NCBI GenBank assembly: GCA_964016885.1
Contig: OZ024755.1
Location: forward strand, 14,198,001 to 14,262,000
From: Eledone cirrhosa
Taxonomy: Eukaryota
Direction: 5' to 3'
Length of the DNA stretch: 64,000 bases
Both the position numbers and the translations under genes were made by a program. Below, piece after piece: positions 1 to 64,000 of this stretch. How positions within the stretch are numbered: the stretch's first letter is position 1; each line of letters starts with the position of its first letter. The notes below the pieces were generated by a model. The model did not search any database and was not told the origin of the DNA. It was given only the letters and a program-made list of their open reading frames with translations.

Positions 1-2312
1 TTACATTCATTTTTCCCCCATGCTTTCACAGGTTGGGTAAAGGCTGGAGTTTACTCTGTTTTAATGTATTATTAAGCAACAGAGAGTACAAGATTCCTTT
101 CTGGACAAGATACTAGTCCATTGCAGGTCTAATGTCCAGTTGCTAACCCTAACCCTAACACTTCCAGCTGAGCAAACTAAAGTAATGTGAAATGAAGTGC
201 CTTGTTCAAGAATCTCCCAAGTCCTAACATTCCACCTCTTTGCATACGTCCTTAGATTTACATCCCCAATCCCCACACACCTCTCCCCACCCAACCTACA
301 CTGTAAAGTGAACATGATGATGACACAACAAAAATTGCCCAGCCTACACTGTAAAGTGGTTGTATAGGTGACTCAACAAAAAGCGCTTAGCCTACACAGT
401 AAAATGGTTGTGTAGGTATCATGACAAAAAGCACTTAGGAAGGGCATTCAGCCTTAGAAACCAAGGCAGAATCTGTTCTGCATGGGCAAGACATGGTCAT
501 CTGACCTGGCTTGTCTCAATGGGACAACTTGTCTAACCTATGCTAGCGTGGAAAAATGGACGTTAAACAGTGATGATGATGATGATAAATCTTTCATTTG
601 AACATTTCAGTGACAAGTCTATTTGAGAACCCATTCAACCCGTGCCAGAATAGAAAATGGATTTTGATATAAAGTCTGAGTGAGTTTATAGTAAATAAAA
701 GCTTTGATATTTTTAATTGGTCAACAGTCCAAAAAAATTTATTAGCTTATAAAGTAGTGTGGTTTGTCCAAATGGTGACAGCTTTTTCACTGAATAGACA
801 ATGCCTAGTGTTAACCTAAATTTCAATAATCTATCTGCCTGCCTTACTCTGTCTTCACTCTGTCTACTCTCTCTCTCTTGGTGCCAACCCTTTTAGCCAC
901 TTCATACAACACACAGGGATATAGTATACCTATTCTAAACCAGATAAATACAGTATGAGAATGAATGATGAGAAGTAATGGTTAAAAGGTGGAATAATAG
1001 AGTATGATTTAAGTGTGAGACTGATATTGTAAAATGGATATACACTATATATTTTTTAAATCACACAGAACAAAAATGGTAATCTGTCTTATTGGTAATG
1101 TTTGGTTTCTTATAAAACTAATACAAGTGATTTAAGGCCATTTCCCCTCCACCCCTACTAAAACAAGGATTCAAATTGTGGGTCACAAAAAAGGCTTCAT
1201 GCTCATCATGCGGTCCTTTCTGAAGCAATAAATTTATGGAAGGATGTCCTTCCTGGTGTCATCAACCTTTGTAGTCCCATTTTCCAACACACATAGAGAT
1301 ACAATGTACCTATTCTTATTAAATTAATAATAGACCGAAACTAGCTTGATTAATGACTACATGGAATTATCTAGCAGCAGCAAATATATTTTCTTTATCT
1401 TTTCTGATACAATTTTAGAGTGAGTGACCTTGTTTAATTATTTTGAGGAGACACATTATTCAAAAATAGACTTCACAGATGCTGAAACAGATTGGAATTG
1501 GAATTAATTACCCAGCTCCAATTAAAGCAGCCATTTCAAAATCTATGGAATCAAAAGCTAAAAGCTAATAAGAACTCAAAAGATAAAGTAAATAAGTAAC
1601 AAATAAAGTAAATAAGCTTTAACCATTAAATAGATTAAAAGCCAAACTATGTTCAAAATGTATCCCTTGATGATAAAAAAGTGGCACAACCTATGAAAAT
1701 ATAAGTCAGATGGGAATTCTCAAATAATTTTTTTTTACACAAATCTTTAATAATGGAACTCTTTAGAGCACTAACGATATGTTTAATTAGAGTAAAATAT
1801 GTTTACAAATCTAAGGTCAATAATTTGATACCATACAAATCTATAGAACACTGCCAAAATTACAACAATAAACATACATTACAGAGAGTATCATCATCAT
1901 CATTTAATATCTGTTTTCCCTGCTAGCAAGGGTTGGCCAAGTCTTCACAGACCAAGTCAGTACTGAAGCGAGGCTTCTGACCTCCCAGACAGATCGAGGG
2001 TCTGCATCTTATGCACGGTACCATATTTTACAGAGTTCATTTTATATTGTCATATCTTGGACATAACTGAAGTTTGCCTGGCAAACTTTCTACGGTTGGA
2101 TGTCCTTCCTATCACCAACCATATACTGCCAGCAAGGATCCAATGAGAATATCCATTTCATTGGGGGTTTCTTGAATGCCTTAATGATAGGGGCCACAGT
2201 CATATCACATTACTATTCCTCCAACCATTTGCGTATTAATTTCATGAGTAGGTGGCTCTGTTGTTGAAACAACTACAACACTCATCATTGGAACCAACAT
2301 ATGCCCCAAAAC

Positions 2313-2351
<39 letters not shown>

Positions 2352-2603
2352 CAAATATCTTCTATATTATATATATAATATAGAAAATATAAGATGATTA
2401 TGCAAGGTGGTGGTGGTTGTATAGAAGCAAAACAGCAAGATTATAGCAAAGATTAAAATTTAACAACACACGAGATTTCTTATGAGATAAATAACAAAAG
2501 TAGGTTCAGGTGTCTGACAAGAGGAGTATGTGTGAGTATGCATATGTATGTATATATATCATCATCATCATTTAATGTCCATGCTAGCATTGATAGGACA
2601 GGT

Positions 2604-2635
<32 letters not shown>

Positions 2636-5600
2636 TACATACATATATAGCATTACCACTTTTTAACACTAAGGAACTTATTGTATTCTCAGCCAGGCTG
2701 GTAAAATAGTGCTAGGAGTGGGTCATGCTACGTATTGCTTGCTGAAGGAGTGGGGGCCATCCCACTGTAGAAGATTATATACATATATATGTGTGTGAGT
2801 GTGTATCATCATCATTATCATCATCACCATGATTTAATGTCTCATGGGTTAGACAGATTGTCACTTGAAACAAAAATTTGTGGAGCAAAAATATCTGTGG
2901 GAAGGAAAACGAGAAAAAGTGCTCATATATATATACACACACACACACACACTCAACTTACATGTTTGAGTGCTCATTCAGTTAATGTTTTAATGTTTTA
3001 AATACTGTATGTATCTATGGACCTGTAACGCCTGATGGAGTCATATGAGTGCGATAGATATGACTTGGCTATTTTAAACCTAGTAGACTAGTAGAGCCTA
3101 TCCCACTCCAGGTCTGAACACAGCTGGGTTGTCGGACATTGTCATAACTAAAGAGTCCTCCATACTCGGCAGGATGGGCTCCCATGTATATGTAAATCTG
3201 TGTGTGTGGCTTGTTCTATCACTGGCAGGAAATTTCTAGAGTTAAATTTTAGAAATTATAATCTTCATAGAAGATAAATGACATGATCTTGTTGTGTAGA
3301 TTTAAATCAGTATTTCACTAAGACATGCCATTATAGAAACATGGACATTAATCTCATAAAAACAATAATATTTACATTTACAAATCAACTTCATTTTTGT
3401 TTTCTATTTTCTTCATTTTTTTCTACACCCATTATATTTTTTTTTATAATGGATAGCTCAATAAATATAGTTTATTTCCATAGAGATTATAGCTGTAAAT
3501 ATTTCTTTTCTATCCTATCATCCTATAGCTATAACAAATATGTTATTTGCATGTAGGCAGATGAAGAACAGCAGAGTGACATACCTTGGCAAGAGCCACA
3601 TCAAAATGGCTATAACAATCAGCCTAGTCAAAAATAGATATCACAATAAGCCCCTACCACCTCTAGGGTCATGACAGAAAACTCATCAACTACACTGCCA
3701 AAAAGGAAGTAAAAATTACATACTCTATATTATAATTGAATATCTTTTATTATGCACCCATATATACTAGATTAACCCTTTTCATACTAAACTGCCTGAA
3801 ACATGATAAAAAGCCTGAATTTTTTGTAAGAACCTTTGTTACATTCCAAACAACAAATCATCATCCTTTAATATCCGTTTTCCCTGCTAGCAAGCCTTAG
3901 ATAAGTTATCACATAACCCATGCTAGTGTGGAAGATGGACGTTAAACGAAGATGACGATGATGATGAAATCAGTACTTAAACTAAGCCACAGACTTCGCA
4001 GATGGGCCAGGAGCCACATCTCACTGCAAAAGTTAGTTGTATTATAAAGTCCCTCCAAATTCTTGATTATTTTCGAACTTAATAGCAAATCATGAGTTAA
4101 AGCTTTTATTTTATATTAAAAACAACAAAATGACCCTTAGGTTTCCTTTAACTTAACCCTTTTGTTGTCATTTCTAATGCAATATACTATCAATGTGTTT
4201 ACTTATTTTGAAAATAAAAAATTTGGGGGAATTTAATAAAATATTTTTTTTTTAGTTAGCTGATGTTTGGAATGTAAAATTTTTTAGTAAGCTGATGTTT
4301 GGAATGTAAAATTTTCTTACATAAAATTATAATGAAAAGTTTTAACTCTTGATACCAACCCACCAGAAACTACTCTTGCGTTCTATGGTGAAAACCTATT
4401 TGTTTTAAAATGTTCAGGTATAAATTTAAGCCTTCACTTATCTTTTGTAATAACATTTTCTAAATACCAACTTAATAATGAAAAAAATTAGTTATATTAC
4501 TAAACCACTCCATATATCTTATTTTCGATATTTTAAAAATTAATGTAAATCAGAGGCAGTGTATGTCATTAAAAATAATATGATAACAAAAGGGTTTATA
4601 TAAATGTGAACACTTCAAAATGGGCAGTTTTATATCATAGAATCAAGGATGATTTTAGACAGGTTGATATCAAGTGGTTTAATGAATGTTTGGCATTACC
4701 AGGCACACTTTCCACCCCTACCTCCATTAAACCAAGGATTTATTTACTGCACTTTCTATTTCAAAGTCATATAGCACACTATACAGAAGGCATAGATCTA
4801 TGAAAACATTTACAATAACAAAACACAAACACATACAAAAATCATTTGGATTCCAATAATAAAATATATATATATATTTTAGAAAGAGAAGAATTTAAAA
4901 GCAAATATCATAGATAAGATATGTGGCCTGGTTCTGTCAGCCTGTCAAGTACAAAACAGTAGAAACAGCAGCAGGAACTAATAAATAATATTGGTAAATG
5001 TCAAAATAAAATAAACATATAAATGAATAAATAAATGTCAGTGTTAGTTGAGACTAGATAACAAATATCAAAATTACAATAAAACATATATTTCACATAT
5101 GATGCATTGAACAATATTCCAAACAGCCAAGAAATTTATGTGTAATTCCTGACGTGATCAGTTATTTAAATTGTCTGAGCTGAGAAAAAATAAAAAAGAG
5201 GAAAATGATACCATTCCCATTCCAAGAAAAAGAATAGAAGGTATTAGAAAAAAAATATTCCACTGAAATTCTATAGTTTCAAAAGTCAAATGTCTATAAA
5301 TCTCTATAAATTACAAAAAAAAAAAGAAAAGATTTGTCATTACTACTACTACTAGTTTTATATAAGAATCAAACTTTGGTTTTAAAAAATAGAGAATTTA
5401 AAAAGGTGGATTGCATGATGCTTGTCCTCGTAGAGGAAGATTGCCCTTACGATGAGATATAAACATTGAATGTTGGAGATGTGTGAAATTCTTTAAACAA
5501 AGCAAACAAGCTCCACTGGATGTGTAACGTTAGTGTACGTAAACAACAAAGTTCATATTAGTAAAGAGAAAAAAATAGGTATAAGAGGAATTATTGGTTG

Positions 5601-6249
5601 TTGCGTGCAAGATAGACTTAAGACTGCACTGGTATGGACATGTAATTCATATGAGTGACAGTTGTGTAAAAAAAAAAAGTGCCAGGAATCGCAGGGGGAT
5701 TAATGAAGAAGTGAGTAGAAATAGTGAAGTCTAATCTTCGAATGCTAAACTTTACAAAGGAGATGACAAAGATATGCAACAAGTGGCAAAACGCTATTTT
5801 AGAGAGGTCCTGTCAAACACATGCAAGCAAATTGATGATGAACATATGGAAACTAAATAACGGCTGTCATTGCAATCGATGATGACTTGGTAACATATGT
5901 TTTAGTTAATGGGTTTATATGCCATGTAGTTACAAGAAAACATGGCCACCCTATTGCCTCTATGGCCCTCGACCTAGCAAAACATCCAGGATGTGACAAT
6001 TTGAGGGATATATATATAGAGAGAGAGAAAGAGAGGGGGGAGACCTCATCAGCTGAAAGTTTTTTTTCCACTTTAACCATCACAAAATCTTCCATGTTCA
6101 CACATTGTATTTTGTACCAGACTCCAAAATTTGCCATCACTGCCAAATCAATACTTTCCAACAAGTCCTTATGGCACGCAGAGATTCAGTGTACTTTTTC
6201 TAAACCAGGTACACACATATATCTAATATTATAAAATATAAAATTTATG

Positions 6250-6366
6250 TTGTTATAGCTGTCAAAACTATACCAGTGACTAGAGAGCCAGAAGTTCCAT
6301 GCTTAATGCACTAAGCACAAAACTCCTGGCTCTAGAGTCACTGGTATAGCTTCACAGCTATAACAA
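6250..6366. repeat. Short foldback / MITE-like inverted repeat
   Basis: TTGTTATAGCTGT..CTATACCAGTGACT..AGAGCCAG pairs with CTGGCTCT..AGTCACTGGTATAG..ACAGCTATAACAA. Confidence 0.75.
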
Positions 6367-7775
6367 AATATTATTTATCACTCTACTTGTGTATAAAGTT
6401 TTGTTGCTTCCGTTTGCACAGCCAAACAAAGGATCAGAAGTCCTTTTCAGCTAATCTCTCTAGTGTTAGTGATTTACATGATAAACGCACCCAGTAACTG
6501 TAAAGTAGTTGATGAAAGGAAGGAGGGCATCCAGCCGTAGAAAAAGATTGAGAGGAATTTTCAGCTGTGTCAAGGACATGACAATCAGCCTAGTGCTTGT
6601 GCCACAATAAAATGCACATGATAGTGAACAGAATTGTATGTAAACTAGCCACTGGCCTCTAGCCAGTCTGAGCTTTTGTTTCAGTACAGAAACGTAAAAG
6701 AGATGATAGCTCCCAGCCCACCATTAGGGTCAGCTTCACTGCTTTGAGTATCAATCCAGTCTGCTGACAACCTGTCCAACTCTTGCTAGCAGAGAAAGAG
6801 AATGTTAAACGATGGTGATGATGATGATGACGATGATAATGGTGGTGATGGTGACGATGGTGATGATAATGATAGTGGTGGTGATGATAATGGTAGTGGT
6901 GATGATAATGGTAGTGGTGGTGGATTGTCTGAGTGAGAAAGATATGTGATTGGCTGAATGTTTTGCTGACGTAAGAGAAAGACTTAATTTTTAATCTGTT
7001 AGTCAACAGAAGTAATAGCCAGAAAAATAGAAGACAATATTACATTTAACTTAGGTGGACCCACAGAAATTCCACAGGAAATAGGAATTATTCATCTTCA
7101 CTATGGAAACATGATAAAATCAAGGAATACATGAATACAGTATTATATTGCAGTTCACATTTTTTACAATCTGAACATCAGCTAATTTTTCCATCATTTT
7201 GATGTTTGACATTAAAATATACAATAAAACATATATGTAAATCAATAAATATCCATTTTAACTAATTTTAGAAGTTTCACTTGGTTCTATTTTATGCTAA
7301 AGACAAGCAGCCTAAAACCACCCCTGGTTCTAAGATACAAATCGTGGTCCAATTGTTTGGAATCATTTTGTGTGCAAAGATGCACCTCTTCCAGACTTAA
7401 ACGATGTAATATATATATATATATATATATTAAAAATATGCTGTTGAGTAATCAACAAAACTGTTTATGATAAAAAAAAGAAACCTACCATCTACCATTA
7501 AACAAATATTTCAAAATTTGTAAATAGAATAAAAAATGACTGCATAAAGTGCCCATTTTACAGGCCATCATGAAAAGGATAATAGTATTTTTACTATAAT
7601 CCTTCTCGATGGCCTCACTAGCCTGATTAGTGAATTCTTAATAATGAACCACTTCATTCAATTCCTAAGAACCCTTTATTTTCTTCTTTGTAAATAGTGT
7701 ATCAAACTTCTTTCTTTTATGTACCTTTTTTATATTCTAAATCGATAAAGTGATAAAAATAAAAAACTTTTAAAA

Positions 7776-7856
<81 letters not shown>

Positions 7857-7860
<4 letters not shown>

Positions 7861-8155
7861 AACGAGTTGAAGGAGAAGCTGGGTTTAAGAGGAATTCGAG
7901 GTGATGTGCAGAAGAGAAGACTGTGTTGCTTTGGACATGTGATGCACATGGGCAATGATGATAGGGTGAAGAAGTGACAGGAAATGCGAGTGGAAGGAAG
8001 TCACGGTAGAGATAGACTAAGAAAGTCCTGAGCAGAGGTTGTAAGAGCTGACTACAAATCACTGAGACTCAAAGACAAAGGACCGCAACGTCTGGAGAGA
8101 TGCTATCCTGAGATGGACCCGTCCAACCCATGTAAGCATGGAAAAGCAAACGTAA
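7857..8155 (+). mobile_element. RTE LINE 3' fragment
   Basis: Encodes LNELKEKLGLRGIRGDVQKRRLCCFGHVMHM and ends in CCAACCCATGTAAGCATGGAAAA, the shared RTE 3' terminus. Confidence 0.75.
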
Positions 8156-8767
8156 TAACTTTTCAAAAGAAAACCAATGGTAATCTATTAAAGTGAATAT
8201 GCTTTCATTAAGAACAATTCAAGGTTATATTTACTTTTGAGCCTGGGCAATGCTAGGCATTCTGCCAGTATACACTCACACACATAATGTTCACAAAAGT
8301 TTTCAAGTGAAAACCCATGGTTTTCTATTAAAGAGAATATGCTTTCATTAGGAACAATTCTAGGTTATAGCTATTTTTTTAGAATGGGCAATGTCAAGTA
8401 TTCTGCCAGTATACTCAAACAGTGACATACCCTACAAAGTTAATAAAATACCAATTTATGTCATTTCTTGACTGAAACAAGATTCTAAATAATATTTCAA
8501 AAGAAGTAAGAATAAATTAGAAAGCAACATTGATTTCTTTCAGACAATAGATACAGTTTATCACACACAATTCTAGACATGTATTTCCGTTATCTGATTG
8601 TTATTGCTCTCGCAGTCTTCAAGAATTGAAGTCTATTTCTTTTTCACTAAATTTCAATATTCATAGATGACTTTAGAAAAGAAGAATAATGGCAATATAT
8701 ATATATATATACATACACATATATATACACATCCACACACACACACACAGAAACATATATTACTTAC

Positions 8768-8947
8768 CAGATTATCTCGAGCACACGTAATTAGAACTGG
8801 TGGTCCAAAAATACGCTTCTTCTCACAATAAAGTTGGCGAAAAACTTCATTTTCAAAACTGTCTAAGATGAAGATAAGTTCAAAATCAGTTGATTTTGCT
8901 GGAATATCTTGGCCTGTGTCTGAATAGATGATTGGGTGACCAAAATA
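8768..8947 (-). CDS. ECT2: ECT2/pebble-like gene, coding exon 4 (BRCT0 region); the gene continues beyond this exon
   Basis: 180-nt exon bounded by a T-tract+AAAG acceptor and a GTAAGT donor. Translates YFGHPIIYSDTGQDIPAKSTDFELIFILDSFENEVFRQLYCEKKRIFGPPVLITCARDNL, which resembles the ECT2 segment I recall as FVVTDFQDSVFNDLYKADCRVIGPPVVLNC. Phase 0/0 and in frame with the upstream exons. Confidence 0.88.
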
Positions 8948-9092
8948 CTTTAAAAAAAAAAAAAAAAAAAAGGTGAGAGCAGAAAATTAGATATGTTGTG
9001 AAGATGATTTTGCAGAACTTAATAAATGATCATGACAAATATCTCAATAATAGTCTGTTTGACTATGTGTGTGCCTGTTGTATGTGTTAGAC

Positions 9093-9236
9093 CAGGCATA
9101 GGCAAACTTTTTCGAGCAGTGGGCTACATAGCAGTGGCTTTTCATAAGGCGGGTCATGCTACTACAAAATTCAAGGCAATTTTGAAATTAGGTGTGCCAT
9201 TCAGAAAGCCAAATGGGCCCAGTTTGCCCAAGACTG
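9093..9236. mobile_element. Non-autonomous hAT (Buster/Charlie-type) MITE with an 8-bp TSD
   Basis: Imperfect TIRs CAGGCATAGGCAAAC / GTTTGCCCAAGACTG. Exact TSD TGTTAGAC at 9085-9092 and 9237-9244 with a central TA. Confidence 0.85.
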
Positions 9237-9322
9237 TGTTAGACTATGTTTAAATGTATGTGTCTGCATATGGCTGCTTATTTATATTAAATATACACAT
9301 TGTGTGTATTTGTATATGTGCA

Positions 9323-9355
<33 letters not shown>

Positions 9356-11231
9356 TAGACAAGTTCCAAATGTATGTGTCTGCATACGTCTTATCTACAT
9401 TGATATGCACATTGTGTGCATATACATGTATATGTGGTGCTGTGTTGGACATTTAAACCTGGTTAAGCCCATCCCTCTCTGGACTGGCATTTTATCAAAT
9501 GGATGACCAGCAAAGTTGACCTTAGTGGAATTTGAACTCAGATTACAGAGAACAAGAATGAATACTACGAAACATTTTAACAGCTCTGACAGCTTGTCAC
9601 TTCATAGGCTGTGTTTATCATCAGAAATATGGTTACGAAAGGGTTAAACAGACAAGATAAATATAACCAGTCTATGAGAGGTAAGATTTCACAGTCGAAT
9701 GAACTGAGAGTTAAAGAATTAAATGTACAGCCAAATACACCATGAAAGTCGTAAGATTTATTCAGTCAACCATTTAAACCTATTTTAATAATAATATTAT
9801 TATTATTTCGTCAGTATATATCAGCAAACAGTCAGTAATGGTAGCCAGTGAAAATGGATGGCAACTAATCATACTTATGAAGATGTTCTGGAAATATATA
9901 ATTATGAGTGTGTGTGTGTGTATGTATATATATATATATATATATATCATCATACACACACACATATATATATATACATACACACACACATATACATGCA
10001 CTCTATATATATATACATATACATACATACTATATATATATACACACACACATACATACATATCATATATATATATTTATATATATGGCACTATCTCTTC
10101 CATTACTCCCACTCCACTGTTTGTCACATCATAATCTTGCTCCTTTCTTCCATTATTACACCCTGCTATTACTGTCTCTCTTTCGTTACACCTACCCTGT
10201 TTCTCCAATCATCTATTCTGAATTAATTTAGCTCACAAACTCACATTTCAAATAAACTATTAAATATATCATTAATTGGAAAACTGTTGAAATTATTTCG
10301 GTTTGCCTTGTGAAAGCAACATTTCACAAAAAAAAATAAAATAACAAAAGCAACATTTTAACAGCGAAGTTAAGCCTGAAAATGGTGTTAAGAGCTCTTC
10401 AATTCATCTTAAAATATCAAGGACTTCTTCACAATTCATCTCAAATTTATTAAACGTAATTCTTCCCCTTCAAATTATTGTCATTTCAAATTTAGGACTA
10501 ACAATTCTGGCACAGGTGTGAGTTGAATATTTTCATCTCAGCCAAAAACTTGCTCTCAAAACTGTCACTGACAATTAAACAGATACCAAAACCAAACCCA
10601 TAATCCTTCTTTTTAAATTCTATATTATGAATAGGTTAACTTTCTAGCCATATTAATCCTGCTTGTTGCGAATGTTTGTAAGAATTTGATGTATTGGTAA
10701 AATACAAAAATTTGCACTTGTATCCTCAGACTGTTTTAAATGTTAACATCAAAGATATAATGGAACTTGAAACACTGCAGCTCTACATAAGACTGATCAC
10801 TGTAAAAACTAATGGTATTGACAGTTTTGGGACAAATGGAATCTATTGCAATGATTAAACATATATGCTCTCTAATAGAAACTGAAAATATGAAAATATT
10901 ACTGTATACTGCCTTTCTGAAACCAGAAAAGAAAAAAAAAAAAATCTACCAATAAACACTACTACAAATTTAGATCTGGGTCAATGACCTACCAGCCAGT
11001 CCACTGCTAAGTGTCTACATCCCAAGTCATAAATCATAAATTTGGCAGAATTGTTAGACCATGAAAAGACCAGACAACAATCTTGTGGTGTGGTACTTAT
11101 TCTGGAGACATGTATTCTCAGTTCAAATTCTACCATATGGCTATCAACTTTGCCTTTCATGCTTTCTGAGGTTAAGAACCAACAAGATGAGATCAGTCTA
11201 AATTATATAATATGTGTGTGTGTGTGTATAT

Positions 11232-11355
11232 ATATTATAAAGAGCTGGGACCCAACAGCTGAGCTCTTGTCATTTCAACTGCTAGTCCCAGACTCTCAAA
11301 CTAACTGTTGAAATGGCAAGAGCTCAACCATCGGCTCCCGACTCTTTATAATATA
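11232..11355. repeat. Short foldback / MITE-like element, related copy at ~16972-17077
   Basis: TGAGCTCTTGTCATTTCAAC pairs with GTTGAAATGGCAAGAGCTCA. TA flanks. Confidence 0.7.
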
Positions 11356-12613
11356 GCCATACTCTACTACCTCAAATATTTCAAACTGGTTATATCCTGG
11401 TTTATATATATATATATCAAACACATTTTAGCTGGCAGTGGTTCAAACCAATTTCAAAGCACCACCTGGTCAGTGAATGTTATGTTTACAATTGAGAAAT
11501 TTATCTATTCAACCATAAATTAGTTCAGGTGGCTTTTGTTTGGTATTTGTGGAGGGATATATTAAGGTGGAGTTGGAATGTATTCAGACTTTTAAGTTGT
11601 TTGATATGTTCAGGTTTGTAGTTGAAGACAGACTTATGGAGGTTATGGCGATGTGGTAGGTTACATTTGTTTCAGGATTTCTCTTGCATCACCATACCTC
11701 CAACCCTATCATTCAACAGAGGGAATTTGTTCAGCCATTTGTGGCCTGATGGTTAGGATGTTGGACTCATGATCATAAATTCATAGGTACTATTACTGAA
11801 TTAGGTGGCACATTGTCTTCTTGAGCAAGACACTTCATTTGATGTTACATTACATAATAGGACTGGGGACCCTGTCAGTAAAGTACACAAGATACCTTGT
11901 ATAGAATGCAACCTGGCAGGAGGCCAGCTAAACCTGCAGGGGGTGAGTTGTAGATTTTTTTTAACCCTCCCATCAACAAATCTCCTTATTTAAGTGTGAA
12001 GTTGAAAGAAAACATACTGGATCAGGAGGAACTAAGTGAATTGAAAAAAAAAAAAATTTACAATTCACACATATGCAGGTTTAACTGGCTTCCTACAGAG
12101 ATGCATCATAGTTTTTTCATGTGTATTAATGATAGGGGAACCCCAGTCCATTCATGAAAAGCAATATGAAATAAAACAACTATGTAAATAAAACAACATA
12201 ATGCACCACCCTATATGATTGTTAAGTCTAACACTAACCACTAAGCAACATAGATCACTACAGAAAATAGAATAATATACCTTTCTATTGTGGGATTTAA
12301 ATAATAGTCCAATACTTCAGCCACTAGGTGTTAGCACTGTCAGCATATATAATTCTACACCAGTAGAGTGCAATAAATACTAACATAACTTGTTTAACTG
12401 GCTGGGTGGGTTTGAAAACAGAGAAAGTCAGTTCAATTTCTATTTGAAGCTGAGATTGTTTTTTTTTTTGCTCTTTGTTTTGTTTTGCTTTTTTCTCAGC
12501 CAGTGTATGGCTTTAAATTAAGAAACTTAAGTTGATCATCTACCTTATAAGTTATTGATTCAATAACACAAACTTCAAACACCTACACTTGCTCAAACTG
12601 ACTTAGTTATATA

Positions 12614-12651
<38 letters not shown>

Positions 12652-13473
12652 AATATGTCTATCTATCTAGGGCGGGTAAAATTCCCGAGATGTTCTTTTC
12701 AATGGCTGACAATACCTTACCGGCGGCACTCGAATAAGGTAATTATTTAACCCATAAATGGGGCCCTAACAGGTACTACTACTCCGGGCCAGAGCAGACT
12801 TGGGAGTTATGACAACTCCACATTCCCCACAGCTCCTGAACTGGAGCCTTGCCACTGGATATAGGTTAATGTCATACCTAGGACAATGTAAATATGTATG
12901 TGTATAAAAAAACGATTATATATATATATATATATTCATTTATTGTGAGTCTTCTTGCTTTAGAGTGTCAGGATCATCAAACAAAACTCACTACTTAGCC
13001 ATAATAAATGAATATTTAAACTCTACTATGGTATTGAACACTTTTTTTTCTAGTCCGTCAACCACATATGGATATATATATATATATGTATATATCATCA
13101 TCATTTTAATGTCTGCTTTCCCTACTAGCAAGTGTTGGATGGCTCCATATAGAGCAAGTCAGTACTTAAGCAGAACCATTGATCTCCCAGGTAGGCCAGA
13201 GACCTGTGTGCTTATGTACGGTCTCATGTTCTATTGAGTGCTCAGGAGAGTTTGTCATGCATTTCAGACAACTGAGGGTCCTCGCAACTCTTTGTTTGGC
13301 AAGATTTTTATGGCTTGATGGCCTTCCTATCACCAACCATTTTACAGTGTGTACTGGGTGCATTTATTGTATAGATCACCAACACTAGGGAAGTTGTCAA
13401 GCACTTGCGCAACTGGAGGGTCCTCCCGACCCATTGTATGTATGTGTATATATATACATATACACATTTATGT

Positions 13474-13935
13474 ATCATCGTCATCATCTTCGTTTAACGT
13501 CCATCTTCCATGTTAGCATGGGTTAGACGGGAGTTGTCCCACTTGAGGCAAGGTTAGTCGGGTGACTGTGTCTCGCTCATATAGGACCATCTGGCGGGTT
13601 TTCTATGCCCTTCCTAACACCAAACACATTTACAGTGTGGATTGGGAACTTTTTACCATGTTACCTACACAGCCACATTACAGCGTGGACAGTGTGTTTT
13701 TTTTTGTTGTGACACCTACACGATCTCGATCTCATTTATTTGGACTGAATGTTGTGGTACCAACTTTACAGAGAGAGGGTGGTGTTGGTGGGAGTGGGAG
13801 GATAGAGTAGGAGTAGTTGATTGGGGTGTATATTTGGTTAAGAGGTGCCTACTGACTGTAGGTTTCACTTTGTACATAGGCAAGGCGGGTCTTCTGTATT
13901 ATTGTGTTGCGCCAAAGATCTCGGTCCAGTGACAT
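13474..13935 (-). mobile_element. RTE LINE 3' end fragment of the same family
   Basis: Colinear with 25140-25585 (GCGCCAAAGATCTCGGTCCAGTGACATTGTC; CATCAT tail). Confidence 0.85.
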
Positions 13936-15312
13936 TGTCAAGGCATGGTCAGCCGACCAGACACTGCCCACAACAGGACAACTCTTCTAACCCATGCTAG
14001 CATAGAAGAACGGACGTAAAACGGTGATGATGATGATGTCAGATGGATATCATCATCATTATCGTTAGTAGTATCTTTAATTAGAAATATGGTAATAAAG
14101 TGATTAAATCTACTTACTTATTACTCACTACATCTGCCTCTGTGTACACAAAACTAACACTTCAATCATAATAGACACCTCTTTCCTACAATACTGAAGG
14201 TTTGCCTTCAGTTTTGATTTATATTTTCTTTTACATATTGACATAGACTGAAATTTAGATTTGTATGTCTGCTGTATGTATAGGTATACTGCATCCATGC
14301 ATGTCATATGAGGCAACAAAAAACAGGGAGGAGCCATGAAAGGGTATCCAGCTGCGAAACATTGTCTCAAACCTTCTTGACTAAACCCATACCAGCATGG
14401 AAAAATAGGCATAAAAACGATGATGATGATGTCTTATTATACAGAGGTGTTTCATGCTTGAGTGCCCTTCATCCTGCCAAATATACTGCTTAAAACTAAA
14501 GGGAATGTATCTATCTTAAACTATGTTGACTAAAGCAGACAGAGTAGTGTACCTTGATAAAGCATTCAACCCACTGCATGTGTATGTGTGTGTGTATGTA
14601 TATATATATATATATAAACCCAGTACTTTTATACTGCTTAATAATTACTGGATGAAATAAACCATTACTTTAACCCTTTAGTTACCATATTTCTAATGAA
14701 AAACAAACCAAATGATTTTCAATTCATTTTGAAAATAATTATTAATTTGGAAAGATGTAGTAATATTATTGAGCTAGTGTATTGTTACATAAGAAAGTTT
14801 CTTACATAAAATTATGATGGAAGATTTTTTAGATAAATATAAAAACTATATGATAAACAACTTTGTATTAAAGAACCAAAGAGTGGTTTCAGGCAAATTT
14901 GGTATCAAAATGGTGAAAGATTGTTAATATAGTGGATGTAAATCATCCAGTACTTTAAAACCAGTTCAAATCCTGTAAACGCAAACTTTGCCTTTTATCC
15001 ATTCGAAGTTGATAAAAAAAAAGTACGAGTCTAGTACTAGGGTCGATTCTTCCTTTATATCTCTTTCTCACTTCCATTCTCTATCCTTTTCTGGAAGAAA
15101 TCTACTGTATTCAGACCTGGAGAGAAGATGGGCTCTGCCAGATTTAAAAATGACCTAGAAACGATGTATGTCAATACAGCGCCTCTACGACTCCCACAGG
15201 AGTTACAGGACTAAAAACAAAAACAAACTCTAACACTAATTAACACTATATTCAAAATACTTAATGCACAACAAACATCAAAACTTCACCTTAAAATAAA
15301 TTTTTAAATTAC

Positions 15313-15383
15313 CTGCAATGACTTTTGGAGTTCTTCATTTTTCTTACAACTTTCACCAACAACAACGAACTTGATGGCCAAAT
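15313..15383 (-). CDS. ECT2: ECT2-like coding exon 3
   Basis: 71-nt exon, ttttag acceptor and CAG|GTAAT donor, phase 1 to 0. Encodes (D)LAIKFVVVGESCKKNEELQKSLQ, similar to ECT2 RVILVQEAGKQEELIKALK. Confidence 0.85.
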
Positions 15384-15466
15384 CTAAAACATAAAAATAT
15401 ATTTTTAGTACCATTTTATACAGATAACTCTGACAAAATATCACAGTTGAAATTAAGGAGCTGAAT

Positions 15467-15812
15467 GGAGGCACATGGCTTAGTGGTTAGAGCATTGGGC
15501 TTGCAATCGAAAGGTTGTGAGTTCAATTCTCAGACTGGGTGATGTGTTGTTTCCTTGAGCAAGACACTTTATTTCACATTGCTCCAGTTTACTCAGCTGT
15601 AGAAATGAGATGATAGGGACTGGGGTCCCTATCATTCCACTGTAAAGTGGTCGTGGAGGTGCCACGGCAAAAAAGCACCCAGCACTCACTGTAAATGAGG
15701 TTGGTGTTAGGAAGGGCATCCAGCTGTAGAAATCAAGCCAGAATCAGTTTCCGTCCCACCCTTGCAAGCAGGGAAAAAGCGGACGTAAAATGAAATGATG
15801 ATGATGATGATG
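15467..15812 (+). mobile_element. tRNA-derived SINE with an RTE-type 3' tail (family 1)
   Basis: A box TGGCTTAGTGG, B box GAGTTCAATTC, body CCTTGAGCAAGACACTT, then the RTE 3'UTR and (GAT)n. Other copies at 44484, ~11740, ~59850 and ~63170. Confidence 0.85.
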
Positions 15813-16166
15813 AATCAAACAACTTTTGAAAATGTAAACAAACATTGTATGTGAAGTTTGAAAGTTCGAGCTTCGCATACAATAATTTATATATATATAA
15901 CCGGTACTAGCAGTGAAACACATGCTAGTCCCGTCAACTTATTATATTTATATACACACACATACATACCAGTGGTTTCCAGCCTGGGATTCAAAGTCAT
16001 TGTGTTTATATTTATTTAAATACCTCTTTGCATAATTTTTTTTAAGAACATCTTTCAAATACAAACTTAATTTTATTAAATTCCTACAAATTGTTGATTA
16101 TTCTAAAAAATGATAGGCAATGTCTTTCATTATAAAGATAGTAACAACAATACAAGTGTTGAAAAC

Positions 16167-16367
16167 CATCTTTCCTGGGATCCTTTTTGAAGCAATGTTT
16201 TATGTCCAGATTCCCTTCCTGGTGCCAACCCTATTAGTTGTCTCTTATAACACACAGGAATATAGCACATCTTTCCTGGGATCCTTTTTGAAGCAATGTT
16301 TTATGTCCAGATTCCCTTCCTGGTGCCAACCCTATTAGTTGTCTCTTATAATACACAGGAATATAGC
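16167..16367. repeat. Recent 101-bp tandem duplication
   Basis: CATCTTTCCTGGGATCC...GGAATATAGC occurs at 16167 and 16268, nearly identical. Confidence 0.92.
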
Positions 16368-18484
16368 TCAGCTATTCTAAACCAGTTACATAATTAATGA
16401 GAAACATGATAACAAAAGGATTAACTAAATAATTAATTCAGCCTTTCACCATCTCGTTAAGTTATAAAATAAGCATCAGTAGTAAAGGTTTTAAGAGAGA
16501 CAATAAAATATCAAATGGTGTCTACTAAACAAATTAATGTTGATACATCATTTACACGATTTGTGTAAAAAATACCACCCAGATTTTAAAGGTTACTAAA
16601 AAGAACATTGTAAATGCTATTCAAAATTTTCTTAAATAATCTGTATTTCTTTTTTTTTTCTTTTTTGAAAGAGAGAGAGGGATTTTGATCTTTAGCAGGT
16701 GAAACAGATGTTAAATGATGATAAATCTAATGAATTCTGCTCAGTGTTTAACTGTATCTTTGTCCATTTGTTACATGCAAACACTACAAACTGTTAAAAA
16801 CGTTCTAAAAATGTTCTTCTGAATTCATGGAATACAAATGTAATATGGGGATGGGTGACAGGTTGACAAAGACACTAAAATGTTCTCTGCCAATTCTGTT
16901 GTCTATCTATCTATCACTGTATTTATGTATATATATTATCATCATCATTATGTCAGTAGTAGAGTTTGGTTATATTATAAAAAGTTGGGACTAAAATGCT
17001 GAGCTTTTGCCGTTTCAACAGTGAGTTCCAGACATCTAGCCCTAGCTGTTGAAATAGATCCAGACTCTTTATAATATATATATCATCATCATCACCGTTT
17101 TACGTCCGTTCTTCCACGCTAGCATAGGTTAGACGGGTTGTCTTGTTGTGGTCAGTGTCTGGTCGGCTGACCGTGTCTTGCTCATACAGAAACTGATTCT
17201 ATATAGGCACAATACATAAACATAGCTTTGTTACACTTTGATGAGGAAGCAAATAGTACCCATATTACAATGGGTTATGTAGTAATATATAATAATTAGT
17301 ACCTTTTCTACTGCCACACTAAAGGAAGGCTGGTAAGAAATTACATGTTGATTGTGATAAATACAATGGAAACAGTTGAAGGGAGATAAATGCAATGGTC
17401 AAGTTATTTTTTTTATTCATACAATCAGTATAGTAGAATGATCACAGGTCAATATCAACTGTATGTTTAATAAAGAAATCATTATTACTGGTCAATATGA
17501 CAAAATGAAAAGTTATATCAATACATACAGAAAAATGAATGTATATATCATTACCATTTAAGGTCTATTTTTTAAAATCACACTTGCATAGGTTAGACAG
17601 TTTGTCACGTTATGAGACAAGTCAGACCAGATGACTGCGTTTTGCTCACTTGGATTTGTATTTTAGCTAGGTTCCTATGGCTGGATGCCCTTCCTAATGC
17701 CAACCACATTAGTGTCGACTGGGTACTTTTTATCAAGGCACTAAAACGAGCATCTAAAGCGGTGGACTAGGTGCATTTTCGTTGTGTCTCCAACACAACC
17801 AACCACCTTACAGGATAGACTGGGCGCTTTTTGTCATGTTAGTAGCACAAATGCCTTACAAGTTGGAGTGGGTCTTTTTTCTCATGTCACCAAAACGACC
17901 ACCTTACATGGTGGACTGGGTGTCTTTTTCTTCTCATGTCACTAGTTCGACCAACTTACAGAGTGGACTGTGTGCCTTTCTCTTTTCGTGTTGATGATCA
18001 TATAAGTGTGTATCATCAAAAAGGACTCATCCTCCCACGGGAGCAGGATGAAACAATTGTCAGAAGGATGGTAGTGTAGAGACAGCACAACATCTACATT
18101 CAGGTTACCCTCTTCACCAACTAATATATTCCTCCTCCTCTCCCTCCTGACTCCAGCCCAATCTGCCTCTCCTTACCTCCCTCCTTGACTTCTTTCTTTG
18201 GATAGAGGGATTGGTGCATTTTACTATGGTACAAGCATTAGCACGTAGAATAGGCTGGGTGTATTTTATTGTTGCACCAGCACTACCACTTTACAGAGTG
18301 TACTGGGTGGGGGGGAGATTTTATCATGCATTAGCACTCCCATTTGCAGACTAGTATACTGGTTATATTTTAGAATCTTTGTATGTAACCATTAGAAACA
18401 AAAGCCAAACCAAAGAAAATTAACATCACAGTCAAAGATAAAACTGAATTTATAATACAGACATGTAAGAGTTTTAATACATAC

Positions 18485-18565
18485 CAGGTTTTAACACAGA
18501 TCTGGTGGATAGAGTCTTAGCATTTAAATGCCTATTTGGTGTGGCCGATGTATCAAATGAAATAC
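18485..18565 (-). CDS. ECT2: ECT2-like coding exon 2
   Basis: 81-nt exon, cttcag acceptor and GTATGT donor, phase 1 to 1. Open frame (G)ISFDTSATPNRHLNAKTLSTRSVLKP joins exons 1 and 3 in frame. Confidence 0.75.
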
Positions 18566-19249
18566 CTGAAGAGTAAAATATATTTAATGATAGAATATCA
18601 AATAACATATTGAGAGGAGTGGAAACATTCACTAGAAGTTACTACTGGTTAGCTCAAATGATATTGATTATATTTCAAGAGTTCATCATTCTCATTTAAT
18701 GTCCATTTTTCTATGATGGCAAGAGTTAGACGAGTCATCACAGACCAAGTTGGTATTTAATCAGAGTTACTGACTTCCTACATGGGTCAGCGGCTACATT
18801 TCACATACATTTCAGTTTTGACAGAGTGTCTACTACTGAATGCCCTTCATAACAACAACCTCTTTACAGAAAAACACTATTTCATTCAGAAATATAAAAA
18901 TGCTCCCAGTACACACTGTAAAATGGTTGGCATTAGAAAGGGCATCCAGCAAAAGAAATTATGTCAAACAAAACGTTCAGACATCTTCAGTTGTGCCAAG
19001 GATCTGACAACCTCACTAGTGTTGGAGCCACAATAAAATGCATCCAATACACTGTGTAGAGTGGTTGACATTCAGCCAAAGAAACCATGCAAAACAAAGA
19101 GTTGAGCAAACTCCTCAGTTGTGTTAAGGACATGACAAGCTCCCTGATGCTGGTGCCATGATAAAATTAACCCAGGAGTCTCTGTAGTTGGCTGGTGGTA
19201 GGAAGTGCATCTAACTGTTGTAAATATGTCAAAGCTGGACAATATAAAA

Positions 19250-19990
19250 ATGAGAGTGCAACGCTAAACCATTCAAACAGCTCACTTAAAAAGTTCAGTA
19301 TATGCCTAGTCTGTAATCCAGCAGTTACTAGTGACACTAATCTCTGAATCCGATGTAGTTTATGGCACATTTCAGACTTCTATGAAATCCCAGACACAAT
19401 ATTCATCAGTTTCTTTAGTCAAAACTCCATAAGTCACACTATCCTAAAGTGTGCATACTTGTGGCTAGAGACTGCCTGCGAAAACCTCATCTCCAATGAA
19501 ATCCTATCATGTATCCAAAACAGTTGGTTGCTACTAGATGTGACATATTTTATATTTCAGGTATATTTTACAAGTTTAATTTATTGAACAAACTGTTACA
19601 AAGAGAAAACTGTAATCTTATGTCTTACAAAGAGGCTAGTAATGCTCTCATTGGGAAACTCAGTCTAACCATATCATCACAATTTAGTGAAAAATACAAC
19701 TCTGACATTGACTGACACTCAACTAGATAATAATCTCTTTGTCGTCTGTTTGAATTATCTGTACAATGACATGGAAATTTGGTTCAATGAGTTGTCAGCT
19801 AGATTCAAACATGACAAACATAAATTATGAGAAAGTAGTAACATTGCTTTTCCCACTTCTTACCTACTATTAAATGCTTACAACTGACTTGATATTGTAA
19901 GTAGAGATGATGATTTGTCATTAACAAGGTTGCAACCAAGTCAGAAATTAAAAAAAACCCTGAGTTTGCACACTGGCAATCAAAAGAATA
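19250..19990 (+). mobile_element. hAT (Charlie/Buster-like) transposase remnant
   Basis: DIFYISGIFYKFNLLNKLLQ...ALIGKLSL resembles the hAT-Charlie motif IAYL.DIF.KLN.LN..LQG...F..KL. Heavily decayed and boundaries are approximate. Confidence 0.5.
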
Positions 19991-20143
19991 TTTTTATGTT
20001 ACTATTATATAGATATTTTATGTTTCTAAAATGTTTTAGGAGACCGAGCCAACCTCACTTTCATATGATGGTCTTTAGGAAAGCATTTGTTATAATGCTT
20101 TGCTAAACAAAGTTCTTTGTATGAAAAAATACAGTGAAGAACC

Positions 20144-20332
20144 ATAATTGTTTCTACTTTTGGCACAAGGCCAGCAATTATCCCAGTGTATTACTGGTGC
20201 TTTATTTTATCGACCCCATAAGGATGAAAGGCAAAGTTAACCTCGGCAGGATTTGAACTCAGACCATAAAGGGCCGTAACTCTTTGCTGCAAAGCATGGT
20301 GTCCGACCCTCTACCGATACTGCCAATCCAAT
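20144..20332 (-). mobile_element. SINE-like repeat, family 2, inverted copy
   Basis: Reverse complement of 22603-22790 with scattered substitutions. Confidence 0.8.
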
Positions 20333-22254
20333 GATATGCATATATGTAAAGTGGCCATTTTGCTGCCACAACAAAAACACACTCAGTACACTCTGTAAAT
20401 TTGGTTAGTGTTAGGAAAGGTATCCAGCTGTAGAAACCAAGTCAAAATCAATTCTGTATGAGTAAGACATGGTCATCTGATCTGGCTTCTCTCACAATGG
20501 GCCAACTCGTCTAACCCATGCTAGCATGGAAAAATGAACATTAAATGGTGATGATGCACATCCATACACGTCATAATTGTTCATCACATATTTGCCAACC
20601 ATTGGACATGATGTGGTATGAAACGAAAGAAAATATCTGGGTTTTTTTAAAGAGAACTCTTCAGACACGTGAAGGACATAACAACCTCTCTAGTGCTGGT
20701 GCCACAATAAACTGCACCCATTGCACCCTGTAGATGTAGAAACAATGTTAAAAGGATTAAAAAGGATCTTCAGCCACACAAAGGACATAATCTTTTTATG
20801 CACCCAGTACACCCTATCAAATGGCTGGCAGTAGGAAGGAAATCTAGCCATAGAAACACTGCCAAAAATGGAACACATTGAGCGAGACATGGAAGCTATA
20901 AGCATTTGACTTAACAAACTTGTTTTTAGATATATTTTGCTGAATCATTACAGGATATTAAGAGTTAAATAATCTTTTTTGTGGTAAATAAAATATGGCT
21001 TTTTTTCCTGGACATATATTCATATAATAAAATGAGTGTTTAATCCTTTAGCATTTAAACCGGCCGTATCCAACCAGAATTCTCTAACCTCTTTCTGTTC
21101 AAACTGGCTGTAACCTGCTGCTTATACTAATGTTAAGGTATTGTTCTCAAAATAAATAAAATCAAAATCTTATTGATTCAATATTATGTGAGATAATTTT
21201 ACAATAGTAAATATAGAGTAATGTAAATGCTAGAGGGTTAAAATATCATAGTACCTACAACATTCAAATATTGACTAACTAAGCACTCAATATATGTGAG
21301 CAGAGTGTAAATTTTATTTTCAGAATAGAAAAGTGACAGCGATTTCAAAGTTTTACCTGAGTTACACAATTACTTAAAATATAATTAACATAATCAATAA
21401 CTATTTTGAAGATTGATGATTAAAAACTGAGAATCTAGGATTAATTAAAAAGTGAGTGTCACTAGTGGTACTCAGTTTTCTCTCTTCATGCCTAGTTTAA
21501 AAATAGTTATAATTATATAACTTAGTCATCTGTATAGAAAGTTTGCAAACTGCGCTCAACTTTCTAGAAATAGCAGCCAAATCCCACTTAAATCACATGT
21601 TACAGGTTTTTTTCTTCTTTTGTTTTCTTAAATACATTAACTAATGTAGACCTGGAGATATGTCTGAAAAGAATAAAACAGCTTGTCACCACTGAAGATG
21701 AGTTCGCTGAGTGTGAGCTAACTTTAGGGTTTAAGTAGATTTATTGAAGCGAAAAGAAGAAAAAATGTCAGGAATGGTGGTTAACAATATATATGTGGGT
21801 GTGTGTGCGTGCGTATTGTTAACCAGCAAAATAATCAAACATTGTGAACAAGTGAGGGGAGGGAGTCGCGTGTTGTTTAATGAATGTACAGGTTTGTATT
21901 GTTAAACTGTGACAGGTACATACAGTTAAACTGGAGCAGGTGACCCCCTTATCAATGTAGATGAAGAGGATAGGTTCAATAATTCACTAGCTGGGAATAC
22001 ACCTTCCTTTCTGTCAAATCAATCCATACAAGTTATCCCAGCTATTTATATATATAGAGAGTTGTAGCTTTTTAATAATTTCTCACAAAAACACACCAAT
22101 AGGAAATTGATAGGAGACGACTTCGCCGAGTAAATCGATCACAGTTATGGTCTCAACATATGACGGGGGGGGGGGGGTGAAGTGGGTTGCGGCACTGACA
22201 AATGAATTTCTAGTTAGTGATCTCGCCTTGCTAAAGAATCAGATAGTGCCTTAG

Positions 22255-22510
22255 CCTCACCCCACAAAATTGTTAACCATCTTGCCAACAACAACCCTGA
22301 GTACCTTTTTGATTTCCATGTGTCTAACACACGTGGACATGCCCACAAAGTCAGAAAACAGTACAGTTCCCATGACTTTCGGAAACATTTTTTTCACGCT
22401 CAGAGTTGCTGAAGCATGGAATAAACTACCTGCATCGGTTGTTAGCTGTCGAGACACTGTATCCTTTAAGGCCTCCATGCTTCCCGAGATTCGCCAACAC
22501 TACACCTAAT
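22255..22510 (+). mobile_element. CR1-group LINE 3' end
   Basis: SNTRGHAHKVRKQ...FRKHFF(frameshift)TLRVAEAWNKLPASVV....SFK is the CR1-type C-terminal signature. Confidence 0.8.
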
Positions 22511-22597
22511 GTTCCCCCTCCATACACATACACACATGTATATCATGACTCATACACTATTCACTTCCTTGAGATTTGTGTATTATTATATGTACTA

Positions 22598-22790
22598 GGG
22601 CGTTGGATTGGCAGTATCGGTAGAAGGTCGGACGCCATGCTTTGCAGCAAAGAGTTACGGCCCTTTATGGTTTGAGTTCAAATCGCGCCGAGGTTAACTT
22701 TGACTTTCATCCTTACGGGGTCGATAAAATAAAGAATCAGTAATACACTGGGATAATTGCTGGCCTTGTGCCAAAAGTAGAAACAATTAT
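22598..22790 (+). mobile_element. SINE-like repeat, family 2
   Basis: B-box-like GAGTTCAAATC followed by GAGGTTAACTTTG..TTTCATCCTTACGGGGTCGATAAAATAAAG. Many dispersed copies (20144, 23020, 26040, 28297, 32610 and others). Confidence 0.8.
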
Positions 22791-23611
22791 TATATGTACT
22801 ATACATGTACCTTTGACAAGTTGTAGTGCACCTGAGCACTTTACACAATAATTTCATTATATTATTATAGAGCCGGAGCAAATACCGCACGGTATTTTAT
22901 CTCATGCTCTAACGACTCAACCAACCATCCGATTCTGTATTACATAATTTTTCAAATATGTTAAATCATATTATGCAATGATGATTTAACTGTCTTAAAT
23001 TATTCGATGAAATGAGAATAATGGTTTCTGATTTAAGCATAAGGCCAACAATTTGGGGGGAGGGAAAAGGCAATTAAAGCGACCTCAGTGCGTTATTGGT
23101 ACTTTATTGTATCGACCACGTAAGGATGAAAGGTAAAGTTAACCTCGGCATAACAATATGGATTAGTTTACATTTTAAATTCCTTCTTCTCAAGTACTTT
23201 AACGAGTTTCTTATACATTTCGAAAATAGATTTGCTCTATTTAATAAAACTAAAATTTAGAGTAATTTTATTCAACTCGCGCTCGAAAGATGATCACTTA
23301 TTTAATGCACAAACATGACATTCCAAAAGTGACAGACAGATAGATAAATGTGACTATAGATATATATATACAGAGAGAGAGGTCTGAAAAGTGCTTTGAG
23401 GCAAACTCACTAGATCACTAACTCCTCTATGTGTATACACACACACACACATTTGTAAGGTAACGAATATAGGAATTGAAATTACCGGTTCAATACCGTA
23501 GTGACCAACTATTTCATAATGAATCAGGAACCCTCAGACCATATATATATATACAAACACACACACAGTAATGCACTGGATAATTGCCGGCCTTGTGCCT
23601 AAAGTAGAAAC

Positions 23612-23653
<42 letters not shown>

Positions 23654-24280
23654 CCACACACATACATTCATATATACATACAGAACAAAAGAAAAAATAA
23701 GAGTACTTCTAAATAGATAATTGTAATTAGATGTGCGAATATAGAACACAATAGTATCTGCTTTAAAAGAAGAGGATCAAATTATAACAATAAAATATGA
23801 ACTAAACAGTTTTTAGATAACATTAGAGAAATTGACATTATCAACAAGTTAAGGAAATGGATTAAAAAAAACAAAAAATTGTCTTCTACAAATTGCAGAC
23901 AGCTGAGGACGATTAGATTTACGTTTATTTTTAAAACTAGAAATTATAGAAGAAAATAAACATTTAAAAGTAAATATAGTAGATAATAAATATATATTTT
24001 CAATAATGGATTAGAAGATAATATGTTAACTATGTGAGTATTATTTAAAAGGCATTGTAACGAAATAAAAATATACGGTAAACAATGAATTAGAGTAATG
24101 TCATTCATCGTAATTAATTCGACCAGTTGCACGTTATAATGTCTATAAATAAATAACTAGATCAAAATCGAGATATGAAAATAGATTAGTTATCATATAT
24201 CGATATGTACCTTCGGTTGTTAAATTTACCAAACGATTTACCGTTGTTTAAAGTGAAAAAAATACATAAGCTTGACTTAC

Positions 24281-24302
24281 CAGAATTCATATTATCCGCC
24301 AT
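24281..24302 (-). CDS. ECT2: ECT2-like first coding exon (MADNMNS-G)
   Basis: ATG GCG GAT AAT ATG AAT TCT G followed by a GTAAGT donor. Phase 1 matches exon 2. Lies in a locally CpG-retaining, repeat-free patch. Confidence 0.72.
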
Positions 24303-24309
24303 ATCGTCA

Positions 24310-24480
24310 CTGTTTAAATTTAACAGTTCTGATTGGTTGGAAGATATGATGACACACCGGAAATGATAACTCCGCAGTGAAGATAATGGGTGGAGATTTA
24401 ATAACCTAGATAAAACGATACTAAATATAAACATGTTCACTAGATTGTCTTCATCACTTCACGTATAATATATATATAGG
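24310..24480 (-). promoter_or_regulatory. Putative ECT2 promoter / 5'UTR region
   Basis: CCAAT on the minus strand (ATTGG 24332-24336), ETS-like CCGGAA (24357-24362) and local CpG retention just upstream of the ATG. Motif-level evidence only. Confidence 0.35.
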
Positions 24481-24697
24481 TTAGCCGTTGCTGCCCCCTT
24501 TTTTTATGATCGTTGAAAATAAGCTCTTCGAATTAAATTCTCAAATACCTTATCCATTCGACTTGTAGCAGAAAAAATAAGTTTTCTAAAGTTTTAATAA
24601 TAGCTTTTGAAACGTTTTCTTTTGAACAAAATGTACTTCATACAGACATACACGCACACCTATATCATCATCATACGTCCGTTTCGCTACTCCGGCG

Positions 24698-24738
<41 letters not shown>

Positions 24739-24872
24739 GCCTGAGTAGAGAAACGGATGTATGATGATGATATAGGATGATAAATATATATAGATATATA
24801 TATATGTGTGTGTATGTATATACATATATCATGATCATTTTACGTCCGCTTTTCTATGCTTGCATGGATCTA

Positions 24873-24923
<51 letters not shown>

Positions 24924-25139
24924 GAAAAGTATAGAAATTGTTGTAGCGAAAAGCTAACAGTATTCCATAACATATAACCACATATATATATATGGTTAGG
25001 AAGGGCATCCAGCTGTGGAAACCAAGGCCAAATCAGCCCCGGGTGTGCAAAACACGGTCCTCTGTCCTGATTCTCGTCCAAAGGATCAACCCGTCCTACT
25101 ATGCGTGGGAAATGGACATTAAACGATGATGATGATGAT

Positions 25140-25757
25140 CATCATCATCGTTTAACGTCCATCTTCCACGCTAGCATGGGTTTGGACGGGAGTTTTCCCA
25201 CTTGAGGCAAGAGTGGTTGTCTTGCTCGCATAGGACTGTTTGGCGGGTTTTCTACGGCTGGATGCCCTTCCCAACACCAACCACGTTTACAGTGTGGACT
25301 GGGAAGTTTTTACCGTGTTACCTACACGGCCACATTACAGCGTGGACTGTGTGGTTTTTTTTTGTCGTTACACCTACACGACCTCATTTGTTTCGGACTG
25401 GATGTTGTGGTACCAACATAACTTTACATTGAAAGGGGTGGTGTGGATGTGGTGGGGGTAGTGGGACGGGGGTGTATTTTGTTAGAAGTGCCTACTGACT
25501 GTAGTAGTTTTCACTTTGTACTGAGGTAAGGCGGGTCTTCTGTATTACTGTGTAGCGCCAAAGATCTCGGTCCAGTGACATTGTCTTGGAGAGGTGTAAG
25601 TGTGTGAGGTCGGAATTGATCAAGTCGTCCCAGGTTTTTCTGGGTCTGCCTACTCCGTGGCTACCGTCTATTTTTATTGCCCTGCACTTTTTTATACAGC
25701 TGTCGTCTTTCATGCGCATCACGTGACCATACCAACATAGTCTTCTCTCGAGTAAAC
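25140..25757 (-). mobile_element. RTE LINE 3' fragment, near-identical to 61260-61875
   Basis: Same MRMKDDSCIKKCRAIKIDGSHGVGRPRKTW peptide, 3'UTR and (GAT)n tail. Confidence 0.9.
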
Positions 25758-25759
25758 GA

Positions 25760-25796
<37 letters not shown>

Positions 25797-27289
25797 GTGT
25801 GTATGTGCAGTAATTTCTGAGAAAGCCTATATGAATTCAGAGCTAAGCAGAAACACCACTAACATACTATTTGTTCCTAGGCAGCTCAAAAAGAAATGTA
25901 GGGAACATAATATTTATAAGAGTGAACAGGAGAAGTATATGGAGAATCAAGGAGCAACTTGGATAACCCATTCTCCTTGTACAGTTATATAGGGCCCATG
26001 TCTCCTCCTCTTGAAGAGCCATCTTCCCCCTCTATGACAGGCAAAGTTAACCTTGGTGGGATTTGAACTCAGAGCATAAAGAGCTGGAACAAATACTGTT
26101 AGGTATTTGTCTGATGCTCTAACAGCTCTGACATTCCACCACTGTAGATTAAAAGATAATGGTTTATGGTTTAGGCACAAGGCTAACAATTTTTTTTGTT
26201 GGAGGAGAGCAAAAAAAAAAAAAGTCAATTAAATCGACCCGTGTGTTATTGGTACTTTATTTTATCAACCCCATAAGAATGAAGGATTTTGCAATATAAC
26301 TAACTTTATCATTTTTCAACTGGCTGTAGTAGAGGTAGACCAAGAAAAACCTTAGCAGAGGTTTGTGAGCTGACTTCAAATCACGGAGACTCATGAGAGT
26401 CACTAAGGAGATGACGAAAGAACACGAGTGCAGAGATACCATGCTAAAATGGACGTAAAAAGTATGATGATGTTTAGAACATAACTTAAAAGAGGTTCTT
26501 ACATAAAATTATGCTGGAAGATTTTAAAATGAATATAAACATTTCAAAATAAACAGTTTTTAATCTTAGGACCAAATGTGGTAGCAAACAGTTTTGTATG
26601 AGTCAGAAGCAGCTAAAAATGGCAAACAGTCAAAGTTCACAGAATTTACTGATTGGATGCAATAGTGACATTTAAAATTTTTATATTTGTACAAAATATA
26701 AATATATCACTTGTTGAGTTTTGTACAGGAAATGGATTAAAACTTGGATACTTGAACAGATGAAACCGGTATCCTACTTCCTGAAAACATAAGAAATAAT
26801 TAGTTCATTAGTTTCTTATGGTGGAAACTTTTATGTGTTACATAATCTTAATAATCAGAATTCAGAACCATTATAAGGTTTGGATGAACAAAATTAACAA
26901 GAGGAAGTTATGTATTTTTATAGAAAATCTACATCCATTATTCACACACGTAACATACATGGTCCTGTAACTCCTGATGGAGTCGTAGGTGCGCCATATT
27001 GATATACAGTGTTTCTAGGGCATTTTAAAACCTGGCAGAATCCATCTCCTTTCCAGGTCCAAATACAACAGATTTTGTTCAGAGAAGGATAGCGAGTGGG
27101 AAAATGGAAGCGAAAAAGAGATATAGAGGAAAAATCGACCCCAGCAGTAGACTGGTACTTTTTATCAACCTTAAATAATATACTTTAAACTTAGAACACA
27201 GAAGTAGCAACTATATGTATTCTGTTGCTTTATTTGAACTGCCAGCTTAGTGGGTTTTGTGGAGCTTATATAACATTTCCACTGTCTGG

Positions 27290-27840
27290 ATGTATAACTT
27301 TTCTGCTTTTATAAAGATGCACCATAGCAGCCTGCTCTGAGAAAGTTGTCCCCAGAATTTTAAGTCAATGTGCATGACTTTCAATGTCACTTTTCAGCTA
27401 TCCTCTATGCAGTATTTCTTCTGATCTTCAACTGTTCTCTTCCCTGTAGTAAGATCACCATAGACTTATTTTAGTATACACATGTTCATGCTGATGTCAT
27501 GGCCTGTCCAATGAATTTGGGCTTTTTTCTTCTTTTCCAGCCTGGTTTATATTAAAAGAAGTTTTGGCTGTTGGTGCATTTTCATGTCTGTGACTTTGTC
27601 TTGCCACATGACTCGGTTGTTTAGTGAATCTGCTGTAAACAGCCTATATCTCACAGGCAGAAAGAAGTACCATAAGTACAATTATTTGGTAGACATTCAG
27701 ACTGTGGGGTGTAATATTCCTAAAGCTGAGTTTACTTTAGCTATACTAGAATTAACTGCATCATCAATACGGACATGTCTGGAAAGATGACCAAGGTAGG
27801 TGAACTTCTTCTCTGCACAGAGACAACTACATTGTGTGTA
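27290..27840 (-). mobile_element. RTE-BovB-like LINE fragment, degenerate
   Basis: Minus strand KFTYLG and SRHVRIDDAVNSSIAKVNSALG resemble the post-RT region of RTE-BovB elements. Confidence 0.6.
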
Positions 27841-28296
27841 CTTTATGTACTTATAAGTAACAAAACAGATTAGAATTACAGCAATTTATAAAAAAGGTAT
27901 ATTTTTTTATCAGAGGGTCATCTTGCCTTTAAAAGGGGAAGTAGGTCCCCTAAAAATTGTAAACTTTTGGCTACTGGCTCACCCACCCTGTTCTCCTCTT
28001 CTTAGCCTGATAAATTGAGACATCGATCGCAAAAGATCAAATATAGAGGTAGATTAATTTTATATATAGGTATGCCTAGTTAATGGGTGTGTGGACTGTG
28101 TATTATTTTCTTTTGTAATATAATTCTGTTGAAATTTGAAAGATAAGAATTGCAAACCATTTAGGTTTGTAGTTTACGATTTTTTCTTTTCTTTTATTAA
28201 TAATAAATAAAATTTAAAAAAATGTAGCACAATTCTTAAGCTGAAATAAAACATCGATATTAAGATATATATCTTTGAATTGTATATTGTATTAGT

Positions 28297-28500
28297 GATC
28301 GGTAGAGCGTCGGGCAACATGCTTCGCAGCATATGGTTATGGCTCTTTACGTTCTGAGTTCAAATCCCGCCGGGGTTATCTTTGCTTTTCATCCTTACGG
28401 GGTCGATAAAATAAAGTACCAGTAACGCACTAAGGTCGAATTAATGGACTTCATCCTCCCCCTAAATCGTTTGCTTTGTCTAAATCAAAAATCATTATTT
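28297..28500 (+). mobile_element. SINE-like repeat, family 2
   Basis: Colinear with 22598-22790. Confidence 0.75.
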
Positions 28501-28784
28501 CTTTTATTTTTTTTTTAGAAACTTTAAATTTTGCAGCAGGAATAAAAAAAAAATTATGGATGTAGTGTAGGGCACCTTTACACATATAAATACTTGAAAA
28601 AAAAAATCATTTATATTTCCAAGCTATGATAATTCTCAAGTTATAATTTTTTTAAATAATCCACAAAGGGGCGTTTTTTAAACAAATACATATTTATTTA
28701 CAATTCGAACAATGAAAAATAATCTTTTAAGAAAACAATTCCGCAAAGATTATATAACAACTTTTTTTTATTCAATATTCTATG

Positions 28785-28920
28785 CTAAAGCGCATGCTTA
28801 ACCACCTCATTTTCACAGGCAATGCTTAGGCATTCATATTTCAACCACTTATGTTAGATAATAGATAATTAAGAAGCCTCTTAGATACCGGAAGTTAGTT
28901 TATCTGTATCACGTGACAAC
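28785..28920 (+). promoter_or_regulatory. Putative GST proximal promoter
   Basis: GCGCATGC (NRF1-like, ~28790), CCGGAAGT (ETS, 28888-28895) and CACGTG (E-box, 28910-28915) within 170 nt of the ATG. Confidence 0.45.
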
Positions 28921-28956
28921 ACATCGTTGCTAAACACTATCAGTCTGAAGTCGAAA

Positions 28957-29631
28957 ATGTCTGAAATTACACTTTATTGGGGCTCCGGGAGTATACCATG
29001 CTGGCGGATTATGATTACTTTAGAAGAAAAGGGCTTGAATTACAACTCCAAATTGATGTCTTTCGAGAAAAAAGAACACAAGGGTGAAGAAATTGTCAAG
29101 TTAAACCTTCGAGGCCAACTCCCAACTATGGTGGTTAGTGATTATGTTGTTAATGAGTCGTATGCCGCTTGCGAATATCTTGAGGCTGTGTACAAAGACA
29201 AGGGTACTTGTCTCCTGCCACCTGCATCGTCTGCAAAGCAGCTAGGCTTAGTCTATCAAAGAATGCACGAAACCTGCAATATTCAACAGAAGATGATCAC
29301 TAATATTATTTACTATCTGTGGGGTAACAAGGCACCCGACAAAGAACTGCTTAGTAAACGATACGAAGAGTTAACCGTCGAACTGTCCCGCTGGGAAAAC
29401 TTCATGAAGGAGCTCGACTCGACCTTTTTAACCGGTCCTGATATGACTATGGCAGACGTGATGTTTTTTCCCTATATTGCGTTCGCAGTTCGCTCGGGCT
29501 TGGAGATGGAAAGTCGCTACCCACGTTTGACAGCCTACTACAATATGATGAAGGAGAGACCCAGTATACAGAAATCCTGGCCACCCCATTGGAAAGACTC
29601 GCCAAATAACACAGTGCTAGCTGAAGTCTAA
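28957..29631 (+). CDS. Glutathione S-transferase, rho class (GST-A-like), single exon, 224 aa
   Basis: Uninterrupted ORF from AAAATGT. Motifs LYWGSGSIPCWRIMITLEEK, SFEKKEHK, RGQLP, NESYAACEYLE, G..MTMADV, RYPRLTAYYNMMKERPSIQKSWPPHW match the fish/mollusc rho-class GST pattern. The ORF-track start at 28927 is a TTG; the ATG is at 28957. Confidence 0.93.
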   Translation: MSEITLYWGSGSIPCWRIMITLEEKGLNYNSKLMSFEKKEHKGEEIVKLNLRGQLPTMVVSDYVVNESYAACEYLEAVYKDKGTCLLPPASSAKQLGLVYQRMHETCNIQQKMITNIIYYLWGNKAPDKELLSKRYEELTVELSRWENFMKELDSTFLTGPDMTMADVMFFPYIAFAVRSGLEMESRYPRLTAYYNMMKERPSIQKSWPPHWKDSPNNTVLAEV

Positions 29632-29823
29632 ATGTCATTAATCTCGATATAACCGTATAGTGGCTATCGCCTTGTTTTTTTCTCTCTCTCTCTCTCTCGA
29701 TTTTGACTAAAGATATATACTAAATTCTAAATTCTATATATCTAATTACTTATGGACACTGTTTATATATATAAAGTAACGTTATGTAACGATTTATAAT
29801 ATAGCTGCAACTATTGAAGTTAA

Positions 29824-29829
29824 AATAAA
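29824..29829 (+). terminator. Candidate polyadenylation signal of the GST
   Basis: AATAAA about 190 nt after the stop codon, followed by T/GT-rich sequence. Confidence 0.45.
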
Positions 29830-31162
29830 CCTAAAGTGATTTCTTCTAAAACTGTTTCTTGATTATTATGTTGTTAAACTTGTCATTACCGGGCACCTGC
29901 TTTTATGCAGCTTTTAAAAATAACCTACACACAATTTAAACCCAGTTTTCTTTATTTTTGAAAGAAATGTGTAATTTGGGGGTTATATTTCAGACACAAC
30001 TGCATTGGAAAATTTAAAAGTATACCCTATTAAGAAATCGTGCTTTAAGAACTTTTTTTTAATTTGTTTTGTTTTTGCAGGTGCTCTTTTATAGGTTTGT
30101 AAATAGTTTTTTCCCTAGCTTTTTATTCAGTTTTCTGTAGAGCCTGCTTGTTTTATTGTTTGCTTTTTATAAATGCAATGAAGATGTTGCTCCGATTGAT
30201 GTGTCGCTCCGTCAGATATTGAAAGCCCATGACCCTTAGTCGGGTACTAAAAGACCCGGGGTTGAATTTGAACTCGTAGCGCGAAAAATCCGAACAGATA
30301 CCCGCAAAGGATCCCGTTCAACGCTATAATTCCGCCAATCAACCCTGTAAAGGTGGATGGTGAAGTTTATAAATTACAGCAGTATTTTATATGTAGAGAT
30401 TCAGAGTAAATATCTAAACGCATTCTGACCTAACGACTGTCAGTTCACCTAGATTCGTAAATTAATTTTTTGGTGGTTATCTTACCCGTGACCCATTTGA
30501 AAAAATAGATTAGAATTATTTTGTTTTGCCTTATGCATTAAATAAAATATATCACAAACACAAATCAATATAATTTATACAACGAATAAGAATACATCTA
30601 CAGATATATGCAATGAGAAGATCCATGCATTGTTACATTACAGGGGGCGTCGAGGCCTTTTTATTAATTTGTTAGGCAAGCCAACACACGGTATTACAGT
30701 GGATAATAGTGAGGCGAGGGCACTGGAATAGCCACGTGCCTTCGCAAACCCTCAACTAACAAGGTGCTCGCTGATAGCAGGTCGTATCCTCCGACAGATC
30801 ACTAATTATGAAGACATTTGAATATAAGCTAACGGAAGGAGTATTTATGTCTCTCAACATTTATTTCTCAAAAGTATTTCGATAGATATAACCTTCGCCA
30901 TATTACCGTATTAATTTTGTCCTTCGTTAAATATTTACTCTGCATTATTAAGTCATGATGTAACAGTCGGTAGGCATACTAAACTGTAAATCCTTCGTTT
31001 TTAGGTTTATAGACAACTTTGGTAATTTCCGTGAGAGAAAATAAATATTTTAATATAAACAAAACAATCGTAATCTACATCTTGGAAAATTAAGCGTTCA
31101 GAAAGTTATGAGGTCAGGTGTGGGCACTAAACTCTCTATATATACATAACTATAGTTTAATG

Positions 31163-31487
31163 TCCCACCTAAATTTCAGTGGGAAATAAATCTTTTTTTT
31201 TTTATTTTTCGTGTGCTATCAATTAAACTTACCTCCGAATATGCACAAAAGACTTTTTATTTTGGAAAGCAGACCTGCCTTTTCCCTCTCGGAGTTTTCT
31301 TTACCCCTTAATCCTAATCCTAACATCGGAGGAATGGAGTGAAAAGTCCAAGGGTCCTCCTTCATTTTCCGGTGGGGGAGGGAGTCCTTTGCAGCAGGTT
31401 CAGAGGTAAGATTAGTTGGTAGCACACGAAAAAAAAAACAAAAAAAACGCGGGGTGAAAAATATTATTTTCCACTGAAATCGGTGGT
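31163..31487. mobile_element. Non-autonomous element with imperfect inverted repeats and an internal (CCTAAT)n
   Basis: ATTTCAGTGG..TTCGTGTGCTA on the left pairs with TAGCACACGAA..CCACTGAAAT on the right. Confidence 0.5.
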
Positions 31488-33134
31488 GTCTTCCTATGAT
31501 AATACATTTTGTTTTTTCACAAGTTTCCTAATGCATAATTTACAGATACGATTATGTTTGTAATTTTTTTTTTATCATTATCACTCCCAGAAATTACTGG
31601 AAGTTGTCTAACTATTAGACAACTGCAGTTTGGCCAATTTCTGATTTGGGATTAACTGCAGTTCTGAAATGAAAAACGCAAAGAAAAAAAGTTTTATTTT
31701 AAATAGTTTTAAAATAAATACGTTGACAAGCATCTTTAGAGAAAGAGCCTAAATCTTTTTTTAATTCTAACATGGAAAACGCGTGCACATTTCTAGGTAT
31801 CCACCCAGTTATAATTGGTCTAGTAGTTTTGTTATTGTAAGTGTAGTGGTTTTATAAGTTCGCTAGAAACTTTTTTGACCATTTCATCTCCACTAATCTT
31901 CTAAAGAAAAAAAGGCATGTGTCGTTAAAACTTCATAATATATATGACTAATATTTCTAATATATGAAAAGACACTCGCTCCAGAAATTAAGAATCCTGG
32001 TGGTAAAAAGGTCACATTTTTATATATCATAAAAAAACTATTTTATAAAAAGCCCTTTTAACACCAAAACGGCCCTGGTTTTATAATACACAACTGTTTT
32101 AATGTTTATATCTAAAAACTTTCCATCTTTTTATGTTTGATCTTTTGCTAATTTGTTCCTAAAACCAGCTTGATAATAATAAAGCTATATTACTAAATTC
32201 TCGATTATTTTCAAAAGCATAAACAGTGGCTTTCTTTAGAAATATGGTATCTAAAGGATTAAAACTCTAGAAACTTATAACTATAAAAATATGAGGAAAA
32301 AAAAATCACTGAAAACACTTAAATTCTGTTTTAAACTTTTTTTTTTTCTTCAAACAAAAAGTATCCTTTTTCCTCTGATATTCTTAACGTTCACCAAAAT
32401 TATACAGTCTAAATAAAGATTGTGGTATCTAAAATGTTAAAATATTGGAAATTACGATTTGGCATAACAAATATTTCAAATTAATTTTTTTTTGTGCCAG
32501 CCCTTCTCCGTTATGGAATGTACAATCAGCAATACCGTTTTAAAATTAATTTATTTTAAACAGATTGCAATTTTTAAAATAATTTTTTTTAATTGCTAAC
32601 TTAATGCCCAAATTGTTTCTACTTTTGACACAAGGCCAGCAATTTGAATGGGAAGAGGGGAAAATCGATTAAATCAACTCCAGTGGGTTACTGGTACTTT
32701 ATTCTATTGTCTGTCATACCTAAATTTAGAGCTTCCGGCGGTGGTGGGAGAATATTCTTAAGATGGAAACCTTGTCCAAATGTTTATAACAGAACTTCGC
32801 TAAAGACGCCCATGGACCAGTCGGTGATGTTAAATAGTATTAAATCTACCACCAAATTATTCAAAAGGCAAAAAGATGTAATAAACACCACAAAGTATCT
32901 CATCCAATACTCTAACATCGCCCTAAACTGGTTGGTACATAATTTTATTGACTTCAAAAGGATGAAAGGCAAAGTTGGCTTTGGTGGGATTTGAACTGAA
33001 TATGGATAATTGAAACAAATACCGCAAGTCATTTTGTCTACGATCAAACGATTTTACTCATTCACCTCTTTATTGCAATATTCCAACATATTCTTCGTGT
33101 TTATATTTTTTAACAACTGTAGAGACTCTTGCAA

Positions 33135-33450
33135 ATGGAACGAATCATGCTCGACACCATCTTTCGTGACAGGAAAAGCAATAGCTGACTAGCATGAAGG
33201 ACATAATCGCAACCATCAAGAGGGGCAGACATAGATGGGCTGGCCACGCCTCTATTTTCAGAGACAACAGGCAGACTATTAGAGCGACAGTGAACACCAA
33301 GGCAGTGGAGAAGAACTAGAGGGTAGCCAAAAGCCAGATGACGCGATGATCTGATCCAATACCTCAGCCAATACATGGCCTAGTATGACTAGGAAGAAGT
33401 GGAGATGGGGTTCCTCCAACGGGAGTGAGAAGGCCCTAGGTGTTTGATTT
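33135..33450 (+). mobile_element. RTE-like 3' fragment, degenerate
   Basis: MERIML..IFRDRKSN and KDIIATIKRGRHRWAGHAS..RDNR, with frameshifts. Confidence 0.65.
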
Positions 33451-35529
33451 TGGATATTTTTTAACCAAGAAGATATCCCGCATACATGTAGTGTGGGACA
33501 GTACATCATGTTTTGGGGATCCTCCAAATATAAAGTAAAAATGCAAAACTAATAAATAAAATAAATTAAAGATTTGAAAATTTGAGAGTCCCAAAACTAC
33601 TGTAACAACAGTCGATGATTACAAATAATAGTTGAGAAACTTGGGTAAATTATACCCTTGGAGACTGAAAAGTGGACAGAGACGGCTCTGTCTTCTTTTT
33701 CTTCCCAATTTTCTCAACTATTATCTGCAGTGATCAACTGTTATTTCAGTAGTTTTCTACATTTGGGATTCTCACACTTTCTAATTTCAAATACTCCCAG
33801 CTCTTTGATCATTCATAAGGTTGAAATAACGATGTTTTACTTTAGCTGTATAAAATGGTAGAATATAAAATGAAAGATGCTTTGCTTTTTCGTTGTAAAT
33901 TGTCGAATTTTGAAAATTTTTTTAATCGATAAAATAAAAGAAAAACACAAACAAAAGCAATTTTTTTCTGAATGATTTTTTTTTAATCGATAAACTGAAA
34001 GAAAATTGTTATCTGAAGTACTAATGGATTAAAGTATGATTACTTGGGTGAGTAATGGCAAATCCGATACAGAAATGGTGTGAAGCCATGTTTGTGCTTA
34101 TACATGTTATCTGTATAAAGCAATTTCTTTCAGTAAAAACTTCAATATTTAATCTCTTCCACGATTATCAGGCGGTTTCGATCTTCCATTTCTTAAATAT
34201 ATAAACAATTCATGAGGTCAACTTTGCCTTTCGTCCTTTTGCAGTCAATAAAAAATGTATCAATTCAGTACTAGGGTTGATTCTTCTACAAAGGTCGACT
34301 GAAAGGTTCATAGGATGTCTACGAAGGAGTGATGATAGAGCTGTGAAATCTTGTATGCATTAATTTCAACTCTTATTAATAACTGAATTGTATCTTTCCA
34401 GGGACTATGTTGAAAAATAAACCTCATTTGGTCATTCCATGAGAATATCTTAGTCAGCCTATAAAGTTTTCAGCCAACCCTCGTGTATTTATTTCTAACC
34501 CCTCTCTTATTCTCTGGGAGAAACAAACTGTGTTCAGATCTGAAGAAGGGATGGACTCAGTCAGGTTTAAAATGCCCAGTACCCTGCTGTATGTCCGGAT
34601 GCTCCTATCTTCCACCCACTATAACTTAGAAATGAGTTACGGATCCTTACATTTATATAAACAGCTTAGTATTGTAGAACTAGAGGGGGGGGGGGCGGTT
34701 TCAGGTAGTTTGCTATAAAAAAAATGCTGAATGACAAATAATAATTGTAGTAATTACATATAAATATAAAGTGATAACACATAATCTGTACACAAACCAT
34801 CACTATTTATATAATGACATAAAAAGTCACGTTTTATTCAATATAAAACAAAACAAAATAATGAAATGAACGAACAAACAGTTTTGTATCATAGAACTCG
34901 GGGCGGTTTGTATCAAAAGAGAAAACAAAAGTATTTACATAAAATTACGGTGGAAGGTTGTTTGTTTGTTTTTAAAGTATAAACACTTTAAAACAGTTTT
35001 GTATCATAGAATTAGGGGCGGTTCAAAGCGGTTTGGTATCAAAAGAATTAAATATAATATGATTCTTTTTACCGCGTACCTTTTTTCTGGATTCATTACT
35101 TGCCATAAACGCCTCCATCCTTTTGAAGGAAAAAAAAAATGAGTATAAATCCTGGAAAACTGTAAGTCAGGTATTGAAAAAAAAAAAAAAAATCACGAGG
35201 ATTGACACTCCAAATTCACTATTCTCCTTTTACTATATGAATTGTCTAACAAAGAGATTCAGTAACTAAGTTCCATATATAAATAAACCGGTTAGGAAGT
35301 CTCAAATATCGTGTATTCAATGACATAGCATTTTTTTTTTTTTTTTTTTATCAGAGAAGATTTCAAAAGTTCAGAAGTTTTCAATAACAGATGGGTGGTG
35401 GTTATAAATAACATCACAGATTAAACTGATACGATAAATTAAGGCACCAAGAAAATAGGGATATCAACGGATGTGGCCTTTTGACTGGACTACATATGTA
35501 TGTGTATATGGATATATATATATAGAGAG

Positions 35530-35643
35530 AGAAATGGCTTCTACAGGACTAGAACTATTTCATTCGAAGGAAATCATCAGGAAAGGCTTTCCTGGTGATT
35601 TCCTTCGAATAAAACAGTTCTAGTCCTGTAAAAGCCATTTCTA
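35530..35643. repeat. ~55-bp-arm palindrome in a TA context
   Basis: GAAATGGCTT.TACAGGACTAGAAC..TTCGAAGGAAATCA.CAGGAAA, a GGC loop, then the reverse complement. Confidence 0.85.
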
Positions 35644-36161
35644 TATTAAATATTTATACTCAGCTATGCATTGAGTACCTTACTTACTGTGGGTGAACCC
35701 GACACACACACATATATATATATATATACACTTCGTTTCTGTATTTCTTTTGCGATATTCCTTATCTGAAAATGTGTGTTGGAACAGATATTGTTATACA
35801 TTGGAAGAGTCATGCTGCCAATAAAAACACACGTTATATTTATTAAATAAATAAACAACCATCCGGTTATTAAACCAAGCAAGTGGAAATTTGTAATAAA
35901 TTGAAGTGAAAACCAACAGGTGCGTGTTTTTATTGGCACGCACGCATACATACATACATGTATCAGAAGAATGCCATCTTTTCATTGAACCTTGGACTGC
36001 CATATGCACGCAGGTGGTTTTTCAGGCAAGCTTCCATTTTGCAAGCACGCTCACAGTTGTGAAACTTGAACTGTCTGTCTCATAGCAAAGCTGGCTGAGT
36101 TGTGCATTGCTATGTACCGCGGAGGTAGAACCATTATGAAAACTGCTTGATTTCTTCCTGG

Positions 36162-36195
<34 letters not shown>

Positions 36196-37179
36196 TAGAA
36201 TACACAGCAAACCCTCCAATTTTAAATATCAAAGTTAGCTTGGCGGTAGTAATTGGAATTGAAAAGTTATACATACAGGTATTAAATTCAAAATTTCTAA
36301 TTCTAACCATCCTAAAACTAAAAAGCCCAGCTGAAGGCACAAATAAATTGCTGCGGCCATCACCTGTGGGGACCTCCACGGCAGGGGCCCCGAGTCAATT
36401 GCCCCATTTGCCTTCTATTAAATCCGGCCCTGCCTGCCTACATGTTTACCAAATATTTTGTACCAACAAAATAGGATGAGGTCTGTTTTCTGTTGGTTTG
36501 TAGAAATATTATGAATAATTAGATATGGTTATTATCTCTATTATCCTTTTAATTTCCTACTTGACTAAATCCCACGTTATTTTGCATGAATTTACAACAA
36601 ATACCTTCTAAAGCTGTTAGAACGTTGGATAGAAAGTTTTTGCGGTATTTGTTTTCGTGCTTTGATTTCAAATCTCGTCGTTTCGAAATCGATAAAAAAT
36701 GAAGTACCAATTCAGTACTGATTGGGAGGGGGTGAGGCAATTCTTCCTCTGTATCTATTTCTTACTACCACTCTATCAGACTCTCTCTCTCTACCACTCT
36801 CTTTCTCTCTCAGAAATCGACTGTGTTCAGACACGGGGAGAAGATGGGTTGGTTCCACCAGAATTAAAATGTCGAGGTCGATAAAAAAAAAATACGTTCA
36901 GTACTGGTGGAGTGATTCTTCCTCTATATTTATTTCTTACTCTCTCTCTCTCTCTCTCTCTCTCGAATAATAATGGTTTCATCTCGAATAATAATAATAA
37001 AAAGAAAATCAACCGTGTTCAGATGGGCTCCGTCAAGGTTAAAATGTCCCCAAAACGTATGTCATCACATCACCCTTACATTACGGGACATAAAGAAAAG
37101 CGGACACTTATACACACATACACACGCGCGTGTACACACACACGAGTGAAATTGTGTAGATGGAAACGAATCCAGAAAA

Positions 37180-37590
37180 AAGTCACATGTTCTTTTTCGC
37201 CCACCTATTCCTGGGAAGGTAATGAAAGCAGAGTCCCCAGATATGTCTTTCAAGGGACCCTGTGAGAAGCAATCGTTTCCAAACGGCATGGATGACTCCC
37301 CAAGCGAGACCAACCGAGCTTATAGATGTTATCCACCAATCTTGTCCGTGGTCTAACTCTGAGTCTCTTGCCGGTTGGCTTTGCCCGTAAAATCTGTCAA
37401 GCGATTCTTTCATTACATTCTAATCATGTGTCTATAGTACCATGATATGAACAAGTAGCGGTTTTAACTGGAGCGGCTTCCTAATCTCTGAGCTACGTTT
37501 CCTATCGAGTAACGTTATTCCAAAGACCCCCTCAGAGGGACCCCATTTCAGCCACTTGTATTCGCGATCGTTTTCTTTCGGCCATTACAC
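37180..37590 (-). mobile_element. RTE (Expander/RTE-1-like) 3' fragment, degenerate
   Basis: Minus-strand frames give ERKRSRIQVAEMG...TLLDRKRSSEIRKPLQLKPLL and PTGKRLRVRPRTRLVD, typical of an RTE C-terminus. Confidence 0.7.
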
Positions 37591-40038
37591 CGATCTCCCT
37601 ACTGATGACCGAATGTTGAAGTTGAGGTGTGCATATCTTCTCCCTCATATATATATATATATATATTTTTTTTTCTGATTACTCTTTTGCTGTGAATTGT
37701 TCATCTTTTGATACTTTATGTAAATAATTACAAAGTCTACCACCCAAATCTAGAAAAAACAAACAGAATAGTGAAGGATTGATAAAAATAAATCTAACAT
37801 TCAGGTTTGCTCAAGTTAGCAGTAAAAGTAATTGGGGATAAGTTAAGTAATATGAAATAAAATAAAAGTGGAAATCAATTGGACAACAAGTTTTATAGAA
37901 ATCACTATTAAAAAGTAAATGATTAAGATTTGAAAAGAAAAGGAGAAAAAAGACATGTATTCGTAACAACAGCGGTAAAGTAATATATCTCTTTGATCGA
38001 TTGTAATGACTTAGACAAATGTGACTTTATAACAGCAGTAATACAGATTAAATAATATATCAACTACGGCAATACAGATATGTGTTGTGTTCATAACATA
38101 GCGTTATCATTAAATTTCATTTAATGTGTAAGGAAACAGATGATAAAGAATCAATGAAATTGTTATCACCATAGCAACAGTACAAAACTGTCGTATATGT
38201 AAATGAAAAACAAGATACGTTATGTTTAATAATGTTAAAACATAATTTGTTGTAAATGAGAAAAAGGGAGTGATGTAGGAAAACATATTAAGGATAACAG
38301 GTTCAAGTTCTTCTCCAAATAAATGCAGCATAACCACAGTTTAGACCCCCCCCCCCCCCCTACGAATTGGTACCCGCACCACTTTCTTAATAATGTATCA
38401 TATTTACAGGCCTATTGGATGCCCCCCCCCCCGCGCAAAAACAAAACAACATAAAAATTTTCCCTGCGTGCAATACACCAATATCACCGACGGGAGGTTG
38501 AACATGGGGTGAGGACAGTCATGGTTTTAAGAAATTTAGTTTGTTACAATTAGTATTACTAATCAAAGGTGGTGGAAGCATTTCTGAATTGGAGGAGGCG
38601 ACGGGGCGTGGGGGCAAATTTGGTCAATTTAGTTGTGGTGATTAGTTTAGCTCTCTGCACTCTAAAATGGTCAGAAAATACAATTTAAGTCCAAGCAGGT
38701 CTTATTAGATTTACAGCTTTCAATAATTATAAAGTGATTATATTAAAATAACCTATAAAATCTGTCTCTGAATACACATACTAGCAATTGACAAATAGTG
38801 TGGAGAAAAAGTTACATGTCAAAAACATTTACTAGTAAAGGTTAACATATTACACTGTTATTATCAAACAGCAACCAAGATATAAAAAAACTACGATATG
38901 CGATAAACACATGTACATAAATAGATGTGTGTTTTAATAGTTTGGGGAAAAATATATAATTATTGGGGGAGGGGGTATGCTCCACCACTGGACCCACGAG
39001 GGTTGGGGGGGGGGGGCACTGGACCCCCAGTGCCACCGCCCCATACACATCATATATATATATTTATATACACAAACAGAACGAGGAGAGAGAGAGAGTG
39101 TTGTACTTCTATACATCTATTTATTATATACATAAAGGTATATATTCTGGTGTGCACATGTCAACCAATCGAACACGATCCACTGGATGTGTAACACAAG
39201 TAAAATGAACGACAAACCTAGAATGAATTGAGAGAGAAAAACTACCCATTAGAATAGAAATGCGTGTGTGCAGATATTTTCATTAAAATAATCAAGGGGA
39301 GGTAACCAGCATTGCATGTATGGGTGTGTTTATGGTGTGTGACAGTAAGTACGCGCGTGCGTGTTGGTGTTTTCTGGCAATCGCCCCAGGCAGACGAAAA
39401 CTATTCTCTGTTCACTAAATCCATTGAAAGAGTTTTGGTCTATCTCGATCTTCAGGATATCTGAGTGACAAGTTACTAACCATACAGCCACATTAAAATA
39501 TATATAGGGTTTTAATAAATATATATAAATTGATATTGATATTTTTTAAACACGTTTTAATATATTGTAATTCTTACAAAATAAAATTTATATATATTAT
39601 ATATCATATATACATATAATATATATATATATATAATATATATATATAATATATATGTATAATATATATATATAATATATATGTATAATATATATGTATA
39701 ATATATATATATAATATATATATATAATATATATGTATAAAATATATGTATAATATATATGTATAATATATATGTATAATATATATGTATAATATATATG
39801 TATAATATATATGTATAATATATATATATAATATATATGTATAATATATATATATAATATATATGTATAATATATATGTATAATATATATGTATAATATA
39901 TATATATATAATATATAACCAAAGTTTAATATGGTTCATTGATTACTCAATGAATATAGTTTTACAATAGATTAAAAGCACTCTACAAGAAAGTTTTCTG
40001 GAGTTATTAATGAAACATTCACATAATCAAAATATATG

Positions 40039-40100
40039 TTTTATTACATATATTTTGAAGGTACTGTGCTGTTTTTTCAGTACTTCCTCGTCAGATAAAT
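40039..40100 (-). ncRNA. Hammerhead motif with mutated core (GAAA to AAAA), probably inactive
   Basis: Inverted partner of 40219-40280. CTGACGA reads 40094 to 40088, but the catalytic G12 is A (position 40056, a CpG-type change). Confidence 0.75.
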
Positions 40101-40218
40101 ACATGAATTGATGTATGACATACCTCAACGGTCTTGAAAGTTCAATTCCAGTATTGGCAGTCAATACTGGAATTGAACTTTCAAGACCGTTGAGGTATGT
40201 CATACATCAATTCATGTA

Positions 40219-40280
40219 TTTTATCTGAGGAGGAAGTACTGAAAAAACAGCACAGTACCTTCGAAATATATGTAATAAAA
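40219..40280 (+). ncRNA. Minimal type I hammerhead ribozyme, intact core
   Basis: Stem I TTTTAT/ATAAAA. CTGAGGA core at 40225-40231. Stem II GGAAGTACTG/CAGTACCTTC closed by G-C, one mismatch. GAAA at 40263-40266. Two-bp stem III with ATAT loop. GUA cleavage triplet at 40272-40274. Confidence 0.85.
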
Positions 40281-40687
40281 CATATATTTTGATTATGTGA
40301 ATGTCTTCATTTATCATTATTCTGAATAATATATAATATATATGTATAATATATATGTATAATATATATGTATAATATATATATATATAATATATATATA
40401 TAATATATATATAATATATATATATAATATATGTATAAAATATATGTATAATATATATGTATAATATATATGTATAATATATATATAATATATGTATAAT
40501 ATATATGTATAATATATATGTATAATATATATGTATAATATATATATATAATATATATATATAATATATATATATAATATATATGTGTAATATATATATA
40601 TAAATATATATATAAATATATATATAAAAAATATATATATAATATACGATATTAACAAATGGAAACTATATTTATAAAACCATATTT

Positions 40688-40750
40688 ATTTCATTATACA
40701 TATTTCAAGGACACCAAGTTAAATTATGGTGTGCTTTCATCAGATAAAAT
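40688..40750 (-). ncRNA. Minimal type I hammerhead ribozyme, intact core, opposite polarity
   Basis: Reverse complement of 40836-40898 (TCATCAG at 40737-40743). Confidence 0.83.
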
Positions 40751-40835
40751 ATAATATAGAGCAGTTTTATAAATAAATATTGACATACCCTTAAAGAATG
40801 CAACCATTACTGTTGGAAGCTCCCAGATAGTCTAT

Positions 40836-40898
40836 ATTTTATCTGATGAAAGCACACCATAATTTAACTTGGTGTCCTTGAAATATGTATAATGAAAT
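40836..40898 (+). ncRNA. Minimal type I hammerhead ribozyme, intact core
   Basis: Stem I ATTTTAT/ATGAAAT. CTGATGA at 40843-40849. Stem II AAGCACACCA/TGGTGTCCTT, one mismatch. GAAA at 40880-40883. Two-bp stem III with ATGT loop. AUA triplet at 40889-40891. Confidence 0.83.
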
Positions 40899-41475
40899 AA
40901 ATATGGTTTTATAAATATAGTTTCCATTTGTTAATATCGCATTTTTACTCCAATTATTTGTTGAGTGCTTTATATCAGTTATAAAAATATTTGCTTGTTG
41001 TATCCCAACAATTTAAATAGAACTTTTACATATATATAATATATAAATATATATATATATAATATATATATATATAATATATTTAAATATATAATATATA
41101 TATAATATATATATACAATATATATATAATATATATATACAATATATATATATTATATATACAATATATATATAATATATATATACAATATATATATATT
41201 ATATATACAATATATATATATTATATATACAATATATATATATATTATATATATAATATATATATACAATATATATATAATATATATATACAATATATAT
41301 ATATTATATATACAATATATATATATATTATATATACAATATATATATATATATTATATATACAATATATATATATTATATATATATAACATATATATAT
41401 ATTATATATATATAATATATATATAATATATATATAATATATATATATTATATAATATATATAATATATATATAT

Positions 41476-41566
<91 letters not shown>

Positions 41567-41761
41567 TCTGAAGACAACATAGATATGTGTAGGTATGTAT
41601 ATTCCCTCTGATAGTTTGTAAAATTTTACATAGATCTATATGATATACATACCAACACACATATATATCCTAGAAACGATCATAAAATGATGAATTTGTT
41701 AATATAAGGAACTGTTTCTTTGTTTTTATTCATTGTTTTTATTAATTTATATATATATATA

Positions 41762-42825
41762 CATCCTGATCACCGTTTTGTGAACACGCTCACCAACAAG
41801 ACCTGGCAACTCTGTGAACACAACCAACAGTTCACCTTGAAATGGGATATACTTTCCAGCGCAAGTGCATATCGGAGTGGATTGAAGTAATGTAGGTTAT
41901 GTAACCTTGAACTCTTTTACATCTTAAAATCCAAAAATAAATTACTAAATGATAGAATCGAACGATCATTATAGTGCAACCACAAACTCAAAGCTAAATT
42001 CTTTCACTATAAAATAACTTAACATTCGAACCCGTAACTATAACATTACTTTCTAGCTAACCATTTTCTCTTCCCCCACACTACAAGACAATACTCTGCT
42101 TATCACTATAAATGGAAACTTAATGCAATTCGTAGATTACTACTATGAACCCAATGTTCACCCACCCCATAGCTTTCGTCTGTCCCCTCTCTATCTCTCC
42201 CTCTCTATCCATTCCACTCTCTCTCTCGCCCTAGGCCTACCTCCCTCTCTCTCCACATCTATGAACCTGCCCTCTGGGGCAATAAATAATTCCAACCTTG
42301 ACTATCAACACATCGCTTAAGGTGGTCGCTTTAAGAGTAACCAGTATAATAAAACCCCTACCACAACATTTTGATTAAGATATCTACAAACCACTCTCTC
42401 CCATTTCTCCAATCCCTACATATCTTTCTCTCTCTCTTCCTCTCCCCTTCTTTTCTCTCTTCCTTTTCTACTCTATCTTCCCCAATAACCTCACTTAAGG
42501 GTATTTACATTGTACATTTTAACCATTCTGCTCTGATGATACAGTGGTCACAGCATTTGATAATTGAGTTTTGCAAATAGTTATAAATTTGCACATAGCA
42601 TAACTAGGCTGTATAACCACCGTGGAAACATTTGTAAGCACACAGAATAAATTGCCTTTTTATGATGTCTACCTGTTATTATTCATTCTTTATCTACACT
42701 CCGGAATACAGAAGGATCAGGAACTAAGTTTCTTCAACAATTCTTCCATAACTCGTTGAGTAACCTCTCACCGTACGTCAACTCTATCCAGTGTAGTAAT
42801 TAACCATTACTGCATCTAGGATAAT

Positions 42826-42828
<3 letters not shown>
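41762..42828 (+). mobile_element. Penelope-like retroelement 3' fragment (degenerate GIY-YIG endonuclease C-terminus, 3' region and hammerhead)
   Basis: Frame 41783-42022 reads NTLTNKTWQLCEHNQQFTLKWDILSSASAYRSGLK*CRLCNLELFYILKSKNKLLNDRIERSL*CNHK. This fits the PLE endonuclease tail pattern (W.L...W.I...A..Y....C.LC..E...I......LN.R.E....C.H) with two stops. A hammerhead follows, and (TA)n flanks both sides. Confidence 0.75.
42525..42648 (+). ncRNA. Type I hammerhead motif with a long stem II, in the 3' region of a Penelope-like element
   Basis: Stem I ATTCTG/CAGAAT plus TGCT/AGCA. CTGATGA at 42533-42539. Stem II TACAGTGGT...ACCACCGTG with an extended insert. GAAAC-ATTT-GTA, predicted cut after 42636. 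The closing pair is U-G rather than the usual G-C. Confidence 0.72.
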
Positions 42829-42861
<33 letters not shown>

Positions 42862-42863
<2 letters not shown>

Positions 42864-43260
42864 GATGAAATATATGGAGAATAGAAATGGGTGTGTAGTT
42901 CCTATTTAAGGTAACTTAAAATGCAGTGGGAATACGAAGAAAGCAAGAACAGGGGGAGGGGAGTTTTCCTCATCAGTTGTCTATTGGGGAACTCGGATAT
43001 TTCTACGCTTTAAAGACAATATACCTCGCCCCAGGGCGTCAATAACTGGATAAGTTATTGGGAAAACGGAAGGAGGGTTACTGTTTTCTCTTTGCTTTCC
43101 TTCCCTCCTTCTTTCGTTTTCCCAATAACTTATCCAGTTATTGACGCCCTGGGGCGAGGTATATTGTCTTTAAAGCATAGAAATATCCGAGACCCCCAGT
43201 AGACAACTGATGAGGAAAACTATCCCCCCCCCCCCTTCTTGCTTTCTTCGTATTCCCACT
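42862..43260. mobile_element. Foldback element C (arms ~145 bp)
   Basis: Inverted repeat 42925-43068 / ~43114-43260 with several mismatches, a one-sided tail and (TA)n flanks. Confidence 0.65.
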
Positions 43261-43399
43261 ATATATATAATATATATATAATGTATATAAAATATATATA
43301 TATATATCTAAGGCGGGTAAAATTCCCGAGATCCATGGACGAGTTCTCTCGAGCGGTCTCTGTCCCTCATTTGTCCTAAGCCACCTAGACTATTGCTCA

Positions 43400-43880
43400 A
43401 ACTAACCACAGTCCTTGAAGCAATCCTACAAAGCTCCACCAAGAGGATTGCGACGATGGAGGAGATAAGCTACTAGTAGAGGCTAAAATAACTGAACTTC
43501 TCCTCCATGGAATGAAGACACAGTGATATACATATGGAAAATCCTGGAGGGACTACGCACCAAACTTTGGCATTGGGAGCTAGACCACTGTGTGGTGCCA
43601 AATATGCCATCTTCAACATCTAGAATAAGGAGCAGATATTGCAATAGCCTGGGGTTCAAAGGCCCTCATCTTGTCAACAAGCTGCCAAGGAATTTGAGAG
43701 ATCTGCATGGATGTTTTCAAGAAACATCTCGACACCCTGCTATCCAGGATCCCGGATGAGCCCATAGCACGGTACGAAGGTAACTTATGGGCTGCAGCAA
43801 TGGCCAGCCAACACAGGTTGGAGATAGAATGTGTAGCAACTAACATGGCCTCAGCCGGATGGCTGGTACAGGTCAAAGAG
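43400..43880 (+). mobile_element. CR1/L2-group LINE 3' fragment
   Basis: IYIWKILEG, NSLGFKGPHLVNKLPRNLRDL and FKKHLDTLLSRIPDEP across frames. Confidence 0.72.
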
Positions 43881-43951
43881 TAAAAGAGTATATATAATAT
43901 ATATATATAACATATTATATATATATATGTATATATAATATATATATATAT

Positions 43952-43986
<35 letters not shown>

Positions 43987-44091
43987 ATATATATATATAA
44001 TATATATATATAATATATATATATATATATAATATATAATATATATATATATATATATAATATATATACATATATAATATATATATATAAT

Positions 44092-44134
<43 letters not shown>

Positions 44135-44174
44135 TATATAATATATATATATAATATATATATATATATATAAT

Positions 44175-44326
<152 letters not shown>

Positions 44327-44356
44327 ATATATATATATATATATATATATAATATA

Positions 44357-44398
<42 letters not shown>

Positions 44399-44483
44399 TA
44401 TATAATATATATATATATATAAAATATATATATATATATATAATATATATATATATAATATATATATATAATATAATATATAT

Positions 44484-44881
44484 AGGCGCATGGCTTAGTG
44501 GTTAGAGCAATCGAAAGGTTGTGAGTTCAATTCTCGGACCGGGTGATATGTTGTTTCCTTGAGCAAGACACTTTATTTCACATTGCTCCAGTTTACTCAG
44601 CTGTAGAAATGAGATGATAGAGACTGAGGTCCCTATCATCCCACTGCAAAGTGGTCGTGGAGGTGCCATGGCAAAAAAGCACCCAGCCCACACTGTAAAG
44701 TGGATGTGTAGGCGCCACGAAAAAAAAAGCATCCAGCACTCAGTGTAAATGAGGTTGGTGTTAGTAAGGGCATCCAGGTGTAGAAATCAAGCCAGAATCA
44801 GTTCCCGTATGAGTAAGTCAAGGTCAGCCGACCGGACTGCCCACAACAGGACAACCCGTCTAACCCATGCTAGCGTGGTGA

Positions 44882-44885
<4 letters not shown>
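44484..44885 (+). mobile_element. tRNA-derived SINE, family 1
   Basis: Colinear with 15467-15812. Confidence 0.85.
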
Positions 44886-44931
<46 letters not shown>

Positions 44932-45002
44932 AATACATAATATATATATGTAAGTATGCATACGTACAGGCATATATGTACACACACACATATATATATA
45001 TA

Positions 45003-45242
45003 CATTTGTCACCGGCACGACACAGCTTTAATTGGGTCGTTTATTTACAAACGAATCGAATATTATTCATGTTCGATACAACCTATACGTACATATGTAT
45101 ATATACATATGTATATATATATACGTACGTATATATATATATATATATATACGTACGTATAGGTTGTATCGAACATTAATAATATTCGATTCGTTTGTAA
45201 ATAAACGACCCAATTAAAGCTGTGTCGTGCCGGTGACAAATG
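45003..45242. mobile_element. Palindromic MITE-like element (~90-bp TIRs around a TA-rich spacer)
   Basis: CATTTGTCACCGGCACGACAC... at 45003 and its reverse complement ending at 45242, with one visible mismatch. TA on both sides. Confidence 0.7.
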
Positions 45243-46941
45243 TATATATTTATGTATGTATGTATATATAAATTATTGTCTTATTTACAAAAATATTTTT
45301 TCTAATATCGTGTTTAATACTTCATATTGTGTCGTCTGGTTTCCCTCCATTTAATCAACTAACTACCTTTCATTTACTTACTGTCTCTCTCACTATCTTT
45401 CTTTCTTTCCCCTCTCAAACAGCCATTTCCTTCTCTCTCTTCTCACACAGCCTTATCCCCGTTTTCTCTCTATTTCACATCCTTCTCCCTCTCTCATCTT
45501 ACTTCTTATTCACTTAAAATCTCTCTCTATCTGTCTGTCTGTTTCTTTCTATGCAGCTCTTCTGTATTTCCCTGCTTTTCTCTCCCTCTCTGTCTTTACA
45601 TCTGACCCCTCCTACCACAACATTATCTCCTTTCTCCCTCTCACCAACCAAACATAAACACTGTCACCTCTTCTCTCTCCTGGAATAAAATTGCGGGTGT
45701 GCAAATTCAGATGAATTTTACAGTCCAGGGGGAAGTAATTCTGTAAGCAGACCCCCTCCTGCCACCATACTATCTTCTTTCTGTCTCTCTCACCAAACAC
45801 TCTCACCTCACCTCCGAAATAAATATGTAAACAAACGGAAAGACACCAAGTCCCTACGTGGGCGCTCTACCAGGTAAAAATATCTCGAACAAAATAAATA
45901 AATTAATAAAAGCCGACAATAAAACATCAATGTATTCGCCATAATTACATTCACAACTTTATAATAAAATTTTGATAACGAAAATAAAGTAAATGTAAAC
46001 TGAAAAGTTAAACATCGTGATGTTCCGGTAAAAGTATTCGTGTTGTGTTGGCAGACGATGTGTGTGTGTATATATATATATATAAATATACCTGTAAACA
46101 TATGTATATAAATTATTGTCAAATTTACATAAATATATATTTTTAATATCGTGTTTAACACTTCATTTTGTGTCGTCTGGTTTCCCTTCGTTTAATCACT
46201 ACATAACGCTCAACTCACTCCCCTTCATTTGCTTACTGTCTTACTCTTTCTTTCGTCTTTTCACATATAACACAGCCTCTCCTTTTGCCAGTCCGTCTCT
46301 TTCTCTTTATTCTTCGTCTCTTTCTCTCTGTCGCTGTTTCCCTCCTATAATCACTTTTTCTCTTTCTTTTTGTTTCCCCCTCTCTTACTCTGCACTTTCT
46401 ACTTCCCTCTCCTTCTCTCTCTCTGCTTTTCTCTCCGTTTCACACCCTCTCTTTCTCTTAATTTACATCTGACCTCCTCCTACTATCACTTTTCTCACCA
46501 ACCAAATATAAACACTGTTACCTCACCTCTTCTCTTCTCCGTTCTCTCTCCTGGAATAAAATTGCGGGTGTGCAAATTCAGATGAATTTTAAAGTCAAGG
46601 GGGAAGTAATTCTGTAAGCAGACCCCCTCCTGCCACTATACTATCTTCTTTCTGTCTCTCTCACCAAACACTCTCACCTCACCTCCGAAGTAAATATGTA
46701 AACAAACGGAAAGACACCAAGTCCCTATGTGGGCGCTCTACCAGGTAAAGATATCTCGAACAACATAAATTAATTAATAAAAGCCGACAATAAAACATCA
46801 ATGTATTCGGCATAATTACATTCACACCTTTATAATAAAATTTTGATAACGAAAATAAAGTAAATGTAAACTGAAAAGTTAAACATCGTGATGTTCCGGT
46901 AAAAGTATTCGTGTTGTGTTGGCAGACGATGTGTGTGTGCG

Positions 46942-46973
<32 letters not shown>

Positions 46974-48491
46974 TACCTGTAAACATATGTATATAAATTA
47001 TTGTCAAATTTACATAAATATATATTTTTAATATCGTGTTTAATACTACATTTTGTGTCGTCTGGTTTCCCTTCGTTTAATCACTACATAACTCTCAACT
47101 GACTCCCCTTCATTTGTTACTGTCTCACTCTTTCTTTCGTCTTTTCACCTCTAACACAGCCTCTCCTTTTGCCAGTCCCTCTCTTTCTCTTTATTCTTCG
47201 TCTCTTTCTCTCTGTCGCTGTTTCCCTCCTATAATCACTTTTTCTCTTTCTTTTTGTTTCCCCCACTCACTTACTGTGCACTTTCTACTTCCCTCTCCTT
47301 CTCTCTCTCTGCGGCTCCTTTGTATTTCTCTGCTTTTCTCTCCGTTTCACACCCTCTCTTTCTCTGTCTTTACATGTGACCTCCTCCTACCACCACAATA
47401 TCTCCTTTCTCACCTTTTCACCAACCAAACATTAAACACTGTTACCTCACCACTTCTCTTCTCCGTTCTCTCTCCTGGCATAAAATTGCGGGTGTGCAAA
47501 TTCAGATGAATTTTAAAGTCAAGGGGGAAGTAATTCTGTAAGCAGACCCCCTCCTGCCACCATACTATCTTCTTTCTGTTTCTCTCACCAAACACTCCCA
47601 CCTCACCTCCAAAGTAAATATGTAAACAAACGGAAAGACACCAAGTCCTTATGTGGGCGCTCTACCAGGTAAAAATATCTCGAACAAAATAAATTAATTA
47701 ATAAAAGCCGACAATAAAACATCAATGTATTCGCCATAATTACATTCACACCTTTATAATAAAATTTTGATAACGAAAATAAAGTAAATGTAAACTGAAA
47801 AATTAAACATCGTGATGTTCCGGTAAAAGTATTCATGTTGTGTTGGCAGACGATGTGTGTGTGTATATATATATATATATAAATATACCTGTAAACATAT
47901 GTATATATTTATTTATGTATGTATGTATATAAATTATTGTCAAATTTGCATAAATATATATTTTTAATATCGTGTTTAAAACTTCATTTTGTGTCGTCTG
48001 GTTTCCCTCCATTTAATCACGACATAACTCTCAACTGACTCCCCTTCTCTTATTTACTGTCTTCCCTCTCTCTATCTCTCTTTCTCACCCCTTCTCTTCC
48101 TGGTTCTCTCTCCTGGCATAAAATTGCGGGTGTGCAAATTCAGATGAATTTTAAAGTCAAGGGGGAAGTAATTCTGTAAGCAGACCCCCTCCTGCCACTA
48201 TACTATCTTCTTTCTGTCTCTCTCACTAAACACTCTCACCTCACCTCCGAAGTAAATATGTAAACAAACGGAAAGACACCAAGTCCCTATGTGGGCGCTC
48301 TACCAGGTAAAGATATCTCGAACAACATAAATTAATTAATAAAAGCCGACAATAAAACATCAATGTATTCGGCATAATTACATTCACACCTTTATAATAA
48401 AATTTTGATAACGAAAATAAAGTAAATGTAAACTCAAAAGTTAAACATCGTGATGTTCCGGTAAAAGTATTCGTGTTGTGCTGGCAGACGA

Positions 48492-48527
<36 letters not shown>

Positions 48528-50047
48528 AATATACCTGTAAACATATGTATATAAATTATTGTCAAATTTACATAAATATATATTTTTAATATCGTGTTTA
48601 ATACTACATTTTGTGTCGTCTGGTTTCCCTTCGTTTAATCACTACATAACTCTCAACTGACTCCCCTTCATTTGTTACTGTCTCACTCTTTCTTTCGTCT
48701 TTTCACCTCTAACACAGCCTCTCCTTTTGCCAGTCCCTCTCTTTCTCTTTATTCTTCGTCTCTTTCTCTCTGTCGCTGTTTCCCTCCTATAATCACTTTT
48801 TCTCTTTCTTTTTGTTTCCCCCACTCACTTACTGTGCACTTTCTACTTCCCTCTCCTTCTCTCTCTCTGCGGCTCCTTTGTATTTCTCTGCTTTTCTCTC
48901 CGTTTCACACCCTCTCTTTCTCTGTCTTTACATGTGACCTCCTCCTACCACCACAATATCTCCTTTCTCACCTTTTCACCAACCAAACATTAAACACTGT
49001 TACCTCACCTCTTCTCTTCTCCGTTCTCTCTCCTGGCATAAAATTGCGGGTGTGCAAATTCAGATGAATTTTAAAGTCAAGGGGGAAGTAATTCTGTAAG
49101 CAGACCCCCTCCTGCCACCATACTATCTTCTTTCTGTTTCTCTCACCAAACACTCTCACCTCACCTCCGAAGTAAATATGTAAACAAACGGAAAGACACC
49201 AAGTCCTTATGTGGGCGCTCTACCAGGTAAAAATATCTCGAACAAAATAAATTAATTAATAAAAGCCGACAATAAAACATCAATGTATTCGCCATAATTA
49301 CATTCACACCTTTATAATAAAATGTTGATAACGAAAATAAAGTAAATGTAAACTGAAAAGTTAAACATCGTGATGTTCCGGTAAAAGTATTCGTGTTGTG
49401 TTGGCAGACGATGTGTGTGTGTGTATATATATATATAAATATACCTGTAAACATATGTATATATTTATTTATGTATGTATGTATATAAATTATTGTCAAA
49501 TTTGCATAAATATATATTTTTAATATCGTGTTTAATACTTCATTTTGTGTCGTCTGGTTTCCCTCCATTTAATCACGACATAACTCTCAACTGACTCCCC
49601 TTCTCTTATTTACTGTCTTCCCTCTCTCTATCTCTCTTTCTCACCCCTTCTCTTCCTGGTTCTCTCTCCTGGCATAAAATTGCGGGTGTGCAAATTCAGA
49701 TGAATTTTAAAGTCAAGGGGGAAGTAATTCTGTAAGCAGACCCCCTCCTGCCACCATACTATCTTCTTTCTGTTTCTCTCACCAAACACTCTCACCTCAC
49801 CTCCGAAGTAAATATGTAAACAAACGGAAAGACACCAAGTCCTTATGTGGGCGCTCTACCAGGTAAAAATATCTCGAACAAAATAAATTAATTAATAAAA
49901 GCCGACAATAAAACATCAATGTATTCGCCATAATTACATTCACACCTTTATAATAAAATTTTGATAACGAAAATAAAGTAAATGTAAACTGAAAAGTTAA
50001 ACATCGTGATGTTCCGGTAAAAGTATTCGTGTTGTGTTGGCAGACGA

Positions 50048-50085
<38 letters not shown>

Positions 50086-51606
50086 AATATACCTGTAAAC
50101 ATATGTATATAAATTATTGTCAAATTTACATAAATATATATTTTTAATATCGTGTTTAATACTACATTTTGTGTCGTCTGGTTTCCCTTCGTTTAATCAC
50201 TACATAACTCTCAACTCACTCCCCTTCATTTGTTACTGTCTCACTCTTTCTTTCGTCTTTTCACCTCTAACACAGCCTCTCCTTTTGCCAGTCCCTCTCT
50301 TTCTCTTTATTCTTCGTCTCTTTCTCTCTGTCGCTGTTTCCCTCCTATAATCACTTTTTCTCTTTCTTTTTGTTTCCCCCACTCACTTACTGTGCACTTT
50401 CTACTTCCCTCTCCTTCTCTCTCTCTGCGGCTCCTTTGTATTTCTCTGCTTTTCTCTCCGTTTCACACCCTCTCTTTCTCTGTCTTTACATGTGACCTCC
50501 TCCTACCACCACAATATCTCCTTTCTCACCTTTTCACCAACCAAACATTAAACACTGTTACCTCACCTCTTCTCTTCTCCGTTCTCTTCTCCTGGCATAA
50601 AATTGCGGGTGTGCAAATTCAGATGAATTTTAAAGTCAAGGGGGAAGTAATTCTGTAAGCAGACCCCCTCCTGCCACCATACTATCTTCTTTCTGTTTCT
50701 CTCACCAAACACTCTCACCTCACCTCCGAAGTAAATATGTAAACAAACGGAAAGACACCAAGTCCTTATGTGGGCGCTCTACCAGGTAAAAATATCTCGA
50801 ACAAAATAAATTAATTAATAAAAGCCGACAATAAAACATCAATGTATTCGCCATAATTACATTCACACCTTTATAATAAAATGTTGATAACGAAAATAAA
50901 GTAAATGTAAACTGAAAAGTTAAACATCGTGATGTTCCGGTAAAAGTATTCGTGTTGTGTTGGCAGACGATGTGTGTGTGTGTATATATATATATAAATA
51001 TACCTGTAAACATATGTATATATTTATTTATGTATGTATGTATATAAATTATTGTCAAATTTGCATAAATATATATTTTTAATATCGTGTTTAATACTTC
51101 ATTTTGTGTCGTCTGGTTTCCCTCCATTTAATCACGACATAACTCTCAACTGACTACCCTTCTCTTATTTACTGTCTTCCCTCTCTCTATCTCTCTTTCT
51201 CACCCCTTCTCTTCCTGGTTCTCTCTCCTGGCATAAAATTGCGGGTGTGCAAATTCAGATGAATTTTAAAGTCAAGGGGGAAGTAATTCTGTAAGCAGAC
51301 CCCCTCCTGCCACCATACTATCTTCTTTCTGTTTCTCTCACCAAACACTCTCACCTCACCTCCGAAGTAAATATGTAAACAAACGGAAAGACACCAAGTC
51401 CTTATGTGGGCGCTCTACCAGGTAAAAATATCTCGAACAAAATAAATTAATTAATAAAAGCCGACAATAAAACATCAATGTATTCGCCATAATTACATTC
51501 ACACCTTTATAATAAAATGTTGATAACGAAAATAAAGTAAATGTAAACTGAAAAGTTAAACATCGTGATGTTCCGGTAAAAGTATTCGTGTTGTGTTGGC
51601 AGACGA

Positions 51607-51644
<38 letters not shown>

Positions 51645-53165
51645 AATATACCTGTAAACATATGTATATAAATTATTGTCAAATTTACATAAATATATAT
51701 TTTTAATATCGTGTTTAATACTACATTTTGTGTCGTCTGGTTTCCCTTCGTTTAATCACTACATAACTCTCAACTCACTCCCCTTCATTTGTTACTGTCT
51801 CACTCTTTCTTTCGTCTTTTCACCTCTAACACAGCCTCTCCTTTTGCCAGTCCCTCTCTTTCTCTTTATTCTTCGTCTCTTTCTCTCTGTCGCTGTTTCC
51901 CTCCTATAATCACTTTTTCTCTTTCTTTTTGTTTCCCCCACTCACTTACTGTGCACTTTCTACTTCCCTCTCCTTCTCTCTCTCTGCGGCTCCTTTGTAT
52001 TTCTCTGCTTTTCTCTCCGTTTCACACCCTCTCTTTCTCTGTCTTTACATGTGACCTCCTCCTACCACCACAATATCTCCTTTCTCACCTTTTCACCAAC
52101 CAAACATTAAACACTGTTACCTCACCTCTTCTCTTCTCCGTTCTCTTCTCCTGGCATAAAATTGCGGGTGTGCAAATTCAGATGAATTTTAAAGTCAAGG
52201 GGGAAGTAATTCTGTAAGCAGACCCCCTCCTGCCACCATACTATCTTCTTTCTGTTTCTCTCACCAAACACTCTCACCTCACCTCCGAAGTAAATATGTA
52301 AACAAACGGAAAGACACCAAGTCCTTATGTGGGCGCTCTACCAGGTAAAAATATCTCGAACAAAATAAATTAATTAATAAAAGCCGACAATAAAACATCA
52401 ATGTATTCGCCATAATTACATTCACACCTTTATAATAAAATGTTGATAACGAAAATAAAGTAAATGTAAACTGAAAAGTTAAACATCGTGATGTTCCGGT
52501 AAAAGTATTCGTGTTGTGTTGGCAGACGATGTGTGTGTGTGTATATATATATATAAATATACCTGTAAACATATGTATATATTTATTTATGTATGTATGT
52601 ATATAAATTATTGTCAAATTTGCATAAATATATATTTTTAATATCGTGTTTAATACTTCATTTTGTGTCGTCTGGTTTCCCTCCATTTAATCACGACATA
52701 ACTCTCAACTGACTCCCCTTCTCTTATTTACTGTCTTCCCTCTCTCTATCTCTCTTTCTCACCCCTTCTCTTCCTGGTTCTCTCTCCTGGCATAAAATTG
52801 CGGGTGTGCAAATTCAGATGAATTTTAAAGTCAAGGGGGAAGTAATTCTGTAAGCAGACCCCCTCCTGCCACCATACTATCTTCTTTCTGTTTCTCTCAC
52901 CAAACACTCTCACCTCACCTCCGAAGTAAATATGTAAACAAACGGAAAGACACCAAGTCCTTATGTGGGCGCTCTACCAGGTAAAAATATCTCGAACAAA
53001 ATAAATTAATTAATAAAAGCCGACAATAAAACATCAATGTATTCGCCATAATTACATTCACACCTTTATAATAAAATTTTGATAACGAAAATAAAGTAAA
53101 TGTAAACTGAAAAGTTAAACATCGTGATGTTCCGGTAAAAGTATTCGTGTTGTGTTGGCAGACGA

Positions 53166-53203
<38 letters not shown>

Positions 53204-56200
53204 AATATACCTGTAAACATATGTATATAAATTATTGTCAAATTTACATAAATATATATTTTTAATATCGTGTTTAATACTACATTTTGTGTCGTCTGGT
53301 TTCCCTTCGTTTAATCACTACATAACTCTCAACTCACTCCCCTTCATTTGTTACTGTCTCACTCTTTCTTTCGTCTTTTCACCTCTAACACAGCCTCTCC
53401 TTTTGCCAGTCCCTCTCTTTCTCTTTATTCTTCGTCTCTTTCTCTCTGTCGCTGTTTCCCTCCTATAATCACTTTTTCTCTTTCTTTTTGTTTCCCCCAC
53501 TCACTTACTGTGCACTTTCTACTTCCCTCTCCTTCTCTCTCTCTGCGGCTCCTTTGTATTTCTCTCCGTTTCACACCCTCTCTTTCTCTGTCTTTACATG
53601 TGACCTCCTCCTACCACCACAATATCTCCTTTCTCACCTTTTCACCAACCAAACATTAAACACTGTTACCTCACCTCTTCTCTTCTCCGTTCTCTCTCCT
53701 GGCATAAAATTGCGGGTGTGCAAATTCAGATGAATTTTAAAGTCAAGGGGGAAGTAATTCTGTAAGCAGACCCCCTCCTGCCACCATACTATCTTCTTTC
53801 TGTTTCTCTCACCAAACACTCTCACCTCCCCTCCGAAGTAAATATATAAACAAACGGAAAGACACCAAGTCCCTATGTGGGCGCTCTACCAGGTAAAAAT
53901 ATCTCGAACAAAATAAATTAATTAATAAAAGCCGACAATAAAACATCAATGTATTCGCCATAATTACATTCACACCTTTATAATAAAATGTTGATAACGA
54001 AAATAAAGTAAATGTAAACTGAAAAGTTAAACATCGTGATGTTCCGGTAAAAGTATTCGTGTTGTGTTGGCAGACGATGTGTGTGTGTGTATATATATAT
54101 ATAAATATACCTGTAAACATATGTATATAGTTATTTATGTATGTATGTATATAAATTATTGTCAAATTTGCATAAATATATATTTTTAATATCGTGTTTA
54201 ATACTTCATTTTGTGTCGTCTGGTTTCCCTCCATTTAATCACGACATAACTCTCAACTGACTCCCCTTCTCTTATTTACTGTCTTCCCTCTCTCTATCTT
54301 TCTTTCTCACCCCTTCTCTTCCTCGTTCTCTCTCCTGGCATAAAATTGCGGGTGTGCAAATTCAAGATGAATTTTAAAGTCAAGGGGGAAGTAATTCTGT
54401 AAGCAGACCCCCTCCTGCCACCATACTATCTTCTTTCTGTTTCTCTCACCAAACACTCTCACCTCACCTCCGAAGTAAATATGTAAACAAACTGTCTTCC
54501 CTCTCTCTATCTTTCTTTCTCACCCCTTCTCTTCCCCGTTCTCTCTCCTGGCATAAAATTGCGGGTGTGCAAATTCAGATGAATTTTACAGTCAAGGGGG
54601 AAGTAATTCTGTAAGCATACCTCCTCCTACTACCATACTATCTTCTTTCTGTCTCTCTCACCAACCAAACGTAAATACTCTCACCTCACCTCTTTCCCTA
54701 GAATGACAAGTCCCTACGTGGGTGCTCTACCAGGTAACAATAGCACGAACAAAATAAATAAATCAATAAAACATCAATGTATTCGTCATAATTACTTTCA
54801 TAATTTTATGATAAAACTTTGATATGGAAAATAACGAAATAAATGTAAAATGAAACCTAAATTTTGTGAAATTCCGGTAAAAATATTCGTGTTGTATTGG
54901 CAACGATAGGTGTGTGTGTGTAAATATATATATATACATACCTGTAAACATGTATATATTTATATATGCATGTATGGATATAAATGATTGTCTTATTTAC
55001 AGAAATATTTTTCTAATATCGTGTTTAATACTTCATATTGTGTCGTCCGGTTTCCTTCCATTTAACCACTACATAACTCTTAACTGACTCCCCTTCTCTT
55101 ACTTACTGTCTTACCCTCTCTCCATCTTTCTTTCTCCTCTAACCTAGCATCTCCTCTCTCTCTCTCTCTTTGCCAGCCCCTTCTCTCACACAGCCTTTTC
55201 TCCCTCTCTCTGGCGCTGTTTCCCTCCTATAGTCTTTCTTTTTTGTCTTTCTCTCCCAAATCCTTCTTTCTCTTTTTGACCCTCTTATTCTCTTTCTCTC
55301 TCGGTAGCAGCTCCTCTGTATTTCTCTGCCTTTCTCTCTCTTTCACTCCCCACTCTCTGTCTTTACATCTGACCTCCTCCTATCACCACCCATCTCCTTT
55401 CTCTCTTTCACCTCTTTTTTTCTCCGTTCTCTCTCCTGGAATAAAATTGCGTGTGTGCAAGCATAGATGAATTTTACAGTCTAGGGGGAAGTAATTCTGT
55501 AAGCATACCCCCTCCTACTACCATACTATTTTCTTTCTGTCTCTCTCACCAACCAAACAAACACTCTCACCTCTCCTCTTCTCCGAAATAAATATGTAAA
55601 CAAACAGAACGACACCAAGTCTCTACGTGGGCGCTCCACCAGGTAAAAATAGCTGGAACAAAATAAATAAATTAGTAAAACCTGACAATAAAACATCAAC
55701 GTATTCGCCTTAATTACATTCACAATAAAACATTGATAAGGAAAATTAACAAAGTAAAGGAAAAATGAAAGCCTAAACTTCGCAAAATTCCGGTAAAAGC
55801 ATTCGTGCTGTGTTGGCAGACCATATGCGTGTGTGTGTATATAAATATACCTGTAAACATGTATATAATTTATTGTCTTATTTACATAAATATTTTTTTC
55901 TAAAAATCGTGTTTAATTCTTCATATTGTGTTGTCTGGTTTCCTTCCATTTAGTCACCACTTCACTCTCAAATGACTCCCCTTCATTTAGTTACTGTCTC
56001 TCCCTATCAATCTTTCCCCTCTAACACAACCTTTCCTTTCTCTCTCTCTTTTTGCCAGTCCCTTCTCTCACAGCTTTTTCTCCGTCTCTCTCTAATTTCC
56101 CTTTCTTTTTTGTCGCTTTCTCATAGTCACTTTTCCCTTTCTTTTTGTTTCTCCCTCTCTTTTACTCTGCACTTCTACTCCCCCCTCTCTCTCTCTCTCT

Positions 56201-56525
56201 GCAGCTCCTCTTTATTTCTATGCTTTTCTCTCCCTTTCACACACTCTCTCTCTCTGTCTTTACATCAGACCTCCTACCATTACACAATCTCCTTTCTCTC
56301 ACTAACCAATCATAAACACTGTCACCTCTCCTCTTCCCTGTTTTCCCTCCTGGAATAAAATTGCGGGTGTGCAAAATCAGATGAATTTTACAGTCCAGGG
56401 GGAAGTAATTCTGTAAGCATACCTCCTCCTACCACCATACTAATTTCTTTCTGTCTCTCTCACCAACCAAACGTAAACACTCTCACCTCAACTCTTCCCC
56501 ATTCTCCCATGCGGGTGTGCAAAAT
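45243..56525 (+). repeat. Complex tandem array, forward block: ~15 related subunits with a 1558-1559-bp higher-order unit (636 + 923 bp)
   Basis: Core ATTGCGGGTGTGCAAATTCAGATG recurs at about 45690, 46561, 47485, 48122, 49043, 49679, 50602, 51238, 52161, 52797, 53709, 54345, 54558, 55446 and 56360. Near-identical ORFs in the track recur at 47114, 48672, 50230, 51789 and 53348. Confidence 0.95.
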
Positions 56526-56539
56526 CAATTCACTTTTAC

Positions 56540-59500
56540 TATTTATATATACACACATACACATGTTACTATCGTATGCCACCAAAACACGAATACTTTT
56601 ACTGGAATTTCACGAAGTTTAGGTTTTTACTTTACATTTACTTCGTAATTTTCCTTTTCGAAGTTTTATTATAAAGTTGTGAATGTAATCATGTTTTATT
56701 GTCAGGTTTTATTAATTTATTTATGTTAATCGAGATATTTTTACCTTGTAGAGCGCCAACGTTGGGACTTGGTGTCTTTCCGTTTGTTTACATATTTATT
56801 TCGGAGAAGAGGGGGACGTGAGAGTGTTTGTTTGGTTGGTGAGAGAGACAGAAAGAAGATAGTATGGTGGTAGGAGGGGGTATGCTTACAGAATTACTTC
56901 CCCTTGGACTGTAAAATTGTCTGAGTTTTCACACCCGCAATTTTATTCCAGGAGCGAGAAGAGGTGAGAGTGTTTTTGTTTGGTTGGTGAGTGACACAAA
57001 GAAGATAGTGTGGTGGTAGGAGACAAAGTGACAGAGGGAAGCAGCGACAGAGATAAAGAGTCAGAAAAAGGAAAGGAAAGAGACAGAGAAGGACGTGGGA
57101 GGGGGCTGGCAAAAGGAGAGTGTCTGTTAGAGGGGAAAAAGATAGAGAAAGAGTAAGACAGTAAGTAAATGAAAAGGAGTATTGAAAGTTATATCGTGAT
57201 TATATAGTGATTAAATGGAAGGAAACCAGACGACACAATATGAAGTATTAAACACGATATTAGAAAAAATATTCATTTAAATAAGACAATAATTTATATA
57301 CATACATGCATACATAAATATATACATATTTACAGGTATGTTTATATATATATTCACACACGCGCATATCGTTTGCCAACACATCACGAATTACTTTTAC
57401 CAGAATTTCACGAAGTTTAGGTTTTTACTTAACATTCATTTCGTAGTTTTATTATAAAGTTTTATCGTCGGATTTTTTCGAGATATTTTTACCTGGTAGA
57501 GCGCCAATGTTGGGACATGGTGTCTTTCCGTTTGTTTACATATTTAATTCGGAGAAGAGGGGAGGTGAGAGGTTTGTTTGGTGAGACAGAAAGAAAATAG
57601 TATGGTGGTAGGAGGGGGTATGCTTACAGAATTACTTCCCCCTGGACTGTAAAATTGATCTGAATTTGCACACCCGCAATTTTATTCCAGAAGAGAGAAC
57701 GGAGAAGAGATGATAGTGTTTATGTTTGGTTGGTGAAAGAGAGAAAGGAGATCGTGTGGTGGTAGGAGGAGGTCAGATGTAAAGACAGAGAGAGGGAGAG
57801 AAATGCAGAGAAATACAAATGAGCTACAGAGAGACATACCGAAAATAAGAGGGTCAAAAAGAAAAAGTAGGATTTGGGAATGAGAGGGAAGTAGAAAGTG
57901 CAGAGTAAGAGAGAGGGGAAACAAAAAGAAAGAGTAAAAGTTACTATAGGAAGGAAACAGCGCCAGAGAGAGAGAGACGAAGAAAAGATTGTGTGAGAGA
58001 AGGGGCTGGTATAGAGAGAGTGAGAGAGAAACAGTAAGTAAATGAAGGGGAGTCAGTTGAAAGTTATGTTGTGATTAAATGGAAGAAAACCAGACGACAA
58101 TATGAAGTATTAAAAACGATATTGGAAATATATTTTTGTAAATAAGGTAATAATTTCTATACATATGTTTACAGGTATATTTATATATACACACACACGC
58201 ATATAACTGTCGTCTGCCAACACAACACGAATACTTTTGCCGGAATTTCACGAAGTTTAGGTTTTCTCTTTACATTTACTTCGTTATTTTCCTTATCAAA
58301 ATTTTATTATAAAGTTGTGAATGTAATTAAGGCGAATACATTGATGTTTTATTGTCGGGTTTTATTGATTTATTTATTTTGTTCGAGATATTTTTACCTG
58401 ATAGAGCGCCCACGTAGGGACATGTTGTCATTCTGTTTGTTTACATATTTATTTCGCCCCTGACTGTAAAAATGATCTGGTTTTGCACACCCGCAATGAG
58501 AGAAAGGAGAAGAGGTGAGGTGAGAGTGTTTACGTTTGGTTGGTGAGAGAGACAGAAAGAAGATAGTATGGTGGTAGGAGGGGGTATGCTTACAGAATTA
58601 CTTCCCCTTGGACTGTAAAATTGATCTGAATTTGCACACCCGCAATTTTATTCCAGAAGAGAGAACGGAGAAGAGATGATAGTGTTTATGTTTGGTTGGT
58701 GAAAGAGAGAAAGGAGATCGTGTGGTGGTAGGAGGAGGTCAGATGTAAAGACAGAGAGAGGGAGAGAAATGCAGAGAAATACAAATGAGCTGCAGAGAGA
58801 CATACCGAAAATAAGAGGGTCAAAAAGAAAAAGTAGGATTTGGGAATGAGAGGGAAGTAGAAAGTGCAGAGTAAGAGAGAGAGGGGAAACAAAAAGAAAG
58901 AGTAAAAGTTACTATAGGAAGGAAACAGCGCCAGAGAGAGAGAGACGAAGAAAAGATTGTGTGAGAGAAGGGGCTGGTATAGAGAGAGTGAGAGAGAAAC
59001 AGTAAGTAAATGAAGGGGAGTCAGTTGAAAGTTATGTTGTGATTAAATGGAAGAAAACCAGACGACAATATGAAGTATTAAAAACGATATTGGAAATATA
59101 TTTTTGTAAATAAGGTAATAATTTCTATACATATGTTTACAGGTATATTTATATATACACACACACGCATATAACTGTCGTCTGCCAACACAACACGAAT
59201 ACTTTTGCCGGAATTTCACGAAGTTTAGGTTTTCTCTTTACATTTACTTCGTTATTTTCCTTATCAAAATTTTATTATAAAGTTGTGAATGTAATTAAGG
59301 CGAATACATTGATGTTTTATTGTCTCGTTTTATTGATTTATTTATTTTGTTCGAGATATTTTTACCTGATAGAGCGCCCACGTAGGGACCTGTTGTCATT
59401 CTGTTTGTTTACATATTTATTTCGCCCCTGACTGTAAAAGTGATCTGGTTTTGCACACCCGCAATGAGAGAAAGGAGAAGAGGTGAGGTGAGAGTGTTTA

Positions 59501-59850
59501 CGTTTGGTTGGTGAGAGAGACAGAAAGAAGATAGTATGGTGGTAGGAGGGGGTATGCTTACAGAATTACTTCCCCTTGGACTGTAAAATTGATCTGAGTT
59601 TGCACACCCGCAATTTTATTCCAGGAGAGAGAACGGAGAAGAGAAAAAGTGCGGTAACAGTGTTTATGTTTGGTTGGTGAGGAAGAGAGAAAGGAGATAG
59701 TGTGGTGGTAGAAGGGGTCAGATGTAAAGACAGATAGGGAGAGAAATACATAGGAGGTAAGGCTGAGAGAAGGAAAGAGAATAAGAGCGTCAAAAGGAGA
59801 GGGAAGTAGAATGTGCAGAGTAAGAGAGAGGGAAAGAAAAAAGAAAGTGA
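56540..59850 (-). repeat. Same tandem family, inverted block with a 968-bp duplication
   Basis: Reverse-complement core (CACACCCGCAAT) at about 56930, 57670, 58487, 58635, 59455 and 59605. Segment ~57590-58560 is repeated 968 bp later. Confidence 0.92.
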
Positions 59851-60439
59851 CCGGGTGATGCATTGAGTCCATGAGCAAGACACTTTATTTCATGTTGCTA
59901 CAGTTTACTCAGCTGTAGAAATGTCAGTGGTGCCCAGCTGTATTGGGCATTGACTTTCCCTTTCCATTGGACAACATTGGTAGCGTGGAGATTGGCATAC
60001 GTGGGCAACTGCTGGTCTTCCACAAACACATCTTGCCCAGGCTTGTGCCTCGGAGGGAAACTTTTTTAGGTGCAAAATCATAGTTATTCATGACCGAAGG
60101 TCGCCTACAGTAAATGAAAATTATTCTCACCAATTTTATTTTGTACTTGTTTCGGTAGTACATATACTATATTAATACTATTGTTACCATATTTCTAATG
60201 AAAAATACTGCCTATAATTCGGAAAATAATCAAGAATTTTGAGAGATTTAATAATATAACTAATCTATTCATTATTAAGGTAATGTTTGGAACATAGCTT
60301 AACAAATGGTCTTACATAAAATTATGATGGAAGATTTATAGATGAATATAAACATTTTAAAATAGAGAGTTTGTATGCAGAACCAGGGGTGGTTTGGTAT
60401 CAAATAAGTTAAGGTTGTGGATTTGCAATACTTATGAGT

Positions 60440-60725
60440 TAGTTTGGAATTGTCAGAATAAGTAGTGACTTAGCAGAATAGTAGACATATTGGTAGAGTA
60501 GGTGGTGAACTTGCAGTGAAGGTAGTGAATTGACAGAGTGGTGCCTAATTGACAGAATAGGAGTTAAATTGGTAAAATATGTGGGGGAGTTAGAAAAGAA
60601 AGGGACAAATTGGCAGAGTAGGTAATGACTTGGCAGATTAGGTGATGAATTGGTTGAGTAGATAGGAAATTGGCAGATTGGGTGATGAATTGGCAGATTA
60701 GCTGATGAATTGGTAAATTAATTGA
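60440..60725. repeat. Degenerate ~21-bp minisatellite
   Basis: Recurring AATTGGCAGA(T/G)TAGGTG-like units. Confidence 0.65.
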
Positions 60726-61240
60726 TGTAGTGGAGGAACTGTTAGAGTTCAAATCGCCTCAAAATTAACTTTGCCTTTCACCTTCTCTTAAAATAAAATA
60801 ACAGACCAATGTGGTAGATTAGCAGATTTATTGGAGCATCAGGCAACATATTTGTTCTGCAGTAGTTATTCTTGCCCTTTGTGTTCTAAGTTCAAATCAA
60901 GCTGTGACTTATTTAGGTGGTAGATGTATGCCACTCAGTTGTCAGCATTCAGACCATGTCTCCAGTTTGAGGATATCTTTCCTTCTTTCTCTCTCTTCTA
61001 TCAATCTTAGTCTCCAACTAAACATTTAAACAAAATAATATGAAGGATCCTCTACATAGTTGCTTGGCTTGTTAAAAACAACTGCTACATCTCCCTCAAA
61101 CCATATTCAAAATGTCCCCATAATGAAATGACAATGGACAATGTAGTCCCTGATATACAGTGGAGTCACAGGACAAACACCTTTGATCATAAGTCCACTA
61201 GATCAGGGCTGACCTAGGGTTAAACAACAACACTTTATAT

Positions 61241-61241
<1 letters not shown>

Positions 61242-61273
<32 letters not shown>

Positions 61274-62892
61274 GTTTAACGTCCATCTTCCACGCTTGCA
61301 TGGGTTTGGATGGGAGTTTTCCCACTTGAGGCAAGATTGGTTGTCCTGCTCGTATAGGACTGTCTGGCGGGTTTTCTATGGCTGGATGCCCTTCCTAACA
61401 CCAACCACGTTTACAGTGTGGACTGGGATGTTTTTACCGTGTTACCTACACGGCCACATTACAGCGTGGACTGTGTGTTTTTTTGTCGTGACACCTACAC
61501 GACCTCATTTGTTTCGGACTGGATGTTGTGGTACCAACATAACTTCACATTTAAGGGGGTGGTGTGGATGGGGTGGCGGTAGTGGGACAGGGGTGTATTT
61601 TGTTAGAGGTGCCTACTGACTGTAGGTTTTGCTTTGTACTTAGGCAAGGCGGGTCTTCTTTATTACTGTGTAGCGCCAAAGATCTCGGTCCAATGACATT
61701 GTCTTGGAGAGGTGTAAGTGTGTGAGGTCGGAATTTATCAAGTCGTCCCAGGTTTTTCTGGGTCTGCCTACTCCGTGGCTACCGTCTATTTTTATTGCCC
61801 TGCACTTTTTTATACAGCTGTCGTCTTTCATGCGCATCACGTGACCGTACCAACGTAGTCTTCTCTCGAGTAAACAACATCTGATCCCTCTTATTCCTAA
61901 TTTCTCCCTTAGTTCGTTTATGCTTTGCCGTTCATGTATATTACTATTACACACCCAGCAGAGCATGCAAGCTTCGTTTCTCTCCAGTCTGTGTATATCA
62001 TCTGCACACAATGCCCAGGTCTCACTGCCATGTAGCATTGCTGTTCGTATGCAGGCATCATACAGCCTGCCTTTCATTTTTAGAGAGAACCCTTTAGCGG
62101 CCAATAGTGGTATAAGCTCTCTGAACTATTTCCATCCCGTTCTGACTCTAGCTACTGTACTTTCAGAGCACCCTCCCCCACTGCTGATTTTGTCAACCAG
62201 GTAATGGAAGCTGTCCACTATTTCTATAGAACCATCTGTGCAATGGAATGAGCTAGTATTCTGTAGGCACTTGCTGCTACTTATTGCCCCAGAGCACCGG
62301 CCACATATAAAATCTATATTCTTAGTTAGCTTACCTGTGATCCCACTACATCTTTTATGCACCCATACTTTGCATTTGGGACATAAAATGGAGTTTCTGC
62401 CTACTCCTTTCCTAGACACTGAGCATGGCCATTTCCCAGATGGGACCGGTGCCCTATTTTCCTTCCTACAAACTAGGACTTTAGTCTTAGACAAGTTAAC
62501 TTTAAGGCCTTTTGATTCTAGGCCATGCTTCTATGTTTGGAATTTCTTCTCTAGTTCAGCCATTGATTCAGCTATGAGCGTTAGATCATCTGCATATAGG
62601 AGTTCCCATGGGCAGCCGGTCTTGAACTCCTCTGTTATAGCCTGAAGGGCAATAATAAATAGTAGGGGGCTAAGGACTGAGCCCTGATGAACACCAACTT
62701 TTGCGCTAAACTCTTCACTATATTCGTTGTTAATTCTAACCTTGCTGACTGTTTCTTTATACATGGCTTGTATAGCTCTCACAAGCCATTCATCAACACC
62801 TAGTTTTCTAAGGGCCCACCAGATAATCGAGCAGGGTACTCTGTCAAAGGCTTTCTCCAAGTCAACAAAAGCTAAGTATAGGGGTTTACTTT
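61242..62892 (-). mobile_element. RTE-clade LINE, 5'-truncated and disrupted (reverse transcriptase, C-terminus, 3'UTR and (GAT)n tail)
   Basis: ORF pieces with FVDLEKAFDRV, GVHQGSVLSPLLF, LLYADDL, a PHD-like insert (WPCS...ILCPKCKVWVHKRCSG) and RRLRWYGHVMRM...GRPRKTW. Broken by stops. (CAT)n at 61242-61272. Confidence 0.93.
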
Positions 62893-62952
62893 TAATATAT
62901 ATATTATTCAGAATATTAATAAATGAAGACATTCACATAATCAAAATATGTG

Positions 62953-63014
62953 TTTTATTATATATATTTTGAAGGTACTGTGCTGTTTTTTCAGTACTTC
63001 CTCGTCAGATAAAA
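62953..63014 (-). ncRNA. Hammerhead motif of the same family as 40039-40100, core mutated (GAAA to AAAA)
   Basis: TCGTCAG at 63002-63008 with the same stem II sequence. G12A at 62970. Confidence 0.75.
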
Positions 63015-64000
63015 TACATGAATTGGTGTATGACATACCTCAACGGTCTTGAAAGTTCAATTCCAGTATTGGCAGTTAAAAATAAAATAGTTATATATAG
63101 CCAAGGGCGGTGCCCCAGCATGGCCTCAGCCGGATGGCTGAAACAGGTAAAAGAGTATATATATATGGTGAAAGCTGAGTGGTTGGAGAATTGGATTTGC
63201 AATCACGAGGTTGTGATTTTGATTCCCGGACCAGGCGATGTGTTATGTCCTTGAGATAGACACTTTATTTCATGTTGCTCCTTCTGCCTGGATTTGCAAC
63301 CGATAGATAGTATTAGCAATTGGTTTCCTCGGTCCAATTTGATGAGCTCCAACCCACTCATTACACAAATGAGGTCTGGGATCTTGTTGATTGACTGTCA
63401 AATATATATATATCATCAACATCGTTTAATGTCTATCTTCCACTCTAGCATGGGTTAGACGGATTTGTCCCATTTAGAAGCAAAATGGGTTGGGTGACTG
63501 TGTCTCACTCATATAGGACTGTTTCTGGCTGGTTTTCTATGGTTGGATGCCCTTCTTAGCGCCAAACACATTTACAGTGTCTTTTATACGACCACTTTAT
63601 AGTGTGGGCTGGATGTTTTGTGGTACCACCATAACATACATATACATCATGATAGTGATATATATATATATACATTTGTGCGTACACACATATATTATCA
63701 TCATTACTACCATTTTACGTATATTTTCCATGCTAGCATGGGTTAGACTAGTTGCCCTATTGTGGGCAGTGCTAGGTCAGGTGACCATGTCTTGCTCATG
63801 CAGGACTGATTCTGGCTTGGTTTCTACTGCTGGATGCCCTTCCTAATGCCAACCTCATTTACAGTGAGTACTGGGTGTTTTTTGTTGTGATGCCTCCACG
63901 ACCACTTAACAGTGTAGGCTGGGTACTTTTTGCTGTGTCACCATCACGATCACTTTACAGTGAGGGCTAGGGGCTTCAATGAATGCATTTACTTCGGCCT

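Follow-up and report, generated by a model that had tools for sequence, protein, structure and literature searches.

The window analysed here is a 64,000-nucleotide stretch of the Eledone cirrhosa genome, and its positions 39917-40331 hold an inverted insertion, foldback A, that lies within a TA-type minisatellite. The parts of the locus were as follows:

39585-39916, no strand: left flank, a 13-mer TA-type minisatellite and the likely target.
39917-40331, no strand: whole insertion, two copies of an RNA 5' end (pseudo-LTR) set head to head, with both 3' ends pointing outward into TA-type repeats.
39917-40161, minus strand: tailed arm, from the fixed 5' end of the family (+1 at 40161) to its distal fixed 3' end (End 2).
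39917-40010, minus strand: tail of about 95 nt between End 1 and End 2, which in longer copies (L020, L062, L063) leads on to the ORF start.
40039-40100, minus strand: second hammerhead copy, bearing G12A at the CpG site 40056 and lacking 1 nt in the T-run of stem I.
40148-40170, no strand: inversion junction with a 5-nt loop (40157-40161), a 23-mer found at 51 places in the genome, foldback A included.
40162-40331, plus strand: tail-less arm, from +6 of the family unit to End 1.
40219-40280, plus strand: type I hammerhead with an intact core, predicted to cut after 40274.
40261-40292, plus strand: competing 13-bp hairpin, predicted by a folding model only, that pairs G12-U16.1 with downstream sequence.
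40332-40646, no strand: right flank, a 13-mer array as on the left and in equal orientation.

The reverse complement of 40006-40156 matched 40162-40314 in 148 of the 153 columns of the arm-to-arm alignment, around a central loop of GCAGT (40157-40161), which bore out the near-perfect palindrome with a loop of about 5 nt described in the first-pass annotation. The extent given there, 40009-40330, was corrected to that of the insertion, 39917-40331, whose ends are uncertain by about 3 nt because they merge with the TA repeats. The palindrome halts near 40010 because the minus arm has an internal deletion of about 20 nt, which takes out End 1, and then continues for about 95 nt of further family sequence. 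One 13-mer array, in one orientation, bordered the insertion on both sides, as expected for insertion into the array. The annotation had recognized the palindrome and both hammerheads, and had overlooked the tail and the origin of the structure as a stub of a Penelope-like pseudo-LTR.

On the plus arm, the annotated hammerhead with an ATAT loop was found as described, with CTGAGGA at 40225-40231 and GAAA at 40263-40266. Its stems, said to be full, had been overstated: stem I consisted of six A-U pairs and stem III of two pairs (an A-U and a U-G wobble) closed by the ATAT loop, and stem II was made up of 3 bp, a mismatch and 6 bp. The near-palindromic 8-mer of stem III (40266-40273) carried a G at 40272 that occurred in 0 of the first 100 family matches listed; by predicted folding it still self-paired at -3.2 kcal/mol, equal to the family form. 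On the minus arm, the core CTGACGA (40094-40088) was likewise as annotated, with AAAA in place of GAAA owing to an A that replaces G12 at 40056. The core CUGANGA/GAAA/NUH together with helices I and II was thus present on the plus arm, and the minus arm failed at G12. The word "disabled" is fair for the minus arm, because G12A slows a full-length hammerhead about a million-fold (PMC2553840). An Rfam hammerhead match was absent for either motif, both at the gathering threshold and at E values up to 10, and Rfam microRNA matches were rejected as generic hairpin matches below the cut-off. The plus arm differed from a typical family copy at three positions, and two rare variants, an A in stem II and the G in stem III, were common to both arms of foldback A and occurred in 0 of the first 100 matches listed.

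The locus is one of many dead retrotransposon stubs. In the 3.0 Gb of genome searched, exact matches numbered 965 for a 28-mer from the arm and 1178 for a 32-letter pattern over the hammerhead, with 0 for the reversed control in each case, and the loci examined held solo, inverted and ORF-flanking copies. Family copies had one of two fixed 3' ends, End 1 or End 2, which are separated by about 95 nt and followed by TA repeats; in most of the loci printed, the 3' ends entered TA repeats, in line with the (TA)n insertion by which the Hydra clade is recognized. In L062 and L063, pseudo-LTR copies 92-96% identical to the plus arm of foldback A flanked RT-endonuclease ORFs, the broken remains of which aligned along a 707-aa homologue. 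Family ORF fragments contained DKT, the RT motif GLYRDD, CxCX5C, a YIG endonuclease core, CxxC and CxH. SDKT, in place of DKG, was present in L062, L063, L096 and L097; alignments of L063, L096 and L098, inspected by eye, had the CxCX5C linker and CxxC and CxH around a conserved E and N, with no CCHH. The RWK position read RWR in L062 and L096, RWH in L097 and RWK in three homologues. Family ORFs matched 45 proteins, most of about 700 aa, at E values down to 2e-52. Pfam matches were below the cut-off, with RVT_1 at E=0.0011 in one of five fragments and GIY-YIG at E=0.062 in one of five homologues.

An intact family ORF was not found among the 150 matches scored out of 29674 candidates, all examined copies being broken. 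The longest frame, of 928 aa in L096, was rejected as an intact ORF because it is a chimera with another retroelement: at L096:2070-4856, a Penelope-like RT part was fused in frame to the RT of another non-LTR element across a simple repeat, likely a nested insertion.

The family resembles the Hydra-clade Penelope-like elements (PLEs) of Craig et al. (2021, PMC8557442) in its ORF with a C-terminal endonuclease bearing DKT, CxCX5C, CxxC and CxH, in the canonical hammerhead within its pseudo-LTR and in its (TA)n targets. It differs from them in reading RWR or RWH for RWK, in its N-rich inserts and in its unit length, since the L062 unit, with N-rich and other inserts, spans about 3.8 kb and Hydra-clade units are "generally <3 kb", which is a tendency. 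The hammerhead sequence also differs from the four Hydra rows of File S2 of that paper, and the stem II words of the family were not found in its supplement. We consider it probably an unlisted family of Hydra-type PLE, assigned by its motifs. With high confidence, foldback A can be read as a non-coding stub made of two hammerhead-bearing pseudo-LTR copies of a Hydra-type Penelope-like retrotransposon, placed head to head in a TA-type minisatellite and likely copied by RT from the 5' end of one uncut RNA at both cut DNA ends.

The inverted layout of such stubs is already known from pairs of hammerheads on opposite strands, 100-700 bp apart (PMC4209133), and from the one-sided tails of PMC8557442, where endonuclease-bearing PLEs have an inverted, 5'-truncated copy with a tail at one end only. 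PMC3846280 described palindromic head-to-head junctions and a pseudo-LTR with a TATA box and TCACT initiator. Foldback A is like the inverted pseudo-LTRs of PMC8557442 and PMC3846280 in its head-to-head arrangement, palindromic junction and one-sided tail, with TATA and TCACT in the longer family copies. However, its tail is about 95 nt rather than 30-40 nt, and both of its halves consist of pseudo-LTR only with no ORF, unlike the inverted insertions of those two papers. Non-LTR retrozymes (bioRxiv 10.64898/2026.07.22.740005) are, like foldback A, non-coding, carry a type I hammerhead and derive from PLE pseudo-LTRs, but they form head-to-tail tandem arrays with a hammerhead in each monomer, whereas foldback A is an inverted pair.

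Of 26 loci selected solely through a 3' 28-mer (four duplicate loci dropped), 14 contained head-to-head pairs; in this sample, pairs get two sampling chances. Counted by eye among the first 100 matches listed, there were 15 head-to-head pairs and 0 tail-to-tail pairs. A set of 75 loci, from which five duplicates had been dropped and 49 of which were picked by likeness to the window, held one tail-to-tail neighbour and 41 head-to-head pairs; 38 of these pairs, foldback A among them, combined End 1 with End 2, two combined End 2 with End 2 and one End 1 with End 1, against about 40-50% End 1/End 2 pairs expected from random mixing of ends. Rare variants common to the arms numbered 0.61 per pair versus 0.03 between loci, the arms of foldback A sharing their two. 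Likewise, the arms of a pair agreed at 95 of 110 polymorphic sites, compared with 1352 of 2289 between loci. The arms of a pair thus appear to come mostly from one template, with exceptions, as 15 of the 110 sites differed within pairs and some pairs may therefore have had two templates or undergone later conversion.

Longer copies carried a TATA box 32 nt upstream of +1 and a TCACT initiator at +1, which suggested that +1 is the likely transcription start and that the template was likely uncut, in agreement with PMC11167929. The 5' starts of the 38 arms in the 26 unbiased loci were concentrated at one position, falling between -17 and +5 in 15 cases, further upstream in 8 and at scattered positions in 15. 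The cut site showed no such concentration in these loci, with one of the 38 arms starting within 3 nt of it. Short extra pieces of the 5' end were present at the joints of L058/L059, L051, L060 and L024, as if synthesis had turned back a few bases and then jumped to +1, and several of these joints had a G just before +1, as from a cap-templated base.

We tentatively propose, as an explanation held somewhat short of an even call, that the stubs are a fossil record of PLE insertion in which an asymmetric enzyme dimer used each of the two start sites once, at the two ends of a double-strand cut and with a single uncut, capped RNA as template, the cDNAs being joined by cross-priming. On the main reading of foldback A given above, transcription by Pol II would start at +1, as the TATA box and TCACT of longer copies suggest, and the endonuclease would cut both strands of the TA repeat. 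One cDNA would begin at End 2 and the other at End 1, both would reach the RNA 5' end, and the cDNA end of one would prime on the other, joining the arms. The hammerhead, as the element's own dimer-type motif, would be passively carried along. Such a two-site asymmetric arrangement would lead to a single tail in nearly all pairs, to shared rare variants and to either arm being the longer at the joint. If it is true, the hammerhead is predicted to stay inactive while the element inserts, perhaps because of the hairpin that lies just downstream. In vitro, both strands are cut and extended by a Poseidon protein, which initiates at two internal sites bounding the tail and for which the hammerhead is dispensable (PMC11167929). 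Poseidon PAc (Frangieh et al. 2024, PMC11167929) is like the family in its two internal starts bounding the tail, uncut RNA template and AT-rich targets, but it belongs to another clade, and its hammerhead overlaps the ORF start where that of the family lies well upstream.

The closest competitor, which we judge unlikely though deserving of weight, is self-priming (PMC3846280): the 3' end of a single cDNA would have snapped back to prime copying of that same cDNA, with the shorter end set by the endonuclease cut. The junction with a 5-nt loop at 51 places does resemble a snap-back, rare variants common to both arms would follow from self-copying, and foldback A taken alone fits, as its tailed arm is complete and its tail-less arm starts from +6. 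Among the clean cases in the 20 loci fetched, however, the tailed arm reached further 5' in five and the tail-less arm in five, so that the same junction occurred equally often with either arm complete. In L023, L034 and L049, moreover, the tailed arm lacked 35-105 nt that were present in the tail-less arm, and the joint was gapless, which is impossible for one self-copying cDNA made from sense RNA. That either arm may reach further 5' favors two cDNAs, one per start site and cut end. The formation of inverted structures by PLEs is an open question named in PMC8557442, for which the stub family offers a usable data set; the strict rule that a tailed arm joins a tail-less one, together with the staggered joints, limits how insertion can proceed and could be tested in the in vitro system of PMC11167929. 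The term "twin priming" was not found in the Penelope literature searched, and the pairing rule may already be stated in print.

It is very improbable that the whole foldback moves as a unit of its own (MITE-like or retrozyme-like) and descends from a single master copy. The exact junction common to 51 places and the recurrence of similar lengths could be taken that way, but the tail occurs on either side of the asymmetric junction, and these two polarities already largely refute a single master. Furthermore, the junction occurred in different subfamily haplotypes, a single haplotype occupying both arms in 12 of the 13 long pairs; other junction types were common; and tandem monomers of the retrozyme type were not seen in the loci examined.

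A 2017 paper reportedly describes cleavage of PLE hammerheads as dimers. Searching the fetched loci with a descriptor revealed four related families of motifs, and 99% of the cells in 11 representative motifs from these families paired. Changes on both sides affected five of the six helix II pairs counted, in motifs that had been picked for pairing; in the helix III palindrome, all 44 cells (four pairs) were standard and two of the four pairs had changed on both sides. Because the motifs are related to one another and had been chosen for helices I and II, the inner three helix III pairs constitute the only free test; they were kept, which supports the dimer form put forward by Cervera and de la Pena (2014, PMC4209133), in whose study activity was absent from monomers and weak in dimers. 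The type I PLE hammerheads of that paper are like those of the family in their long helix II, short helix I, palindromic helix III and proposed action as dimers. The first-pass annotation had regarded stem III as self-complementary and compatible with dimeric activity, and the stem stays so through changes in the other families; it had also raised a lack of stem covariation among genomic copies, and the motif covaries across the four families. On this comparative evidence, the ribozyme motif is real at the family level and dimer cleavage is plausible for the family, a mode for which the concerted changes in stem III palindromes among four families give clean comparative support.

The fourth pair of helix II was an internal mismatch, mostly C-C or C-U, that was kept in all four motif families as neighbouring pairs varied. 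Examples are:

Window 40219-40280: helix II mismatch.
L116:2764-2829: helix II mismatch.
L123:2155-2225: helix II mismatch.
Window 40835-40899: helix II mismatch.

We discarded another helix II register, which places an extra base after A9, because pairing in the CCTCC subfamily and in families B-D is better with the direct register.

For foldback A itself, folding predictions gave a single rod for both read-through transcripts, at about -250 kcal/mol over 415 nt, which supported the annotated rod that buries the ribozyme; read-through RNA would thus likely be a rod unable to cleave. If stubs are read through in introns, the product would be about 150 bp of double-stranded RNA, a substrate for editing or small-RNA pathways. 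The isolated plus arm was predicted to misfold into the competing hairpin over G12-U16.1, which has 13 bp here versus 11 bp in a typical family copy and is lengthened by the stem III G, a relative statement only, given that the folding model ignores tertiary contacts and predicts hardly any helix I even in typical copies. Foldback A lacked the TATA box that longer family copies carry. A transcript starting near the loop, which had been suggested as a requirement for cleavage, is unlikely to help, with no TATA box present and the plus arm predicted to misfold. Foldback A, as a promoterless copy, likely does nothing. A sigma-70 promoter scan (7 hits versus 7.0 by chance) was set aside as inapplicable to an animal genome, and a host exon was not evident among the 23 open frames of at least 130 aa in the window.

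Across the 75 loci, 88 of 107 arms kept the hammerhead core and 19 were broken. In 33 head-to-head pairs, both cores were kept in 25, one was broken in six and both were broken in two; independent decay at the observed rate would give about 10 pairs with one broken core. The contrast of an intact and a disabled hammerhead in opposite polarity, presented earlier as a feature in its own right, was therefore unsupported, such pairs being unenriched, and the one broken hammerhead likely reflects chance decay, not a switch. G12 is the G of a CpG, which among the first 100 pattern matches listed read CG in 89, CA in 3 and TG in 8, some of the TG copies possibly being an older subfamily. The G12A change likely arose after insertion through CpG deamination. 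A solo family A copy on the minus strand at 62887-63077 of the window, running from +1 to End 1 inside the RT frame of another retroelement, also carried two changes of foldback A, G12A and the stem II A variant; both may therefore be older than foldback A or may recur.

A functional RNA switch, with an intact ribozyme concealed in the rod, a deliberately inactivated counterpart on the other strand and dimeric cleavage by a short transcript that starts at the loop, has as slight a probability as the mobile unit. The rod is indeed predicted, the plus core is intact with a stem III 8-mer that self-pairs, and the motif covaries across families. Against these points stand the unenriched one-broken pairs, the CA and TG readings at the G12 CpG, the missing TATA box and the predicted misfolding of the plus arm alone, and foldback A was not distinguished in any way from many other copies.

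The least probable alternative, with next to no weight, is an assembly artefact from a fold-back read chimera: no read or contig examined (four runs, with reads from many family copies) spanned the whole stretch and the flanks are simple repeats, but the arms differ by substitutions, by the deletion of about 20 nt and by about 95 nt of true family sequence in the tail, the layout recurs and is published, the junction occurs at 51 places, and RAD short reads of three samples cross the centre (reads from the family, not provably from the foldback A locus), all of which upheld the earlier argument from arm differences against a pure artefact.

Foldback B (40646-41030 of the window), from a second, related family, lies in the 13-mer array and has a tail on its right arm only; both of its hammerheads are intact, with CTGATGA at 40843 (plus strand) and 40743 (minus strand). 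The genome search gave 338 candidates for it; in L098, a copy with 82% similarity runs on to the beginning of a Hydra-type ORF. A 3' piece of another Hydra-like endonuclease lies at 41777-42000 (tblastn E=2.5e-7), and a CTGATGA downstream of it, at 42533, was without an obvious hammerhead. A third head-to-head pair (42880-43260), with about 160 nt per arm, lies between TA repeats and has CTGATGA on both arms with the matching GAAA absent, possibly an unusual or decayed core. From 45500 to 60000, the window holds a higher-order tandem array with a core of about 300 nt repeated 11 times, at alternating spacings of 636 and 923 nt and a period of about 1559; the array has a strong GC skew, and inverted copies occur beyond about 57000. 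A weak tRNA match (33 bits) at 15474-15537 is probably the head of a tRNA-derived SINE.
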